From an uncultured Candidatus Saccharibacteria bacterium (GTDB taxonomy: Bacteria; Patescibacteriota; Saccharimonadia; Saccharimonadales; Saccharimonadaceae): a stretch of DNA of 64,000 nt. Shown piece after piece: positions 1 to 64,000 of this stretch. How positions within the stretch are numbered: the first letter of the stretch is position 1; the number at the start of each line of letters is the position of its first letter. Made by a program: the position numbers and the translations under genes. Location: NCBI GenBank assembly GCA_947302975.1, contig CAMYXA010000002.1, positions 26,627 through 90,626 on the forward strand. Direction: 5' to 3'. Under the pieces are notes generated by a model. The model searched no databases and was not told where the DNA came from. It worked only from the letters and a program-made list of their open reading frames with translations.

Positions 1-219
1 AATGAGATTAGTATCTTCGATAAAATTCAGCACGACATCGAATATGTCGACCATTGCTCGATCAAAATGGACCTCAAAATTCTCTGGCGCACCTTCATTT
101 CCGTTCTAATTCATCAAGGCGTCACAGGTGGCAAGGGAACGATTGAGGACGAGATTGGAGCACTCCAAAACGAGCAATTCAAATCCCGTGGCGTAAAGAT
201 CGTGAACATCTTCCAGTAA
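1..219 (+). CDS. C-terminal fragment of a priming sugar transferase (Bac_transf family); 5' end outside the window
   Basis: Frame 1 reads NEISIFDKIQHDIEYVDHCSIKMDLKILWRTFISVL...IFQ*, matching the 'K..D..Y....S...D..Il..T' C-terminus of priming glycosyltransferases; it precedes glycosyltransferase genes. Confidence 0.75.
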   Translation, partial: NEISIFDKIQHDIEYVDHCSIKMDLKILWRTFISVLIHQGVTGGKGTIEDEIGALQNEQFKSRGVKIVNIFQ

Positions 220-266
220 CCTTTTTGGCGCCTATTTACAAACCTCGCATTTTCAGGTTCTAGCAC

Positions 267-295
267 TTGATTTTTCTTACGTTTTTTGGTATAAT
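267..295 (+). promoter_or_regulatory. Sigma70-type promoter TTGATT-17-(TGG)TATAAT
   Basis: -35 at 267-272, extended -10 at 287-295, ATG at 306. Confidence 0.6.
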
Positions 296-305
296 ATAAG
301 AATAC

Positions 306-1073
306 ATGAGTATTAATAGAACAGGGAGAAATCCATTAGTTAGCATCATAATTCCTGTTTTTAATGCCGAAAAATTCTTAAGAGATACAATCTCAACAAT
401 AAAAAGTCAAACATATACGAATTGGGAAGCTATTTTCGTCGATGATTGTTCGACCGACAACGGGACAAAAATCATTAAGTCCGAGGAAGATCCTCGCATA
501 AAACTAATTTCGAAAAAGGTCAATTCCGGTTCTGCCAAAACCAGAAACGTTGGCATCAGCAAAGCAAAAGGTAAATACATTTGTTTTCTTGATGCGGATG
601 ATTCCTGGAAACCAGAAAAGCTCGAGAAACAAATTGTCTTCATGAAAAAGACTGACGCAGCTTTTTCATTTACTGGCTACGAATTTGCAGACGAAAACTG
701 CAAGCCAAACGGGAAAAAAGTTTTTGTTCCAGAAAAAATGAATTATGGGCAGGCACTAAAGAATACTACGATCTTCATTTCGACCGTTATGTTTGATATG
801 TCAAAATTATCAAAAGAAGACATCACTATGCCAAACGTACGTAGCGAAGATACCGCAACCTGGTGGAAAGTCTTAAAGAAGATCGATTATGCCTACGGCC
901 TAAACAAAATCCTGTCTTACTACCGCCGAAGTACAAATACGAAGTCAGCAAATAAACTCAAAGCCATCAGCCAAACCTGGGAATTATATCGCAAAGTAGA
1001 AAAGCTTAACTTTTTCAAATCTAGCTACAACTTTTCTTGGTATGCATTCAATGCCGTGAGGAGGAGAATGTAA
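306..1073 (+). CDS. Glycosyltransferase family 2 (TuaG-like)
   Basis: VSIIIPVFNAE, VDDCSTD, SAKTRNVG, CFLDADD motifs. Confidence 0.9.
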   Translation: MSINRTGRNPLVSIIIPVFNAEKFLRDTISTIKSQTYTNWEAIFVDDCSTDNGTKIIKSEEDPRIKLISKKVNSGSAKTRNVGISKAKGKYICFLDADDSWKPEKLEKQIVFMKKTDAAFSFTGYEFADENCKPNGKKVFVPEKMNYGQALKNTTIFISTVMFDMSKLSKEDITMPNVRSEDTATWWKVLKKIDYAYGLNKILSYYRRSTNTKSANKLKAISQTWELYRKVEKLNFFKSSYNFSWYAFNAVRRRM

Positions 1074-2875
1074 TGAAAATCCAAACCTTAATTTCTACAA
1101 TGAACTGCACAAATCCAAAAGCCCTTCTCGAGAGCATGAAGATAAACGGTGATTACTATATAATCAATCAGATTACGGGTACGAAAGATCAGAAATTTAA
1201 TAACTTATACAACATGCACGAGACCGGCTTGAGCAAAAGTAGAAACGCCGCATTATTTCTCAGCGATGCCGACATATGTCTAATCGCGGACGACGATATA
1301 GAGTATCAACGTGATTTTCAAAAAACAATTCGGGAAGCATACAAAAAATACCCTAAAGCTGATATCATAGCCTTCTATCTAGACAGCGATGATGAAAAAA
1401 GTATAAAAAAGAAACTAAAATTTGGCAGAATCCGCAAGAGAAAATCGCTAAAAATTGCATCGTGTCAGCTCTCATTTAAACGCCATTCAATACTTCAATC
1501 CAATGTAAGGTTCGATGAGAAATTCGGAGCAGGCGCAAAATATAAAATGGGTGAAGAAAACATCTTTCTCATGGATTGCATTCGAGCAGGTCTTAAAGCC
1601 TATTCGTATCCTGTAAAGATTGGTACAGTAAGAGAAAAACATGCATCAACTTGGTTCAATGGCTACAACGAGGAATACTTTAAGTCGAGAGGGGCCGGAT
1701 ATTATAGAATATCAAAAAGATTCTATATCCCAATGTGCCTATTATTCGCATTAAAGAAAAAAAACAAGTACAATAATAAGCTGACCGTAAGAGACGCCAT
1801 AAGGCACATGATACTGGGCGTCAAAGAATTTAAACAAAATATAAGAATAGAAAACAATACAATTGATTTTGTCGTGCCATGGGTGGACTCAACAAGCAAA
1901 AAATGGCAAAACGAAAAAGCAAAATACGAGACAAAAACAAAAGGTATTGACGCTAGACAATCAAGATATCGTGATTGGGGTATTTTTCAATACTGGTTCA
2001 GAAGCATAGAAAAAAATGCGCCTTGGGTGCACAAAATTTATTTAGTAACTAATGGTGAGGACCCAGAATGGCTAGATACGAATAACTCAAAGATAAAAAT
2101 CGTTCATCATGAAGATTTTATAGACAAGAAATACTTACCAACATTCAATTCAAACACAATAGAGCTAAATATCTGCAATATTAAAGAACTTTCAGAAAAC
2201 TTCGTCCTATTTAATGACGATGTGTTTCTTCTGGGAAAAACAAAGCCTACGGATTTCTTCAAAAATGGAATACCAATAAATACATGCACAATAACTGATT
2301 GGCGAAACGACATCAATAATACTTATTACAAAACCAACCAAAATAACATCAATACCATAAGAAGAAATTTTGATTATAAAAAATTCAGAAAGGAAAATTT
2401 TTTTAAATTACTATCCCTTAGACAAGAAAAATATATCTACTGGACTTTAAAAAATATTGCATCAAAAGACTTTCCTGGTTTTGCGAACTATCATGGACCA
2501 AACGCATACAAAAAGAGTATTTTTAAAGAGGTACTGTACAGGGAACGCTGCGCAGTCGAAAAAAGCGTATCTCATAAACTAAGAAATTACAACAATAGCA
2601 TTAGCGACTGGGTAGTCAATTATTGGCAATTTGCGATGGGCACATTCAATCAAAAACGTGCTGGTTTCACAAAGCACGTCATGATCAATGACATAAAAAC
2701 ACCAAACCTAATCAAAAAATCAAGCAAAAAAGTCCTATGCCTAAGCGAAGGAGACGATATCGATAATATAGAGGAGATAAAACACAACACCCAGCAAGCA
2801 TTCGAATACAAATTCCCAGAAAAATCATCGTTTGAATTAGAAAACCCAAACAGAAAAAACAGGAAAGCGAGGTAA
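1073..2875 (+). CDS. GT2 domain fused to a Stealth-family hexose-1-phosphate transferase
   Basis: Start corrected to ATG 1073 (TAATG overlap). N-terminal GLSKSRN/IADDD GT2 motifs; C-terminal Stealth motifs IDFVVPWVD, RYRDWG..YWFRSIEKNAPWV, LPTFNSNTIE, FVLFNDDVF. Confidence 0.8.
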   Translation: MKIQTLISTMNCTNPKALLESMKINGDYYIINQITGTKDQKFNNLYNMHETGLSKSRNAALFLSDADICLIADDDIEYQRDFQKTIREAYKKYPKADIIAFYLDSDDEKSIKKKLKFGRIRKRKSLKIASCQLSFKRHSILQSNVRFDEKFGAGAKYKMGEENIFLMDCIRAGLKAYSYPVKIGTVREKHASTWFNGYNEEYFKSRGAGYYRISKRFYIPMCLLFALKKKNKYNNKLTVRDAIRHMILGVKEFKQNIRIENNTIDFVVPWVDSTSKKWQNEKAKYETKTKGIDARQSRYRDWGIFQYWFRSIEKNAPWVHKIYLVTNGEDPEWLDTNNSKIKIVHHEDFIDKKYLPTFNSNTIELNICNIKELSENFVLFNDDVFLLGKTKPTDFFKNGIPINTCTITDWRNDINNTYYKTNQNNINTIRRNFDYKKFRKENFFKLLSLRQEKYIYWTLKNIASKDFPGFANYHGPNAYKKSIFKEVLYRERCAVEKSVSHKLRNYNNSISDWVVNYWQFAMGTFNQKRAGFTKHVMINDIKTPNLIKKSSKKVLCLSEGDDIDNIEEIKHNTQQAFEYKFPEKSSFELENPNRKNRKAR

Positions 2876-2877
2876 AT

Positions 2878-4041
2878 ATGGACAGTAAAATCAAGAAGCA
2901 AAACAACCTGCAAAAAAAGAGTAGCGCTTTCCCAAACAGAAAAAAACCTCTTAGGATCTTGTTCGTAAATCAAACTATGAATCTTGGCGGCATAGAAACC
3001 TTTTTGATGACCCTAACAAAGGAACTTCTTGAGCAAGGGAACGAGGTGGCGTTTTTGTGCTATAAAGAGGGGACGTATTTTTACGAAAAAGAAATCACGA
3101 AAATTGGGTGCAAATTATATAAACTACACGAGGGGAAAAATACACCACATAAAAAACACTTCGACAACATTAGAAGGATCATCAGAGAATACAAACCAGA
3201 TGTAGTTCATTCTTGCACCTATGTTGATTCCATTCATGTCATGTTGGCTGCATTATTGTCTGGAGTAAAATGTAGGGTCACACATTCACATACTAGTGAA
3301 AAACCATCAGAGTTAAAGCAGACATTAAAATGGCCTATTGCTAAAGTTTTATTCAAGATACTTGCCACCGACAGAATCGCATGCAGCAAAGAAGCTGGAA
3401 AACAGTTATTTGCCAAAAACGATTATGTTGTCATAAAAAACGGTGTTGATATTAAAGAATTTCAATACGACCCAATAGCGAGAAAAACTATCAGATCGAA
3501 ATTAAATATCAAAGAAAATGAATACGTAATAGGTCACATCGGACGGTTTCATAAGGTCAAAAACCACACCTTTATAATTGACGTCTTTGCAAAAATCCTA
3601 GAGAAGAACAAAGATTGCAAACTTATGCTTGTTGGCGACGGAACCGAGCTCAACAATATTAAACTACACATCTCCAAGAAAAAAATTCCGTCCAATAAAG
3701 TGATTTTGACCGGAGCGGTAGATAATCCATCATTTTATTGCAACGCAATGGATACATTTATTTTTCCATCATTTTATGAAGGTCTACCAATGGCATTGGT
3801 TGAAGCCGGGACAAACGGGCTAAGAGTTACGGCAAACTCAGTGATTACAAGAGACGCAATCGTAAACAACAATATCACATTTTTAAGCTTAGATGACGAT
3901 ATTGACATCTGGGCAAATACGGTGATAGCAAGCAAACGAAACAAATCGCCAAAAGAGTCTTTATTAGCAAAAAGCGAATATAATATAAAGAATACGGCAA
4001 GAACATTTGAAAAACTATACCGAAGAAGGATACAGAAATGA
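2878..4041 (+). CDS. Glycosyltransferase family 4 (GT-B, EpsF-like)
   Basis: LGGIETF, IGRFHKVKNH, FPSFYEGLPMALVEA motifs. Confidence 0.9.
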   Translation: MDSKIKKQNNLQKKSSAFPNRKKPLRILFVNQTMNLGGIETFLMTLTKELLEQGNEVAFLCYKEGTYFYEKEITKIGCKLYKLHEGKNTPHKKHFDNIRRIIREYKPDVVHSCTYVDSIHVMLAALLSGVKCRVTHSHTSEKPSELKQTLKWPIAKVLFKILATDRIACSKEAGKQLFAKNDYVVIKNGVDIKEFQYDPIARKTIRSKLNIKENEYVIGHIGRFHKVKNHTFIIDVFAKILEKNKDCKLMLVGDGTELNNIKLHISKKKIPSNKVILTGAVDNPSFYCNAMDTFIFPSFYEGLPMALVEAGTNGLRVTANSVITRDAIVNNNITFLSLDDDIDIWANTVIASKRNKSPKESLLAKSEYNIKNTARTFEKLYRRRIQK

Positions 4042-5132
4042 ATGTTTTATTATTAATACTTATCCTAATAGTTTCAACAACGATCATGACATTTTTTTGC
4101 ATGAAGAAGAGAAGCGTCGTATCAACAGTAATATTCTCTATATTATTCGGAATGGTATACGGGGTGGGAGCGTATCATATGCAGCCAAAACAGGATTTTG
4201 ACATTGTCAGATTGCAGCAAATTGCTTCAAAATATGAAAATGTAACCACAATTGAAGAATTCGCCCAGAAATCCTCATCAGATAAACTGGAAATCGGGCC
4301 AAAAGTATATAGCGCTATCATATCAAAAACTGGCAACCTAGATCTTCTCCAGTTTTTTATTGTCTGGGCCGGGTATGCGCTTCTATCATTCATGATCATT
4401 GACTATCAAAATAAAAAACAGCTAAAGCCCGCAAGTTTTATACCGATAGCAATAGTCATATTGCTAGGACAAGATGTGCTCTTTTATTTTAGCGGATTAT
4501 ATAATTATTTAGCGATCATATTATTCTCATTCGCCTATTATATCGAGCAAAACTACAATAAAAAGTTATTGCCTCTTTTCTTCTATATCTTATCGATCCT
4601 TATCCATACGTCTATCGTCCTGCCAATATCGATGCTCTTATTTGGCAAGCTGTGGAGAGGAAAAATAAAAATGGGAGCAATTATCGCGACAGTCATAATA
4701 GGGCTACTAGCCGGCCCAATAGTGAATATAATTGCCGACTCAGTAAATATAGGAGTCATAGAAGATGCAAGATCTCTCCTTAATGAATATATAGCGTCAA
4801 ACGATGAATTCTTCGGATTGTATGACGGCGGATATTTGATTGCCAGCATCCTGAAGATCCTCCTTGTAATAATTAGCGCTCTCCTGGTTTCGACTAAACA
4901 AAAAGATAGCAAGATAGACAACTTTCCAATTTTAATGACGATCCTCATCGTAGTCCTTTCGTTCTCGTCAATCGCAATCACCAGATTTACATCAATAGTA
5001 TTATTCACACAGCTTCCTGTTATTGCAAAAGCATCTGAGCAAAAACAGGTAATATTCTTTAAAGTACTATTGTATATGTCGGCATTATTCTTTGTTGTGT
5101 ATAGCATAAATGAGTTATATCCACTATATTGA
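4038..5132 (+). CDS. wzy: Polysaccharide polymerase (EpsG/Wzy-like)
   Basis: Polytopic membrane protein with a 'ILIHTS' motif, located between GT genes and the flippase. Confidence 0.65.
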   Translation: MNVLLLILILIVSTTIMTFFCMKKRSVVSTVIFSILFGMVYGVGAYHMQPKQDFDIVRLQQIASKYENVTTIEEFAQKSSSDKLEIGPKVYSAIISKTGNLDLLQFFIVWAGYALLSFMIIDYQNKKQLKPASFIPIAIVILLGQDVLFYFSGLYNYLAIILFSFAYYIEQNYNKKLLPLFFYILSILIHTSIVLPISMLLFGKLWRGKIKMGAIIATVIIGLLAGPIVNIIADSVNIGVIEDARSLLNEYIASNDEFFGLYDGGYLIASILKILLVIISALLVSTKQKDSKIDNFPILMTILIVVLSFSSIAITRFTSIVLFTQLPVIAKASEQKQVIFFKVLLYMSALFFVVYSINELYPLY

Positions 5133-5140
5133 GGTATAAG

Positions 5141-6652
5141 ATGTCTAGAAGAAAAAACTCAATAAAAAACATTGCGACATCTTTTATTAGCAATATAGTC
5201 ACAGTCGCAGCTGGCGTTGTAGCCCAAGCCGTTTTCATTAGGCTTCTTGGCAAAGATTTTTTGGGTCTAAATGGATTATTCTCAAATATTATAACGATGC
5301 TGTCCGTTGCAGAGCTTGGCATTGGTTTAGCAATTGTCCATGAATTATACAAACCAATAGCATCAAACAACGAGAAAAAAATAAAAGAACTGATGTCCTT
5401 CTATAAGAAGTGCTACAAGATTATTGGCACAACAATAGGTGTTATCGGCCTATGCCTCATACCTCTGCTTTCAACAATAGTAGACATCGAATCTGCTCCG
5501 GCAAGCATCAACATCTATAGCGTATACCTACTATTTCTACTAGAGTCAGTTATCTCGTATTTTGTTTCGTACAAGAGAAGCATACTATATGCAAGCCAAA
5601 AAAATCACATAATCGATATCGTCCATATTTTATACACGATTCTAATGAACGCCGTACAAATTTTGCTCCTCTACACTACTCACGACTATTATCTATACTT
5701 AATTACAAGAATTGTCTTCAAGTTTGTCGAAAATATAGTCATAACGACCCTCGCAAACAAGTATTATCCATCAATAAGAAAGCTGCGCAGACAAAGTGTA
5801 GACCCCACAGTCAAAAAAGGAATATTAGCACAAATGCGTGCGCTATTCCTACACAGAATTGCTGGCATCGTAGTGAACGGCACAGACAACGTCTTGATTT
5901 CTAAGTTCTTCGGATTAGGGACAGTTGGTCTTTATTCAAACTATTACCTTATCATTAATGCAATACAGACAATTTTTAGCCAGACATCGAGGGCAGTCAC
6001 CGCAAGTGTGGGAAACCTACTAGTCACGGAAACAAAAGAGAAGCAATTTGATTCATTTAGGAAGATTAGATTTCTAAATTTCTGGATAGCAACTTTCGCA
6101 AGCATAGCGACAATGATCATAATTGAACCATTTGTGTCGGTATGGATAGGCACTGATTACATAATGGACAAATTGGTTTTAATTACGTTAATCATAAACT
6201 TATACCAAACATTAATGAGAAATGCATATATGTCATTCAAGGAAGCGGCCGGTATTTTCAGACAGGACAAGTTCGTACCACTAGTAGAAGCAACCACGAA
6301 TATAGTATTCTCGATCCTCTTCATTTATCTATTCGGATTGGCCGGCGTCTTTATGGGTACTATAGCCAGTAGTTTAGTTATTTGGTTCTACAGTTATCCA
6401 AAATACGTATACAAAAACTTGTTCAGTCGCACATACAGGAGTTATGCGAGGGAAACCGTAGCATACGCTATACTTTTCGCGCTAATCGCAACCGCAACTT
6501 TCGCGTTATCTTCACTAATTCCATCTGGGAATATCTGGCTTGAGCTCATTCTGAACATACTTCTCGCAATCGCCGTACCAAACATATTATTGTTGATAAT
6601 TTTCGGAAGAACAGAACTATTTAAAAACTCCTTGAAACTATTCAAAAAATAG
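5141..6652 (+). CDS. wzx: Polysaccharide flippase (Wzx/MATE-like)
   Basis: ATG 5141 follows GAGGT; about 12-14 hydrophobic segments; 'RLLGKDFLGLNGLF', 'GTDNVLISKFFG' motifs. Confidence 0.85.
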   Translation: MSRRKNSIKNIATSFISNIVTVAAGVVAQAVFIRLLGKDFLGLNGLFSNIITMLSVAELGIGLAIVHELYKPIASNNEKKIKELMSFYKKCYKIIGTTIGVIGLCLIPLLSTIVDIESAPASINIYSVYLLFLLESVISYFVSYKRSILYASQKNHIIDIVHILYTILMNAVQILLLYTTHDYYLYLITRIVFKFVENIVITTLANKYYPSIRKLRRQSVDPTVKKGILAQMRALFLHRIAGIVVNGTDNVLISKFFGLGTVGLYSNYYLIINAIQTIFSQTSRAVTASVGNLLVTETKEKQFDSFRKIRFLNFWIATFASIATMIIIEPFVSVWIGTDYIMDKLVLITLIINLYQTLMRNAYMSFKEAAGIFRQDKFVPLVEATTNIVFSILFIYLFGLAGVFMGTIASSLVIWFYSYPKYVYKNLFSRTYRSYARETVAYAILFALIATATFALSSLIPSGNIWLELILNILLAIAVPNILLLIIFGRTELFKNSLKLFKK

Positions 6653-6735
6653 CACTTTCCAAGCTAAGCCAACATAACAAAATCCGCACCTCCACCTCTT
6701 TACAAAACCCCTCATCTATGCTATAATTATAGTAT

Positions 6736-8109
6736 ATGGAAAATATAGATATCAGGGAGATGTTTGGATATTTCCTCAAAAAATTGGGTATTATTATAAC
6801 ACTTTTTGTGGTAACAATGCTAATCGGAAATATCTATACTTTTTATCTCCAAAAACCAGTTTATCAATCTTATTCAACCGTCGTTCTTGCCGGTGATGAA
6901 TCCTCAAAGACCACCACTTCAAGCGACGTTACCTTGAACAAGAACCTCATCAGTTCCTACACCGAAGTTGTAAAATCTCGCCGCGTCCTCGACGCCGTCA
7001 ATGAAGAAATCGGCTACGGCTATGATTTCGATCAATTGAACAGAAAGATCAACGTTTCGTCTGTCGATAACGTGTCCATCATCAAGATCACGGCCACCGA
7101 CGATGAACCAGAACGCGCAGAGGCAATCGCAAACTCAACCGCCGAACACTTCATTCCAGTCGTTGCCGAGAAATACAAACTCAACAACGCTAGCGTCCTC
7201 GACTACGCCGTTAAAAACGACGAGCCATCCAACAAAAATCTCGTCAAACAAGAAATTATCTATATTATCCTTTCTCTTGTCGTTAGCCTAGGCTCCGCCT
7301 TCCTAACTTTCTATTTTGACCGTTCCATCAAAACCGCCGAACAGGTCGAGCAACTCACCAAACTCCCTGTTATTGGTAAGGTCAGAAAGACCAACAAAAA
7401 CACCGACCTCGTCCTAAAGGACGATCCAAAGTCCAACATCAGCGAAGACATTCGTACTCTCCGTACCAACATTCAATTCATTTTGAACAACAACAATAGC
7501 GTCGCTCTTATCACCAGCTCAACCCCACACGAAGGTAAGAGCTTCATCTCAACCAACCTCGCTATCGCCCTTGCTGAGGCTAGGAAGAAAGTCGTGATCG
7601 TCGATGGCGATATGCGCCTCGGCCGCATCCACGAAATTTTCAACATTCCAAACGAAAGAGGTCTCTCTGCACTCCTCTCATCTCGCAAAATCGTTAGCTA
7701 CGGCGACTACATCACCGAGACTCGCATCCGCGGCCTCTCGATTATTCCACGTGGCATCGTCCCTCCAAACCCAAGCGAACTTCTTGATTCATCCAACATG
7801 GATCACTTGATTAAGCACCTTCGCGGCAAATTTGACTACGTCATCATCGATGGTACCCCACTTAACGGTCTTCCAGACTCTCTCGTTATGACCAAGTTTG
7901 CCGACCGCACCCTCCTCGTTTGTGCCACCAACACCACCGCCACCGACGACATGAACAATGCCATCAAATCTCTTGAGAACATCAACAGTAACGCATCTGG
8001 CGTCATCATGAACTTCATGCCATCCAAGGGTAAAAAATACGGTGGCTATTACAACTCTTATTACCAAGCCACCGAAGACCATAGACGCTCCAAACACGGT
8101 AGGCACTAA
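6736..8109 (+). CDS. wzc: Wzc-type tyrosine autokinase (CpsC-CpsD fusion)
   Basis: Two TM segments around a chain-length domain; Walker A PHEGKS, A' IVDGDMR, B IIDGTP; Tyr-rich tail YGGYYNSYY. Confidence 0.9.
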   Translation: MENIDIREMFGYFLKKLGIIITLFVVTMLIGNIYTFYLQKPVYQSYSTVVLAGDESSKTTTSSDVTLNKNLISSYTEVVKSRRVLDAVNEEIGYGYDFDQLNRKINVSSVDNVSIIKITATDDEPERAEAIANSTAEHFIPVVAEKYKLNNASVLDYAVKNDEPSNKNLVKQEIIYIILSLVVSLGSAFLTFYFDRSIKTAEQVEQLTKLPVIGKVRKTNKNTDLVLKDDPKSNISEDIRTLRTNIQFILNNNNSVALITSSTPHEGKSFISTNLAIALAEARKKVVIVDGDMRLGRIHEIFNIPNERGLSALLSSRKIVSYGDYITETRIRGLSIIPRGIVPPNPSELLDSSNMDHLIKHLRGKFDYVIIDGTPLNGLPDSLVMTKFADRTLLVCATNTTATDDMNNAIKSLENINSNASGVIMNFMPSKGKKYGGYYNSYYQATEDHRRSKHGRH

Positions 8110-8813
8110 TGATTGATATCCATTCCCACATTCTTCCCGGCATCGACGATGGCAGCAAGTCCATGGACGAATCGCTCGCCATTTTGAAGCAAATGGAAGA
8201 ACTTGGGTTCACGGACATCGTCTGCACCCCGCATTATATCGAGCTCACTACCTTCCGTGCGAACAACACGAAGAAGCAGGAACTCCTTAGGAAAACTCAA
8301 GCCGCCGCGAAGAAGGCCGGCATCAGCATCAAGCTCCACCTCGGAAACGAAATTTTTGTGAGCCGCGACATCGTGAAATTCCTAGAAAAGAAAGAAGCGA
8401 TGCCAATCAACAAAAAATACGTCCTTTTTGAGCTTCCATTCACGACCGAAATTAAAAACTTGGGCGACATCATCTTCGACATCAAGGTGAACGGCTACAC
8501 GCCGATCCTCGCTCACCCAGAGCGTTATCTCATGATCCAAAAAGATATTCGTGTCGCAAAAATGCTCAAAGAAAAAGGCGTGAAGCTTCAGTGCAATTAT
8601 TCCAGCATCACCGGCCAATACGGCAAAAAACCGATGAAGACCATGAAAAAACTTCTAAAAAACGGCCTCGTCGACTATCTTGGCTCGGACATCCACCGCG
8701 CGAAACACAGTTTCTATGGCGACTTTCCAAAGATGTTAAAGCGTATCAAGCGCATCGCCGGGGAATCATACTTCGAAAAAATTGAGAAAGACACCGCCAG
8801 CCTCATAAAATAA
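8109..8813 (+). CDS. cpsB: PHP-family protein-tyrosine phosphatase (CpsB/CapC)
   Basis: MIDIHSHILPGIDDG, CTPHY, AHPERY, GSDIH motifs. Confidence 0.9.
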   Translation: MIDIHSHILPGIDDGSKSMDESLAILKQMEELGFTDIVCTPHYIELTTFRANNTKKQELLRKTQAAAKKAGISIKLHLGNEIFVSRDIVKFLEKKEAMPINKKYVLFELPFTTEIKNLGDIIFDIKVNGYTPILAHPERYLMIQKDIRVAKMLKEKGVKLQCNYSSITGQYGKKPMKTMKKLLKNGLVDYLGSDIHRAKHSFYGDFPKMLKRIKRIAGESYFEKIEKDTASLIK

Positions 8814-8858
8814 CCCGCCCTCTCTAAAATTTGCTATAATAAGGCAAAAGGAGGCTTG

Positions 8859-9476
8859 ATGCACATAGTAATCGAAGGCCAAGACGGCACCGGAAAAGAT
8901 ACCCAGACTGATCTTCTAGTCAAATATTTTGAATCTTTAGGGGAGAAGGTTGTCCGCTATTCCGAATCCGGGACCAATTCATCCGACCCATTCGTCAAAG
9001 AAATCGCGCGCCTAAACTACGGCAGCAACCAAGATATCGACAATCGCACTCGCGTAATGCTTTATCTCATCAACCGCTATGAACAGTGGCGAAAGCTCGC
9101 CGAACCAGCACTAAAAAACGGCGATATCGTCATCACCACCAGAAACTGGCTCTCAACCTTACTCTACGAAGGTTACTGCGCTGGCGTCAGCAAATCCCTC
9201 ATCATTCGTCTCCACAAGCAAGTCATGCCTGAGCCATACTTCCATCCAGACAAAATCGTCATCCTGACCCTCTCCGAAAAAGAGCGTGAAGCCCGCCGCA
9301 TTTCTCAGGGCGAACGCACCTCGACCGAAGTTTGGAAGTCCAAACCAACCGAATTCCAAGAAAAGCTCAACTCTGGCTACCTTAAGGTCGCAAAAGAATT
9401 TAATGTTCCAACCATGTCGGCCGCCGGCACTCCAGAAGAAGTCCACGAACGCCTAAAAAAGTTCTTCGAAATCTAA
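8859..9476 (+). CDS. tmk: Thymidylate kinase
   Basis: P-loop IEGQDGTGKDTQ; SD AGGAGG before ATG 8859. Confidence 0.8.
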   Translation: MHIVIEGQDGTGKDTQTDLLVKYFESLGEKVVRYSESGTNSSDPFVKEIARLNYGSNQDIDNRTRVMLYLINRYEQWRKLAEPALKNGDIVITTRNWLSTLLYEGYCAGVSKSLIIRLHKQVMPEPYFHPDKIVILTLSEKEREARRISQGERTSTEVWKSKPTEFQEKLNSGYLKVAKEFNVPTMSAAGTPEEVHERLKKFFEI

Positions 9477-9477
9477 A

Positions 9478-10125
9478 ATGCACGAAAGTTGGAAACCTTT
9501 TCTTAGCTCAGAGTTTGAAAAACCCTATTTCAAGGAGCTCGCGAGCTTCCTGCACGAAGCCTACGAAACTCGCACTATCTTCCCAAGAAAGCAAGATGTT
9601 TTTCGTGCCTTCACCACCAACCTAGACGATACAAAAGTCGTGGTTCTCGGCCAAGACCCCTATCACACTCCTGGCGCCGCCATGGGCCTGGCCTTTTCCG
9701 TTCCAGACCAAGAAAAAATCCCGCCATCCCTCGTCAATATCTATAAAGAAATCGATAGCGACGTTGGCCCGCACCACAACAAAACCGGCAGCCTCGTGAG
9801 CTGGCAAAACCAAGGCGTGTTGCTTCTTAACAACGTCCTCACTGTCGAAGCACACCTCGCCGGCTCTCATCGTGGCAAAGGCTGGGAAACCTTCACTGAA
9901 GACACTATAAAATATCTCAGCGATACTCGCCCACATCTCGTCTTTATTTTGTGGGGCCGTGACGCTCGCTCCAAAAAATCTTTAATCGACACCGAGAAAC
10001 ATTTCATCATCGAATCCGCTCATCCGTCTCCGCTTTCCGCCCACAACGGATTCTTTGGCAGTAAGCCATTTTCAAAGTGCAACAAAAAACTGGAAGAATG
10101 GGGTCTTCCAGTTATTGAGTGGTAA
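9478..10125 (+). CDS. ung: Uracil-DNA glycosylase family 1
   Basis: GQDPYH, GVLLLN, HPSPLS motifs. Confidence 0.95.
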   Translation: MHESWKPFLSSEFEKPYFKELASFLHEAYETRTIFPRKQDVFRAFTTNLDDTKVVVLGQDPYHTPGAAMGLAFSVPDQEKIPPSLVNIYKEIDSDVGPHHNKTGSLVSWQNQGVLLLNNVLTVEAHLAGSHRGKGWETFTEDTIKYLSDTRPHLVFILWGRDARSKKSLIDTEKHFIIESAHPSPLSAHNGFFGSKPFSKCNKKLEEWGLPVIEW

Positions 10126-10674
10126 TTATAGCCAAGCTTTTAGCTTGTTATATTCTTCTGAACCCTCGTCGTATTGCTCCAAAATATCCTCGATATAGGT
10201 TTTGCCGTTCGTGACGTTTAGTGTCTTCACATCCGGCATCGCCGCAAGCATTCTCACAATCGCCTCATCGGTCTCAAAATTTGTCATCGACTTAGTCCCG
10301 TCTGAAGTATGAGAATGGACACGTAGTCTCTCATAGACAAAGCGTTTAATTCCAGCCTGAAGACAATGCTTAAGACAGTTGTCACAAGTTGCGAAGTTGC
10401 AATAAACTGTGCAACCAGTGAGATCTCTTCGTGCAAACAAAGCCGCATTCATCTCAGCATGAACAACCATATGGTATTTCATTGGACGCTCAGTCATCGT
10501 GAGCTTGCTCTCGTCTGCACCTTGAATCAAACCATTGTATCCAGTCGAAACAATGCGGCGATTTTGATCCACAACAATACAACCACATTTGGTCGATGGG
10601 TCTTTCGATTTTAGCGCAACCGTTTCGGCAATTTTTAGGAAATATTCATCCCACGCTAATTGTTTCTGGTCCAT
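10126..10674 (-). CDS. dCMP deaminase (ComEB family)
   Basis: WDEYFL, SKDPSTK, TGYNG, HAEMNA, CDNC zinc motifs; start reassigned to the ATG after GGAGGT. Confidence 0.85.
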   Translation of the reverse strand: MDQKQLAWDEYFLKIAETVALKSKDPSTKCGCIVVDQNRRIVSTGYNGLIQGADESKLTMTERPMKYHMVVHAEMNAALFARRDLTGCTVYCNFATCDNCLKHCLQAGIKRFVYERLRVHSHTSDGTKSMTNFETDEAIVRMLAAMPDVKTLNVTNGKTYIEDILEQYDEGSEEYNKLKAWL

Positions 10675-10766
10675 TTTACCTCCGTTTGGAATCATTATAT
10701 CACGTAGTGGGTTGATTTTTTATTTTCGCATGCTAATAATCCCGAAGATTAAAAAGTGGAGGAAAA

Positions 10767-12392
10767 ATGACCAAAAAATTACTCATATTAGTTTTAATAT
10801 TAGGAACCATTCCGATTCGTTTGCCAAGCGTAGGCGCAATCGAATGCCCGGACGTTGAGCTCGTTTTTGCGCGTGGCTCTGGCGAAGCCCAAAACGAAAG
10901 CGCCAGCTTCAAGGCCTTTCAAGAATCTTTAGCCCCTAAACTCAGTCGCGCCAAAATTTCATATCGTTTCACCGACCTATCTTATCCCGCCATCGCCGTG
11001 GACAATTTCGGAGTTCTCGTCGGCGCTTTCATTAGCGGCGGTGAGGCATATTCTTTAGGCAGTAGCATCAACACTGGCGTCGAAAACCTTTTGCCCCTAG
11101 TTTCCAGTTCTTGCAAAAATACCAAGTTCGTTCTGGCCGGCTATTCGCAGGGCGCCATCGTCCTAGACAAAGCTTTGCCAAAGATAAATCCCGAAAAAAT
11201 CATCTATGTTGCAACTTTTGGCGACCCAAAGCTCTATCTCCCCGAGGGCGAAGGGCTCTTTCCGGCCGCCTGTCAGAACAAAAACTTATCCAGCTACCGC
11301 GCCTACGTTCCCGATTGTCACGCCTTCGAGGGAATCCTCGGCAGCATCCGCCCTTACGAACCCGGCGGATACTCCGGCAAAATCGGCACCTGGTGCAACA
11401 AAAAGGACATCATGTGTAGCAGCCATTTCAGTATCACCGACCACACGTCCTACATCTCCGAAAGTCTCTACGTCGACGCCTCGAAAATCATTTTCGACAA
11501 AATCACCTCGAGCCTAGGTCTCAAAAACACCGAAACTTCTCCTCACGACACCGCCATTTTGATCGACTCAACCGGCTCCATGGAATTCCTGATCGAAAAA
11601 TACAAAACCGAAGCCATTCGTCTCGCCAAGGAAACTCTAAATAGTGACGGCCGCGTTGCGCTCTATGATTATCGCGACCTCGCCGACCCCTATCTTCCGC
11701 AGGCCTACTGCTCATTCGAAACTTGCACACTAGAATCGTTCACTAGAGCAATCGACCAAATCAAAACCGATGGCGGCGGCGACATGCCAGAATCTCTTCT
11801 TTCTGCTGCCTTCGCCGTCATGAAAGAACTAAACTGGCAATTCGGCGCCACGAAGTCCCTCGTCGTCCTAACCGATTCCGGCTTCCACCAACCCGACCGC
11901 GACGGCACCGGCTTTATCGACGTCGTAAACCTTAGTCGCAAAATCGACCCCGTGAATTTCTATGTTATCACCGAGTCAGAAACCGCCCCCGAGTTTGAAG
12001 CGCTCGCTCGCGAGACCGACGGTGCAGTCTATACAAATCTCGACGAACTCTCCCTCGTCACAGAACACATCATGGCTCGCTACGACAGCTTGCCACGCGT
12101 CGAGCCAGAAGAAACCGCAACCGGAGACATCTCGCTAAAGATCCTCGAAACATCTCAAAATGAAGCCACTTTCACGGTCAAATTCGAAACTAGCGCCGAC
12201 GAAGTCCTCGTAGTCTTAAACGACGCCATCCTTGGCCTTGCCAAAGAAAAGGAAATCACCCTAAATAATCTAAACCTAAACACCGACAACACCCTTCGTC
12301 TCGTCCCCATCAAAAACGATAAAAAGGGGACATCAGCAACCCTCGAAATCTCCAGGTTCGTCCCCGGCGTTCCAAACACCGGCGGGCACTAG
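10767..12392 (+). CDS. Secreted cutinase-family hydrolase + vWA domain + Ig-like C-terminus ending VPNTGGH
   Basis: Signal peptide; CPDVELVFARGSGE, GYSQGA nucleophile, KKDIMC acid, DHTSY His; MIDAS-like DSTGSM. Confidence 0.75.
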   Translation: MTKKLLILVLILGTIPIRLPSVGAIECPDVELVFARGSGEAQNESASFKAFQESLAPKLSRAKISYRFTDLSYPAIAVDNFGVLVGAFISGGEAYSLGSSINTGVENLLPLVSSSCKNTKFVLAGYSQGAIVLDKALPKINPEKIIYVATFGDPKLYLPEGEGLFPAACQNKNLSSYRAYVPDCHAFEGILGSIRPYEPGGYSGKIGTWCNKKDIMCSSHFSITDHTSYISESLYVDASKIIFDKITSSLGLKNTETSPHDTAILIDSTGSMEFLIEKYKTEAIRLAKETLNSDGRVALYDYRDLADPYLPQAYCSFETCTLESFTRAIDQIKTDGGGDMPESLLSAAFAVMKELNWQFGATKSLVVLTDSGFHQPDRDGTGFIDVVNLSRKIDPVNFYVITESETAPEFEALARETDGAVYTNLDELSLVTEHIMARYDSLPRVEPEETATGDISLKILETSQNEATFTVKFETSADEVLVVLNDAILGLAKEKEITLNNLNLNTDNTLRLVPIKNDKKGTSATLEISRFVPGVPNTGGH

Positions 12393-12425
12393 CATTTTTG
12401 CGCAATTCATGATATAATTATCGTC

Positions 12426-14246
12426 ATGATTTTAGATAAGAATAAGATTCGAAACGTTGCGATCATCGCCCACGTCGACCACGGAAAAACTACCCTCGTG
12501 GATGGGCTTCTTAAGCAATCGCACACTTTTCGTGATAACCAAGCCGAGATGTCTCAGACTCTCATCATGGACTCCATGGATCAGGAGCATGAGCGCGGTA
12601 TCACCATTACCGCAAAACAAACTGCCGTTTTCTATAACGACTACAAGATCAACATTATCGATACCCCAGGCCACGCCGATTTCTCCGGTGAAGTCGAGCG
12701 CACCCTCAACATGGCCGACGGTGTCATCCTCGTCGTTGATGCCCAAGAAGGCCCAATGCCACAAACCAAGTTTGTGCTTCAAAAAGCCCTCAGCCTCAAA
12801 CTTCGTCCAGTCGTCATTATCAATAAAATTGATAAGCCAGCCGCTCGCATCGAAGAAGTTGAAAGCGAAATCGCCGACCTCTTCCTCGAACTCGCAACCG
12901 ACGAATCCCAGCTTAATTACCCAATTTACTACGCTATCGCACGCGACGGCAAAGCTGGCAAAACCCCAGAACTCGACAACGATCTTCACGTAATTTTCGA
13001 ATCTATTATCAATGATATTCCAGCACCAAAAGTTGACCCAGAATCAGACAAAGGTGCTCAACTCTTGGTCGCTGCTCTTGCAGCCGACAACTACCTCGGC
13101 AAATATTGTATCGGCAAAATCTTCCGTGGCACCTTCAAGAAAGGCCAAACCGTCAAAATTCTTCAAAACGGAGTCTCAAAGAACGCCAAAATCGATAAAC
13201 TCTTCACCTATAAAGGTCTCGGCAAGGAAGAAGTCGAATCTGCTATTGCAGGTGATATCGTCGCTATCGTCGGAACCGGCGAAGCAAATATCGGCGACAC
13301 TATCGCAACTGGCGACAACCCGGAAGCTCTCCCAACCATCGAACTCGAGCCACCAACACTCTCAATCTACATTGGCCCAAACACTTCACCCTTGAAGGGC
13401 AAAGAAGGCGAATTTACGACTTCCCGCCAAATCGCCGAACGTCTCGAAAAAGAACTTGAAACGAACATCGCTCTCAAAATCGTTCCAGATGGACTTGGCT
13501 ACAAAGTCTCTGGTCGTGGCGAGCTCCACCTTTCAGTTCTTATCGAAACTATGCGCCGCGAAGGTTACGAACTCGAAGCTGGTCGTCCAGAAGTCGTTTA
13601 CAAAGAAATCAATGGCGAGAAATGCGAACCAATCGAAAACCTCACTATCGAAGTTGAACCAGAATATGTTGGTGCCGTTTCTCAAGAACTTGGCATCCGA
13701 AAAGCCGAACTAAAGACTCAGGAGCTAACCTCAACTGGCGCAACCAGATTCACCTACGAAATCTCAACCGCTGCATTAATCGGTCTTCGCAATATGCTCA
13801 TGACCGCAACCAAGGGAACCGTTCTCATGTCTAGCATTCCATGCGGCTATCGCCCAGCTGATGCAAAATATAAACCAGAACGTAACGGTGCCCTCATCTC
13901 ATTCGAATCTGGCGTTTCTACCGCTTATGCGCTCGACGCCGCTCAGGCTCGTGGTATCCTATTTATTCCACCACAGGTTCCAGTCTATCAAGGCATGATC
14001 GTAGGTCTCTCCAACAAAAAGGAAGATATCGACATCAACATCTGTCGCGAGAAACAGCTCACCAACATGCGTACCCACGCATCCGATGGTGCTATTCAGC
14101 TCACTCCATACACCCAGCTCTCTCTCGAGCAGTGCTTGGACTTCCTTCTAGATGACGAGCTCCTCGAAGTTACTCCAAAGTCACTTCGTTTGAGGAAGCG
14201 CCAACTCGACCCAATCAAGCGAAAACGCGAAAACCGCATCGCTTAG
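12426..14246 (+). CDS. typA: Translational GTPase TypA/BipA
   Basis: [37 protein letters not shown] motifs. Confidence 0.97.
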
Positions 14247-14262
14247 AGAACCCAGAATAGGA

Positions 14263-14289
14263 AAAAGCCCGGACGTTGTCCGGGCTTTT
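14263..14289. terminator. Bidirectional intrinsic terminator
   Basis: AAAA-GCCCGGAC-gtt-GTCCGGGC-TTTT. Confidence 0.85.
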
Positions 14290-14366
14290 GGTGTGGTGAA
14301 TTATTCAATTTTAATGTTCTTTTGACGCTGAAAATCTCTGTTGTATTCACCAGGTTAATAAGTTAC

Positions 14367-14549
14367 TCAACCCCCGTATAGTGCTTCCTTGTAGAATTCT
14401 ACAATGGCCGTAGGCGATTTGCGAGGATAGCTCTTGTCGAGCTCTGAAAGTATGATTTTTTCACGTTCAGAGTCCGGCAAATGGCAATAGTCGCTAATTT
14501 CTAAAACGGCACAAATTTTAGCCGTGGGGTTGCTTGATGTTTCCTGCAT
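14367..14549 (-). CDS. 60-aa hypothetical protein
   Basis: AAAAGGAGGTGGATTT-ATG with upstream TGTTATAAT; lies within the tracked 94-aa ORF. Confidence 0.5.
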   Translation of the reverse strand: MQETSSNPTAKICAVLEISDYCHLPDSEREKIILSELDKSYPRKSPTAIVEFYKEALYGG

Positions 14550-14649
14550 AAATCCACCTCCTTTTATGCATAGAATTCGCACTACTAGTTTCATTATAAC
14601 ACTACTCTCGAGATTTTTAAAGACTTTTCGGGCGTGATAAAATATAAAC

Positions 14650-15456
14650 ATGTTAATTGATTCGCATTGCCATCTTCACGATCGTGAATTTTTCTCCGAA
14701 GAAGCCGCCGAAGCTGCGCTTTCTCACGCGCGCGAAAACGGTGTCGAGAAAATCATTTGCATCGGCACCGATCCAAAAGATTCGCTTGCCGCTCGTGACT
14801 TCTCCCTCTCGCATGAAAATGTTTTCTGGACCTACGGAATCCACCCATCGGAATGGAGGAGCGCAAGTGGCGTTTCGCAGTCGCAACTCGGAGCCTGCTG
14901 GCGAGAATTAGGAGCCGAGCCCCGTAAAGACGGGCGCGAGGACTCCGGCGACAAGAAATGCCACCGCGTATCTCCAGTTGCGATTGGTGAAGTCGGGCTA
15001 GATTATCATTTCGGAAGCGAAGACAAAGACGAGCAAATCAAACTCTTTAACGAAATGTTGCAACTCGCAAAAGACAACGACCTTCCTCTCAGTTTTCACG
15101 TTCGCGAAGCCTTTGACGATTTCTTTGGTGTCGTCGCAAATTTCCCAGAAGTCCGTGGCGTCATTCATAGTTTCACCGACAGCAAAAAGACCCTAAATAA
15201 AATCCTAAACAACACCGATTTCTACGTTGGCGTAAATGGCCTCGCCACCTACAGCACCCTCCCGCTTCCACCGCTCGACCGCATTCTTCTCGAAACCGAC
15301 GCCCCATTCTTAGCCCCGGTTCCATTCCGTGGCCAAACCAATGAGCCGGCTTATATTAAAAACATCGCCGAATGGCTAGCAGGGAAGCTCGAAATGAGCG
15401 CCGAGGAAATCGCCGAAAAAACCACCGAAAACGTCACGAAACTATTCCACATATAG
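14650..15456 (+). CDS. tatD: TatD-family DNase with an in-frame insertion
   Basis: IDSHCHL, GIHP, AIGEVGLDY, HVRE, HSF, LETDAPFL motifs. Confidence 0.93.
   Translation: MLIDSHCHLHDREFFSEEAAEAALSHARENGVEKIICIGTDPKDSLAARDFSLSHENVFWTYGIHPSEWRSASGVSQSQLGACWRELGAEPRKDGREDSGDKKCHRVSPVAIGEVGLDYHFGSEDKDEQIKLFNEMLQLAKDNDLPLSFHVREAFDDFFGVVANFPEVRGVIHSFTDSKKTLNKILNNTDFYVGVNGLATYSTLPLPPLDRILLETDAPFLAPVPFRGQTNEPAYIKNIAEWLAGKLEMSAEEIAEKTTENVTKLFHI
14854..14976. repeat. Nested palindromic element in frame within tatD
   Basis: Stems 14867-14876/14955-14964, 14880-14884/14948-14952, 14889-14893/14943-14947, 14921-14925/14930-14934. Confidence 0.65.
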
Positions 15457-15477
15457 GTCTTATGCTAAAATAAAAGC

Positions 15478-15903
15478 ATGACAAAGCAGAAGAAAATCTC
15501 AATCATCATCTTTATTCTTGGACTTATCGTGCTTGCTGCTGGCGGCGCACTGCTCGGCTACAAGTTTTTGAAGAAACCGTCCATCCGCGATGGCGAATAC
15601 CTCGTCAGCGTTGGCGAGTGGCAACTCGAAGGCGATGATTCTGTGATCTGGAAATTTACCGAAATCGGCAAAGGCGTCATCACGACTGACGCTCACGCTA
15701 GCGATTTTGATTTCATCTGGGCTATCGATGGCGACGTTTTGAAGCTCGAAACTTCGTGGCACTACCTCGTCGACAACGAATATCATTATTCTTTGAATCA
15801 ATCCGAAAACAAACTCACCCTAACCGAAAACGACAAAACCTACACCCTCGTCAAATACGAAGCGCCAACTGAAGAGATCCAAGACGAATCTGAAGAAGAT
15901 TAG
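15478..15903 (+). CDS. Membrane-anchored hypothetical protein (beta-rich ectodomain)
   Basis: N-terminal TM helix, acidic tail, core-like codon usage. Confidence 0.7.
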   Translation: MTKQKKISIIIFILGLIVLAAGGALLGYKFLKKPSIRDGEYLVSVGEWQLEGDDSVIWKFTEIGKGVITTDAHASDFDFIWAIDGDVLKLETSWHYLVDNEYHYSLNQSENKLTLTENDKTYTLVKYEAPTEEIQDESEED

Positions 15904-17363
15904 TTTATATCAACTTCCGTTCCAGAAGTTGCATTGATGCCAAGATTTGAGAGCACCACCATCTCGTCATCCGGGATGAGATGGGTTGCGTGTAGTTCCG
16001 CTCCACGAAGTTTATCGAGATTATCAACGGCCTTTTTGACAATTGGGTTCGTCGTCGAACAAATCGAAAGCGCAACCAAAACTTCACCGAACTTGAGGTA
16101 GCTCTCACGGAAATTTGAAGTCCTATTTTTAATATCCAAAATCGGCTCAAGCACTGCCGGCGAAATCAAATCCACTTCGTCTGGAATCTTAGTAAGATGC
16201 TTAATTGCGTTTAGCATCGTGCTGGAAATTGGGGAAAGATAGCCAGTTTTTCGGCCCACGATATACTTCTTGCCAATTTGAATCGCTGCGCTCGGCAAAT
16301 TGCCAGCCGCAATACGTTTTTCTTCCGCCTTCTTCACCACGACACGATCTTTTTCGGAAATCTCGAGCTCGTTCATGAGAAGCTTAATGCGTTCCGGAAT
16401 AATCGGCTCAGCAATGCCGCGCTTCACATCAGTTAGCGCGCGATAGTAGCGACGGATAATCTCAGCTTTGGCCGCTTCTTTTGCCGCTTCATCATCAGTA
16501 ATACAAAAGCCAATCATGTTCACACCCATATCGGTCGGGGAATAATAAATACTCTTGCCACAAATGCGCGTCAAAATTTCTTTGAGAACCGGAAAAGTCT
16601 CGAGGTCACGGTTATAATTCACGACCGTCTCGCCATATTTCTCAAGATGGAAATAGTCGATCATATTTTTGTCATTAAGATCGGCAGTCGCAGCTTCGTA
16701 GGCGATATTCACAGGGTGTTTTAGAGGCATATTCCAGACTGGGAAAGATTCAAACTTCGCATAACCAACCTTCGAACCACGCTTGGACTCGTGATAAAGC
16801 TGCGAAAGCGCCGTAGCGAGCTTGCCGGAGTTTGGACCCGGAGCCGAAACAATAACGAGTTTTCTGGTCGTCTCAATGTACGGATTCGCGCCATAACCCT
16901 CATCCGAAACAATCGTATCGACATCGGTTGGATAACCCTTGGTGAAGGTATGGAAATAAGTTCTCACATTATAATCTTTGAGTTTCTCAGCAAAATCCTT
17001 GGCCTTCTTCTGACCATCAAATAGTGTAATCACGACCGACGAAACCAAAAGCCCGCGACTTCGGAGGAACTCAATCAAACGCAAAACTTCCGTCTCATAA
17101 GAGATCATGCGGTCAGCGCGGATTTTGGATTTTTCGATCGCGTTTGCGTTGATACAAAGAATAATTTCAGCTTCGTTTTTAAGCTCTTGCAGGAGACGGA
17201 TTTTGAGGTCAGGTTCGTACCCCGGAAGAGTACGCGCAGCGTGTTGGTCATCAATCAGCTTGCCACCAAACTCAATGTAGAGTTTATCAAACATCTTGAT
17301 GCGCTCCATAATCTTCTGCTTCTGGATTCTTAGGTATTTTTTCGCATCAAAACACTTTCTCAT
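15900..17363 (-). CDS. DUF1846/UPF0371 family protein
   Basis: LYIEFGGKL.DD.HAAR.LPG, APGPNSGKLAT, YAKFESFPVWN motifs; SD AAGGAGGT. Confidence 0.85.
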   Translation of the reverse strand: MRKCFDAKKYLRIQKQKIMERIKMFDKLYIEFGGKLIDDQHAARTLPGYEPDLKIRLLQELKNEAEIILCINANAIEKSKIRADRMISYETEVLRLIEFLRSRGLLVSSVVITLFDGQKKAKDFAEKLKDYNVRTYFHTFTKGYPTDVDTIVSDEGYGANPYIETTRKLVIVSAPGPNSGKLATALSQLYHESKRGSKVGYAKFESFPVWNMPLKHPVNIAYEAATADLNDKNMIDYFHLEKYGETVVNYNRDLETFPVLKEILTRICGKSIYYSPTDMGVNMIGFCITDDEAAKEAAKAEIIRRYYRALTDVKRGIAEPIIPERIKLLMNELEISEKDRVVVKKAEEKRIAAGNLPSAAIQIGKKYIVGRKTGYLSPISSTMLNAIKHLTKIPDEVDLISPAVLEPILDIKNRTSNFRESYLKFGEVLVALSICSTTNPIVKKAVDNLDKLRGAELHATHLIPDDEMVVLSNLGINATSGTEVDIN

Positions 17364-17456
17364 GAATTACCTCCTTATAACTCTTTTATTATAGCACGCG
17401 TGAACCGCTATCCTCTAGCTCTTTTTATAGAGCCCAAAATATGTTATAATATATAC

Positions 17457-18602
17457 ATGATTTATCTTGATCACGCCGCCGCTACGCCGGTATCCGAAAA
17501 AGCCAAAAAGGCCATGGAGCCATATTTTTCTGAGCGCTTTTTCAACCCATCCGCTGCCTACCAGGCCTCTGTTGATGTGCGCCGTGATTACGAAGCCGCA
17601 AAAGATCGCATCGCCCACGTCATTGGAGCCAAGGGTGCAGACATCGTCATTACCGCCGGCGCTACTGAGTCTATTAACCTTGCTTTTAACGCCATAAACC
17701 CAGGCGCCGAAGTCCTCATTTCGAGCATCGAGCACGCCTCAGTTTTTGAAGCCGCCAAACGCTTCAAAACCAAAGAAATCACTGTCGACAAAAACGGCAA
17801 AATTCTGATCGAAGACCTCAAAAAGAAACTCGACAAAAACACTGAATTCATCTCCATCAGCCTCGTCTCTGGAGAACTCGGCACCATTGAGCCAATCGCC
17901 GAAGTCGCCAGCCTCGTCAAAGCCGAACGTCTCCGCCGCAAACTTGCCGGCGAAGAGACCCCACTATATCTTCACTGCGATGCCTCGCAAGGCATTGGCC
18001 TCATCGAAGTCAAAGTCGGCCGCCTCGGCGTCGACCTTCTGACCATCAACTCTGCCAAAGTCTATGGACCAAAAGGTGTTGGTGCGCTTTATGTCGGCCA
18101 CAATGTCAAATTGAAACCGCTCGTCGTTGGCGGCGGACAAGAGCTTGGCCTCCGTTCCGGAACCGAAAATGTTGCTGGCGTCATTGGCTTTGCTGCAGCT
18201 ATCGAAGAAGCAGAGAGTCATCTAAACGGCGAAAGGAAGCGCCTGGGTTTACTCCGAAATATCTTAATAAAAGAACTCGAAAAAGTCCCGAATATCGCCT
18301 TCCTCGGAAACGCCAAAAACCAACTCGTGAGCTTTGTTCCTATCTCTGTTCCTGGCGTCGATGCCGAGCGCCTCATCTTTATGCTTGAAAACGAAGAAAT
18401 CTACGTTTCAACCGGCGCCGCCTGCTCCGCCTCGAAGGGAATTAAATCCCGCACTCTCACCGCCATCGGCCTCTCAGACGAAGAAATCGCCGGCTCACTC
18501 CGCATCACAATGGGCCATTTAAACACCGAAGAAAACATCAAACTCGCTGGCGAAAAGATCCGCGAAGCCATCATCGCCGAACAAACCCGCACTGCAAAAT
18601 AG
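17457..18602 (+). CDS. iscS: Cysteine desulfurase (IscS/NifS)
   Basis: IYLDHAAATP, NSAKVYGPKG (PLP Lys), RSGTEN, STGAACS; start reassigned to 17457. Confidence 0.93.
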   Translation: MIYLDHAAATPVSEKAKKAMEPYFSERFFNPSAAYQASVDVRRDYEAAKDRIAHVIGAKGADIVITAGATESINLAFNAINPGAEVLISSIEHASVFEAAKRFKTKEITVDKNGKILIEDLKKKLDKNTEFISISLVSGELGTIEPIAEVASLVKAERLRRKLAGEETPLYLHCDASQGIGLIEVKVGRLGVDLLTINSAKVYGPKGVGALYVGHNVKLKPLVVGGGQELGLRSGTENVAGVIGFAAAIEEAESHLNGERKRLGLLRNILIKELEKVPNIAFLGNAKNQLVSFVPISVPGVDAERLIFMLENEEIYVSTGAACSASKGIKSRTLTAIGLSDEEIAGSLRITMGHLNTEENIKLAGEKIREAIIAEQTRTAK

Positions 18603-18604
18603 AG

Positions 18605-18630
18605 GACCAGCTTGCATAGCTGGTCTTTTT
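18605..18630 (+). terminator. Intrinsic terminator
   Basis: GACCAGCT-tgcat-AGCTGGTC-TTTTT. Confidence 0.8.
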
Positions 18631-18672
18631 GTGTTAAAATATTAAGTATTCTTCTAGAAGGAGGTGGCTAAC

Positions 18673-18888
18673 ATGAAGAAAGCTCTTTTACCTATTATCC
18701 TCTTTTCGTCGGCACTCGTTGCTGGCGCCATCGTAGTCTACAAGATTCTTTCAAAAATACAGAAGGAGTCAGATGACGTTATCTCCCTTGGGGAAGCTGC
18801 GACCATTGCATTCGATGAATGCAAGAGAAAATTTGGAGGCAGTGATTCCTCCGTCATCATTTCGGACTACGCCGAAGAAGGGGAATAA
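18673..18888 (+). CDS. Small membrane-anchored hypothetical protein (71 aa)
   Basis: SD AAGGAGGT, ATG 18673, N-terminal TM, own terminator. Confidence 0.6.
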   Translation: MKKALLPIILFSSALVAGAIVVYKILSKIQKESDDVISLGEAATIAFDECKRKFGGSDSSVIISDYAEEGE

Positions 18889-18898
18889 GTTCCACCGG

Positions 18899-18921
18899 AG
18901 CGGGGCTTTTGCCCCGCTTTT
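18899..18921 (+). terminator. Intrinsic terminator
   Basis: AGCGGGGC-tttt-GCCCCGCT-TTT. Confidence 0.75.
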
Positions 18922-18942
18922 CAAGTTCTAATAATTTGCATT

Positions 18943-18966
18943 AAAAACCGGCACCTTAGTGCCGGT
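18943..18966 (-). terminator. Intrinsic terminator overlapping the stop of the minus-strand ORF
   Basis: ACCGGCAC/GTGCCGGT stem with T-tract on the minus strand. Confidence 0.7.
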
Positions 18967-19294
18967 CATTTTTCTCGTCGTCACCATAGATATCTTTATG
19001 ATAGCGTATCGCGACTCTTGCTAGCAGTAAGCCAATTAAAGCTCCAGCGACCTCACAACCAGCTACTATTGCTCCCCCAGTCGGCCCACCAATAAATAAA
19101 GCAACAATAAATAGGGGCATAGGAACAAATGTAAACCACAACAGAAATTTGGCATGCAAACGCCGGTCCCTCACGCAGGAATCCTCCGGATTATTGAACA
19201 AATGATCAGTCAACCAGAAGGCATATTTCAGTTCAATGATTACATGTGTAACTAGCATAACGAAACCGAGAATTGAACAAATTACTATACCCAT
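18956..19294 (-). CDS. Hypothetical membrane protein (about 3 TM)
   Basis: SD AAAGGGG 8 nt before ATG 19294 (GTG 19303 is an alternative start); own promoter TTGCAC-17-TATAAT. Confidence 0.6.
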   Translation of the reverse strand: MGIVICSILGFVMLVTHVIIELKYAFWLTDHLFNNPEDSCVRDRRLHAKFLLWFTFVPMPLFIVALFIGGPTGGAIVAGCEVAGALIGLLLARVAIRYHKDIYGDDEKNDRH

Positions 19295-19378
19295 ACACAC
19301 CACCCCTTTCTACGAGTTATCTACATATATTATAACATAAGATTCAAAAAAGTGCAACAGATGTGGTATAATTAAAAC

Positions 19379-20398
19379 ATGAAAACAGTATACGTCGGCA
19401 TGTCTGGAGGCGTTGATTCCTCCGTGTCTGCAGCCCTCTTGAAAGAGCAGGGTTATCATGTTGTCGGCGTCTACATGAAGAACTGGTCCAAAAATCTCCC
19501 AGGCATGAAATGCCCATGGGCCGAAGATCTCGCCGACGCTAAGCGCGTTGCCGTAAACTTAAGAATCGACTTCAAGGTTTTTGATTTTGAAAAAGAATAC
19601 AAGCAAAAAGTCGTCGACTACATGATCGAGGAATACAAGAAGGGAAACACCCCAAACCCAGACATCATGTGCAACCAAGAAATCAAGTTCAAGCTCTTTG
19701 CCGAGACCGCCTTCGAGGACGGCGCCGACCTCATCGCCACCGGGCACTACGCCAATGTCGAAGACGGCAAGCTCCTGAAAGCCAAAGACGAAAACAAGGA
19801 CCAGACCTATTTCTTATATCGCGTCACTTCTGAGGTTCTAAAACGCACCTTGTTCCCAGTCGGAAACATGCTAAAACCAGAAGTGAAAAAGCTTGCCGAA
19901 AAATTCGGGCTTGTCAATGCCCACAAACCAGAATCCATGGGTGTCTGCTTTGTTGGAGAAGCCAACATGAAGGACTTCCTCTCTGAGTTTATCGACGTGA
20001 AGCCAGGCGAAATCCGCGAACTCGAAACCGACAAAAAACTCGGCTACCACGACGGCGCCATTTTCTACACCATCGGACAGCGCCACGGCTTAAACGTCGG
20101 CGAAGGCCTGCCTTATTACGTCGCCAAAAAAGATATGGAAAAGAATATCGTCTATGTCTCCAAGAATCTAAACGAAAAGAATCTCTGGACCAAGGAAATT
20201 AAACTAAAAGATGTCTTCCTACGTGAAGAGGCTCCAAAAGAAATCGAAATCCGCGTCCGCCATCGCGCCGCGCTCATCCCAGCCACTTTTGACGGCGACA
20301 CCCTCCACCTCAAAAACGAAACCAAGCGCATAGCATCCGGCCAGTCCGTCGTCTTCTACAAAGACAACGTCTGCCTCGGCGGCGGCATTATCGAATAG
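19379..20398 (+). CDS. mnmA: tRNA-specific 2-thiouridylase MnmA
   Basis: GMSGGVDSS, PNPDIMCN, ATGHYA, KDQTYFL, ESMGVCF, GQSVVFY motifs. Confidence 0.97.
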   Translation: MKTVYVGMSGGVDSSVSAALLKEQGYHVVGVYMKNWSKNLPGMKCPWAEDLADAKRVAVNLRIDFKVFDFEKEYKQKVVDYMIEEYKKGNTPNPDIMCNQEIKFKLFAETAFEDGADLIATGHYANVEDGKLLKAKDENKDQTYFLYRVTSEVLKRTLFPVGNMLKPEVKKLAEKFGLVNAHKPESMGVCFVGEANMKDFLSEFIDVKPGEIRELETDKKLGYHDGAIFYTIGQRHGLNVGEGLPYYVAKKDMEKNIVYVSKNLNEKNLWTKEIKLKDVFLREEAPKEIEIRVRHRAALIPATFDGDTLHLKNETKRIASGQSVVFYKDNVCLGGGIIE

Positions 20399-20429
20399 AA
20401 AAACTCCCTGACCAAGGTCAGGGAGTTTT
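20399..20429. terminator. Bidirectional intrinsic terminator
   Basis: AAAACTCCCTGACC-aa-GGTCAGGGAGTTTT. Confidence 0.85.
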
Positions 20430-20449
20430 CAGAAGGAAGGTCCGGAACA

Positions 20450-20518
20450 TCATCTCTCGTACTCGAGATAGAATAATTCGTTAAATAAGTTGTACATAAG
20501 TCCAAATAATCTTTTCAT
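20450..20518 (-). CDS. Putative 22-aa peptide MKRLFGLMYNLFNELFYLEYER
   Basis: Not in the ORF track; AGGGGG-ATAAA-ATG directly after the stop of the 197-aa ORF. Confidence 0.3.
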   Translation of the reverse strand: MKRLFGLMYNLFNELFYLEYER

Positions 20519-20529
20519 TTTATCCCCCT

Positions 20530-21123
20530 TTACAGATTATAACCTTCGACTTCTGCAAGTGCTTTTTCGATCTCGACAATCTGATCGAGAAATTCAGAAT
20601 TAACGCCGATACAAAGATTGATTGCTTCGATCGTATCGTGATACCCCTGTATCTCAGACCACAAATGATCCTTCATTTTGATGAAGGTAGCCTCAGTAAA
20701 ATCATCATCAAAGCCACACTTTAGTGCGCTAATGACGCGGACGATAAGGGGCATCATCTCATGTGTTCTTTCGAGCATACGATTGACGCAATTACGAAGT
20801 TTTTCTTCGTCATCCTCTTCATCCAAGAGGCCCGGGTCCATAAAAGCATCGAAGTCTAGTGTCTTGCAGTCGTTCGTCGAAGTATCGACATCTGACGGCT
20901 TATCACTGCCACCCATGATCAAATCTCGTGGAAAAGAGGTGACAGTACAGTGCACCTCGGTACCTTCGTCGGACTCATCATCCTCGTCGTCATAATTATC
21001 GTCATCTCCAAGATCAAGACTAGCCGCCAGATCTTTGGCGCGATAATACTTAACGGCTAAGAAAAGAATAGAAAGACCCAGGACAATCACAACTACAGTA
21101 AGAACATACACAAGTGTAGTCAT
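20530..21123 (-). CDS. Acidic hypothetical protein with N-terminal TM
   Basis: SD AGGAGGAG; D/E-rich tracts. Confidence 0.7.
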   Translation of the reverse strand: MTTLVYVLTVVVIVLGLSILFLAVKYYRAKDLAASLDLGDDDNYDDEDDESDEGTEVHCTVTSFPRDLIMGGSDKPSDVDTSTNDCKTLDFDAFMDPGLLDEEDDEEKLRNCVNRMLERTHEMMPLIVRVISALKCGFDDDFTEATFIKMKDHLWSEIQGYHDTIEAINLCIGVNSEFLDQIVEIEKALAEVEGYNL

Positions 21124-21291
21124 TTATACTTCTCCTCCTTTATGAAAATGTTCCATGAACTCCTTGTAATCCCTTTCGGCATCCCGAACGATAGGATGTT
21201 TGATAACTTCAAAGATGAAAATAATAAGTATCTCAAAACCTAAAAGACCTCCAAACAACCAAAAAACCTGCTTAACTTCTTCCCAATTCAT
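21124..21291 (-). CDS. 55-aa single-TM hypothetical protein (MNWEEVKQVFWLFGGLLGFEILIIFIFEVIKHP...GGEV)
   Basis: Not in the ORF track; SD AAAAGGAGGAAGAT-ATG; its stop abuts the next ATG (TAA ATG). Confidence 0.55.
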   Translation of the reverse strand: MNWEEVKQVFWLFGGLLGFEILIIFIFEVIKHPIVRDAERDYKEFMEHFHKGGEV

Positions 21292-21443
21292 ATCTTCCTC
21301 CTTTTAAAGAACGAACTTTTTCAAGCCTACCTTTATATTATAGCACAAAATCGCGAAAAAAGCAATAGCGTCATCTGTAAAAACACCCATAAAACCCCTT
21401 ATTCGTCTCCAGATTTTCCTCAGAATATGATATAATTATCACC

Positions 21444-23399
21444 ATGAATGCAAACGAAATCCGACAAAAATTCTTAGATTTTCAAGTTAAACGTGGTCAC
21501 AAAGTCATCGCGCCAGCCCCACTTGTGCTCGAAAATGACCCAACCACCCTTTTCACCGGCTCAGGCATGCAGCCATTATTGCCATATCTTCTCGGAAAAC
21601 CACACAAAGACGGCACCCGTCTAACCGACTCCCAACCATCCCTTCGTTTGCAGGATATTGAGGATGTCGGCGACCCGCGCCACACTACGGTCTTCGAGAT
21701 GCTTGGCAACTGGTCTCTCGGCGATTATTTCAAGGAAGAACAAATTCGTAGCTTCTTTGAGTTTCTAACCAAAGAAGTTGGCTTGAATCCAGAAAAAATC
21801 TACGTCACCTGTTTCATTGGCGACGAAAAATACGGCATTCCAAAAGACGAGGAAGCCGCCCGCATCTGGCAAGAAGTCTTCAAAGAAGCTGGTATCGACG
21901 CCAAAATTGCCGAGATCGGCTCCGCTGAAAACGGCGACAAGCGTGGCATCAAACCAGGCGAACACATTTTCTTCTACGACGATCACGAGAACTGGTGGAG
22001 CCGCGGCGGTGGCATCGAAACCACCCCAATTGGCGACCCATGTGGCCCAGATTCCGAAGTTTTCTACGATTTTGGTGACGACAAACAAGATGTCGAAAAA
22101 TACGGCCTCGCCCACCCAGCTTCCGATGGCGCTCGCTTCATGGAAATCGGCAACCAAGTCTTTATGCAATATCGCCGCAAAGAAGACGGCACCTTCGAAG
22201 AACTCGAAAAGAAAAACGTCGACTTTGGTGGCGGTCTTGAACGTATCGCGGCCGCTGCAATCGACAGCTTCGATGTCTTCAAAGGCTCATTACTCAAGCC
22301 AATCATCGACAAACTCGAAGAAATCTCCGGCAAAGATTACGAATCCAACACCAGCGACATGCGCATTATCGCCGACCACATTCGTGGCGCCTACCTTCTT
22401 TCCGCCCAAGGCTTGAAACCAAGCAACAAGCAACAAGGCTACGCTCTTCGCCGCCTCATCCGCCGCGCTATCTTAAAGGCCCTTGATCTCGGCATTGCCC
22501 AAAACTTCATTAGCGAAGTTATTCCAGTTGTTGCTAAGAATTACGAATCACTTTCTGACGAAATCTTAACCACCCGCGAAGAAGCTATCGTCACTCTCGA
22601 AAAAGAGGAAAAAGTCTTCCGCGAAACCCTCTCAAAAGGTCTTCGCGAAATGCACAAAATGGTCGCGAAAGATGCCGACGGCGTCCTCACCGGCACCGAC
22701 CTCTTCAAACTCCAAGACACCTATGGCTTCCCATTTGAAATCTCCGTCGAGGAAGCTTTCCACCAGAACATTCCACTTTCAAAAGACTATCAAAAAGAAT
22801 TCGAAGAAGCCTTGAAGGAACAACGCGAACGCTCCCAAACTGCCTCAAAAGGTATGTTCAAGGGCGGCCTCGAAGATCATGGCGAAACCACCACTAAATA
22901 TCACACCGCGACCCACCTCACCCTCGCCGCACTTCAAAAACACGTCGACGAAAACATCGGTCAACGCGGCTCCAACATCACCGCCGACCGCATGCGCTTT
23001 GACTTCAACTGCGACCACAAATTGACCGACGAAGAAAAGAAAGCCGTCGAAGACCAAGTTAACGAATGGATCTCAAAAGATCTCAAAGTCGTTTTCGACG
23101 AATACGACAAAGAATATGCCAAAAACGTTTTGAAAGCTCACGGTCAATTCTGGGAAAAATATGGCGACATCGTCAAAGTCTATACCATCGCTCCGGCCAA
23201 ATATTTCGAAGAACACAAATATGAAGGCGGCAAAGCCGAAAACCCACTCGAAGCCCGCTCTTCCGAAGACGCTCCAGTCTCCGTCGAAATCTGCGGTGGC
23301 CCACACGTCGAGCACACCGGCCTCATTGGCCACTTCAAACTCGTGAAGGAAGAAGCTTCCTCCGCCGGTGTTCGCCGCATCAAAGGCGTTATAGAATAG
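21444..23399 (+). CDS. alaS: Alanyl-tRNA synthetase (short form ending at the editing domain)
   Basis: DPTTLFTGSGMQP, FEMLGNWS, GGGLER, HTATHL, EICGGPHV, GVRRI motifs. Confidence 0.97.
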   Translation: MNANEIRQKFLDFQVKRGHKVIAPAPLVLENDPTTLFTGSGMQPLLPYLLGKPHKDGTRLTDSQPSLRLQDIEDVGDPRHTTVFEMLGNWSLGDYFKEEQIRSFFEFLTKEVGLNPEKIYVTCFIGDEKYGIPKDEEAARIWQEVFKEAGIDAKIAEIGSAENGDKRGIKPGEHIFFYDDHENWWSRGGGIETTPIGDPCGPDSEVFYDFGDDKQDVEKYGLAHPASDGARFMEIGNQVFMQYRRKEDGTFEELEKKNVDFGGGLERIAAAAIDSFDVFKGSLLKPIIDKLEEISGKDYESNTSDMRIIADHIRGAYLLSAQGLKPSNKQQGYALRRLIRRAILKALDLGIAQNFISEVIPVVAKNYESLSDEILTTREEAIVTLEKEEKVFRETLSKGLREMHKMVAKDADGVLTGTDLFKLQDTYGFPFEISVEEAFHQNIPLSKDYQKEFEEALKEQRERSQTASKGMFKGGLEDHGETTTKYHTATHLTLAALQKHVDENIGQRGSNITADRMRFDFNCDHKLTDEEKKAVEDQVNEWISKDLKVVFDEYDKEYAKNVLKAHGQFWEKYGDIVKVYTIAPAKYFEEHKYEGGKAENPLEARSSEDAPVSVEICGGPHVEHTGLIGHFKLVKEEASSAGVRRIKGVIE

Positions 23400-23418
23400 T
23401 TTGTGCTATAATGTAAGC

Positions 23419-24636
23419 ATGAACACTATTCTGGCGCTAGATATTGGAACTGAATACGTAAAAGCTGTAATCGCGAAAGCCGACAAAAAAGGCTCGCTCG
23501 AGGTAATTGGCGTTGGTCGTGCCAAGCAGGCCGAAGCCAACATGTTTTCTGGTGCCATTGCCGATATTCCTGCCGTTGTCTCTACCTGTGAAAAGGCCCT
23601 TCTTGATGCTGAAGAGGAAGCTGGCGAGACCGCCAAGACCACCGTCGTTGGTATTGCTGGCGAGCTAATCAAGGGAACCACTACCACCGTCCGCTATCAT
23701 CGCGAAAACGCCAACAAACCGATCACTGATGATGAAATGAATATCATCATCAAAAAGGTCCAAGAAAAAGCTGGCGAAGCTGCCAAAAAGTCTGTCGCGC
23801 TCGAAACCGGCAACAAAAACGTCGAAATCCGTTTGATTAATTCCGCCATCGTGTCACTAACAATCGATGGCTACAAGATCTCAAACCCAATCGGCTTCAA
23901 AGGCTCCGACGTCGTCATCCAATTCTACACCGCCTTCGCGCCACTTATCCACGTTTCGGCCATCGAAAAAGTCTGCGCCGAACTCAACCTCGAACTTCTC
24001 ACCGTTGCCGTCGAACCATTCGCCGTCTGCCGCGCCTGCCTCGGTGACAATCTCGACTCTAATTTCTCTGGCATCGTCATGGACATTGGTGGCGGAACCA
24101 CCGATATCGCCGTTATCGACGATGGTGGCGTTGATGGCACCAAAATGTTCTCCATCGGCGGCCGCAGCTTCACACACCAAATCGCCAAAGGCCTAGGCGT
24201 TGATTTCGACACCGCCGAAGAATATAAAACCGATCTCGAAAACCTCGACGAACCTCTAAAGAAAAAAGTCGAAGCCGCCATCTCTAAAAACATCAAAGTT
24301 TGGATTTCCGGCATCGAAGTTGCGCTCGAAGATTTCAACATTGTCGAAGTCTTGCCGAGAAACATCTTGCTCTGTGGTGGTGGCGCCAGCCTCTCCACTC
24401 TCCAAGAATCCCTCGCTGTCTCCGACTGGTATAAAGCCTTGCCGTTCGCACGCCGCCCAATCATCAATATTATCGACGTCAACACACTTCCAGACATTCT
24501 CTACAAGACCAAAACCACCATCGATCATTCCTACGCCACCGCCCTCGGACTTCTTCGCGTCGGCGTAGATACTTTGGCCGGCTGCCCAGAAGAAGAAGGC
24601 TTGAAAGCCAAACTCTCCAAACTTTTGCAAAACTAA
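23419..24636 (+). CDS. ftsA: FtsA-like actin-fold ATPase
   Basis: LALDIGTEYVK, VMDIGGGTTD, LLCGGGA motifs; start reassigned to 23419; no adjacent ftsZ. Confidence 0.7.
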   Translation: MNTILALDIGTEYVKAVIAKADKKGSLEVIGVGRAKQAEANMFSGAIADIPAVVSTCEKALLDAEEEAGETAKTTVVGIAGELIKGTTTTVRYHRENANKPITDDEMNIIIKKVQEKAGEAAKKSVALETGNKNVEIRLINSAIVSLTIDGYKISNPIGFKGSDVVIQFYTAFAPLIHVSAIEKVCAELNLELLTVAVEPFAVCRACLGDNLDSNFSGIVMDIGGGTTDIAVIDDGGVDGTKMFSIGGRSFTHQIAKGLGVDFDTAEEYKTDLENLDEPLKKKVEAAISKNIKVWISGIEVALEDFNIVEVLPRNILLCGGGASLSTLQESLAVSDWYKALPFARRPIINIIDVNTLPDILYKTKTTIDHSYATALGLLRVGVDTLAGCPEEEGLKAKLSKLLQN

Positions 24637-25320
24637 TTATCTATGAACTTTCACCCACTGACCTTCCGGAAGGCCAGATAGTCCGTATTTCCCAAATTGA
24701 GTACGGTGGAGCTTCACCACCCTGTAGCCTAGCGCCGCGAATGTACGGCGAATTTGTCGATTTCTACCTTCAGAAAGCACGACCTTAAGCTCGTGGCGGC
24801 CACCTTTTTCATGGACGACTGTGAACTTGGAAATACCATCCTCAAGTTGCACACCAAAATCTGAAATCATTTGCTGATGAAGCGGTGCGAGCTCGCGGTC
24901 AAGCATCACCTCATAAACCTTTTCCTTATAGAACTTCGGGTGAGTCATCTCAAACGCAAAATCACCATCGTTCGTGAGGAGAATTATCCCAGAAGAATCC
25001 TTATCAAGACGCCCAACCGTCTTCAGACTCTTCATATCCTTCGGGAGAAGATCATAAATGGTCGGCGCATCGCCTTGCGCACGGCGAGAACAAACATAGC
25101 CAATCGGTTTATTAAACGCGACATAAGAAAATTCCGCTTCGAACGGAACTATACTACTATTATAGCATACTTTATCCGTTTTGTCAACTCGTGCCCCTAG
25201 AGCGGCCGGCTTATCATTGACTAAAACTTTGCCAGCAGCAATAATGTCATCCGCTTCGCGGCGTGACATTCCCAGACGTTCGGCCAAAAATTTATTGAGC
25301 CGGATTTCCTGAGACTCCAT
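24637..25320 (-). CDS. RsuA/RluB-family rRNA pseudouridine synthase
   Basis: S4 domain RLNKFLA; VGRLDKDSSG; EGRNRQIRR; start reassigned to 25320. Confidence 0.92.
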   Translation of the reverse strand: MESQEIRLNKFLAERLGMSRREADDIIAAGKVLVNDKPAALGARVDKTDKVCYNSSIVPFEAEFSYVAFNKPIGYVCSRRAQGDAPTIYDLLPKDMKSLKTVGRLDKDSSGIILLTNDGDFAFEMTHPKFYKEKVYEVMLDRELAPLHQQMISDFGVQLEDGISKFTVVHEKGGRHELKVVLSEGRNRQIRRTFAALGYRVVKLHRTQFGKYGLSGLPEGQWVKVHR

Positions 25321-25831
25321 TTCCTGGAACCCTTGTGCTGAATTGGCTTGGTGAAATGAGCGGGGCTGCGGCAGCAATCGAAGTTGGGGAAACAATTGGA
25401 TTATTGGCAGGAGCTGGTGCGCCTGGAGCAGCAGGAGCAGCTGGAGCAGCAGGAGCAGCGGCCTTGTCGCCAAGAACTTCATGAATCACGTTAACCACGT
25501 CTTCAATACCAACTTGTGATTTCACCAAATAACGGTCAGCACCGAGAGCTTCGCCACGTGCGCGCTGTTCTTCGGAGGAAAGAGCAGTCATCATCACAAC
25601 TTTGACATCTTTTAGCTCTGGGGTGGAACGAATGATATCCAGCATATCAAACCCGGAGATTTTCGGCATCATCACGTCAGACAAAATGAGATCTGGCTTT
25701 TCGCGCACAGCGATAGCTAGTGCCTCCTCGCCATCACCGGCCACCACAATCGTGTAGCCTTCGGCCGTCAGGCGAATACTGTAGATTTCTCGTAGGGCGA
25801 TATCGTCTTCTACGATCATTAATTTTGTCAT
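25292..25831 (-). CDS. Stand-alone receiver protein with Ala/Pro-rich tail
   Basis: IVEDD, LILSDVMMP, MTA, YLVK motifs; no output domain. Confidence 0.9.
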   Translation of the reverse strand: MTKLMIVEDDIALREIYSIRLTAEGYTIVVAGDGEEALAIAVREKPDLILSDVMMPKISGFDMLDIIRSTPELKDVKVVMMTALSSEEQRARGEALGADRYLVKSQVGIEDVVNVIHEVLGDKAAAPAAPAAPAAPGAPAPANNPIVSPTSIAAAAPLISPSQFSTRVPGNGVSGNPAQ

Positions 25832-27165
25832 ATTGTTCCTCCGTTATTTTGTTGATATTGCTGGGTTACGATTTGTGGTTGCGGCGCAGGCTGTGGGGCT
25901 GGCTGTTGCACCATCTGTGCGGCAGCCTGAATGGTCGGCGCCGGGGCTGGCTGCTGATTCATCTGTGGGGCAAATTGTTTCTGATTATTGATAATCGCGA
26001 CGCGTTTTTGATATTCTTCAGAACTTAGGCGCGGCAAGGAAACAAAGAAGGTCGACCCTTCACCAAATCCAGACTCAACCCAAATTCTTCCGCCGATCGC
26101 CTCGACGCGTTGTTTAACGAGGTAAAGCCCAAGGCCGGTCCCGCCAATTTCGCGAGTGTCCGAATTGTCAGCGCGATAAAACTTCTGGAAAATATGCTGA
26201 ATATCATCAGCCGAAATACCGATGCCAGTATCCGTAACATTAATAAGCACTCGGTCGCCATCGCCACGCACATTCACCCAAACCGAACCACCGGCCGGAG
26301 TATATTTCATGGCGTTATCGAGGAGATTATCCATAATTTCTTGCAAGAAATGAATATCAACATAGCCATAAACCACCTGGTCGAGCTTCACGCCGGAGCC
26401 GTCGCTCATACTATTAGACGAACCAAAAGTATAACTAATTTTTAGATCAGGGAACTGACCATAAAACGTATCGGCCATCTGGCGAACAGTCGAGACCATT
26501 TCCACTGGCACCATTTCCGGACGAATGCGTCCATCATCGAGTTTTGTCACATCAAGAAGATCCTGGAACAATTTTCCAAGGTGTTTGGAAGCGGTGTGGG
26601 CAGCCGTGAGATAGCCTTGCGCACGTGCATCAATCGTTGCTGTTTGCGGATTCAGAGCTAGGGAAAGATACCCCTCGATCGAGGCCACTGGAGTTCGCAT
26701 TTCGTGCGAGGCCGTGGAAATAAACTCCGTCTGCGCGCCTTCTTCTTCGAGCTCCTTTGCGATATTTCTGAGCGTCACAATCTTATCGCCAGCCCCGCCT
26801 TCAGCGTTAATCACAGACACCGAAACCGGCACACGCTTATTCGTATTTCCAACAATCAAACTACCACGGAAAGAATCCACGGTCTCCCCGCTCGCCAAAG
26901 CAAGAACTAGAGGATTTTCTTGGTCGGAAAGCTCACGTCCTTCCTTTGACTCCAAGCGAAAAACTGAACGAAGATCGAGCCCCACCGCAGAGAGCATTGG
27001 GTTAAAATCAATCATGCGAAGCGCCGCAGGATTCACGAAACGGATGATCCCGGAGCGATCAAGAATCACGACACCGTCATTAATCGATTTCAGCGCAATT
27101 TCAGCCAGTTCAAAATTATTGCCATTAGCAGCCACAGAATTATTGTTGCGCTTAAAAAGACTCAT
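25828..27165 (-). CDS. Soluble PAS-domain sensor histidine kinase with Gln/Pro-rich tail
   Basis: H-box SHEMRTP, N-box NLLDNAMKY, G1 DTGIGI, F-box FQKFYR, G2 GTGLGL; no clear TM. Confidence 0.92.
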   Translation of the reverse strand: MSLFKRNNNSVAANGNNFELAEIALKSINDGVVILDRSGIIRFVNPAALRMIDFNPMLSAVGLDLRSVFRLESKEGRELSDQENPLVLALASGETVDSFRGSLIVGNTNKRVPVSVSVINAEGGAGDKIVTLRNIAKELEEEGAQTEFISTASHEMRTPVASIEGYLSLALNPQTATIDARAQGYLTAAHTASKHLGKLFQDLLDVTKLDDGRIRPEMVPVEMVSTVRQMADTFYGQFPDLKISYTFGSSNSMSDGSGVKLDQVVYGYVDIHFLQEIMDNLLDNAMKYTPAGGSVWVNVRGDGDRVLINVTDTGIGISADDIQHIFQKFYRADNSDTREIGGTGLGLYLVKQRVEAIGGRIWVESGFGEGSTFFVSLPRLSSEEYQKRVAIINNQKQFAPQMNQQPAPAPTIQAAAQMVQQPAPQPAPQPQIVTQQYQQNNGGTI

Positions 27166-27212
27166 CCATTATATTTTAACACAAGCTCTATAAAATGTGA
27201 TATATTTTGAAT

Positions 27213-28928
27213 ATGAATAAAGACGTCATTTATATTGAGCCAGAAGACGATATTACAGATATCATCTCAAAGCTCGAAACTGCGAAAGAAAAAATCGTCG
27301 CCCTTGTTCCACCAAAGAAGAGTACAGTCCTAAGGAGCGCCGTCAATATCAAACTAATTTCCAAAGCTGGCGCAAATGCTAGCAAAAACATCGTTCTCGT
27401 GACGACTGATCCTTCGATCGTGAAGCTTGCTGCAAGCATCAAGATTCCTGTGACCAAAAATCTTCAGTCCGCCCCATCCATCCCAACCGAAGACGACATC
27501 AAAGAAGAAGTAATCGAAGAAGAAATTACCGAAGACGCCATCAGCGACAAAGTCGAAGGCAAAGACGAAAAAGTCGAAGAAGAAGACAAGACTGAGGAAG
27601 AAGAAAAAGCTGAGGAAGTCGCCAAAGAAATCGAAAAAGAAGAAGAAAAAGACGACGAAAAACCAGCTAAGCCTGAAAAAGCTCCAAAAGAGAAGAAAGA
27701 AAAGGCAGCTCCAAAGAATCCAGTTCTTGCTTGGATTGTTAGCAACAAAAAATGGGTCGCTATCGGCAGCTCCGCTCTTGGCGTGCTCATTCTTTTCCTC
27801 GTCTGGGCATTCGTTATTGCTCCAGCCGTCAAAATCAACGTCGCAGTTCGTACCAACACCAACAACTTCTCCGAAATGATTTCATTCACTAACGACCAGA
27901 CCAAAGAAGACGTCGAGGCTGGCGTATTCTATCTTGAAGAAATCAAAACCGAGCAAAAGCAAAAAGCCGAATTCACCGCCACCGGAACCAAAAACGTCGG
28001 CGAAAAAGCCAAAGGCCAAATCACCATCATCGGCATGCTGAGAGAAAACGACATCCATATCAATTCTGGAACCGTTTTAAAGCACAACGATCTAGTTTAT
28101 TACACGACCGAAGATGTCGCGCTTTTGGCTAATGAATCAACCCCTTGCGAAAACAAGGATCAAACATTTGATCTCATCAAAAACGGTTGCAAGAAATCCG
28201 CCAAAATCGGTATTGTTGCGGCCGAACCAGGCGAAAAATACAACATTGAAGAAGGTGCTGGCAACTGGGTCATTAGCGCCAATGTTTCTGCTTACACCGA
28301 AACCGGAGTCACCGGTGGCACCGACAAAAACGTCATCGTCGTAACCGATGAAAACGTTGATGTTGCAAGAGGCAAAATCGCTAGCGGCAACGCTGAAAAT
28401 CTCGAAGACACCAAGAACGCTTTGAAAGAGCAAGCTGGCGACCGTATTCTCATCGAATCCAGCTTCAAACAAGAAATGGGCGAACCAGAAGTTAGCCCGA
28501 AGGTTGGCGAAGAAGTCCCGTCCGACACCATCCCATCCATCACCTTGACCACCACAACTTCCTACTTCGCTATCGACAAAACCAAGGTTGAAGAATTCAT
28601 CACCAGCAAAGCCAAAATCCCAGAAGATCAAAAGATCTATGCCATCAACAACCCATTTATCGAAAGTTTCATGGCAACCGATACCGCCATCACCGGCAAA
28701 ATCAAAACCTCATATTCAACCGGTTCCAAGCTTACCGAAAATGACATTCTCGAAATGGTCAAAGGCAAAGGCATTGGCGACGTTCAGCACACTTTGAAAT
28801 CCGTCAGCGGGGTCAGCAAAGTTTCCATCAACCCATCTTATCCATGGGTCAATACCGTCCCAACCGATAGCGGCAGAATCACTATCGAACTAACAATTGA
28901 AGAAACAACCTCCCAAAACAAGGAATAA
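27213..28928 (+). CDS. Conserved bitopic membrane protein with an acidic linker; ectodomain possibly baseplate-J-like
   Basis: N-terminal cytoplasmic domain, E/K-rich linker, one TM, ectodomain with ATG..NVG..A.G and PGEKYNI motifs recalled from baseplate-J-like annotations. Confidence 0.5.
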   Translation: MNKDVIYIEPEDDITDIISKLETAKEKIVALVPPKKSTVLRSAVNIKLISKAGANASKNIVLVTTDPSIVKLAASIKIPVTKNLQSAPSIPTEDDIKEEVIEEEITEDAISDKVEGKDEKVEEEDKTEEEEKAEEVAKEIEKEEEKDDEKPAKPEKAPKEKKEKAAPKNPVLAWIVSNKKWVAIGSSALGVLILFLVWAFVIAPAVKINVAVRTNTNNFSEMISFTNDQTKEDVEAGVFYLEEIKTEQKQKAEFTATGTKNVGEKAKGQITIIGMLRENDIHINSGTVLKHNDLVYYTTEDVALLANESTPCENKDQTFDLIKNGCKKSAKIGIVAAEPGEKYNIEEGAGNWVISANVSAYTETGVTGGTDKNVIVVTDENVDVARGKIASGNAENLEDTKNALKEQAGDRILIESSFKQEMGEPEVSPKVGEEVPSDTIPSITLTTTTSYFAIDKTKVEEFITSKAKIPEDQKIYAINNPFIESFMATDTAITGKIKTSYSTGSKLTENDILEMVKGKGIGDVQHTLKSVSGVSKVSINPSYPWVNTVPTDSGRITIELTIEETTSQNKE

Positions 28929-28930
28929 CT

Positions 28931-30538
28931 ATGAAAATCATCGGACTTGATGTCGGAGAGAAACGTATTGGCGTCGCTCGTGCCGACCTATCAACTAAAA
29001 TTGCTGTCCCAGTAGGCTATATCGAAGTCGACGGCACCGAGTGGGAAAAACTTAAAAAACTAGCATTCTTAAACAGCACCAAGTTCTTCGTGCTTGGCCG
29101 TCCACGCAGCAACGAGGGAAATGAAACCAAACAAACCCTCTTTGTGATGAATTTCGCCAAGAAACTCACCGAAGTCATCCCGGACATCAAAATCCGCTAC
29201 CAAGATGAATCTTTGACTTCTGTCGAAGCCGAAACCAGGCTGAAAGCCAGCAAAAAGGCATACGAAAAGGGCGACATCGACGCCGAAGCCGCATCCATCA
29301 TCTTACAAGATTTCATTGAGTCCTTCCGCGAACCAACCCAGACGACCGTCACCCCTGAGTCAACTAATCTCGTCAAGAAACAGGTAAAAAAAACTATCTT
29401 GAACGCTAAAATCGCGGCCGAAAAACCAAAGAAAATCGTTAAAATCGCCACCGACACCCCTCAAAAAATCATCAAAAAAGCTCGCATGAAGAAAATTCTC
29501 ACCCCAATTATTATCGTGTTGATCCTCGGCCTACTCGCCGCGGGCTCCGTCTTTTGGTATTTTGAGTCACTCTCCCCAGTTATCAAAAACTGCGAAGACA
29601 ACCGCTGCCCAGATACTGAATTCGTCGTTAGAGAAGGCGATTCCATCGACCAAATCGCCGAAAGACTCGACGAAATGGACCTAATCAGAAGCTCTTTCTT
29701 CTTCAAAATCAACCTAAAGCTCAACCACCCAGACGCATCCCTAAAGACTGGTATCTATACCCTGGATAAAGGCATGTCCGCCGATGAAATCGCTGGAAAA
29801 CTTGCCGAAGGCTCGATCGACCCGAACGTCTTCTCGTTTACCATTCTTCCAGGCGAAACCATCTTTGATATCAAGAAGAAACTTATCAACTTCGGATATC
29901 GCACCGAAGAAATCGACGAAGCGCTCTACAAAAACTACGATTTTGAGGTTTTGAAAGATCGCCCAGCCGGCAGCTCGCTCGAAGGCTATCTCTTTGGCGA
30001 AACCCACGAATTCTACAACTCTGCCAGCGTATCAGAGATTTTCGAAGTCTTCCTTAAAAATTTTGACACCATCGCAAAAGACAATGATCTTGCCGGACAA
30101 TTTGCGAAGAAAGGCCTCAATCTCCATCAGGGAATTACCCTCGCTTCAATCGTCCAAAAAGAGGCTCATTCTGCCGACCAACCAACTGTCGCCCAGGTCT
30201 TTCTTTCTCGTCTCTCCGCCGGTTACCCACTCGGTAGCGACGTAACCGTCTCCTACGCACTTGACGTCATCGACCCAGACAGAAAAACCTACAACAACAA
30301 TGCCGACGCTCTGAACGTCGATTCTTGCTACAACACGCGAAAAAATGCCGGCCTGCCATGCGGCCCAATCTCAAATCCAAGCCTTAATGCACTTCTTGCC
30401 GTCGCTAACCCAACAGATACCGCTTATTTCTATTTCTTGACAGGGGACGACGGGTCGATGTATTATAGTTATACAGAGGACGAGCACAACCAGAAAGCCC
30501 GCGACTACTGCCAAGTCCTTTGTAATATTTCATTATGA
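28931..30538 (+). CDS. mltG: YqgF/RuvX nuclease fused to MltG endolytic transglycosylase
   Basis: N-terminal GLDVGEKRIGVA, QDESLTS, IDAEAASIILQ; TM; C-terminal LEGYLF, ASIVQKE, LGSDVTV, YNT..GLPCGPISNP. Confidence 0.88.
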   Translation: MKIIGLDVGEKRIGVARADLSTKIAVPVGYIEVDGTEWEKLKKLAFLNSTKFFVLGRPRSNEGNETKQTLFVMNFAKKLTEVIPDIKIRYQDESLTSVEAETRLKASKKAYEKGDIDAEAASIILQDFIESFREPTQTTVTPESTNLVKKQVKKTILNAKIAAEKPKKIVKIATDTPQKIIKKARMKKILTPIIIVLILGLLAAGSVFWYFESLSPVIKNCEDNRCPDTEFVVREGDSIDQIAERLDEMDLIRSSFFFKINLKLNHPDASLKTGIYTLDKGMSADEIAGKLAEGSIDPNVFSFTILPGETIFDIKKKLINFGYRTEEIDEALYKNYDFEVLKDRPAGSSLEGYLFGETHEFYNSASVSEIFEVFLKNFDTIAKDNDLAGQFAKKGLNLHQGITLASIVQKEAHSADQPTVAQVFLSRLSAGYPLGSDVTVSYALDVIDPDRKTYNNNADALNVDSCYNTRKNAGLPCGPISNPSLNALLAVANPTDTAYFYFLTGDDGSMYYSYTEDEHNQKARDYCQVLCNISL

Positions 30539-31614
30539 AAAAGAAAATCGATATTGATAAGCTAAAAAGATTCAGCCTCTACTTTTTAGCAGGCGCCGGA
30601 ATCTTGACGTTGGTTTTTGTCGGCACACTCGACAAAAACAGCTCCAGCACCACCATTAGCCTTAGTGCTTTTGATGACTCCGGATTCGGCATCTCTTCTG
30701 ACCAAGTTTCAGAGGCGTATCTTGTTGCCGATTTGTCCAGTGCCCTAAATCTACCTAGCGCCGAGGATGCCGCTTACCACTATGCCGCCACCAGCAGCCT
30801 TTACAGCATCGGCCAAACCTCAGAGGGTAAGATCGAAAAGGGCTATACCATCGATACCTCAAAATTCTCTCGTGGCGTCACGACCTACGTTGTTAACGCC
30901 GGCGAGAGCATGGAATCTATCGCCGCCAAATTCGGCCTCACCACCGACCAAATTCGCTGGTCTAACGGCCTCAAAAACACTAATCTTAGCGCCGGCACCA
31001 CTCTTTACCTCACCAAGAACGTCTCCGGTATCGTCTATACAGTTAAATCCGGCGATACTCTCGAGGGAATCGCCTCAAAATATGGTTCAACCGCCGAAAA
31101 AATTCGCCATTTGAACGATATCGAAGTGACCGGTATTTCCGAAGGTATGAAGATTGCTATCGAGGGCGGCTCACTTCCAACAACCGAACGCCCAGAATAC
31201 GTCCCACCTCGCCCAGTCTATACCTACAGCACCTACGGTAACACCGGTACCCGTATTAATATCTCCATCGTCATCGCAAACGGCTTCGGTTCATACGGTG
31301 GCTACGGATGGGGTCAATGTACCAGCTGGGCTTGGTTCAACCGCCAAGATCTCCCAACAAACCTCGGCAACGCCAGCTCCTGGGCCTATAACGCCGCTGC
31401 AGCCGGATTCCCAGTCGACCACAACCCTCAGCCCGGAGACATCTTCCAGCATGGTGGTGGTTGGTATGGTCACGTTGGTTATGTTGAATCTAAAAATGAT
31501 GACGGTTCAATCACCATCACTGAAGCTAACTACAACTACTACGCCGGTCGTGTCACCCGCGCAACCATCCCAGCCAACGTCGTTCCGTCCTTGAATTACA
31601 TCCATAGACGATAA
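30535..31614 (+). CDS. LysM x2 + CHAP peptidoglycan hydrolase
   Basis: YVVNAGESMESIA and YTVKSGDTLEGIA LysM repeats; GQCTSWA, LGNASSW, YGHVGYVE, ITEANY CHAP motifs. Confidence 0.9.
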   Translation: MKKKIDIDKLKRFSLYFLAGAGILTLVFVGTLDKNSSSTTISLSAFDDSGFGISSDQVSEAYLVADLSSALNLPSAEDAAYHYAATSSLYSIGQTSEGKIEKGYTIDTSKFSRGVTTYVVNAGESMESIAAKFGLTTDQIRWSNGLKNTNLSAGTTLYLTKNVSGIVYTVKSGDTLEGIASKYGSTAEKIRHLNDIEVTGISEGMKIAIEGGSLPTTERPEYVPPRPVYTYSTYGNTGTRINISIVIANGFGSYGGYGWGQCTSWAWFNRQDLPTNLGNASSWAYNAAAAGFPVDHNPQPGDIFQHGGGWYGHVGYVESKNDDGSITITEANYNYYAGRVTRATIPANVVPSLNYIHRR

Positions 31615-31642
31615 CGCTAAAAAATGTTATAATATAAATATT

Positions 31643-32938
31643 ATGTTCGTAGATACAGCGAAAGTTAATTTGAAGGCCGGTAAAGGCGGTGATGGCGCCG
31701 TTTCTTTCCGTCACGAAATCTACATTCCTAAGGGTGGACCAGATGGCGGTGACGGCGGAAAAGGTGGCGACATTGTTTTTCGTGCTGACAAAGATACGAA
31801 CACCCTTCTAGATTTCAAATTCTCCCCAATTCTAACTGCCGAAGATGGCAAAAACGGATCCGGCACTCGCTCTGCTGGCCGCTCCGGAAAAGATTTAATC
31901 GTCGAAGTCCCAATCGGCACCGTCGTTCGTCGCGATGGTAAGGTTATTGCCGATTTAACCCACGACCAAGAAGAAGCTATCGTAGCCAAAGGTGGCGACG
32001 GCGGCTTTGGCAATGCCCACTTCAAATCATCCACCCGCCAAGCCCCAATTATCGCCGAAGTTGGCGAACCAGGCGAAGAGTTCGAAGCCGAACTAGAGCT
32101 AAAACTCCTTGCCGATGTTGGTCTCGTTGGTCTTCCTAATGCCGGCAAATCCACATTCCTCTCTGTTATTTCAAACGCTAAGCCAGAAATTGCCGACTAC
32201 CCATTCACGACCATCACCCCAAATCTTGGCATGGCCCATATCGACGAACGAGATCTCCTCATCGCCGACATTCCTGGCCTTATCGAGGGCGCTTCAGAAG
32301 GGAAAGGTCTAGGACACGCCTTCCTTCGCCACGTCGACCGCACTGCTGTTTTGCTTCACCTTATCGATGTCTATAACGATGATGCTGGCGAAGCCTACCA
32401 AACCATCCGAAACGAGCTCGACAAATATTCAGATCTTAAAGACCGCCCAGAGGTGGTCGCACTCACTAAATGCGAGGGCTTAGACCCTGAAATCATCAAG
32501 ATGCAGGAAGCTTCCATCCTCGCCAAGAATCCAAATGCTCAAATTTTCACCATTTCTTCTCAAGCCCACCAGGGATTAACCGAACTTTTGCGCGAGCTCA
32601 AAACCCGCGTTGAAGCCTCAAGCTTCTCTGGGGCTCAGTCTCCAGCAGAAGAGGAAGAATTAGTCTCATCAGAAGTTCCAACCATCTCTCTTAATCCTTC
32701 TGAAACCAAGAATACCTGGAACATCGAAAGAACCGAAGACGGCGTATTTATCGTCCGCGGCGAAAAGATTGAAAAATTTGCCCGCCGCACCGATCTAAAT
32801 AACTACGCATCTGTGAACCGCCTCCGCGATATCATGAAAAAACTTGGCATCAAATCAGAGCTCACCTCTCTTGGCGCCGAGCCAGAATCTATCATCAGTA
32901 TCGCCGGCAAAGAATTCACCCTTGTCGAAGACTACTAA
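31643..32938 (+). CDS. obgE: Obg GTPase
   Basis: Gly-rich Obg fold GGPDGGDGG, GLPNAGKST, YPFTT, DIPG, C-terminal DUF1967-like domain. Confidence 0.97.
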   Translation: MFVDTAKVNLKAGKGGDGAVSFRHEIYIPKGGPDGGDGGKGGDIVFRADKDTNTLLDFKFSPILTAEDGKNGSGTRSAGRSGKDLIVEVPIGTVVRRDGKVIADLTHDQEEAIVAKGGDGGFGNAHFKSSTRQAPIIAEVGEPGEEFEAELELKLLADVGLVGLPNAGKSTFLSVISNAKPEIADYPFTTITPNLGMAHIDERDLLIADIPGLIEGASEGKGLGHAFLRHVDRTAVLLHLIDVYNDDAGEAYQTIRNELDKYSDLKDRPEVVALTKCEGLDPEIIKMQEASILAKNPNAQIFTISSQAHQGLTELLRELKTRVEASSFSGAQSPAEEEELVSSEVPTISLNPSETKNTWNIERTEDGVFIVRGEKIEKFARRTDLNNYASVNRLRDIMKKLGIKSELTSLGAEPESIISIAGKEFTLVEDY

Positions 32939-32970
32939 AAAAAGAGCTGCCCTGGTGGGCAGCCTTTTTT
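32938..32970. terminator. Bidirectional intrinsic terminator
   Basis: A-tract, GCTGCCC-tggt-GGGCAGC, T-tract. Confidence 0.75.
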
Positions 32971-33739
32971 ATAAAGTACTTCTTGATTTGGCCTTGTTTC
33001 GAAGAGAAGCTTCGACAACGCTAGAAAATGCTTTTCTATACGCCTCTCCGTCAGAAGAAAAACTTGAAAGTGGTGCTTTTGAGAATGCGCGAAGCAGGAA
33101 TCTTCCAACCTTATCGGGTCGGAAATTCGCATGTTTCGGATATTCTCCAGATCCGCGAGATGCGCCAGCTGCGTAATTCGTAAGCTTAGCTGCAACATCC
33201 GGATCCACAATCTTGTCACCAAGACTATAGACCACACCGTCAACCCTGTTTTTCTTGATACCTGCGTTCGTTGATGCAGCTTTATACTGCTTTGCGATCG
33301 CATAGATAGACAAGAACCAGCCATCCGGCTTAGTTCCGCCGAAAAGAGGCCAAAACCTGTGTTTCTTGAAGGGTTTCGATATGAACATGATGACACTCAT
33401 CATCAAACTAATAACCCCCCTGAAAATGCAAACTGCGGCATTTTTCCTGACTGAGTCCACACCGAGGTATGGACAAACGTAGTAGACATCCGTGTCTTCG
33501 TCGTCCGCAAGGATATTGCCAACCAAAGCCCCAAGCGATATGCAGATCAGAACCTTCTTTTCTGCATTATCCTCACGAATTTGATTCGCAAATTCTGCTG
33601 GATCCCAATCCTCGCCTGCACGAAGATTTTCGACCGGCCATTTGCCATAATTGTCAACGATCACGTCAACTAATGGCTGATAAAACTTCTGTTCCGTCCC
33701 AGCAAGAGCGCCAGGTATCAGATAAATCTTACCATTCAT
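32969..33739 (-). CDS. ORFan, probable alpha/beta hydrolase
   Basis: YLIPGA oxyanion-like strand, CISLG elbow, SLGDKIVDP acid, PKHANF His. Confidence 0.5.
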   Translation of the reverse strand: MNGKIYLIPGALAGTEQKFYQPLVDVIVDNYGKWPVENLRAGEDWDPAEFANQIREDNAEKKVLICISLGALVGNILADDEDTDVYYVCPYLGVDSVRKNAAVCIFRGVISLMMSVIMFISKPFKKHRFWPLFGGTKPDGWFLSIYAIAKQYKAASTNAGIKKNRVDGVVYSLGDKIVDPDVAAKLTNYAAGASRGSGEYPKHANFRPDKVGRFLLRAFSKAPLSSFSSDGEAYRKAFSSVVEASLRNKAKSRSTL

Positions 33740-33845
33740 AACATTCCCTCCATTTTAATGTGCAAATTTAGTTCTACCTTATATTATATCACAAAATGCC
33801 AAAAAAATCAATAGACACCCCTGATCAGGAGGGTCGAATTCGGTA

Positions 33846-33874
33846 TTGACAAATCGACGCTTATGCTTTATTAT
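33846..33874 (+). promoter_or_regulatory. Promoter TTGACA-17-TATTAT
   Basis: Near-consensus elements at 33846-33851 and 33869-33874. Confidence 0.7.
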
Positions 33875-33880
33875 AAACAT

Positions 33881-34036
33881 AAGCTGATACGCTTCACAGG
33901 GGTTCCACTGAATTATTTAGTGGAGTGTGGAGACTTACATTAAAAACAAAAACAGCGGATTAAAACAAAACAATGTGCCCCAAGGGTGGGCGCGCATCAG
34001 CGCGAAAAAGAGACAGACGCAAGTCGTCTCTTTTTT
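33881..34036 (+). ncRNA. Candidate ~155-nt structured small RNA of unknown family
   Basis: Own promoter, closing helix, two internal hairpins, A-rich repeats, GCAA-capped terminator. Confidence 0.5.
34005..34036 (+). terminator. Intrinsic terminator with GNRA loop
   Basis: AAAAAGAGAC-a-GAC-gcaa-GTC-GTCTCTTTTTT. Confidence 0.8.
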
Positions 34037-34052
34037 ATGTTATAATATAGGT

Positions 34053-35405
34053 ATGAGCAAACTAGAAGATATCGTAAGTTTATGTAAACGCCGTGGGTTT
34101 ATTTTCCCAGGCTCCGATGTTTATGGCGGCATGGCCGGCACTTGGGACTTCGGGCCTCTTGGCGTCTCGTTGAAGAAAAACATCATGGATGCATGGTGGA
34201 ATTACTTCGTCGAAAAACGCGACGACATGTATGGTGTCGACGCAGCCATCATTATGAATCCAAGAACTTGGGTCGCTTCTGGTCACACTGCAACTTTTGC
34301 CGATCCACTCGTTGAATGTAAAGAATGTAAATCTCGCTTCCGCGCCGACAAAATCGCAGACGGTATCTCCGAATCTGTTACTACTGAAGAATTCTTGGCC
34401 ACCCACACCAAGTGTCCAGTTTGTGGCAAAGAAAACTGGGGTCCAATCCGCAAGTTTAACATGATGTTCTCAACCCATGTTGGCGCCGTCCTTCCAGAAG
34501 ACACTCAGGATAATCCAGAGCTCGCCGCAAAAAACATTGCCTATCTTCGCCCAGAAACCGCACAAGGTATCTTCACTAACTACAAAAACGTTATCGATAC
34601 AATCTATCCAAGCCTGCCATTCGGTCTCGCCCAACAGGGAAAAGCCTTCCGTAACGAAATTTCTCCGCGCGACTTTATCCTTCGCGACCGTGAATGTTCG
34701 CAGATGGAGATCGAATACTTCGTACATCCAGATTCATGGGAAGGCGAGTTTGAAAAACTTCGCGCCCTCCAACATGACTTCCTCGAGAATGTTGTAAAAC
34801 TTCCAGCCGAGAATATCCACGAGCTAGAAGTTCCAGCCGAAGACCGCGCCCACTATTCTAAGCGCACCATCGACTTTATGTTTGATTATCCAAACGGCGA
34901 AGAAGAGTTGATGGGTCTTGCCTATCGCACCGATTTCGACCTCTCGAATATCCAACGCGAATCTGGCAAAAATATGGAATATCGCGATAAAAACACCGGC
35001 GAAACCTTCATTCCACACGTCATCGAGCCATCAATCGGCGTCGAGCGTCTCTTCCTCGCTATTCTTTCTACCGCCTACACTGAAGAAGAGAACGAAGGGA
35101 AAACCCGTATCCTCTTAAAGCTTCCTGAAAACCTTGCCCCATATCATTTCTGCGTTTCACCACTCCTTAAGAACAAACCAGAGCTCGTCGAGAAGGCTCG
35201 TGCCGTCTATGATATGCTCCGCGAGAAGTATGGCAATGTTACTTGGGACGATTCCGGCAACATTGGTAAGCGCTACATGAAACAAGACGAAATCGGAACT
35301 CCAAAATGCGTCGTTATTGACTTCGACACCTTAGAAGACGACACCGTAACCGTTCGCGACCGCGACACCACCAAGCAGACTCGCGTCAAGATTAGCGAAT
35401 TATAG
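34053..35405 (+). CDS. glyS: Glycyl-tRNA synthetase, alpha2 (homodimeric) type
   Basis: LCKRRGFIF, YLRPETAQGIF, FRNEISPR, HYSKRT, PHVIEPS motifs; start reassigned to 34053. Confidence 0.96.
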   Translation: MSKLEDIVSLCKRRGFIFPGSDVYGGMAGTWDFGPLGVSLKKNIMDAWWNYFVEKRDDMYGVDAAIIMNPRTWVASGHTATFADPLVECKECKSRFRADKIADGISESVTTEEFLATHTKCPVCGKENWGPIRKFNMMFSTHVGAVLPEDTQDNPELAAKNIAYLRPETAQGIFTNYKNVIDTIYPSLPFGLAQQGKAFRNEISPRDFILRDRECSQMEIEYFVHPDSWEGEFEKLRALQHDFLENVVKLPAENIHELEVPAEDRAHYSKRTIDFMFDYPNGEEELMGLAYRTDFDLSNIQRESGKNMEYRDKNTGETFIPHVIEPSIGVERLFLAILSTAYTEEENEGKTRILLKLPENLAPYHFCVSPLLKNKPELVEKARAVYDMLREKYGNVTWDDSGNIGKRYMKQDEIGTPKCVVIDFDTLEDDTVTVRDRDTTKQTRVKISEL

Positions 35406-35413
35406 GAGAATCA

Positions 35414-36931
35414 ATGCCAAAGAAGACCACGAAAAAAGCTGAAGAACCAAAAAAGCGCCCGATCCAAAAGATCGTGGCGTGGTCTTTTGTTGGGATTTCG
35501 CTTGTGCTTTCCGGATGGTTGCTCATCTCTCTCATCCGCCTCAACATTTTGCCAAACCGCATCTTTATTCCAATCACCATTATTCTTGTCGCCCTAAACT
35601 TCATCGCGCTCGGCCTAGCACTCTCAAAGAAAAGAGCTTCACTCATCATCTCAACCGTTCTTTCCGCACTCCTTATCGGAGCTGGCGCATTTGCCGCTCT
35701 CAAAATCAATGACACGATCAGCTTCCTCGACACCAACTTCGGACAGGCCAAAGCCACTACGGCCTACAACATCGTCGTCGCAACGAATTCCGTCTACGAC
35801 GAAAATTCCGACCTCTCCGGAAAGGAAATCTTTACCCTCCGCGACCTCGTTGCCGACCTTAACAAAATCAAGACCGGCATCAAGGACAACACCGGCGCAG
35901 TCGTGAGCTTCGTCGAGAACTTGCCAGAGCTAATCAGCTCCGTAAAAGACAACAACGAAAAAATTGCCGCCATCAACGCCGGCTCATTTGAGGCCTTCCT
36001 GATCGACAACGAAGACTACCAAGACAAGCTCCGCATCATTAAAACCATCAAAATCGATGACAAAAAAGATAGCGAAACATTGGCTGGGAATATCCTCGAC
36101 AAGCCATTCGCGATTTATCTATCCGGCATCGACACCAGAAGTGGCAGCCTCCCAGACCGCAGCCTTTCAGACGTTAACATCGTTGCTGCCATCGACCCAG
36201 TCTTAAAGAAAATCCTTCTCGTCTCCATCCCGCGTGACTATTACGTCTATATCCACGGCACCGCCGGCACCGGATATCGCGACAAACTCACCCACGCCGG
36301 TTCAATCGGCGGCGTCGAGCTCTCCAAAGCCACGATCGAAGACCTACTCGGAATCAGTATCCCATACTACATGCGTGTTAACTTCAATTTCATTTCTAAA
36401 CTCGTCGATGCAATCGGCGGCGTCGAGGTCAACTCCGACGTCGACTACAGCTTTAAATGCGGCGACAAGAAAGAATGTACCATCAATCCTGGCTCAAACT
36501 ACCTCATGGGCAAATGCGCCCTCGCCTTCGCCCGTGAGCGCCACTCCTATGCTTCCGGCGACCGTCACCGCGGCGAAAACCAAGAGCAGCTCATCTCGGT
36601 TATCATGAAAAAAGTTTCATCTTCCGCAACTCTTCTCACTAATTATTCCGAAATTCTAAATTCTCTTAGCGGCACCTTTGAAACCAACCTCACCACCGAT
36701 AACATCACCAGCTTCGTCAAAGCCCAGCTCGACAACATGAGCCCATGGACCACCGAAACCTCAAACCTCGATGGCTACGGCGGCATGGAGCTAACTTATA
36801 GCTACCGCGCACAACGCCTCTACGTCATGCATCCAAACGAAGCCACGGTGACCACCGCCAAAGAGAAACTCAGCAAATTCTTAACCGTCCCGGAACCACC
36901 AAAAGAAGAACCAGTCGAAACTGAGGAATAA
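35414..36931 (+). CDS. LCP (LytR-CpsA-Psr) family glycopolymer transferase, CpsA-like
   Basis: Three N-terminal TMs; SGIDTR, SDVNIV, SIPRDYYV, DKLTHAG, FARERH, GDRHRGENQ motifs. Confidence 0.92.
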   Translation: MPKKTTKKAEEPKKRPIQKIVAWSFVGISLVLSGWLLISLIRLNILPNRIFIPITIILVALNFIALGLALSKKRASLIISTVLSALLIGAGAFAALKINDTISFLDTNFGQAKATTAYNIVVATNSVYDENSDLSGKEIFTLRDLVADLNKIKTGIKDNTGAVVSFVENLPELISSVKDNNEKIAAINAGSFEAFLIDNEDYQDKLRIIKTIKIDDKKDSETLAGNILDKPFAIYLSGIDTRSGSLPDRSLSDVNIVAAIDPVLKKILLVSIPRDYYVYIHGTAGTGYRDKLTHAGSIGGVELSKATIEDLLGISIPYYMRVNFNFISKLVDAIGGVEVNSDVDYSFKCGDKKECTINPGSNYLMGKCALAFARERHSYASGDRHRGENQEQLISVIMKKVSSSATLLTNYSEILNSLSGTFETNLTTDNITSFVKAQLDNMSPWTTETSNLDGYGGMELTYSYRAQRLYVMHPNEATVTTAKEKLSKFLTVPEPPKEEPVETEE

Positions 36932-36964
36932 AAGATGAGCCCCTTGGGAGGAGCTCATCTTTTT
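36930..36964. terminator. Bidirectional terminator between convergent LCP gene and ppa
   Basis: AAAAGATGAGC...GCTCATCTTTT. Confidence 0.8.
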
Positions 36965-36972
36965 ACCGAATT

Positions 36973-37515
36973 TTACTCGTGACGATCAGATTCGTCCCAA
37001 CGCTTGATAGATTCAGCAATAACTTTCTTAGCCTCATCAAGACCAAAGAAGCCTTTAACCTCAGTTGAGCCAGGTTTCTTAAGATCCTTGTAGTGATTGA
37101 AGTGGAATTCGATCTGCTTCAAAAGTTGTTTTGGAAGATCTTCCAAAGTCTGATACATGTCGCCATTGTTGCGGTCGTCTTCAGGAACACAAATGATCTT
37201 GTCATCAACCTCGCCACCATCGACGAATTTCATAACGCCAAGGATGCGGGCTTTCATCCAGATACCGGTCGTGAGTGGTTGATCGGTAATCATGAGAACA
37301 TCGAGCTCATCGCCGTCCTCGTCGATAGTCTGAGGAATGAAACCATAGTTGCAAGGCTTAGCAAAAGCAACTGGTTCAACACGATCAAGCATAAAGCAAG
37401 CATGCTCACGATCCCATTCAATCTTGTGGTTGGATCCAGTAGGGATTTCGATTACAACATTTAGTGAACCATTTTCATAGTCACCGACAGTTAGAACTTT
37501 ATTAAAATCTGCCAT
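36973..37515 (-). CDS. ppa: Inorganic pyrophosphatase family I
   Basis: NYGFIPQT, DEDGDELDVL, DDKII motifs. Confidence 0.95.
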   Translation of the reverse strand: MADFNKVLTVGDYENGSLNVVIEIPTGSNHKIEWDREHACFMLDRVEPVAFAKPCNYGFIPQTIDEDGDELDVLMITDQPLTTGIWMKARILGVMKFVDGGEVDDKIICVPEDDRNNGDMYQTLEDLPKQLLKQIEFHFNHYKDLKKPGSTEVKGFFGLDEAKKVIAESIKRWDESDRHE

Positions 37516-37598
37516 GTATTCTCCATGTTAAATTATTCCCATATTATACCACAAATAAACCACTTGCAAAAACATAAAAATTATATAATAATATTATT

Positions 37599-39383
37599 AT
37601 GTCCAAAAAAGAACCAAAAGAAAAAATGAATGCAAAAAGGACTATCTACTATTTCTGGAAAGCCCTCATGCAGTGCAAAGTGCGAACCACAACCGTGTTC
37701 ACGCTTACTCTTTTGCGCTCTTTCGTTAACACCGTCGTTTTTCCGAAAGGCGCCAGTGAAATCATCGGCCAACTTTCGAGCGGCGACTATGAACTAGGGA
37801 ACTATGTCGGACTTCTTTGTCTTACAGTCATTCCGCCAGCTGTCAACAACCTTGTTGTGTCCCGTATTATTGATTGGCTCGACTGGTCCATGGACGCTAT
37901 CGGAGGAAAATACCTCTCCATTTTGGCCTTTGACGCTATTTCTAACCAGTCCATGACCTTCCACAACAACCACTTCTCCGGCTCGCTCACCTCCCAAGCC
38001 AACAAGCTTCCAAATGCCTTCATTCGTTTGAAATCTGGCATGATTTGGGAAATTCTCCCATTTGCGCTCAGCATTTTCTATTCATTAATCGCCGCAGCGC
38101 TCGTCTGTTTGCCATACGCCGGAATCCTCACCATCTTCTCAATCGTCTATATCGGCACCGCCATTTTGATTTATGTCAAAACCCAAAAAGTTGACATCGA
38201 GCTCGCCTCAGCCGAAAACAAACAAACCGGCCAGCTCGCCGACTCCGCCACTAACATCATGAGCGTCAAATCCTACGCTCGCGAGGCTCATGAAAAGAAG
38301 CGCTTCGAAAAAGCTACCGACCGCACTTTCCGTGCCACCATCGGTTGCGCCAAAGTTTCATTCTTCAGAAACTTCACCCTGAACGTCTTTAGTATCATCG
38401 CCCTCGCCGCTTCGCTCATCCTCATCATTCTCGGCCACGATTTATTCAACCTCTCAATCGCCGACACCGTATTCCTCTACACCATCACCAGTTCAATGCT
38501 TAACAACATCTGGGGAATCAACCCAATCCTCCGCACCATCAACCGCTCATTCAGTGACGCAAAAGAAATGGTCGAAATTCTCGACCTTCCATTCATCGTC
38601 GATGACAAGACCGATAAAGTTCTCGAAGTCAACGATTCCACCATCGAATTTAGCCACATTTCCTTCACTCACGACGAGCAAAAAGATACTCTCTTCGATG
38701 ACTTCTCGCTCACGATTCCATCCGGCAAACGCTTTGGCCTCGTTGGTATTTCCGGCTCCGGCAAAACCACTTTAACCAAGCTCCTCCTTCGCTTCGCCGA
38801 CGTTGAAAAAGGCTCGATCTTTATTGATGGCCACGACATTCGCGACGTCACCCAAAAATCTCTCCGCGAAAACATCGCCTACGTTCCACAAGAGTCATCA
38901 CTCTTCCATCGCTCCGTCAAGGAAAACATCGCCTATGGCAAACCAGATGCAACCGATGAAGAGGTTTTCGAAGCAGCAAAGCTCGCCCATGCCGATGATT
39001 TCATCAGGCAACTCCCAGATGGCTACGAAACTCTCGTTGGTGAACGCGGCGTTAAGCTCTCTGGCGGTCAGCGTCAGCGTATCGCTATCGCTCGTGCTAT
39101 CTTAAAGAACGCACCAATTCTTGTTCTCGACGAGGCAACCTCTGCGCTCGACTCTGAGTCTGAAGCTGCTATTCAAAAAGCTCTTGAAAATCTCATGAAG
39201 AATCGCACCTCAATCGTGATTGCTCACCGCCTCTCAACCGTAGCCAACCTCGACCAAATCGTTGTCCTCGAAGACGGCAAAATCATCGAGCAGGGAACTC
39301 ACAAAGAACTCCTCAAAAACCATGGCGAATACGAAAAGCTCTGGTCCCGCCAGTCTGGTGCATTTTTCGAGACTACCGATTAG
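37599..39383 (+). CDS. ABC exporter (fused permease/ATPase)
   Basis: 6-TM domain; GISGSGKT, LSGGQRQR, ILVLDEATS motifs. Confidence 0.93.
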   Translation: MSKKEPKEKMNAKRTIYYFWKALMQCKVRTTTVFTLTLLRSFVNTVVFPKGASEIIGQLSSGDYELGNYVGLLCLTVIPPAVNNLVVSRIIDWLDWSMDAIGGKYLSILAFDAISNQSMTFHNNHFSGSLTSQANKLPNAFIRLKSGMIWEILPFALSIFYSLIAAALVCLPYAGILTIFSIVYIGTAILIYVKTQKVDIELASAENKQTGQLADSATNIMSVKSYAREAHEKKRFEKATDRTFRATIGCAKVSFFRNFTLNVFSIIALAASLILIILGHDLFNLSIADTVFLYTITSSMLNNIWGINPILRTINRSFSDAKEMVEILDLPFIVDDKTDKVLEVNDSTIEFSHISFTHDEQKDTLFDDFSLTIPSGKRFGLVGISGSGKTTLTKLLLRFADVEKGSIFIDGHDIRDVTQKSLRENIAYVPQESSLFHRSVKENIAYGKPDATDEEVFEAAKLAHADDFIRQLPDGYETLVGERGVKLSGGQRQRIAIARAILKNAPILVLDEATSALDSESEAAIQKALENLMKNRTSIVIAHRLSTVANLDQIVVLEDGKIIEQGTHKELLKNHGEYEKLWSRQSGAFFETTD

Positions 39384-39398
39384 TAGTATATTAGTATT

Positions 39399-40271
39399 AT
39401 GAAAAAGCTCGTCGCTGTGATACTTTTGAACGCTATGCTAATCGCGATTATCGTGTCTCTTATCATCAAAAAGAACGAAGAGAAGCCTCTAGAAGATTCT
39501 CCCGAAGAAGAAGAAAAGGTCCTCGAGCTGGAAAAATCTGGCGTCGAAGATATGACAATTAGCGACTCGCCAAAAACTTCTGCGCCAGCCACGCCAGTGG
39601 ATTGCAGTAGCGCAAACTACACCACTTCCTGGAAATCTTTGATGTTAATAAACCCAAATTTCAAGGTCTCGACTGCCTGGATTGCTAGCCGAAAAACTGA
39701 GCTTGTTAATCTCACCGACTTATACGGCATCAACGAGCTTAACCACTGGAACGGCATTCCACTCATCGATCCAGAAGCCGCACCAAACCTAAACGCCATG
39801 ATAAAAGCCTATGAGGCTGAGCATCCGGGCCACACCCTCGGCACAGTTTCATGTTTCCGTTCCGTCGGGACAAGCTGCGGCCGCATGTGTGCCGCCACCG
39901 GGGAATCAGATCATCACGCCGGATACACTTGCGACCTCGCCGACCCAGCCTATGGTTACGCCCTTGGCACCGACTTCAACGCTAACCACCCAGAGTGGGC
40001 TTGGCTCCACGAAAACTCTTATAAATTCGGCTTCATCGACCGTTTTATCCCAGAATGGGCCGGCGGTCCAATGAGTGAACCAGCCAATGTCGACGCAAAT
40101 GGTACCACTGGTCTCTACGAGACCTGGCATTTCCGCTACGTCGGAACAGGCCCGGCCTACGAAATCGCCACCGGAAAACACAATAACGGCAGCTATGATT
40201 CTCTAGAACACTATCTTAAAGCCACTGGCCGAATTAAGAATCTTCTTTCCCCAAATCAGGGGTGCGAATAA
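39399..40271 (+). CDS. M15B (VanY/LdcB-like) carboxypeptidase, membrane anchored
   Basis: SCFRS, GESDHHAG, CDL, WLHENSYKFGFI, ETWHFRYVG motifs. Confidence 0.85.
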   Translation: MKKLVAVILLNAMLIAIIVSLIIKKNEEKPLEDSPEEEEKVLELEKSGVEDMTISDSPKTSAPATPVDCSSANYTTSWKSLMLINPNFKVSTAWIASRKTELVNLTDLYGINELNHWNGIPLIDPEAAPNLNAMIKAYEAEHPGHTLGTVSCFRSVGTSCGRMCAATGESDHHAGYTCDLADPAYGYALGTDFNANHPEWAWLHENSYKFGFIDRFIPEWAGGPMSEPANVDANGTTGLYETWHFRYVGTGPAYEIATGKHNNGSYDSLEHYLKATGRIKNLLSPNQGCE

Positions 40272-41469
40272 AAATCTTCTCGTCTTTTATCTCATCAGGT
40301 AGATAGTTTTTATCAAGATGAAAACCGGATTCCCATTTTTGGCCCTTACCAAAACCTAGTTCCTTCATCAGCTTGGTCGGAGCATTACGGAGCCAAGTCG
40401 GAACTGGGAGCCCCATGGTTTTATGCGCCAGGCCCATCGCTTTAAACCAAGCGTCAGCCGAGTCACGATTCTTCTTCGACTTCGAGAGAGCAACACAGGT
40501 GTGCGCCAAGATTAGGCCAGACTCTGGCATCCCCACGCGTTCCACCGCTTGGAAGCAAGCCGTCGCAAGCGACAGGGCACCATTACCAGCTAGCCCAATG
40601 TCTTCCGACGCAAAAATCACCATTCGCCTTGCGATAAACTTCGGGTCTTCACCCGCCTCCACCATGCGCGCCAAATAATATAAAGCAGCATCCGTGTCAG
40701 AGCCACGCATCGACTTAATGAAGGCTGAAATATTATCATAATGAGCATCGCCTTTCTTATCATAGCCAGGGACTTTGCGTCCTGCCGCTTCTTTTACCGT
40801 ATCAACATCAACTTTATTCGTCAGAGAAAGTGCAAGCTCGAGGTCACCAAGTGCCGAACGTGCATCTCCGCCCGAAAGCTCAGCGAGATAATCAAGCGCG
40901 GCTTCAGAAATTTTAGCCCCGCCAGCCGTAGTCATCTTTTTGACCACCTTAACGCCTTCGGCTTTCACGGCCCGGTTCAAAACTTCAAGGATTGCCTCCT
41001 TTGAAAGTGGCGAGACCACCACCACGCGCGAGCGTGATAAAAGCGGTGAAATCACTTCAAAGGAAGGGTTCTCGGTCGTCGCGCCAATGAGCGTAATCAA
41101 CCCAGATTCCACATGCGGCAAAAACGCATCTTGCTGCGCCTTATTAAAGCGATGGATTTCATCCACGAAAAGCACGGTGCGCGTTTTAAGGTTCCAGTTC
41201 ACCTTTGCGCGCTCAACCACCTCTTCGACATCTTTCTTGCCGGCCGTAACAGCGGAAATCTCTACAAAATCCGCCTCAAACTCATGCGCCAAAATACGTG
41301 CGAGCGTCGTTTTGCCAGTACCCGGAGGACCCCAGAAAATCAGGTTCACCGGCTCCTTAGCGCGGACGATCTCCGTCAAAATCTTGCCCTCCCCAATGAT
41401 TTTTTCCTGACCGACCACGTCCGACAGTTTTTTCGGACGCATCCTCTCCGCTAGCGGCACTCTATTCAT
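40234..41469 (-). CDS. rarA: Replication-associated recombination protein A
   Basis: GPPGTGKT, VDEIHRFNK, GATTENPSF, SAFIKSMRGSD, ASEDIG motifs. Confidence 0.95.
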   Translation of the reverse strand: MNRVPLAERMRPKKLSDVVGQEKIIGEGKILTEIVRAKEPVNLIFWGPPGTGKTTLARILAHEFEADFVEISAVTAGKKDVEEVVERAKVNWNLKTRTVLFVDEIHRFNKAQQDAFLPHVESGLITLIGATTENPSFEVISPLLSRSRVVVVSPLSKEAILEVLNRAVKAEGVKVVKKMTTAGGAKISEAALDYLAELSGGDARSALGDLELALSLTNKVDVDTVKEAAGRKVPGYDKKGDAHYDNISAFIKSMRGSDTDAALYYLARMVEAGEDPKFIARRMVIFASEDIGLAGNGALSLATACFQAVERVGMPESGLILAHTCVALSKSKKNRDSADAWFKAMGLAHKTMGLPVPTWLRNAPTKLMKELGFGKGQKWESGFHLDKNYLPDEIKDEKIFIRTPDLGKEDS

Positions 41470-41585
41470 ATTTCTATTATATCACTACCCCAGATGGCTA
41501 CCGAATAAAAAAATAAGCAATAAAATTATGCTAAAAATAAAAAATGTGCTATATTAGAAGTAATAATATTAAGAGGAGTTTTAAA

Positions 41586-41987
41586 ATGGACTTTTCATCA
41601 CTACTAGATAGTGCAACATCATCACTTAAAGAGATCTACACCGGCCCTAGCGGTTGGCAAATCGCTGGCATCGTCGTTGGTGTCCTCGGTGCTCTCGGTA
41701 TCTTTGCATACTTCACCTTCTTCGCAAAAGGTGCAGAAAAGAAAAGCTTTGGCGAATGGTGCAAAGGCCTCTTCACAATGAAAGGCAACTTCGCTCTTGA
41801 TCTTGCAAAGATCATTCTTTACTACATGAGCATCAAACTTATCATCACTTCATTTGAGCCAGTTGCAGCCGGTTCTGCACACGCTTTCTATCACTTCGTC
41901 GTTGATGTCATCGGTGGCCTCGTTTGGTACCGCTTCGTCTACGAAATCATCACTGCAGTTGTCAAATTCTGCAAAGGCGACAAGTAG
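41586..41987 (+). CDS. Hypothetical membrane protein (C-terminus reminiscent of DUF4282)
   Basis: SD GAGGAG before ATG 41586; 3 hydrophobic segments; YRFVYE motif. Confidence 0.6.
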   Translation: MDFSSLLDSATSSLKEIYTGPSGWQIAGIVVGVLGALGIFAYFTFFAKGAEKKSFGEWCKGLFTMKGNFALDLAKIILYYMSIKLIITSFEPVAAGSAHAFYHFVVDVIGGLVWYRFVYEIITAVVKFCKGDK

Positions 41988-42001
41988 TCTAACCGCTTAA
42001 G

Positions 42002-42031
42002 AAAATCCCCCCTCGCGAAGGGGGATTTTTT
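42002..42031 (+). terminator. Intrinsic terminator
   Basis: AAAATCCCCC...GGGGGATTTTT. Confidence 0.8.
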
Positions 42032-42047
42032 ATGCTATAATATATTT

Positions 42048-42731
42048 ATGCCAAAAATCAAATTCACAATTATCACTCTGTTTCAAGAAGCCATTGAGCC
42101 GTATCTCAATGTTTCTATGATGTGGAAAGCTCAGGACAAGGGAATTGCTGAGTTTGATTTTGTTAATCTCCGCGACTTTGGTCTCGGCCCTCACAAATCC
42201 GTCGACGACACCCCTTATGGCGGCGGCGACGGCATGCTTCTGCGCTGTGAACCAGTCTATAACGCTATCGAATCCGTAAAAGAGAAAGATCCGTCCGCAA
42301 AAGTCATTCTTCCGACCCCAGTTGGAGATATCTGGAACCAAGGGCTTGCCAAGAAACTCGGCGTCGAAAGCCTCGAAGAAGGAAAGACTCTTCACTACAT
42401 CATCTTGTGCCCACATTACGAGGGTTACGACGAACGCATTCTAGACATCGTCGACTACAAAGTCTGTCTCGGCAAATTCGTTTTAACCGGCGGCGAACTT
42501 CCAGCCCTCACCATCATCGATTCCATCGTCCGCCTCATCCCAGGCGTCCTTGGCGGCGAAACCTCCGCCGAGATCGAATCTTTCTCTGATGGTGACAACC
42601 TCGAATACCCACAATACACCAAACCATACGACTTCCGCGGGAAAACCGTCCCAGATATTCTCCTCTCCGGCAACCACGGCGAAGTTGACAAATGGCGCCG
42701 AGAACACTCCAAAACTTGCAAAAATAACTAA
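42048..42731 (+). CDS. trmD: tRNA (guanine-N1)-methyltransferase
   Basis: VDDTPYGGGDGM, YEGYDER, FVLTGGELPA, EYPQYTKP, LLSGNH motifs. Confidence 0.97.
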   Translation: MPKIKFTIITLFQEAIEPYLNVSMMWKAQDKGIAEFDFVNLRDFGLGPHKSVDDTPYGGGDGMLLRCEPVYNAIESVKEKDPSAKVILPTPVGDIWNQGLAKKLGVESLEEGKTLHYIILCPHYEGYDERILDIVDYKVCLGKFVLTGGELPALTIIDSIVRLIPGVLGGETSAEIESFSDGDNLEYPQYTKPYDFRGKTVPDILLSGNHGEVDKWRREHSKTCKNN

Positions 42732-42818
42732 ATTATGATACAATTATAAGAGTAGTCACTCTAGACCTATTTTTTACGGTCCAAAAAACTTGCACATTAA
42801 CATCATGGAGGTGGGAAA

Positions 42819-43994
42819 ATGAATAATAAAAACAACCTGTGGCTTACCGTAATCGCTGGAGGAAACGGCACAAGACTGTTCCTTTTCAGCAATAAAGATC
42901 GTCCTAAGCAATTTTGCCGAATGAATGAGGATAATACTTTCATTCAGGCAACCGTCGAACGCTTCTTGCAGTTCGGCATAGATCCAAAGCACGTCATCAT
43001 TATCGTAGCGAACGAAGTCCAGCAGGACCTCGCAATCACGCAGCTGTCTGAACGCTTCAATATCCTTTCTAGCAACATTCTTAACATCGGCCCCGATCAC
43101 GGATACGCCGGTGCCAAGATTTATGCAACCAAGGTTATTGAGGAAAAAGATCCAAACGCTAAGATTATCATGACTCCCGCGGATCAGTACGTAGAAAACA
43201 ATCAGGACTTCAAGAACGCCATACTGCGCGGACTTGCAATCGCAGAGACAAACCCCGTTGTAATCGGAAAGAGAATCAACGATGCGAACGCCGCCAAGGA
43301 ACTTGGAAACATCATCTACGACAATGAAGAAAACAAGGCGGAGGCTAACGGATTTTCCATCGAGACATTCGTAGAAAAACCCGATATCGACTGGATCACC
43401 AAGACGATGCTTGAAAAATCATCAGCCTGCAACACCGGTATTTCCATCTGGAAGCCCAGTCAAATCATCAAGGATAACGATATCGACATCGGCACCGACA
43501 AGCTCATCAACGAGCTCCTTATCGAACCGAAACTCGTTGTTGGTAAATTCCCTTGGGAAGACTGCGGAACCTTTGAGGCACTCTATCGCCTGAATTCCCA
43601 GTATACTGGAGCAGACGTTGTCACCCTGAGCGATAAGGAAAACATCGTGCCTAGAGATTGCAGCAGATGTCTCATCATTTCAAGTAATTCCATCGAGCTA
43701 AACGTCAATGGCATTAAAGATGCCGCCGTCATTGCAACTATGATCGACGGCGAATATTATCTCGAAATCGCATCTTTTAATGCAACAAAGAGCGTTGCTA
43801 CGGCCGCAAAAATCTTTGAGGAAGACCCTGATATGTTCAAACAGGGCATCACTCTGGGGGGAAAGAATAATGGTTTCACTAATCCCTACGGGGATAAATT
43901 CCATGTTTGTTTCATTGGTGTCAGCGGCTGCAAAGTCGATCCGTATCTCCGCAAAAAAGGTACTCCCTGCTTCTTAGTAAGCTGTGGATTCTGA
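42819..43994 (+). CDS. Mannose-1-phosphate guanylyltransferase-like nucleotidyltransferase
   Basis: IAGGNGTRLF..S..RPKQF, PADQY, FVEKP, NTGI, WEDCGT motifs; no cupin isomerase domain. Confidence 0.75.
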   Translation: MNNKNNLWLTVIAGGNGTRLFLFSNKDRPKQFCRMNEDNTFIQATVERFLQFGIDPKHVIIIVANEVQQDLAITQLSERFNILSSNILNIGPDHGYAGAKIYATKVIEEKDPNAKIIMTPADQYVENNQDFKNAILRGLAIAETNPVVIGKRINDANAAKELGNIIYDNEENKAEANGFSIETFVEKPDIDWITKTMLEKSSACNTGISIWKPSQIIKDNDIDIGTDKLINELLIEPKLVVGKFPWEDCGTFEALYRLNSQYTGADVVTLSDKENIVPRDCSRCLIISSNSIELNVNGIKDAAVIATMIDGEYYLEIASFNATKSVATAAKIFEEDPDMFKQGITLGGKNNGFTNPYGDKFHVCFIGVSGCKVDPYLRKKGTPCFLVSCGF

Positions 43995-44009
43995 TATCAC
44001 CCTCCATGT

Positions 44010-44039
44010 ACACCCCCGCTCCTTGCGGGGGTGTTTTTT
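44010..44039 (+). terminator. Intrinsic terminator
   Basis: ACACCCCCGC-tcctt-GCGGGGGTGT-TTTTT. Confidence 0.85.
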
Positions 44040-44053
44040 GTTATAATAAAACT

Positions 44054-46069
44054 ATGAATCTTGAATCGTCCGTGGAGTTTTTGAAGGGAATTGGCCCCAA
44101 AACTGCCGAAATCTTAAAAAAGGCCGGCATCAAAACCGTACGTGACTTTTTTTATAATTTACCTCGTGATTACGAGAATTTCCAGGCGCCAGCAAAAATT
44201 GCCGACATCGAACCCGGAAATGTCGTAATCAAGGGGAAAATCGAGAACCTGAACACTCGCCGCACCCGCCGCCGCAATCTCACCATCACAGAAGGAATCG
44301 TTCGCGACAGCTCCGACGCCGTGCGCGTCGTCTGGTTCAACCAATCCTATCGCGCCAAACAGTTCGAAAGCGGCCGTGAATACTATTTTACGGGCCTCTA
44401 CGAACTAAAAAACGGCCGCTATCAGCTCACTTCGCCATCCGCCGCTCTAGTTACCGATGTTGACCAAAATTCATCCTTCCAGCCCATCTACGTGGCTCAC
44501 GGAGCCTTAAAATCACACGATTTTAAGCGCTTGCTCGAAAAATCCAAACCAAAATTTGCCGAAATCCCGGATCTCTTACCAAACGTCGAAAAAGGCCTCC
44601 GTCGCAACTCCCTGTTTAATGCCCATTTTCCCACCTCAAGAGAAGATGTTTCTTCTGCCCGCGAATACCTTGCCTACGAAGAACTTTTTGAACTAATTCT
44701 CGCCGCAAAGCTTAATAAACTCGAAAATCAAAAACTCAGCGCGACCCCTGTCTCGTTTCATGCCGAAACCATCAAAAAGTTCATCGAAAAACTTCCATTT
44801 AAGCTTACCAATGCCCAGCGTCTTGCTACCTGGGAAATCTTTCAAGACCTCGAAAAAGGCACCCCTATGAACCGTTTACTTCAGGGCGATGTTGGCTCCG
44901 GAAAAACCATGGTTGCCGCTCTCGCTGCTTACGAAGTTGCCTCAGCTGGTTGCCAAACTGCTCTCCTTGCCCCAACTGCCATCTTGGCCACCCAGCACTA
45001 CGAAAACTTGAGAAACCTTCTCGAGCCATTTGGCCTAAAAGTTGCACTTTTGACCGGTGCCACCAAGAAAAAAGACGACCTAAAAGCCGAAATCAAAGCT
45101 GGCAAAATCGATCTCATCATCGGCACTCACGCCCTTCTCACCGACGACACCGAATTTAATGATCTCACCCTCGTCATCATCGACGAACAACATCGCTTCG
45201 GCGTCGAACAAAGGGAAAAACTAGTATTAAAATCCCCAAAAGGGAAAGCTCCACACCTCCTCGCCATGACCGCCACTCCAATCCCACGCTCACTCCAGCT
45301 AACTGTTTTTGGAGATCTCGATGTCTCTATCTTGAACGAATTACCAAAGGGTCGCCAGCCAATCGAGACTTCCATCATCCCAGAAATTGCCCAAAAAGAA
45401 ACCCTCTACCCAAAGATTCGCGAAATTATCTCAAAAGGGCAACAAGCTTATTGGATTTGTAAGGCCATCGACGATAACCCAACCACCGAAACCGCCTCTG
45501 TAAAATCCCGCACTAAGAAACTTCAAGAAATTTTCAAAGATTACAAAATCGAATTCTTGCACGGTCGCATGAAGCCAGCCGAAAAAGACGAAATTATGGG
45601 GCGCTTCTCGAGTGGCGAAATCCAAATTCTCGTTTCCACTACAGTGGTCGAAGTTGGTGTCGACGTGCCAAACTCTACTCTCATGGTCATCGAAGATGCC
45701 GAAAACTACGGTCTCGCCCAGCTCCACCAACTCCGTGGCCGCGTTGGCCGTGGCCAAGAGAAATCCTACTGTTTCTTGCTCACCTCTGGTGACAAAGACC
45801 CGTCTCGCCGCCTAAAAGAGCTCGAAAAGTCCACCGACGGTTTCCATCTTGCCGAGGTCGATCTAAAGCTCCGCGGCCCAGGCGAGATTTATGGCAACCT
45901 CCAGCACGGCGCCCTCGACCTTCGCATCGCTACCCTCTCAGACACGAAACTAATCGCCAAAGCCCGCCACGATACCGACCTTCTCTTGAAAAATCCAGAA
46001 AATATGTTAAAATACGAAGAATTAATGTCGAATATTCACAAATATCAACAACTAACAACCTTGAACTAG
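44054..46069 (+). CDS. recG: ATP-dependent DNA helicase RecG
   Basis: LQGDVGSGKT, DEQHRFGV, MTATPIPR, QLHQLRGRVGR motifs; start reassigned to 44054. Confidence 0.97.
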   Translation: MNLESSVEFLKGIGPKTAEILKKAGIKTVRDFFYNLPRDYENFQAPAKIADIEPGNVVIKGKIENLNTRRTRRRNLTITEGIVRDSSDAVRVVWFNQSYRAKQFESGREYYFTGLYELKNGRYQLTSPSAALVTDVDQNSSFQPIYVAHGALKSHDFKRLLEKSKPKFAEIPDLLPNVEKGLRRNSLFNAHFPTSREDVSSAREYLAYEELFELILAAKLNKLENQKLSATPVSFHAETIKKFIEKLPFKLTNAQRLATWEIFQDLEKGTPMNRLLQGDVGSGKTMVAALAAYEVASAGCQTALLAPTAILATQHYENLRNLLEPFGLKVALLTGATKKKDDLKAEIKAGKIDLIIGTHALLTDDTEFNDLTLVIIDEQHRFGVEQREKLVLKSPKGKAPHLLAMTATPIPRSLQLTVFGDLDVSILNELPKGRQPIETSIIPEIAQKETLYPKIREIISKGQQAYWICKAIDDNPTTETASVKSRTKKLQEIFKDYKIEFLHGRMKPAEKDEIMGRFSSGEIQILVSTTVVEVGVDVPNSTLMVIEDAENYGLAQLHQLRGRVGRGQEKSYCFLLTSGDKDPSRRLKELEKSTDGFHLAEVDLKLRGPGEIYGNLQHGALDLRIATLSDTKLIAKARHDTDLLLKNPENMLKYEELMSNIHKYQQLTTLN

Positions 46070-46070
46070 T

Positions 46071-46595
46071 ATGCAAATCATCTCTGGAATTTATAAAAAC
46101 AGACCCCTAAAGTCGCCGATGAACGAAAAGACCCATCCAATGGGCTCACGCGAGAAGCTTGCGCTTTTTAACATGCTTTTGCCATATCTTGAGGGCAGCG
46201 TCGTTCTCGACGCCTATGCCGGCTCCGGAGCCCTCGGCCTCGAAGCATTGTCTCGTGGCGCCAAATTTGTCACCTTCGTCGAAAGCTCCGGCAAAGTCGC
46301 AAAAACCATCAAAGAAAACATCAGATCACTCGACGAGACCGCCGAGGAAAACTCCGAAATCATCGTCCGCGAAATCGCCAAATTCCAGCCGAAAGAGAAT
46401 TACGATCTCATCATTGCCGACCCACCATACAACAATTTTCACCCTGAAGAAATCGAGTCTCTAGCCAGCTTTCTAAAACCTGCCGGCATACTCGCCCTTT
46501 CTCATCCCGGCGACGCCCCAACTTTCTCCGGATTGTCACTTCAAAAATCCCACACCTACGCCGCCGCGACCATCTCAATCTACAAGAAAAGCTGA
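46071..46595 (+). CDS. rsmD: 16S rRNA m2G966 methyltransferase family
   Basis: LDAYAGSGALGLEALSRGA, ADPPY motifs. Confidence 0.88.
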   Translation: MQIISGIYKNRPLKSPMNEKTHPMGSREKLALFNMLLPYLEGSVVLDAYAGSGALGLEALSRGAKFVTFVESSGKVAKTIKENIRSLDETAEENSEIIVREIAKFQPKENYDLIIADPPYNNFHPEEIESLASFLKPAGILALSHPGDAPTFSGLSLQKSHTYAAATISIYKKS

Positions 46596-46623
46596 GTCTG
46601 TGTTATAATTAGCTCACATCCAA

Positions 46624-46708
46624 GCCCGGATGGTGAAATTGGTATACACGTATGCCTTAGGAGCATATGCCGCAAGGTGTGCAGGTTCAAGTCCTGTTCC
46701 GGGCACCA
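46624..46708 (+). tRNA. tRNA-Leu (anticodon TAG) with encoded CCA
   Basis: Acceptor GCCCGGA/TCCGGGC, anticodon stem TATGC/GCATA with loop CTTAGGA, long variable arm, GGTTCAAGTCC T-arm. Confidence 0.97.
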
Positions 46709-46721
46709 AATTAGCTACTAT

Positions 46722-46756
46722 AAGAGGCCTCATTCATCTGGACGAGGCCTCTTTTT
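46722..46756 (+). terminator. Intrinsic terminator after the tRNA
   Basis: AAGAGGCCTC...GAGGCCTCTTTTT. Confidence 0.8.
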
Positions 46757-46853
46757 GTCGCTTATGAAAATCACCATAAACACTATTGACTTTTTATTCC
46801 GTTTATGTATAATAAAATACGTAAAAGGTCATAAAAACAAAAAAGGAGACAAA

Positions 46854-47375
46854 ATGAAAAAACAATTAATGACCGCAGCTGGTATTGTCGCCGGGCTTGG
46901 AGCCGTGGTTCTCCCACTTAGCTCTTATGCAGCCAATAGCGCAACGACAAATATCACGGCAAATGTTGCTGGCTCGATCTCAATCACAGCAACCGACGCT
47001 ATCACCATCGGTGATCTAACTGCCACCCCAGCAACCCTCGTTCCTGGTACATCTGGCACCGCAACGATTGCCCTCCACGTCGAGACCAACGTCGCTGGCG
47101 GCTTCAATGTTACTGCAACCCCAACCGCATTGACCAAGGGTTCTGACGCTATCAACTACAACGCTGCCGCAGCTGCTGGCACCCGTGGTTGGAGCATCCA
47201 AGGTGAAGGCGATGCATCCGCCTTTAGCGGCACCGGCGTCCTCTGGACCTTCGGTACTGCAAGCACCATCTCTGCAAACGAAGACAAGAACTTCACAGTT
47301 ACCGTTGGTACTGATACAACCACCCCAACTGGTACCTACACCGGTTCTATCTCATTTGTCGCTGCAAACAACTAA
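46854..47375 (+). CDS. Secreted 173-aa Thr/Ala/Gly-rich beta-sandwich protein (small WxL/pilin-like)
   Basis: Promoter TTGACT-16-TATAAT, SD AGGAG, signal peptide ending SYA, C-terminal GTYTGSISFVA. Confidence 0.6.
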   Translation: MKKQLMTAAGIVAGLGAVVLPLSSYAANSATTNITANVAGSISITATDAITIGDLTATPATLVPGTSGTATIALHVETNVAGGFNVTATPTALTKGSDAINYNAAAAAGTRGWSIQGEGDASAFSGTGVLWTFGTASTISANEDKNFTVTVGTDTTTPTGTYTGSISFVAANN

Positions 47376-47386
47376 TCTTTAGCAAG

Positions 47387-47415
47387 AAAAATATGCCCCT
47401 CGGGGCATATTTTTT
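47387..47415. terminator. Intrinsic terminator within the surface cluster
   Basis: AAAAATATGCCCC-tc-GGGGCATATTTTT. Confidence 0.85.
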
Positions 47416-47464
47416 GTGCCGCGTTTACGGCCTGTGTTATAATAATCCCATAACCAGGAGGTAA

Positions 47465-48373
47465 ATGAAAAAACATCTTATTTACAGTGCGATTGTATTA
47501 GTTGCCGCTATTTTTAGCTTTGGTCTTATTAGCAACACATATGCCGATGACAAACCAACCGTCACTATTTCTATTTCTCCAACTCGCGAATCCGCCGATT
47601 TGAAGCCAGGCGATAGCTTCACAGGTTCTTTCCGCGTCGCCTCCATCGGAACCGCCGCTTTCGACTACGCCATCTCTGCCAAGCCATTCACTGTCACAGA
47701 TCGCAATTATTCCTTCAATTACGGAGAATCAAACGAATTTACCAACACCGAAGATTGGGTGATCTTCGATAGTATCAGTGGTCACCTCGAGCCAAACTCC
47801 GTTGACCGCATCTATTACACCATCCATGTTCCACATGACGCTACCCCTGGCGGACACTACATTGCGCTCCTTGCTTCAACTAAAGGCGGCGAAGATGCCA
47901 TGATTAACGTTGAATCGAGTGTCGCTCTCATCGTCTACCTCACCGTCGAAGGCGAAATCAACCGCTCTGGCGATATTATCGAAAATAATATCCCTCAATT
48001 CTATCTAACTGGCCCAATTCATGTCGACTCTCTCGTAAAGAACACCGGCAACATCCATGGCGAAGCCACTTACGAAATCGAAATCCGCAACTTCTTCACC
48101 GATGAAGTTGCCTATACCAACGTAGAAAATCCAAGCACCTCCATCATCCTTCCAAAAACCGAACGTTTCTCGACCAGTAACTGGGATGGGACTCCAGCCC
48201 TTGGTATCTTCAAGGTTCGCCAAACCATCAGATTCCTCGACAAAGTCTCAACTGAAGAAAAAATCGTGATCATCTGCCCACTCTGGCTTATCTTCGTTAT
48301 CGTCTTCGTTATCGCCCTCCTCATTGTCCGCGCTTTCTCCCATAAGAAAAGCCAAGACAAAGTCTCAGCATAA
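47465..48373 (+). CDS. DUF916/DUF3324-like (WxL-interacting, CscA-like) protein with C-terminal TM
   Basis: Signal peptide; LKPG...V, TIHVP..A.PGGHY, VKNTGNIH motifs; C-terminal TM plus basic tail. Confidence 0.6.
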   Translation: MKKHLIYSAIVLVAAIFSFGLISNTYADDKPTVTISISPTRESADLKPGDSFTGSFRVASIGTAAFDYAISAKPFTVTDRNYSFNYGESNEFTNTEDWVIFDSISGHLEPNSVDRIYYTIHVPHDATPGGHYIALLASTKGGEDAMINVESSVALIVYLTVEGEINRSGDIIENNIPQFYLTGPIHVDSLVKNTGNIHGEATYEIEIRNFFTDEVAYTNVENPSTSIILPKTERFSTSNWDGTPALGIFKVRQTIRFLDKVSTEEKIVIICPLWLIFVIVFVIALLIVRAFSHKKSQDKVSA

Positions 48374-48514
48374 ACCCACCTAGAAACTACATAAAAAAAT
48401 AAGCTTGACAATTTTCAATTTTTAGCTATACTATTAGTTAGGAATATATTTGGTATGTTGCGAGCATACCGAAGAAAGCCAAAATAAAAACATAAAATTT
48501 AAAGAGTGTAGAGT

Positions 48515-49447
48515 ATGAAAAGACAAAGAAAGAATTTTGTCGGAATCATAGGATTGTTCGCTGTTGCCGCGATGACGGCGTTTGCGTACAATATTCCGAT
48601 CCCTAGCGTCAACGCAGAACCTGCGACCGCTACCACGACAATAACAGTAAATGTCGTCAATGAACGCATCCCAACGATGACTATCGTTGATCCTTCTGAT
48701 GGCGACGTTGTAACCGACCCAGCAGTCGACGTGCGTTTCACGTTCACGAACGCTGAATCCTTTGTCTTCCATATTAAGAACAATCGAACTGGCGTCACAA
48801 CCGATATCAACGAGCCACTCGATCCATCAATCGATCCAGCAGTCGGCTCCGGAACCCAAGTTAAAGCATTGAACCTCGAAGACTACGGCACCTACGGCGA
48901 CAGCTTCACTATTACAGTATCATCAGTTGGCGCTTCTAGCTTTGCCGAAGACTCAGTCACGATCAGCCTAAAAAGCATCAAGATTAGACCAGTCGACCCA
49001 GACGATCCAAACAACCCAGAAGATGATCCAGTTATTGAGATCACCGAAAAGATGCCAGGCGTCTGCTCTGTCAGCGTCCAGGTCTACCAACTCCCAGCAG
49101 GGAATCCACTCTTTGATCCAGCTATCGTCCAGAACGTAGAGTCGCTCACAGCCAAAATTGTTCTACCATTCGACGATGCTCTTGCTGAATCCGGCCAATA
49201 TCGTGTCGAGGTCACCCCACTATCCTGTACTGACCCAACCGACCCTGATGACGAACCACAGCCGGTCGGAACCCCAGAATCAATTATCATCGACTACACT
49301 AAACCAGAAACTCCAGTCGTACCGAATACTGGTCTCATGTTCGCTGGACTTAACATCTCGCAATCAGATTACATTATCACGGGTCTCGTCATCTTCTTCA
49401 TACTCAGCGGTGGCGTACTCATCTACCTCAAGAAATCTCGTCGCTAG
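48515..49447 (+). CDS. Surface protein with sortase-type sorting signal (VPNTG-TM-KKSRR)
   Basis: Signal peptide, Ig-like strands, DPDDP repeats, VPNTG followed by a hydrophobic segment and basic tail. Confidence 0.7.
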   Translation: MKRQRKNFVGIIGLFAVAAMTAFAYNIPIPSVNAEPATATTTITVNVVNERIPTMTIVDPSDGDVVTDPAVDVRFTFTNAESFVFHIKNNRTGVTTDINEPLDPSIDPAVGSGTQVKALNLEDYGTYGDSFTITVSSVGASSFAEDSVTISLKSIKIRPVDPDDPNNPEDDPVIEITEKMPGVCSVSVQVYQLPAGNPLFDPAIVQNVESLTAKIVLPFDDALAESGQYRVEVTPLSCTDPTDPDDEPQPVGTPESIIIDYTKPETPVVPNTGLMFAGLNISQSDYIITGLVIFFILSGGVLIYLKKSRR

Positions 49448-49471
49448 TCCGAATTAGGAAAACCGACCAAT

Positions 49472-49508
49472 AAAATAGGCGCTCAAAAACTGCGAGGGCG
49501 CCTATTTT
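49472..49508. terminator. Intrinsic terminator
   Basis: AAAATAGGCGC...GCGCCTATTTT. Confidence 0.75.
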
Positions 49509-49546
49509 GGTTGCGACTTAAGTTGCGAGCCCAAAACTCAGGCAAC

Positions 49547-49575
49547 AAAAAACCAGCCGCTTTGGGCTGGTTTTT
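49547..49575. terminator. Intrinsic terminator of rpmE
   Basis: AAAAAACCAGCC...GGCTGGTTTTT, 2 nt beyond the rpmE stop. Confidence 0.8.
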
Positions 49576-49576
49576 A

Positions 49577-49909
49577 TTATTTCTCGTTTGCCTTAGCTTT
49601 TTTATCAGCTTCTTTGGCTTGCTTCTTAGCTTTATTGCTGAGGGCAGCTTTCATAGCGGCAGCTCTCTCGGCACGAGCCTTAAAGCGATCAACACGACCT
49701 TCAGTATCGATGATCTTTTCTTCACCGGTAAAGAATGGGTGTGAAGCAGAAGAGATTTGAACCTTAACAAGAGGATATTCCTTGCCATCAGTCCATTTGA
49801 TGGTCTCTTCGCTTTTTGCCGTTGATTTTGTCAAAAATGAAAATTTTGCAGTCTCATCTGAAAAAACAACGTCGCGATATTCTTTAGGATGTAGTTCTTT
49901 TTTACTCAT
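49577..49909 (-). CDS. rpmE: 50S ribosomal protein L31, type B (no Zn cysteines)
   Basis: [35 protein letters not shown] motifs. Confidence 0.95.
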
Positions 49910-50007
49910 AACTGCCGACCATTATATCAGATAATAATTTTTTTGTAAACACAAAATCTTGAGACAAAATTGTTGCCAATCTCGAAATAAGGTGTTATAA
50001 TAGCCGA

Positions 50008-50096
50008 GTAATAAATTTTAATGAATCACCTCTGGGAGGTTTCCTGTCTGCAAAATGCAGATTAAAATACCCAGAGCGAAGGAAAGGAAATCATAT
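50008..50096 (+). promoter_or_regulatory. Structured rpsB 5' leader (probable S2 autoregulatory element)
   Basis: Promoter TTGCCA-17-TATAAT (49973-50001); stems CTCTGGG/CCCAGAG (50030-36/50070-76) and TCTGCA/TGCAGA (50047-52/50056-61). Confidence 0.5.
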
Positions 50097-50783
50097 ATGA
50101 CCGTAGCTGTCGATATGAAAGCACTCTTAGAAAGTGGTGCACATTTTGGTCACAAGACCAGCCGCTGGCATCCAAAAATGGCTCCTTACATTCACAGTAA
50201 GCGCCAGGAAGCCCACATTATCAACCTTGAAAAGACTGTCGAAAGCCTCGAAGCTGCTCTTCCAAAGATCACCGAGATCGTTAAGGGCGGCAAGAAGGTT
50301 CTCTTCGTTGGTACCAAGAAACAGATGAAAGAGCTCGTTAAGAGCGCTGCTGAATCTGTTGACATGCCATACGTTACCGTCCGTTGGGTCGGTGGTACTC
50401 TTACCAACGTTGACACCGTCAACCGCCAAATCAAAAAGGTCAAAGATCTTGAACGCCGCATGGCTTCTGGCGAACTTGAAAATCGCTATTCAAAGCTTGA
50501 AGTTCAACGCTTCCAAGAAGAAATCGACACCCTTAATGAGCGCTACGGCGGCATCAAGGATATGAGCGAGCAACCAGCCGCTATCATCGTTGTTGACGCG
50601 ATCGAAGACAAGAACGCTATCAAAGAAGCAAATAATCTTCACATCCCAGTTTTTGCTATCACCGACACTAACGTCGATCCAACCAACATCGACTATGTCA
50701 TTCCAGCAAACGATGACTCATTGAAGGCAACCACCCTTATTCTTAATTACTTCGTTGAAGCAATCAAAGAAGGTAAAAAATAA
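50097..50783 (+). CDS. rpsB: 30S ribosomal protein S2
   Basis: LLESGAHFGH..RWHPKM, VGTK, RWVGGTLTN, DTNVDP, PANDD; start reassigned to 50097. Confidence 0.98.
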   Translation: MTVAVDMKALLESGAHFGHKTSRWHPKMAPYIHSKRQEAHIINLEKTVESLEAALPKITEIVKGGKKVLFVGTKKQMKELVKSAAESVDMPYVTVRWVGGTLTNVDTVNRQIKKVKDLERRMASGELENRYSKLEVQRFQEEIDTLNERYGGIKDMSEQPAAIIVVDAIEDKNAIKEANNLHIPVFAITDTNVDPTNIDYVIPANDDSLKATTLILNYFVEAIKEGKK

Positions 50784-50795
50784 TTAGGAGGCAAA

Positions 50796-51386
50796 ATGGC
50801 AGAAATTTCCATTGAACAAATCAAAAAACTCAAAGAGCTCTCTGGCGTTGGTTTGACCGATGCCAAAAAAGCTCTTGTCGAAGCCGACGGCGATTTCGAC
50901 AAAGCTCTTGATGCTATGCGCAAAAAGGGTCTCACCAAAGCTGAAAAACGTGGTGACCGTGAAACTCGCGAAGGTCTTATCGATTCTTACATCCACGACG
51001 GCCGCCTCGGTGCCATCGTCGAAGTAAACTGTGAAACTTCTTTCGTTGCCAAAACCGACGAATTCAAAACTTTGGCTCACCAAATCGCCATGCAAGTTGC
51101 TTCCATGAATCCACTTTATGTCTCTGAAGAAGACATCCCAGAAGACGTCAAAGCCGCCAAGATGAAAGAACTTGAAGAAAACTTCAAGGGTCCTGAAAAC
51201 ATGAAAGAGCAAATTCTTGCTGGTCAAGCCAAGAAAGCATTTGCCGACAAGGTCCTCATGAACCAACCATTCATTTTGGACGACACCAAGACAGTTGAAC
51301 AATTCATCAAAGAAGCTATTGCAAAGACTGGTGAAAACATCACTATTCGCCAATTCAAGCGCATCGAGCTCGGTGTCACTGAATAG
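50796..51386 (+). CDS. tsf: Elongation factor Ts (short form)
   Basis: IKKLKELSGVGLTDAKKAL, EVNCETSFVA motifs. Confidence 0.97.
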   Translation: MAEISIEQIKKLKELSGVGLTDAKKALVEADGDFDKALDAMRKKGLTKAEKRGDRETREGLIDSYIHDGRLGAIVEVNCETSFVAKTDEFKTLAHQIAMQVASMNPLYVSEEDIPEDVKAAKMKELEENFKGPENMKEQILAGQAKKAFADKVLMNQPFILDDTKTVEQFIKEAIAKTGENITIRQFKRIELGVTE

Positions 51387-51397
51387 TTGATTTTACT

Positions 51398-51588
51398 CGT
51401 AAAGCTCTAGGAAAGTATTGAATAATTGACTTAGACTTTTGTAAAAACTACAACTATACACGAAGTTCATAAAACAAAATTGAAACCTCCCTACGGGGAG
51501 GTTTCTTGTTTTATTCACTCGGTATAGCTGTATTTTTTACAATGTCTAAATCTATAAATATTATTCAATACTTTCCCAGAACTCTACG
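51398..51588. repeat. 191-bp imperfect palindrome (long hairpin)
   Basis: Arms 51398-51491 and 51496-51588 around loop TACG; outer 29 bp match at 26 positions. Confidence 0.85.
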
Positions 51589-51780
51589 GAAATAATTAAC
51601 TCTGTGCAGTGGGGGGTTGATTTTTCTTTTTAAACCCCTAGAATGTCTGTGGGTTGGAGAAATTTTATTTTGCGACTAAATATAGATCCCCGAACTCCAG
51701 GGGGATTTATTCGCGGCAATTCTAGATAGCTAGGCTAAACCCCCTAAATTGTACCTAGAAAAACAAAAAAGGAGGTTTAA

Positions 51781-51858
51781 ATGATAGTATTGGAAATCCA
51801 TTTCAAACTTACATTACGGCCTAAAATAAAAAAGATTACTCTCCAAACAGAAGAGTAA
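51781..51858 (+). CDS. 25-aa peptide MIVLEIHFKLTLRPKIKKITLQTEE; candidate type I toxin
   Basis: Not in the ORF track; SD AAAGGAGGTTTAA-ATG; upstream promoter TTGATT-16-TAGAAT (51617-51644); anti-SD at 51736-51745. Confidence 0.45.
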   Translation: MIVLEIHFKLTLRPKIKKITLQTEE

Positions 51859-51896
51859 TCAACCAAACCCAGATAGGTTTCTAGAGCCTATCATTA
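51828..51896 (-). ncRNA. Candidate ~70-nt antisense RNA overlapping the 3' end of the peptide ORF
   Basis: Minus-strand TGGTATAAT at 51903-51911; terminator stem 51834-42/51852-60 followed by a U6 tract. Confidence 0.45.
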
Positions 51897-52015
51897 ATGA
51901 TAATTATACCATAACTAAAATATAGCAACACATCAAATAGTAGCCAATTATTCAATACATTCCAAATATCCCTCAATATCATGTTATAATATACCTTATA
52001 ACAATAGGAGTTATA

Positions 52016-52561
52016 ATGTTTGACACAAGTGAAGATCGTAAAAAAATGGAAGCCGTCATTGAACGTTTCAAAGACGAAATGAAAAAGGTTCGCACCGGAC
52101 GTGCTCACCCAGATATGCTTTCAATGATCAAGGTTGAAGCTTACGGTCAGTTTATGCCTCTAAATCAGGTTGCCAACGTGACTGCAGCTGATGCAACTAT
52201 GCTTGTAATCACCCCATTTGATCCAGCCAATATTCAGGCCATTTCAAGCGCCATCCGCGCCGATCAAACTCTCGGACTCAATCCAGCCGACGATGGTCGC
52301 ATTGTTCGTGTGCCAATCCCAGCTTTAACTGAGGAACGCCGCAAGGAAATCGTAAAAAACGCATCCGAAAAAGTTGAAAATGCTAAGGTCGCCATCAGGA
52401 ACATCCGCGAAGATGCTAGAAAAGCCATCAAAGCCGCAACTGATCTTTCTGAAGACGTCAAAAAACGTGCCGAGAAGGATATTGATGATCTCACCAAGGA
52501 ATTCAGCGACAAAGTCGATACTGAGTTCAAGACAAAGTCAGACGAGATAATGAAAATTTAA
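52016..52561 (+). CDS. frr: Ribosome recycling factor
   Basis: KVRTGRAHP, YGQFMPLNQVANV, PALTEERRKE, AKVAIRNIR motifs. Confidence 0.97.
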   Translation: MFDTSEDRKKMEAVIERFKDEMKKVRTGRAHPDMLSMIKVEAYGQFMPLNQVANVTAADATMLVITPFDPANIQAISSAIRADQTLGLNPADDGRIVRVPIPALTEERRKEIVKNASEKVENAKVAIRNIREDARKAIKAATDLSEDVKKRAEKDIDDLTKEFSDKVDTEFKTKSDEIMKI

Positions 52562-52562
52562 T

Positions 52563-53240
52563 ATGGAAGAAACTCTACACTTAGGCTTTATTGTTGATGG
52601 TAACCGTAGGTGGGCAAGAGAGCGCAATCTCCCAACCCTTCAGGGCCATAAAAAAGGCCTCGACAAGGTCGAAACCGTTATCGACGCCCTTACCCAGCAT
52701 CCAGAAGTAAAATATTCTAGCTTCTATCTTTTTAGTACCGAAAACTGGAATCGCACCAAAGAAGAAGTCGATTACCTCATGGACCTTTTGGTCTCTAAGA
52801 TCGGCGGCCTCGCCAAAAAGATGAAAAAGAACAATGTTCGCTGTATCATTCTTGGTTCAAAAGATCGTCTTTCTGAAAAAGTTTTGAATGCCCTAAGAAA
52901 TGCCGAAGAAATCACCAAAGAATGCACCGGCATGATGGCATGCTTCTGCTTCAACTACGGCGGCAAACTCGAAATCTCCGATGCCGTAAATAAACTCATC
53001 GAAAAAGGTGAGTCAGTCACTCCAGAATCAATCGAAGCAAATCTCTATCATCCAGAAGTTCCGGCTTGCGACATGATCGTCCGCACCAGTGGAGAAGAGC
53101 GCATCTCTGGCTTCATGCTTTGGCGCGCCGCATACTCTGAATTCTTGTTCCTCAAAAAGTTTTGGCCAGACATGGAAGCATCCGACGTTGACGCCATACT
53201 TGAAGAATACAAAAGTCGCGGCCGTCGCTTCGGCAAATAA
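52563..53240 (+). CDS. uppS: Undecaprenyl diphosphate synthase
   Basis: HLGFIVDGNRRWA, FSTENWNR, FNYGG, IVRTSGEERISGF motifs. Confidence 0.96.
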   Translation: MEETLHLGFIVDGNRRWARERNLPTLQGHKKGLDKVETVIDALTQHPEVKYSSFYLFSTENWNRTKEEVDYLMDLLVSKIGGLAKKMKKNNVRCIILGSKDRLSEKVLNALRNAEEITKECTGMMACFCFNYGGKLEISDAVNKLIEKGESVTPESIEANLYHPEVPACDMIVRTSGEERISGFMLWRAAYSEFLFLKKFWPDMEASDVDAILEEYKSRGRRFGK

Positions 53241-53255
53241 TGATATAATAAGCTC

Positions 53256-54521
53256 ATGGATATATTTGTTGGAGTTATTGTTGGTCTATTAGTTTTAATG
53301 ACCCTTGTTACATTGCATGAGCTTGGTCATTTTATTGCCGCAAGAAGAAACGGCGTTAGAGTTCTCGAATTCGGAATCGGCTTCCCGCCGCGCGCTATCG
53401 CCTGGGTCAAAGATCCCAAAACTAAAAAATGGACCCGTCTCAAAAAGTCTGAATGGGACAAACCTCAAAAAGGTTTGATTTTTAGTTTCAACTGGCTTCC
53501 AATTGGCGGTTTCTGTCAGATGGACGGAGAATCTGCAAACGACATCAGAAAGGGAACTTTCGGCAACGCTCGCTTCTGGGCCAAAACCAAAATCCTCTTT
53601 GCCGGCGTCGCCATGAACTGGCTCACTGCCTTTATTATTTTGCTCGTTCTCTCTCTAACCGGACTTCCGAAAATGATCCCAAACCAATTCTCGGTTCAAA
53701 GTGACGAATCCGTCTTCAACCGTTCCCACGTGACCGTGACTGAAGTTTTGGACGATTCTCCAGCCAAAGCTGCCGGGTTCGAAAAGAATGACGTCATTGT
53801 TGCCGTAGCTGGCGAAGAAGTCTTTGCCTCGTCTGACGTTTCGAAGATTAATTCCGCCCACGTCGGCGAAGAAGTCGTATACACTGTTTCTCGCGCTTCT
53901 AATTGCGAATTAAAAACCCCAGAAGAAACCCCAGCCGACGGCGAAGCGAATTGCGAAAACAAAGAAGAAGAACTTCTTCTAACTGCCAAGCTCAATAACT
54001 CTGACGCAGAATATTTGCTCGGCATCACCATGTCCTCATCGCAAGAGCTCTATCGCTACACTTGGTCTGCACCAGTCGTAGCCGCCGGACTCACCGTCCA
54101 GCTCACTGGCGAAACCTTAAAAGGTGTTGGCGAACTCATCGGTAACCTCGTTTCTGGAGCCTTCAAACAGCTCAACCCAGACGATAACACCCGCGCCGAA
54201 GGCCGTGCCGCTCTAGAATCCGCCGGAGAATCCGTTTCTGGTCCAGTCGGCATCATCGGTGTCATTTTCCCAGCATTCACATCAGCCGGCGTCACCAACG
54301 TCGCCTACCTCGCCGCACTCATCTCCGTCTCCCTCGCCTGCATGAACGTTCTTCCAATCCCAGCCCTCGACGGCGGCCGCTGGCTCCTCATCGCTATTTT
54401 CAAACTCCGCAAAAAAGAACTCTCAAAAGAACTCGAAGAAAAGATCGTCTCACGCGCCTTCCTAGTTTTACTCATCTTAATCGCCCTCATCACTATTCTT
54501 GATATAACGAGATTCTTCTAA
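53256..54521 (+). CDS. rseP: Site-2 (M50) protease with PDZ domain
   Basis: HELGH, PIGGF, PDZ 'DSPAKAAG', NVLPIPALDGG motifs. Confidence 0.93.
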   Translation: MDIFVGVIVGLLVLMTLVTLHELGHFIAARRNGVRVLEFGIGFPPRAIAWVKDPKTKKWTRLKKSEWDKPQKGLIFSFNWLPIGGFCQMDGESANDIRKGTFGNARFWAKTKILFAGVAMNWLTAFIILLVLSLTGLPKMIPNQFSVQSDESVFNRSHVTVTEVLDDSPAKAAGFEKNDVIVAVAGEEVFASSDVSKINSAHVGEEVVYTVSRASNCELKTPEETPADGEANCENKEEELLLTAKLNNSDAEYLLGITMSSSQELYRYTWSAPVVAAGLTVQLTGETLKGVGELIGNLVSGAFKQLNPDDNTRAEGRAALESAGESVSGPVGIIGVIFPAFTSAGVTNVAYLAALISVSLACMNVLPIPALDGGRWLLIAIFKLRKKELSKELEEKIVSRAFLVLLILIALITILDITRFF

Positions 54522-55258
54522 TGATAAATAAGAAGCCCGCCAACAAGAAACCAACCGACAAGAAAAAAGTCGCCATCACCTGCCTTGCTTTGTCCGCCTG
54601 GACGATGGCCGTCGTATTTGGAACTCAGTTTTTGGTCGCTTATCCAATGCACTGGATTCTTGGTAACGACTTAAACACACCAGTCTGGTCCGCAATCTAC
54701 ACCGCGCTAGTTTATTTATTATCACTCATCCTTATCGCTATTTTGCCATGGAAGCTTTTCAAGAAATGGAAAACTAACAGGGAAGAGCTAGGTTTGTCTG
54801 GACTTCCAACCTGGACCGATATCGGTCTAGCGCCAATCGGCTACGCCGTCTCAATTCTTTTGGCCTACGTCCTCACCGCCGCCTTCTCGATTTTCCCATG
54901 GTTCAATGCCGCCGAAGCCCAAAACGTTGGCTTTAACAATATCGCCACCGGCTTAGACCGCGTCGTCGCGTTCATCGCGCTCGCCGTCGTGGCCCCAATC
55001 GCTGAAGAACTCATCTTTCGCGGCTGGCTCTACGGAAAACTCCGCGCCCATGTCAACATGGTTATCTCCATTATTATCGTCTCACTCCTCTTTGCCATTG
55101 CGCACTTACAGTGGAACGTCGGCGTGACCGTCTTTGCTATGTCCGTCGTAAACTGTCTACTTCGCGAGATCACCGGCACTATCTATTCCGGCACCATTCT
55201 CCACATCATCCGAAATGCCATAGCATTCTACGCCGTCTTCATCCTCGGCATCGCCTAG
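54521..55258 (+). CDS. CPBP (CAAX/Abi) intramembrane metalloprotease
   Basis: PIAEELIFRG, FAIAH, HIIRN motifs. Confidence 0.88.
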   Translation: MINKKPANKKPTDKKKVAITCLALSAWTMAVVFGTQFLVAYPMHWILGNDLNTPVWSAIYTALVYLLSLILIAILPWKLFKKWKTNREELGLSGLPTWTDIGLAPIGYAVSILLAYVLTAAFSIFPWFNAAEAQNVGFNNIATGLDRVVAFIALAVVAPIAEELIFRGWLYGKLRAHVNMVISIIIVSLLFAIAHLQWNVGVTVFAMSVVNCLLREITGTIYSGTILHIIRNAIAFYAVFILGIA

Positions 55259-55314
55259 TCTTTTTCTCTGGTTAGTCACCAAATAACCTGTAAATATGTT
55301 ATAATAATCTCATT

Positions 55315-56544
55315 ATGAGACTATCGAATTCTTTCATTAAAACCCTTCGTGATGCGCCAAAAGACGAAACCGCAAAGAGTGCTGGTTTTCTAATTCGCGC
55401 TGGTTATATTTACAAAGAAATGGCTGGAGTCTATGATTATCTTCCTCTTGGCCTAAAAGTTATCGAAAACATCAAAGGCATTGTCCGCGACGAGCTCAAC
55501 AAAATCGGCGGCCAAGAAGTCTTAATGGCTGCCCTCCAAAATCCAGAACTCTGGAAGAAAACCGATCGTTGGGACGATCAAAAAGTAGATATTTGGTTCA
55601 AAACCGAGCTTTCCGCCGGTGGGGAATTAGGTCTCGCCCCAACCCACGAAGAGCCGATCACCAACATGCTAAAGACCTACGTCAAAAGCTACAAAGATTT
55701 GCCGCTTGCCGTTTATCAATTCCAAACCAAATTCAGAAACGAACTTCGCGCCAAATCTGGCATCATGAGAACCCGCGAATTCATCATGAAAGATCTTTAT
55801 AGCTTCCATACTTCCGAAGAGGATTTGGATCGCTACTATCACGAAGTCGAAAATGCCTACGCCCGCATTTATGACCGCCTCGGCCTTGGCGACATTACCT
55901 TCGAAACCTTCGCATCCGGTGGCGTCTTCTCAAAGTATTCTCACGAATACCAAACCTTCATCCCAGTTGGCGAAGACACTGTTTACTATAACAAAGACAA
56001 ATCCGTAGTCTTGAACGAAGAAGTTTTGCAAGACGACGTATTAGAAGACCTTGGCGTCAAACGCGATGAGCTCGAAGAAACTCGTGCCGCCGAAGTTGGA
56101 AACATCTTCAAACTTAAGTTCAAATATTCTGAGCCACTTGGCCTCAAAATCTCCGACGAAAACAACGAAATCAAAACCGTTTATATGGGTTGCTACGGTA
56201 TCGGCATCTCCCGCGTTATGGGCGTGATTGCTGAGAAATTCTGCGACGACAAAGGTCTCGTCTGGCCAGAGAACATCGCTCCGTTTAAGTTTTACCTCGC
56301 TCCAATCGGCGAAAACGGCTCCAAGATTGCCGAAGAGATTTATCTCGGGAACGAAGATAAAATCCTCTTTGATGACCGCGCTCTTCGCCCAGGCGAAAAA
56401 TTCGCCGACGCTGAGCTCATGGGTATCCCATTCCGTGTTGTCATCTCCGACAAAACCCTAGCCGAGAACTCTGTTGAAATCACCAACCGCAAAACCGGCG
56501 AATCAGAACTAGTCTCAATCGAAGAATTCAAAAAGTCTATTTAG
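55315..56544 (+). CDS. proS: Prolyl-tRNA synthetase (short form)
   Basis: LAPTHEE, QTKFRNELR, RTREFIMKD, EVGNIFKL, MGCYGIG motifs. Confidence 0.96.
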   Translation: MRLSNSFIKTLRDAPKDETAKSAGFLIRAGYIYKEMAGVYDYLPLGLKVIENIKGIVRDELNKIGGQEVLMAALQNPELWKKTDRWDDQKVDIWFKTELSAGGELGLAPTHEEPITNMLKTYVKSYKDLPLAVYQFQTKFRNELRAKSGIMRTREFIMKDLYSFHTSEEDLDRYYHEVENAYARIYDRLGLGDITFETFASGGVFSKYSHEYQTFIPVGEDTVYYNKDKSVVLNEEVLQDDVLEDLGVKRDELEETRAAEVGNIFKLKFKYSEPLGLKISDENNEIKTVYMGCYGIGISRVMGVIAEKFCDDKGLVWPENIAPFKFYLAPIGENGSKIAEEIYLGNEDKILFDDRALRPGEKFADAELMGIPFRVVISDKTLAENSVEITNRKTGESELVSIEEFKKSI

Positions 56545-56607
56545 TGTTGACATAACAGATGAATTTTTGTAAACTCATTATGTTATTAAAACGTGGAGAA
56601 TACTGAT

Positions 56608-57054
56608 ATGATCAAGAAGAGTATCAGCCTTACTGCAGAAGGTAAGAAAGAATTAGAGAAAGAACTTGAACAGCTTATTGCCGAGCGCCCAGCCATTACC
56701 GAACGTATTGCCACTGCCCGTGCTTTTGGTGATTTGTCCGAGAATGAAGAATATAGCTCCGCAAGAAATGAGCAAAAGCTCGCTGAGAGTCGCATTCTAG
56801 AAATCCAAGACATTTTGAAAAACGCCAAGATTATCAAGGGTGGATCGAAATCCGCAGTTGTGCTTGGCGCAACCGTCGACATCGACTTTGGCGGCGCCAA
56901 AAAGACCTACACCGTCGTTGGTCCAACTGAAGCCAACCCACTCGAAGGCAAAATCAGCAACGAGTCCCCAATCGGCAAAGAGCTCTTAGGACACAAAACC
57001 GGCGAAAGCTTCGACTTTAACGGCAAAAAAGTTAAAATCTTAGCAATCAAATAG
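56608..57054 (+). CDS. greA: Transcription elongation factor GreA
   Basis: ARAFGDLSENEEY, ISNESPIG motifs; promoter TTGACA-17-TAAACT at 56547-56575. Confidence 0.96.
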   Translation: MIKKSISLTAEGKKELEKELEQLIAERPAITERIATARAFGDLSENEEYSSARNEQKLAESRILEIQDILKNAKIIKGGSKSAVVLGATVDIDFGGAKKTYTVVGPTEANPLEGKISNESPIGKELLGHKTGESFDFNGKKVKILAIK

Positions 57055-57064
57055 TCTTTAAGAT

Positions 57065-57100
57065 AAGCAATCATCTTTAAAAAGAGGTGATTGCTTTTTT
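57065..57100 (+). terminator. Intrinsic terminator
   Basis: AAGCAATCAT...GTGATTGCTTTTTT. Confidence 0.7.
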
Positions 57101-57129
57101 ATAGAGTTAGTTTATGGTATAATATTTTT

Positions 57130-58590
57130 ATGTTACTTGAAGATTATCGCAACGAACGTTTGAAAAAACTAGAAGAACTCAAGGCTCGTGGTATCGATCC
57201 GTACCCAGCCAAATCTTATCGCAACGCCAAAATTTCTGACATCATCAATCATTTTGATGAAAAAGAAGGTCAGGAAGTTGTTGTTGCTGGCCGCATTGTC
57301 GCCATTCGCTCGTTCGGTAAACTTGCTTTCATCAAAATCCGTGACTACTTTGGCGAAATCCAAATCTTCATGAAGGCCGACGCATCCGCCGAACCTGTTG
57401 ACACTCCTGATCTCCTCGGCATCAAAGATATTAGACTTCTTGATACTGGCGACTTCATCGAAACTAAAGGTATCGTTGGCAAATCTCAAACTGGCGAAAT
57501 CTCTATCTTCTCTAATGCCGTCAGAATTCTTACCAAATCACTTCGTCCACTTCCAGAACAATTCACCAACAAGGAAGAGCGCTATCGCCGCCGCTATGTT
57601 GATATGAACGTAAACCCAGAAGTTCGCGAGCGCCTCGTTCGCCGCAGCAAATTCTGGCAAGCCACTCGCGACTTCATGAACAAACACGGCTTCATCGAAA
57701 TTAACATTCCAGTCCTCGAGCACACCACTGGTGGTGCCGACGCTACTCCATTTGTTACTCACATTAACGCCTATGACGAAGATCTTTATCTTCGCATTTC
57801 CCACGAGCTTCCTTTAAAGCGCCTTCTTGGTGGTGGCTTTGAAAAAGTCTACGACATCGGCGTCCGCTTCCGCAACGAAGGTGTCGACGACGAGCATCTT
57901 CCAGAACATATTGCTTTTGAGTCTTACGCTGCTTACGAAAACTACGAAGACGGTATGAAACTCTACGAAGAGATGATTAAATACGTCGCCAAAGAAACCT
58001 GGGGAACCTTGGAATTCCACGTTGACGGATTCGACATCAATCTCGACTGTGAATGGCCACGCATCAAATATTCTGATCTTTTGAAAGAAAAATTCGGCGT
58101 CGACGTCTTCAATCCAGATCGCGAACAACTCATTAAGATCCTAAAAGATAACGGCCAAGAAGTAAAAGAAGAAACCACTACCAACCATCTCATCGACGAC
58201 GTCTGGAAACTCATCCGCAAAACTTCCGCTGGTCCATACTGGCTCGTCGAAGAGCCACTCGCTCTCAGCCCACTCGCCAAAGTCGTCCCAGAAAATCCAC
58301 TCGTAACTGAGCGCTTCCATCCAATCATCGCTGGAACCGAAATGGGGAACGGCTATTCAGAGCTTAACGACCCTCTAGATCAGCTCGAGCGCTTCAAAGA
58401 ACAGCAAGCCGCCCGCGACGCTGGCGACGATGAAGCCCAGATGCTTGATCAGGATTTCGTCGAGATGCTTGAGTATGGTATGCCACCAGCCTGTGGCTGG
58501 GGCAACTCCGAACGCAACTTCTGGCTTCTTGAAGGCGTCCCAGGTAGGGAAGCAGTGCCATTTCCTATCATGAAATCCAAGGAAGACTAA
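57130..58590 (+). CDS. lysS: Lysyl-tRNA synthetase class II
   Basis: RYRRRYVD, LRISHEL, FRNEG, EMGNGYSELNDP, YGMPP motifs; start reassigned to 57130. Confidence 0.97.
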   Translation: MLLEDYRNERLKKLEELKARGIDPYPAKSYRNAKISDIINHFDEKEGQEVVVAGRIVAIRSFGKLAFIKIRDYFGEIQIFMKADASAEPVDTPDLLGIKDIRLLDTGDFIETKGIVGKSQTGEISIFSNAVRILTKSLRPLPEQFTNKEERYRRRYVDMNVNPEVRERLVRRSKFWQATRDFMNKHGFIEINIPVLEHTTGGADATPFVTHINAYDEDLYLRISHELPLKRLLGGGFEKVYDIGVRFRNEGVDDEHLPEHIAFESYAAYENYEDGMKLYEEMIKYVAKETWGTLEFHVDGFDINLDCEWPRIKYSDLLKEKFGVDVFNPDREQLIKILKDNGQEVKEETTTNHLIDDVWKLIRKTSAGPYWLVEEPLALSPLAKVVPENPLVTERFHPIIAGTEMGNGYSELNDPLDQLERFKEQQAARDAGDDEAQMLDQDFVEMLEYGMPPACGWGNSERNFWLLEGVPGREAVPFPIMKSKED

Positions 58591-58595
58591 AAAAT

Positions 58596-58624
58596 AAAAA
58601 CCGCCACGATCGTGACGGTTTTTT
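58596..58624. terminator. Bidirectional intrinsic terminator
   Basis: AAAAACCG-c-CACG-at-CGTG-a-CGGTTTTTT. Confidence 0.75.
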
Positions 58625-58667
58625 GATTCGTTTTTATATCACAGCGTATTTACTGTTACATTCTTAT

Positions 58668-59429
58668 TCAGGTTTTTCTGCTTTCAAGCTTAAAATAAAG
58701 CGCATCGTCCGATATGGAAACACCGTACGACACACCTTTAAATGTGTAGTTACTGACTTTTTTATCGAGATGATGTTTTGCTCGATAAGCGTCAGCGTCA
58801 ATCATTGCCATACGTACAAAATCATCAAGATGCTTAGCAACATATTCTTCACGCCAATCCGTATCTCCATCACATTCTTCGGGCTTCAGCATGTCATAAA
58901 ACACCTTATAGCATTCCTTGCCTTTTTCATCGGTTTGAAACGATACGCGACCAACTTTCGAACGACAAAACTCTCTGACTTTTGACGAACTAAACTGATA
59001 CTTGTCCCCGATTGTCGCAAACATCTGCGGGCGTTTAGGTGATTCCAGCAGATATTGCTGCTGACGCGCCTTGGCGGCGTCATCAAGCTGAAAAACCGGG
59101 GTAAGACGAATCAGGAGAGTACTAATTGTATCTCCGTCTCGAAGACTAAGAAAAGCCTTCTTGAATGCGGTGCTGTCGAACCTACAGTGATGATATTTTT
59201 CATATACCTCCCAAAAGACTACACTCATGATCGAATGTCCTTCTTTATCGACGTAAAGATTCTTATCCTTGCAAAACGCAATCACAGATTCAGCGTTCCG
59301 AAGCGCCTTGTAGGTGTCACCCTCAAATGACCCAAGTTCGAAGAACTTCTCATCCGAGCGGCAATAGAACGACGTTCCAGACAAACTTTTTCCAATCGGA
59401 CGACCACTGCCAAAACAATATTCCTTCAT
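58668..59429 (-). CDS. ORFan hypothetical protein (253 aa)
   Basis: SD AAAGGAGGG; own promoter TTGACT-17-TATAAT (59481-59509). Confidence 0.7.
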   Translation of the reverse strand: MKEYCFGSGRPIGKSLSGTSFYCRSDEKFFELGSFEGDTYKALRNAESVIAFCKDKNLYVDKEGHSIMSVVFWEVYEKYHHCRFDSTAFKKAFLSLRDGDTISTLLIRLTPVFQLDDAAKARQQQYLLESPKRPQMFATIGDKYQFSSSKVREFCRSKVGRVSFQTDEKGKECYKVFYDMLKPEECDGDTDWREEYVAKHLDDFVRMAMIDADAYRAKHHLDKKVSNYTFKGVSYGVSISDDALYFKLESRKT

Positions 59430-59537
59430 AATAACATCCCTCCTTTTTAAGGTACAAAAAAAACGAATCTATCTCTTATTATTATACTATATTTTGGGTA
59501 TTTAGTCAAACTAAGCACTATGTTATAATAAACTTGT

Positions 59538-61562
59538 ATGCCAAGTTTTAAGCTTCATTCCAAGTATCAGCCGACTGGCGACCAGCCAGCAGCTATCGAC
59601 CAGCTCGTCAAAGGGATTCTTTCTCATAGACGCGAGCAAACCCTGCTTGGTGTGACCGGCTCCGGCAAGACCTTCACGATGGCCAACATCATCGAAAAGG
59701 TTCAACGACCAACCCTTATCCTTGCCCACAACAAAACCTTGGCCGCACAGCTTTATTCTGAATTTCGCGAGTTCTTTCCAGAAAACGAGGTTCATTATTT
59801 CGTTTCATACTTCGATTACTACCAACCAGAAGCCTACATTGCTTCGACAGATACCTATATTGAAAAAGACTCTGCCATCAACGATGAAATCGACCGTCTT
59901 CGCCATGCCGCAACCGAAGCCTTGCTCACGCGCCGCGATGTAATCGTAGTCGCATCCGTTTCTTGTATCTACGGTATCGGTTCTCCAGCTCACTACCTTG
60001 AGATGTCCCTCCCACTCTGGAAAGACGGCTCTTCCTGGAAAGCCGTAAACCCAGACGCCGAAGAAAACGACCCAGCGAGGAAAGCCGATATTTCCCAGTC
60101 CGATTTCGTTTACGACCTCATCAACATGCAGTATCACCGAAACGACCTCGCTTTTGAGCGCGGTAATTTCCGCATCATGGGCGACACCATCGACCTCTAT
60201 CCAGCTAATGGTGAGTTCGCTTATCGCTTCGAATTTGGTTTTGATACGCTCGAAAAAGTCAAAATTGTCGACCCACTCACCTTCGAGACTCGCGAAGAAC
60301 CAGATCATATCCACATCTTCCCAAACACCCACTATGCAACTCCAAAGGATCAGCTCGAAAAAGCCATCGAATCCATCAAGGCCGAGTTCGATATCCGCAT
60401 GGAGTATTTCAATAAGCACAACAAATACCTCGAAGCCGAGCGCCTCTCGCAGCGCACCAAATATGATCTCGAAATGCTCGAAGAAACCGGCTTTGTGAAG
60501 GGAATCGAAAACTACTCTCGCCACCTCGATGGTCGAAAACCCGGTGAACCACCAGCCACGCTTCTTGATTTCTTCCCGGAGGATTTCCTACTAATCGTTG
60601 ACGAGTCTCACATGACCTTACCACAAGTTCGTGGCATGTATAATGGTGACCACGCTAGGAAGGAAACGCTCGTTGAATACGGTTTCCGTCTTCCATCCGC
60701 CCTCGACAACCGCCCACTAACCTATAACGAATTCAATAACCGCATCAACCAGGCCATTTATGTTTCCGCAACCCCAGGCGAATACGAACTCACACATTCA
60801 CCAAAGCCAGCCGAGCAGGTGATTCGCCCAACCGGCCTTCTCGACCCAGAAATCGAGGTCCGTGGCTCCGATGGACAAATCGACGACTTACTTAGCGAAA
60901 TTCATAATCGCATCAAAAAAGGTCAGCGTACGCTCGTGACCACACTTACCAAACGCATGGCCGAAGATTTGACCGACCACTTGAAAGACCAAGGCATCAA
61001 GACCGCCTATATCCACTCCGATATCGACACCTTGGAACGTGGTGATATTTTGAGAGATCTCCGCGCCGGTGTCTATGATGTACTCGTCGGCATTAATCTC
61101 CTCCGCGAGGGTCTCGACCTTCCAGAAGTTTCACTTGTCGCCATCCTCGACGCCGATAAAGAAGGCTTCCTCCGTTCCGAATCCGCCCTCATCCAAACCA
61201 TCGGCCGCGCTGCTCGTCACGAAGAAGGCAAGGTTATTATGTATGCCGATCAAATCACCGAATCTATGGCTAAGGCCATTGAAGAAACCAACCGTCGCCG
61301 CGAAATTCAGAAAGAATACAACGCCAAGAACAACATCACCCCACATTCCATCAAGAAGGAAATTAGCGCCGGTCTTCGCGCCATCATCCCTGAAAAGATG
61401 AAGGAGAATAAACTAGATATCCGCAAGGTACCGAAAGAAGAATTGCCAGGACTCATCAAGAGCCTCACCGGCGAAATGAAACTTGCCGCCGCCAACCTCG
61501 AGTTCGAAAAAGCCGCCGCTATTCGTGATGAAATTGAGAGAATCAAAGAATTCACCAAATAG
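59538..61562 (+). CDS. uvrB: Excinuclease ABC subunit B
   Basis: [16 protein letters not shown]-like [37 protein letters not shown] motifs. Confidence 0.98.
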
Positions 61563-61580
61563 TATGCTATAATAATAAGC

Positions 61581-62519
61581 ATGAACGGGTTGGGCAACTC
61601 TAGTATTGAAGTGATCGAAAAAATCAACCGCCGCATCCGCGCTTGCGACTATCTTGTCGTTGCGCAACTTTTCTTGAAAGATAACTTTCTTCTCGAGCGC
61701 GAACTAGATTTCTCAGATATTAAGCCGAGACTTCTTGGCCACTGGGGAACCTGTCACGGCATCAACGTTGCTTACGCCAACCTCAAAGCTTTTTTCAAAA
61801 ACGACCCGAATTTCTCATTCGTCCTTGGTCCTGGCCACGGCTTCCCAGCCCTCCAAGCCAACCTCTATATTGATGGCGACCTCGAAAAAGTAGACAAGAA
61901 CGCTACCAAAAATTACGACGGCCTCAGATATCTCTGCCGAAACTTCTCTTGGCCAGATGGTTTCCCATCTCACGCCAGTCCATTCACCCCAGGAATCATC
62001 ACCGAAGGCGGCGAGCTTGGCTATGCGCTTGCAAACGCCTACGGCGTAGCTCTCGGACATCCAGAAAAGACCATTGCCGTCCTAATTGGCGACGGCGAAC
62101 TCGAAACTGCCACAGCCCTCGCATCCTTAAACCTCAAAAACCTTCTCTCCGGCTCACAAAACGGCAAAGTTATCCCGATTTTACATCTTAATGGTTACAA
62201 AATTTCTGCTCCATCCATCTACGCTAGAAAATCCGAGAGGGAACTAAACGAACTCATTCGCGGCTTCAGCTTCGACCCGATTTTGATCGATGGCGACGAG
62301 CCAGAAAAATTCCAAATCGCACTCGAGAACGAATCCAAGAATCCATTCTTCATCCTAAAAACCGAGAAAGGCGCCACCGGTCCAAATCGCTACCAATTCT
62401 CACATCAAATCCCACTAAAGAATGTTAAAACCGACGAAAAAGAGCTTAGGATTCTCGAAAAATGGCTGAACTCATACAACATTAAGGAGATAATCAAACA
62501 CATATGTCTGGAAATATAA
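61581..62519 (+). CDS. xfp: Phosphoketolase N-terminal (TPP-binding) subunit
   Basis: GHWGTCHG, GPGHG, SHASP, EGGELGY, GDGELET..NGYKI, HQIP motifs. Confidence 0.88.
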   Translation: MNGLGNSSIEVIEKINRRIRACDYLVVAQLFLKDNFLLERELDFSDIKPRLLGHWGTCHGINVAYANLKAFFKNDPNFSFVLGPGHGFPALQANLYIDGDLEKVDKNATKNYDGLRYLCRNFSWPDGFPSHASPFTPGIITEGGELGYALANAYGVALGHPEKTIAVLIGDGELETATALASLNLKNLLSGSQNGKVIPILHLNGYKISAPSIYARKSERELNELIRGFSFDPILIDGDEPEKFQIALENESKNPFFILKTEKGATGPNRYQFSHQIPLKNVKTDEKELRILEKWLNSYNIKEIIKHICLEI

Positions 62520-63691
62520 TCACCAAGTATCTCGAAAAGCGTCGCAAAGCTCAGGTTTATTCTCCTGCCGAAAAATTTGGCGAGCTCCTCATGAAGAAAC
62601 TCAAAGAAGATCGTCATTTTTATTTCTTTTCTCCAGACGAAACCACATCAAATCGCTTTGATGCCGTATTCGACGTCGAGAAGCGTGCCTGGAACCTACC
62701 AAAAGAATCTTGGGACCTTCCTGAAAGCAAAAACGGCCACATTGTCGAAATGCTTTCTGAAAACGTACTCTTCTCGGTCATGACCGGGCATCTCATGAAT
62801 GGCGAGCAAGCCATGATGGGAAGCTATGAAGCATTCTTCACTGTTGCCGCATCTCAAATCTTGCAGCAAATCAAATTTATTAAACAAACCAAGCAAACTG
62901 AATGGCGAAAACCACTTCCAGCCGTCAACCTACTTTCGACTTCTACCTGCTGGCGCCAAGATCACAATGGCTTCACCCACCAATCTCCAGCCCTTATTTC
63001 AACTCTACTTTCCGTCCCATCAAATCTCGTAAACTGTCTTTTTCCAGTCGACGATATCTCCGTCAAAGACACCTTTGACTTCATGTTAAAATCTAAAAAT
63101 GTTGTAAATCTTACAACATTTAATAAGCACCCTGAACCAAGATTCCTAGATCGCAAGAAGTCCGAAGAACAGTTCAAAAACCACGGCGTTGTTATATTGG
63201 ACGAATTCTCCGACGAAGACCCAGACATCATCCTCGCTGGCGTAGGCGACATCCCAACCCAAGAAATTGTCGCCGCAATCCGCATCATCAAAGACGACGT
63301 TCCGAGTATCAAGATTCGCTGCATCAATATCAACGCGCTTTCATATCGCGCCATCGGCATTTCCACCAACAAGCTCGGCAAGAAAGAATTCGCCGAATAT
63401 TTCACCGCCGACAAGCCGATCGTCGCCTGCTTCCACGGCTATCCAGAAACTTTTGAGAACATTCTCGAAAACTACACCGAGAGAAAGCGCCTCCGTGTCC
63501 ACGGCTTCATCGAGGAGGGTTCAACCACGACTCCATTCGAAATGCTCCGTCGAAACGGCGCTTCAAGATATGATATCGCAATCAGCGTTGCTTCAGCACT
63601 AAGGCAAACTGGCCTCGTCGAAACCTACAAACAAGAACTCGCCAACAACCACAATTATGCCGTAAAATACGGCGAAGATTTATTCGATTAG
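62504..63691 (+). CDS. xfp: Phosphoketolase C-terminal subunit
   Basis: FSPDETTSNR, EMLSE, SYEAF, WRQDHNGFTHQ, GSTTTPFEM motifs. Confidence 0.88.
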   Translation: MSGNIITKYLEKRRKAQVYSPAEKFGELLMKKLKEDRHFYFFSPDETTSNRFDAVFDVEKRAWNLPKESWDLPESKNGHIVEMLSENVLFSVMTGHLMNGEQAMMGSYEAFFTVAASQILQQIKFIKQTKQTEWRKPLPAVNLLSTSTCWRQDHNGFTHQSPALISTLLSVPSNLVNCLFPVDDISVKDTFDFMLKSKNVVNLTTFNKHPEPRFLDRKKSEEQFKNHGVVILDEFSDEDPDIILAGVGDIPTQEIVAAIRIIKDDVPSIKIRCININALSYRAIGISTNKLGKKEFAEYFTADKPIVACFHGYPETFENILENYTERKRLRVHGFIEEGSTTTPFEMLRRNGASRYDIAISVASALRQTGLVETYKQELANNHNYAVKYGEDLFD

Positions 63692-63714
63692 ATTTTGTGT
63701 GATATTATAGCTGC

Positions 63715-64000
63715 ATGGAATTATTTATTTTGATCGTAACTTTGGCTATTCTAGCCGAGACCACTTTTCTTCTTTCAAGGAATAGCAAGAAACTAAAAAC
63801 CGGCAGCGGCCGCCGCAAAGTCTATGTAGACACCTCAGTCCTAATCGACGGACGAATTCTAAACATCGCAAAAACCGGCTTCATTAGCGATGAGATGCTA
63901 ATTCTAAAAAGCGTCCTAAAAGAACTTCAACTTCTTGCCGATGGCAAGGATTCCGAAAAGCGCAGCCGCGCTCGTGCTGGTCTTGAAACCGTAAACGAAC
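63715..64000 (+). CDS. PIN-domain membrane protein (YacL PIN/TRAM-like), truncated by the window end
   Basis: N-terminal TM, then VYVDTSVLIDGRI...VLKELQLLAD. Confidence 0.8.
   Translation, partial: MELFILIVTLAILAETTFLLSRNSKKLKTGSGRRKVYVDTSVLIDGRILNIAKTGFISDEMLILKSVLKELQLLADGKDSEKRSRARAGLETVNE

Follow-up and report, generated by a model that had tools for sequence, protein, structure and literature searches.

Described pilus systems and the layout of the locus

Saccharibacteria spend their lives fixed to other bacteria that serve as hosts, and identification of the organelles that they use for this attachment has only recently begun. The Pam pilus of the CPR bacterium Ca. Mycosynbacter amalyticus comprises the pilins PamA, PamB and PamE, the PamT protein, the chaperones PamC and PamD, and PamR; cryo-EM structures of Pam pili have been solved, and the chaperones are membrane-anchored (Troman et al., bioRxiv 2026, PMC13278184). 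In October 2026, WxL clusters were shown to build donor-strand-exchange pili as well (bioRxiv 10.64898/2026.10.17.759780). This pilus, the Elr/WxL (Csc) type of Bacilli such as Enterococcus, consists of the WxL pilins ElrD and ElrC, the DUF916/DUF3324 protein ElrE, which serves as the chaperone, the LPxTG protein ElrB, which is the donor-strand terminator, and SrtA, and has been reported as confined to Bacillota (Sleutel et al., 10.64898/2026.10.17.759780).

The window, that is, the whole stretch of 64,000 nucleotides of Saccharibacteria DNA analyzed here, contains three consecutive genes of a tiny parasitic bacterium, denoted A, B and C (Table 1). Their products most likely form a thin fibre on the cell surface, made of a single small subunit with the aid of a membrane-tethered chaperone and attached to the wall by a sortase-type anchor. 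[quoted passage not shown] Such a pilus is most likely a stripped-down variant of the two systems first described in 2026 rather than a new type of machine.

Table 1. Features of the three-gene locus and its immediate surroundings (positions in the window)
Feature	Position	Strand	Basis
tRNA-Leu, anticodon TAG	46624..46708	+	ARAGORN; neighbour outside the system
Palindromic hairpin and T-run 3' of tRNA-Leu	about 46724-46756		sequence reading
Gene A promoter-like site, TTGACT-16-TATAAT	46786..46813	+	consensus scan, 11/12 positions
Gene A, 173 aa, predicted single-domain pilin	46854..47375	+	ORF
Intrinsic terminator 3' of gene A, 13-bp GC-cored stem and U-tract	47382..47419	+	RNAfold dG -22.6 kcal/mol
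Extended -10 TGtTATAAT 5' of gene B	47435..47443	+	sequence reading
Gene B Shine-Dalgarno AGGAGG	47455-47460
Gene B, 302 aa, predicted membrane-anchored PapD/WxLIP-like chaperone	47465..48373	+
Gene C promoter-like site, TTGACA-16-TATACT	48405..48432	+	consensus scan, 11/12 positions
Gene C, 310 aa, proposed sortase-anchored base/terminator subunit	48515..49447	+	ORF
Terminator-like hairpin 3' of gene C	49464..49513	+	RNAfold dG -27.0
Second hairpin, bidirectional, common to minus-strand rpmE	49548-49575		scan

The preliminary description of this DNA had placed the system beside a tRNA-Leu gene, which ARAGORN indeed called there, and had assigned each of the three genes its own promoter. The latter claim holds for genes A and C, both of which are preceded by near-consensus sites, but gene B has an extended -10 element only and was not listed by the consensus scan. 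The adjacency to a tRNA gene raised the possibility of a mobile island; we rejected this reading because the GC content of the locus is like that of its surroundings and because in the relatives, which belong to Ca. Saccharibacteria and Ca. Nanosyncoccus, the cluster stays beside rpmE, rpsB and tsf, with differing upstream genes.

The small subunit and its predicted chaperone

Protein A consists of a signal peptide (residues 1-26), a flexible N-terminal strand (residues about 27-41, ANSATTNITANVAGS), which is the proposed donor strand, and an Ig-like domain with the end GTYTGSISFVAANN. The mature protein, about 147 aa long and comprising one domain, contains 21% Thr, 17% Ala and 12% Gly, in agreement with the small secreted T/A/G-rich protein recognized previously. 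The strong terminator reported 3' of the gene, a hairpin with a U-tract, was recovered by folding, and a strong promoter and terminator of its own is what would be expected for a subunit produced in excess. In contrast, the codons of A, which had been called strongly biased, lean only mildly to those of rpsB and tsf (effective number of codons, ENC, 48.7 vs the genome median of 46.5), so that this part of the description was rejected. Scanned directly against Pfam and NCBIfam, none of the three proteins produced a match above threshold. A sequence search of A against the PDB gave no meaningful match and a profile search none at all; when its distant relatives were sought by profile, the best 150 matches listed were of the same single-domain type throughout.

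In the AF2 monomer model of A (pLDDT 79.6, from an alignment of 12 sequences), the N-terminal 15 residues of the mature protein are unstructured. The top 10 Foldseek matches to this model are chaperone-usher pilins throughout, and pilins also prevail further down; the matches include FimG, CfaB, CS20, PapA and CsuA/B, all with weak E-values (best 7e-3). Comparison with the NCBIfam profile NF058581 (CPR_Pam_pilin_C) gave 18.8 bits (E 1e-3), below the cut-off of 55 bits, and sub-threshold matches to the same profile were obtained for 25 of the 65 A-family members. Furthermore, hhalign aligned A with the pilins of canonical Pam loci at 95% probability (E 2.6e-8); the alignment extends over residues 30-172 of A and only residues 175-336 of the Pam pilin, which correspond to its linker strand and C-terminal domain. 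These profile comparisons support remote homology of A to the C-terminal domain of the Pam pilins.

The preliminary description had suggested FxA in place of WxL, and A does display G-F-x-V at residues 83-86, comparable to GWxL, and Y-x-x-x-I-x-F-x-A at residues 162-170, comparable to YxxxLxWxL. However, a WxL domain is not detectable at the sequence level: PF13731 produced zero matches in the genome at E<=10 and zero in the A family (0/12 and 0/65 members), and the substitution remains a resemblance at the level of motifs. A sorting motif and a membrane helix are both absent from the C-terminus of A (...SFVAANN); without an LPxTG signal of their own, the subunits could not be linked to one another covalently by a pilus-specific sortase.

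Gene B had been described as coding for a two-domain protein with a C-terminal transmembrane segment, and its AF2 model (pLDDT 87.8) has precisely this organization, with a signal peptide, two beta-sandwich domains, a transmembrane helix at residues 273-301 and a basic tail. The best match among solved structures is the WxL-interacting protein of E. faecium (9i1y/9i25, Foldseek E 3e-13), followed by the chaperone-usher chaperones CfaA, CsuC, EcpB, SafB, PapD and FimC. A sequence search of B against the PDB yielded no meaningful match, and the B profile retrieved from the PDB sequences only EfmWxLIP1 (9i1y), with an E-value of 0.14. Not only did hmmsearch connect B to the chaperones of all six canonical Pam loci (6/6, E 1e-15 to 3e-49), but hhalign aligned it with these chaperones at 100% probability (E 9e-41); by these profile comparisons, B is clearly a homologue of the PamC and PamD chaperones from bona fide CPR Pam operons. 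We found 46 homologues of B, which is present in 79 of the 101 genomes of the family. Sub-threshold matches to PF06030 (DUF916/WxLIP_PGBD) were detected for 13 of 26 B-family members (best E 9e-6); the window's own B matched neither PF06030 nor PF11797 (DUF3324). In relatives, B and C are separated by a second chaperone paralogue, B2; in the present genome, B2 lies away from the locus (G000:C3:2989-3996).

The proposed sortase-type anchor and the predicted assembly

Protein C is composed of a signal peptide, an N-terminal strand (TATTTITVNVVN), a beta-rich module that is conserved, a single stalk repeat rich in Pro and Asp, and a sorting signal, in which VPNTG is followed by an LNISQSDY spacer, a membrane helix and KKSRR; VPNTG, the membrane segment and KKSRR had been read in the preliminary description. 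Alignment of the C family, whose members range from 196 to 628 aa and carry stalk repeats, shows that P-x-T-G and the DY spacer are conserved, and C-type anchors are present in all 18 sampled genomes of the genus. No meaningful match to C came from a sequence search of the PDB; hhalign with the PamR-like proteins of six canonical Pam loci reached 54%, and none of these six proteins has a sorting signal. The genome encodes three sortases (PF04203 matches above the cut-off), and all four of its sorting-signal proteins carry VPNTG.

The N-terminal strand of mature C resembles that of A (TATTTITVNV in C vs SATTNITANV in A). Across 13 loci, the cognate A/C strand pairs, for example TGTTTVNVEV/TGTTTVNVQV and DTTVVRVRVT/DSTILRVRVV, are more alike than non-cognate ones (score sum 338 vs 263 +/- 16, permutation p about 3e-5). 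This likeness could stem in part from shared descent or from gene conversion beside the signal peptide rather than from selection to fit one groove. By analogy, C would follow the logic by which ElrB, anchored by sortase, terminates the WxL pilus of Enterococcus.

The linkage of the three genes, for which the preliminary description had proposed a check of synteny, is conserved beyond chance: of 33 distinct related loci, which come from many genera, 29 have an A-like gene immediately 5' of a B-like one, and at least 13 encode a sorting-signal protein immediately 3'. A search by one exact peptide pattern retrieved 9 loci. The genome, which is 91% complete, contains zero matches to the usher profile PF00577 at E<=1 and zero to the PamT (NF058579) and DUF3324 (PF11797) profiles; it encodes no canonical Pam pilin, and no PamR-like membrane anchor is found beside B. 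Canonical Pam pilins are missing from all 18 genomes of the genus, compared with their presence in 134 of the 301 genomes of the class. No tip adhesin is encoded within the locus; elsewhere, the 673-kb genome codes for about 17 large paralogues in which an N-terminal A-type domain is followed by BspA-LRR, FISUMP or glycine-rich payloads, and which are candidate adhesin subunits.

The assembly might proceed as follows. All three proteins would be exported via Sec, and B would cap the open groove of newly exported A, lending a strand from its N-terminal domain. The N-terminal strand of the next A subunit would then displace B, and repeated exchange would produce a head-to-tail, non-covalent A fibre growing from the base. 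C, with the same kind of N-terminal strand and no acceptor domain, would plug the last A and end growth, and cleavage of its VPNTG signal by a sortase would leave the finished fibre covalently attached to the cell wall, where its likely role would be contact with the host bacterium.

The same set of components would also suit the view of WxL clusters that prevailed before 2026 (PMC9772566, PMC10599100), under which A would remain a monomer, or be held 1:1 on B or complemented by the strand of C, within a wall-associated scaffold or binding platform (the older 'Csc' model). The lack of a tip adhesin in the locus fits such a non-polymeric complex, and a C:A heterodimer would by itself account for the co-variation of the strands. 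We nevertheless regard it as unlikely, given that A retains its own C-type N-terminal strand, which is a requirement for self-polymerization, and that its strong promoter and terminator would be expected of a subunit in excess; moreover, polymerization has been proven for its homologues PamA and PamB and for the analogous ElrD (PMC13278184; 10.64898/2026.10.17.759780).

A different possibility is that the locus encodes an ordinary Pam pilus of the published kind, membrane-anchored and independent of sortase, with C an unrelated sortase-anchored adhesin that merely adjoins it. The homology of B and, remotely, of A to Pam components agrees with this explanation, as do the published Pam operons, which contain no sortase substrate, and the six PamR-like proteins, none of which has a sorting signal. 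It becomes improbable when one considers that the genome is devoid of canonical Pam pilins and PamT and has no PamR-like anchor next to B, that in at least 13 loci C is encoded directly 3' of the chaperones, that it occurs in all 18 sampled genomes of the genus, and that its N-terminal strand co-varies with that of the pilin. That A, B and C are functionally unrelated secreted or anchored proteins brought together by chance, as a promoter-like site for each gene and the separate terminator of A might indicate, is very hard to reconcile with a gene order kept across many genera and with the existence of counterparts of all three proteins in two experimentally characterized pilus systems.

Comparison with known systems

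The preliminary description had classified the locus as a Csc/WxL-like system, perhaps forming a fibre. The similarity of architecture and the guess of a fibre hold well, inasmuch as the solved structure closest to B is WxLIP, PF06030 is matched below threshold in the B family, C is of the LPxTG type and WxL clusters have been shown to build pili. Assignment of A to the WxL family proper is not supported, PF13731 being unmatched in the genome, and the window's B matches neither the DUF916 nor the DUF3324 profile. Of the known families, the nearest that can be demonstrated is that of the CPR Pam pili, which had not been named.

A whole genus of animal-gut Saccharibacteria lacks the published two-domain Pam pilins and has in their place a simpler predicted pilus, with a parts list equal to that just demonstrated for the Enterococcus WxL/Elr pilus, which provides a concrete bridge between two systems each published as phylum-restricted. 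Tentatively, and with somewhat more doubt than confidence, the Pam pili of CPR bacteria and the WxL/Elr pili of Bacillota may be viewed as a single ancient family of chaperone/donor-strand-exchange pili of single-membrane bacteria. The genus-wide variant described here, with its single-domain pilin, two membrane-anchored chaperones and a sortase-linked terminator that imitates the donor strand, would then stand between the two as a living intermediate. If so, the treatment of each system as phylum-specific in the two 2026 preprints would be contradicted, sortase anchoring of donor-strand-exchange pili would have arisen or spread beyond Bacillota, and the adhesin paralogues, a large family built on the same pilin module, would be exchangeable fibre-borne host-binding subunits in a 0.67-Mb genome. 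The system is very small (one pilin, one or two chaperones and one anchor), so that reconstitution in E. coli or Bacillus should be easy, and the pairing of N-terminal strands between pilin and anchor offers a sequence-level handle on donor-strand specificity.

Among the described machines, classical and archaic chaperone-usher pili (Fim, Pap, CFA/I, Csu) have similar pilin and chaperone folds and presumably share the mechanism of donor-strand complementation and exchange with the present system, although sequence similarity is undetectable. Unlike these pili of Gram-negative bacteria, the system described here has neither an outer membrane nor an usher, its chaperone is membrane-tethered and its anchoring would depend on a sortase. 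With the sortase-polymerized pili of Gram-positive bacteria (SpaA/Ebp type) it shares a sortase and an LPxTG-like signal for attachment to the wall, but here the signal is confined to the base subunit and is missing from the pilin.

The resemblance to the Elr/WxL pilus includes C, an LPxTG-type protein with an N-terminus that matches the putative donor strand of the pilin, as in ElrB, and the presence of sortases in the genome. The differences are that the WxL, DUF916 and DUF3324 profiles give no match above threshold here; that both WxL motifs have aromatic and aliphatic residues instead; that the pilin module is N-terminal in the adhesin paralogues and C-terminal in Elr/WxL; that C-family proteins, with their stalk repeats, are larger than the 13-kDa ElrB; and that the relatives belong to a phylum other than Bacillota.

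Finally, like the Pam pilus, the system is found in CPR bacteria of the class Saccharimonadia, is Sec-exported and usher-less, employs a membrane-anchored PapD-like chaperone that is a clear sequence homologue, and relies on a remotely homologous Ig-like acceptor domain preceded by the putative donor strand; the two chaperone paralogues of the relatives, B and B2, are reminiscent of PamC and PamD. In contrast to the Pam pilins, A has a single domain that stays below the NCBIfam cut-off and lacks their nine-strand N-terminal domain, so that its donor strand would be N-terminal, as in classical chaperone-usher pilins. PamT and PamR are absent, and whereas the base of the Pam pilus is held by a plain membrane helix, the proposed base subunit C has a sortase sorting signal. 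Collectively, the predicted machine is a single-domain, sortase-anchored pilus of the Pam type that links the Pam pili of CPR bacteria with the WxL/Elr pili of Bacillota.

Gene organization of the locus

The window is part of contig 2 of a 673-kb genome that is 91 % complete, and among public records the closest are MAGs labelled 'Candidatus Saccharibacteria bacterium', several of them from ruminant gut samples, and one labelled 'Candidatus Nanosyncoccus sp.'. Directly after tRNA-Leu, three genes on one strand encode a proposed pilin (A), a membrane-anchored chaperone (B) and a sortase-type anchor (C). The preliminary description of the three products was accurate: A is a small secreted protein whose mature part has high contents of Thr (21 %), Ala (17 %) and Gly (12 %) and the C-terminal end GTYTGSISFVAANN, B is modeled as two beta domains followed by a C-terminal helix, and C ends with VPNTG, LMFAGLNISQSDY, a hydrophobic helix and KKSRR. 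The strong terminator ascribed to A is likewise present as a 3' hairpin (-22.6 kcal/mol) with a U-tract. The claimed strong codon bias was not confirmed, A having an effective number of codons of 48.7 versus a genome median of 46.5 and no more than a mild lean to the codons of rpsB and tsf. As to the proposal that each gene has its own promoter, a consensus scan detected promoter-like sites upstream of A and of C (11 of 12 sigma-70 consensus positions each), and B has only an extended -10 ahead of it, read from the sequence. An identical extended -10, GTGTTATAAT, lies ahead of tRNA-Leu; this may be the organism's usual promoter form, missed by a -35/-10 consensus scan.

Features of the locus, of related loci and of other contigs of the same genome (G000)
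Feature	Position	Strand	Size	Remarks
Extended -10	46598-46612			Ahead of tRNA-Leu
tRNA-Leu	46624-46708			Upstream neighbor of A
Gene A	46854-47375		173 aa	Signal peptide
Extended -10, TGtTATAAT	47433-47443			Ahead of B; read from sequence
Gene B	47465-48373		302 aa	Signal peptide, two beta domains, C-terminal helix
Gene C	48515-49447		310 aa	Signal peptide, VPNTG sorting signal, KKSRR end
Sorting-signal region of C	49322-49447			Includes the spacer conserved in the C family
B2, second chaperone paralogue	G000:C3:2989-3996	minus	323 aa	Alone between tuf and rpsJ, outside the window
Contig 10 cluster	G000:C10:11845-27421			Third chaperone paralogue, of 305 aa; five paralogues in tandem (~820-880 aa)
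Extra gene, related locus L006	5329-5943			Between pilin and chaperone
Extra gene, related locus L008	5380-5940			Between pilin and chaperone

Pilin and chaperone families

A had been proposed to be a divergent WxL protein, but the WxL model (PF13731) matched neither A, nor its 12 close and 65 wider relatives, nor any other protein of the genome. The profile NF058581 (CPR_Pam_pilin_C) produced a sub-threshold match to A (18.8 bits; cut-off 55), and therefore we took as the comparison system the Pam pilus of Ca. Mycosynbacter amalyticus, in which pilins are joined by donor-strand exchange (PMC13278184). The same profile matched 4 of the close and 25 of the wider relatives (best E 1.7e-8). Furthermore, hhalign comparison of the A family with Pam pilins gave a probability of 95 % (E 2.6e-8), aligning A residues 30-172 to Pam residues 175-336, which comprise the linker (donor) strand and the C-terminal acceptor domain. 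The description that fits A best is that of a Pam pilin lacking its N-terminal domain. In the fold comparison, seeded with a model of pLDDT 79.6 in which residues 27-41 are unstructured, the top 10 matches were all chaperone-usher pilins (FimG, CS20, CfaB and the PapG pilin domain among them), with weak E-values of 7e-3 and above; PapA, FimA, CsuA/B and Caf1 follow lower in the list, as do TasA and cannulae. In a profile search, the A family encompassed 2453 clusters at E<=1e-3, with best matches mostly of 170-230 aa.

About 17 other proteins encoded in this genome, 455-1138 aa long, likewise carry an A-type domain as their N-terminal module; their C-terminal parts consist of DUF285/BspA-type LRRs, Fibrobacter 'major paralogous' domains or a glycine-rich ALK/LTK-type domain. 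The module is present in every non-chaperone protein of the contig 10 cluster, which additionally includes a protein of 525 aa whose C-terminal end is Fibrobacter-type (FISUMP-like); the single tandem paralogue that was scanned contains a DUF285/BspA-like repeat. Further such proteins are encoded on contigs C1, C3, C4, C5, C7 and C8. These large proteins are plausible fibre-borne adhesins, and the preprint on the Elr/WxL pilus reports a comparable rare case, with a WxL module at the N-terminus (10.64898/2026.10.17.759780).

A word-indexed search yielded 46 homologues of B (290-325 aa, 27-94 % identity), nearly all unnamed. The predicted DUF916 likeness was recovered in part: a Pfam scan of B itself matched no model, and 13 of 26 family members showed sub-threshold similarity to PF06030 (DUF916/WxLIP_PGBD; best E 9e-6). 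The confident AlphaFold2 model of B (pLDDT 87.8) had as its top solved-structure matches the Enterococcus faecium WxL-interacting protein (9i1y and 9i25, E 3e-13), followed by the chaperone-usher chaperones CfaA, CsuC, EcpB, SafB, PapD and FimC, and by RbmA. Among the canonical Pam loci, picked through NF058581 matches over the cut-off, six were taken for comparison, and in each of these one or two full-length B-family members adjoin the pilins (E 1e-15 to 3e-49). Because of this association and an hhalign probability of 100 % (E 9e-41) between B and the canonical Pam-locus chaperones, B is a homologue of PamC and PamD, PapD-like chaperones with a C-terminal membrane helix (PMC13278184).

Putative anchor protein, linkage and proposed assembly

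C has the predicted hallmarks of a sortase substrate. The genome encodes four sorting-signal proteins, all with the motif VPNTG, as well as three sortases; a search of this 91 % complete genome for an usher found none. Members of the C family (196-628 aa) have the sorting signal and an N-terminal module in common, and vary in the number of stalk repeats. Between VPNTG/PDTG and the membrane helix, C and its counterparts in L005, L006, L014, L052 and L060 have a conserved spacer of ~13 residues, (L)NIS-x-x-DY-x-x-TG, unusual for a cell-wall sorting signal, with an Asp that is invariant in the family alignment.

The putative paired N-terminal strands of A and C are the most informative observation on C. 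The mature N-terminus of C resembles that of the pilin from the same locus (pilin/anchor: SATTNITANV/TATTTITVNV in the window, TGTTTVNVEV/TGTTTVNVQV in L064, QSAESEVNVT/QSQSSEINVT in L059 and DTTVVRVRVT/DSTILRVRVV in L011). Over 13 loci, cognate pairs scored 338 versus 263 +/- 16 for permuted ones (p about 3e-5), and the cognate anchor was the best match in 5 of the 13.

The expected linkage of the three genes is conserved: of 33 distinct related loci, 29 have an A-like gene immediately upstream of a B-like one, and at least 13 encode a sorting-signal protein immediately downstream. In many relatives, a second chaperone gene is located between B and C; its orthologue B2 (38-42 % identity) is found here on another contig, and therefore the system is split across this genome. 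The extra genes of L006 and L008 have no counterpart in the window; their products, 186-204 aa long, have a membrane helix at the N-terminus and GFSC(K/E)K at the C-terminus.

B-family genes were detected in 79 of the 101 genomes sampled from the taxonomic family. The C family, present in every one of the 18 genomes sampled from the window's genus and in 21 of 301 across the class (two marginal), is essentially restricted to that genus within the class. Canonical Pam pilins (NF058581, over cut-off) were identified in 134 of the 301 Saccharimonadia genomes and in none of the 18 of this genus. Given the retained linkage, the ubiquity of the C family in the genus and the lack of canonical Pam pilins there, we conclude that the locus represents a reduced, sortase-anchored system that occurs throughout the genus and is either derived from or related to the Pam system. 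Homology and protein anatomy suggest that Sec would export all three proteins; membrane-anchored B (and B2) would cap the groove of A, whose N-terminal strand would drive subunit polymerization; and C would plug the last A subunit, to be linked to the wall, together with the fibre, by a sortase.

Comparison with the Pam and Elr/WxL pili

The Pam system includes the single-domain PamT and the membrane-anchored PamR (PMC13278184). C may resemble PamR-like proteins (hhalign probability 54 %). Those of the six canonical Pam loci all lack a sorting signal, whereas C carries VPNTG. Canonical Pam operons of other Saccharimonadia, in L041, L044 and L046, are flanked by ATP-synthase-like genes and giant fibre-like proteins (>1700 aa), the same flanking genes as described in the Pam preprint (PMC13278184); the window's reduced locus instead adjoins rpmE, rpsB and tsf. 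As reported in October 2026, ElrB, which is the LPxTG component of the WxL pilus in Enterococcus faecalis, has a donor strand without an acceptor domain and is the proposed fibre terminator before anchoring by sortase A (10.64898/2026.10.17.759780). The pilin-like N-terminal strand and sorting signal of C follow exactly this logic. The two preprints do not mention each other's system: the Pam paper names sortase in passing, and neither WxL nor DUF916 (PMC13278184), and the Elr paper, which does not mention CPR, calls its system confined to Bacillota (10.64898/2026.10.17.759780). To these systems, the present locus adds a single-domain pilin, a predicted sortase-type terminator that mimics the donor strand and is encoded by a CPR bacterium, and a distribution that, in one genus, is mutually exclusive with that of canonical Pam pilins.

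Follow-up and report, generated by a model that had tools for sequence, protein, structure and literature searches.

A mobile peptide and antisense RNA cassette in gut Saccharibacteria with the architecture of a type I toxin-antitoxin system

The window analysed here, a 64,000-nucleotide stretch of DNA from an uncultured Saccharibacteria bacterium, contains two plus-strand genes, tsf (50796-51386) and frr (52016-52561), with a gap of 629 bp between them. This gap houses a compact cassette comprised of a gene for a small peptide and, facing it, a predicted gene for an antisense RNA (Table 1). The source genome is 673 kb in size, assembled in 18 contigs, and 91% complete. An initial annotation had read the locus as a small-peptide/antisense module with the layout of type I toxin-antitoxin systems, and all of the elements it named are found where it placed them. 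The comparative analysis described here upholds that layout through evidence of coding selection, covariation at the Shine-Dalgarno (SD) sequence, and a conserved antisense promoter and terminator, and it places the module in a larger family.

Table 1. Positions of the cassette and its predicted elements in the window, and of a divergent cassette elsewhere in the source genome
Feature	Position	Strand	Description
Cassette (~300 bases)	51611-51911		Peptide gene and facing antisense RNA gene
mRNA promoter	51611-51644	+	Conserved GGGGTTG block; -35 TTGATT (51617-22), 16-nt spacer, -10 TAGAAT (51639-44); consensus scan
Predicted mRNA 5' end	51651-51661	+	GGGTTGGAGAA; almost invariant; predicted pairing with A/C-rich linker 51861-51871
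Leader hairpin	51672-51714	+	P1 51672-75/51711-14, GCGA/TCGC; P2 51680-91/51700-10, ATATAGATCCCC/GGGGGATTTAT
Leader motif	51720-51728	+	TTCTAGA(TA); invariant columns in leader and 3'-half alignments
Anti-Shine-Dalgarno	51736-51745	+	TAAACCCCCT; pairs with 51770-79, 9/10, in MFE folds
Shine-Dalgarno region	51770-51779	+	AGGAGGTTTA
Peptide ORF	51781-51858 (stop included)	+	25 aa, MIVLEIHFKLTLRPKIKKITLQTEE; ATG at 51781
Antisense terminator, hairpin T	51828-51860	-	Stem 51834-42/51852-60 and U6 (51828-33); terminator by consensus scan
Hairpin L	51872-51892		Stem GATAGG/CCTATC; conserved loop TTTCTAGAG; antisense RNA loop CUCUAGAAA
Antisense promoter	51903-51911	-	Extended -10 TGGTATAAT; window copy
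Predicted antisense RNA	51828-51896	-	~69 nt; 5' end inferred from -10, 3' end from terminator
Divergent cassette	G000 contig C4:3790-4110 (locus L104:1280-1600)		Outside the window; promoter block and 5' end as in the family, GGGGGTTGATTT...GGGTTGGAGAAAATTTTAG

The cassette belongs to a family of at least 40 distinct, diverged copies, the hosts of which are Saccharibacteria or unbinned metagenome contigs and the sources of which are chiefly the guts of ruminants and other animals. When the spacer was compared with relatives by blastn, two homologous copies were identified at unrelated sites in G013, a genome of the same genus. Across the genus, the 5' motif GGGTTGGAGAAnTTTTAnTTTGCGA was found in 16 of 369 genomes when up to three mismatches were allowed, as compared with a single match for the reversed control pattern. 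A looser pattern spanning the promoter and 5' end (GGGTTG-N26-38-GGGTTGGAGAA) gave 43 matches in 31 of the 369 genomes, or approximately 8% of the species in the genus, with a maximum of three matches per genome and no match for its reversed control. We also searched 185,579 prokaryote species, represented by one genome each, with the exact leader pattern GGGGGATTTAYNCG-N5-9-TTCTAGATA. All 31 of the resulting loci are in Saccharibacteria MAGs, assigned to 'Candidatus Nanosyncoccus' and other Saccharibacteria from goat, sheep, water-buffalo and other samples, and no genome contains more than three. Metagenome contigs contributed 11 further copies, including one almost identical to the window copy.

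A covariance model of the 3' half of the cassette (R1) identified a second, divergent cassette in the source genome itself, on contig C4; under stricter filters, the model found no copy in 150 other genomes representing 120 genera of the order. The C4 cassette differs in its leader, which lacks TTCTAGATA, and has the SD sequence GGGAAGGAGATTATG, a 28-aa peptide (MSLELKILKFKIKLSVRRSKTKKVTSRN), a terminator stem GTGACTAG/CTAGTCAC following A6, and TGATATAAT on the minus strand. It is also present in genome G247, and the family is therefore wider than the strict-pattern counts indicate. Several copies are located only ~20-1200 bases from contig ends (G321:C2 and C35, G028:C25, G202:C23, G168:C12 and G148:C5/C11), as is expected of a repeated element. 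This location suggests that the repeated cassette breaks MAG assemblies and that the copy numbers are hence underestimates. Judged by these sequence comparisons, the cassette is a real, conserved, multi-copy family of gut Saccharibacteria and not a chance arrangement.

The family is mobile, and the cassette between tsf and frr is an insertion. The tsf-frr spacers of nine relatives are 19-156 bp in length, as compared with 629 bp in the window, and consist of a terminator hairpin, the frr promoter and an SD sequence. The site is empty (56 bp) in G013 despite the two cassettes that this genome carries elsewhere, and the 629-bp spacer is common only to the window, G247 and one metagenome contig. 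Between the window and its G247 orthologue, the cassette (51611-51925) has no differences in 315 positions, as compared with 18 in 591 for tsf, 78 in 546 for frr and 14 in 224 for the adjacent non-coding spacer; the window cassette is under strong constraint. Other copies occupy spacers between core or housekeeping genes that differ among copies, adjoining genes for SmpB, an RF-type release factor, NusA, a Mur ligase, Dus, a DHH-family (RecJ-like) protein, a deaminase and the DNA polymerase III alpha subunit. A Pfam search of eight neighbour proteins identified no integrase or transposase, and no inverted or direct repeats common to the cassette copies were seen. The exact family pattern had no match in IMG/VR viral contigs, and a full copy had no blastn match in plasmid and phage collections.

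The surroundings of the window copy have features of their own. Directly 3' of tsf lies an imperfect palindrome of ~215 nt (51385-51601), the tip of which is occupied by the tsf terminator (51482-51505). The palindrome is missing from the 19-156-bp spacers of the nine relatives, occurs only in G247 and one metagenome contig in addition to the window, and is more diverged between the source genome and G247 (14/224) than is the cassette (0/315). In addition, a 17-22-nt motif, ATTATTCAATAC[T/A]TTCC, is directly repeated on either side of the cassette, at 51560-51576 and 51947-51963, 387 bp apart, and recurs in inverted orientation at 51410-51426 within the left arm of the palindrome, giving three matches where 0.2 are expected. 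The repeat suggests that the cassette landed inside the palindromic element or came together with it.

The 25-codon ORF that the initial annotation had recognised in the window has counterparts throughout the family. In nearly all of the ~40 distinct copies, an SD sequence and an ATG at proper spacing precede an ORF of 24-29 codons. The encoded peptides are of a main type, MEIEFYFRFKL(R)RKPKTKKVTLVVEDEx, and a second type, MFIEFNFVFRFGSKTKKITIRIEW. For codons 2-20, which lie upstream of the terminator stem, in-frame pN/pS is 0.33 (pS 0.71), as compared with 0.91 and 1.11 when the same columns are read in frames +1 and +2. Pairwise differences in these codons number 1233, 1113 and 1980 at the first, second and third positions, a third-position excess, and synonymous changes are numerous (TTT/TTC, CTN/TTA, CGN/AGG and CCN). 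This pattern of substitution shows selection at the protein level, and we take the ORF to be really coding on this evidence. The last codons, which lie within hairpin T, have a pN/pS of 0.67, with differences of 565, 297 and 718 by codon position. Conservation of the C-terminus (KK-V/I-T...E-D/E-stop) is partly imposed because RNA structure and the U-run of the antisense terminator occupy this region. The view that peptide conservation is a mere by-product of RNA structure was rejected for the N-terminal 20 codons, where off-frame pN/pS is near 1, and is true in part for the 6-9 C-terminal codons that form hairpin T.

As had been proposed for the window peptide, the family is devoid of a transmembrane helix; none is present in 26 peptides, and the best 19-residue Kyte-Doolittle mean is 0.48. 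The hydrophobic moment of the N-terminal segment is 2.3 at the beta period as compared with 0.7 at the alpha period, in agreement with the alternating strand pattern noted earlier. The peptide is amphipathic and charged, and its likely fold is similar to a beta-hairpin, with two strands joined by a Lys/Arg/Pro-rich turn and with acidic ends. Six family peptides compared with Pfam, NCBIfam and PADLOC at E-values up to 10 matched no family.

The message that would encode this peptide appears to be heavily structured. Its proposed promoter (51617-51644) lies exactly where it had first been placed and was also picked by a consensus scan, in which promoter-like sites number six as compared with 2.8 expected by shuffle and terminator-like sites number five as compared with 0.5. 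The invariant 5' end of the predicted transcript, GGGUUGG, pairs with the A/C-rich linker that separates hairpins T and L in the MFE folds of 21 of 26 diverged mRNAs, and the SD sequence is paired with the anti-SD region in 18 of the same folds. The linker sequence itself is variable among copies. The duplex of 5' end and linker has a mean energy of -10.9 kcal/mol, as compared with -7.2 kcal/mol for composition-matched shuffled linkers, and in each of the 27 copies evaluated its energy is lower than the shuffle mean.

Within the leader, the hairpin originally described at 51686-51706 is present and forms the inner part of the longer P1/P2 stem. In an alignment of 27 leader sequences, 97% of the cells in P1 and P2 are paired, as compared with 42-65% in slid controls. 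Many of these pairs are G.U wobbles that can form on the plus strand only, where the other strand would have A.C, and compensatory changes occur at three pairs. The window leader represents a minimal form with a short tip, and most copies add a covarying apical stem, P3. The sequence GGUGCGGUG, often in a loop region, is kept on the 3' side of this variable stem in most copies (e.g. L016, L017 and L020), where the stem around it covaries, and is missing from the window copy. There is also a possible mini-hairpin, CTAG...CTAG/CTTGG, after TTCTAGATA, the register of which is ambiguous and which was left unscored.

Sequestration of the SD sequence, which the initial annotation had derived from the pairing of nine of ten bases in the window, is borne out both by the MFE folds and by covariation among 40 distinct copies. 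An anti-SD of TCTCC is accompanied by GGAGA in nine of nine copies and C(C/T)CCC by GGAGG in 28 of 30. Two cases have U opposite G, and in no copy does C stand opposite A. The change is present in both peptide types and therefore arose more than once. The fold of the 247-nt mRNA, in which SD is paired to anti-SD, has a z-score of -4.8, and no plus-strand terminator with a U-run was found 3' of the mRNA. Taken together, the structure of the leader and SD region is predicted to block translation.

The minus strand carries a predicted small RNA gene with its own promoter and terminator. An alignment of the 3' half of 30 copies contains three hairpins (T, L and P), with compensatory changes at 21 of 27 pairs. 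The intrinsic terminator that had been read in the window, a 9-bp stem followed by U6, coincides with hairpin T and was recognised by the consensus scan as well. Across the family this hairpin comprises eight pairs, several with compensatory changes, and has its U-run on the minus strand only. The U6 corresponds to Lys-Lys codons on the plus strand, and the stop codon of the ORF is inside the stem. Hairpin L, also noted initially, has a stem that covaries and an invariant TTCTAG in its loop; on the antisense RNA this loop, CUCUAGAAA, includes a YUNR-type CUAG. The leader motif UUCUAG is the same as that in the loop of hairpin L and is thus complementary to the antisense loop (UCUAGAA), which would therefore have two possible contacts on the mRNA, the hairpin L loop and the leader UUCUAGA at 51720-26. 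Hairpin P, which contains plus-strand G.U pairs, spans the antisense promoter and can therefore form in the mRNA alone.

The extended -10 element reported for the minus strand of the window has a homologous and more complete promoter in 25 of the 30 aligned copies, namely TTGAC(T/G/A)-17/18-TATAAT, which agrees with the consensus at 11 of 12 positions and whose distance from the loop is constant. Within the -10 hexamer only positions 3 and 5 vary, and these are under the least constraint in a sigma-70 -10 element. The window copy is without the -35 (TTGACN) and without hairpin P, both of which are present in most copies. The predicted antisense RNA would be 90-100 nt in length in other copies. 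A 72-nt antisense stretch has a fold z-score of -4.4. At permissive Rfam thresholds, no match to the module was obtained in three other copies (E up to 0.1), and the window gave chance-level matches only.

A small number of copies have decayed. In L013 and L014 (genomes G089 and G098) and, independently, in L110 (G147), the anti-SD, SD and start of the ORF have been lost and hairpins T and L and the antisense promoter are retained, so that these copies resemble an 'orphan antitoxin'. Over 510 nt the sequences of L013 and L014, which come from separate species-level genomes, are 100% identical. Elsewhere, L042 is frameshifted, and L027 and L038 have lost the stop codon. Loss of the peptide ahead of the antisense gene would be expected if the peptide were harmful, and these few cases are only a hint in that direction.

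From its architecture, distribution and pattern of decay, we infer that the cassette is a compact, horizontally mobile element that functions in the manner of a type I toxin-antitoxin pair, a reading that we consider somewhat probable. The model presumes that both strands are transcribed, that the two RNAs interact, and that the peptide is toxic to some target. A sigma-70 promoter would generate an mRNA of ~250-390 nt starting at GGGUUGGAG. This mRNA would be closed and inert for translation, held by pairing of its 5' end with the A/C-rich linker that follows the stop codon, by the long leader hairpin, and by the C-rich anti-SD lying over the SD. The convergent promoter would produce an RNA of 70-100 nt with a 5' hairpin exposing the loop CUCUAGAAA and an intrinsic terminator; this RNA would be the complement of the 3' UTR and the final ~10 codons, with a loop that also matches the leader UUCUAGA. 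A loop-loop contact followed by duplex formation might then leave the message silent or cleaved. Should the antisense RNA drop, the message would open and an amphipathic, beta-hairpin-like peptide of 24-29 residues could slow or stop growth.

Several observations sit less easily with this model, among them the missing plus-strand terminator with a U-run and the part of the C-terminal conservation that the terminator stem imposes. Almost all known type I toxins have a transmembrane helix and the family peptide has none, so that the hydrophobic, membrane-spanning peptide typical of type I systems is missing here. The window copy, moreover, keeps an intact ORF without the antisense -35 and hairpin P, for which a weak or non-toxic peptide would be as fitting an explanation as the use of the extended -10 promoter. 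The missing helix and the weakened antisense promoter beside an intact ORF both favour the reading that the cassette encodes a non-toxic micro-protein under cis-antisense control. Its role would be benign (the Lys/Arg-rich turn might, for example, bind to nucleic acid, to the ribosome or to the cell surface), and the cassette would spread or persist through this benefit and not through addiction. The peptide is charged and like no known toxin, and in most copies the ORF is intact and under purifying selection. However, the patchy presence of the cassette in ~8% of the species of the genus, in multiple copies and at unrelated sites, fits a selfish module better; the decayed copies drop the start of the ORF and retain the antisense gene; and triple silencing by clamp, anti-SD and antisense RNA is typical of harmful products, as in hok/sok, aapA1/IsoA1 and bsrG/SR4. 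We therefore regard a benign micro-protein as unlikely, while giving it serious weight.

An element that acts through its RNAs, with both structured RNAs functional (e.g. as a sense/antisense pair on other targets) and the ORF serving incidentally or as a ribosome landing site, is difficult to reconcile with the amino-acid selection indicated by an in-frame pN/pS of 0.33 against ~1 in other frames and by the many synonymous changes, or with an SD and start codon at proper spacing in nearly all copies. Its appeal lies in the very strong conservation and covariation of the RNA structures, in the invariance at the nucleotide level of UUCUAGA, GGGUUGGAG and, in many copies, GGUGCGGUG, and in the 0/315 differences between two species, a degree of conservation beyond what the peptide by itself would require. 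We judge such an element to be quite improbable. Nor do we give credence to a fortuitous array of promoter-like and hairpin-like sequence in an AT-rich spacer. Promoter-like matches are indeed only ~2-fold the shuffle expectation, but ~40 diverged copies with conserved and covarying elements, together with the lack of any match to the reversed control, have already refuted this explanation.

If the toxin-antitoxin reading is correct, RNA-antitoxin addiction modules would persist in the reduced genomes of epibionts. [quoted passage not shown] The initial annotation knew of no type I system in these organisms, and our search of the literature (full text, with most subscription journals outside its coverage) likewise found no report tying type I toxin-antitoxin systems to Saccharibacteria or the CPR. 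More tentatively, and with somewhat less than even confidence, we propose that the cassette represents the first type I toxin-antitoxin family of the CPR and a new kind of toxin, a cysteine-free amphipathic beta-hairpin of ~25 residues with acidic ends and a Lys/Arg-rich turn in place of a membrane helix. Under this proposal, a single antisense loop would recognise two identical UUCUAG sites, one in the 3' hairpin loop and one in the 5' leader, and the antisense RNA would compete with the 5' end of the mRNA for the 3' linker. The family may thus define a new structural class of small, non-helical toxin. With ~40 natural variants and clear covariation, it also offers a good model of mRNA locking and antisense recognition. 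Standard annotation overlooks such cassettes because their ORF has fewer than 30 codons, which matters for the annotation of thousands of Saccharibacteria MAGs.

In its relation to known systems, the family is new and, with a peptide that departs from the membrane-helix toxins, would be an atypical member of the type I class to which its architecture corresponds. Peptide and RNA profile searches found no homology to the known type I families (Fst/Ldr, Hok/Gef, TxpA/BsrG and AapA, and their Rfam RNAs). A transmembrane helix is usual in type I toxins but not obligatory, SymE and RalR being exceptions. The closest layouts are found in the convergent systems bsrG/SR4, txpA/RatA, bsrE/SR5 and yonT/SR6 of Bacillus subtilis, which overlap at their 3' ends and encode hydrophobic membrane peptides. 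The cassette shares with these a small ORF and a (here predicted) small RNA that converge with overlapping 3' ends, including the end of the ORF, a structured leader that is predicted here to limit ribosome access, and chromosomal copies with a patchy distribution. It differs in having no sequence or family relationship to them (no Rfam, Pfam or NCBIfam match), in its charged, beta-periodic peptide without a transmembrane helix, and in an antisense loop with a second match, to an invariant site in the 5' leader.

A second point of reference is par of the Enterococcus faecalis plasmid pAD1, in which RNA I, the Fst mRNA, is countered by the antisense RNA II and a YUNR U-turn loop is thought to start recognition. 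Convergent transcription through one terminator hairpin, a YUNR loop, and two regions of contact between antitoxin and mRNA, one of them 5', are common to both, the transcription and the contacts being predicted for the cassette. The second contact of par involves direct repeats flanking the start codon in the 5' translation-initiation region, whereas that of the cassette would be a 7-nt motif upstream of the anti-SD. In the cassette, moreover, a U-run follows the terminator on the antisense side alone, no relationship links the peptide to Fst, and the host belongs to another phylum. The plasmid R1 system hok/sok and the Helicobacter pylori system aapA1/IsoA1 both keep their full-length toxin mRNA translationally inert through long-range 5'-3' pairing and SD sequestration, and the cassette mRNA is predicted to be locked in the same manner. 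There is no homology to these systems and the kind of peptide differs; the antisense RNA there overlaps the 5' part of the message, whereas that of the cassette would overlap the very 3' end that pairs with the 5' end.
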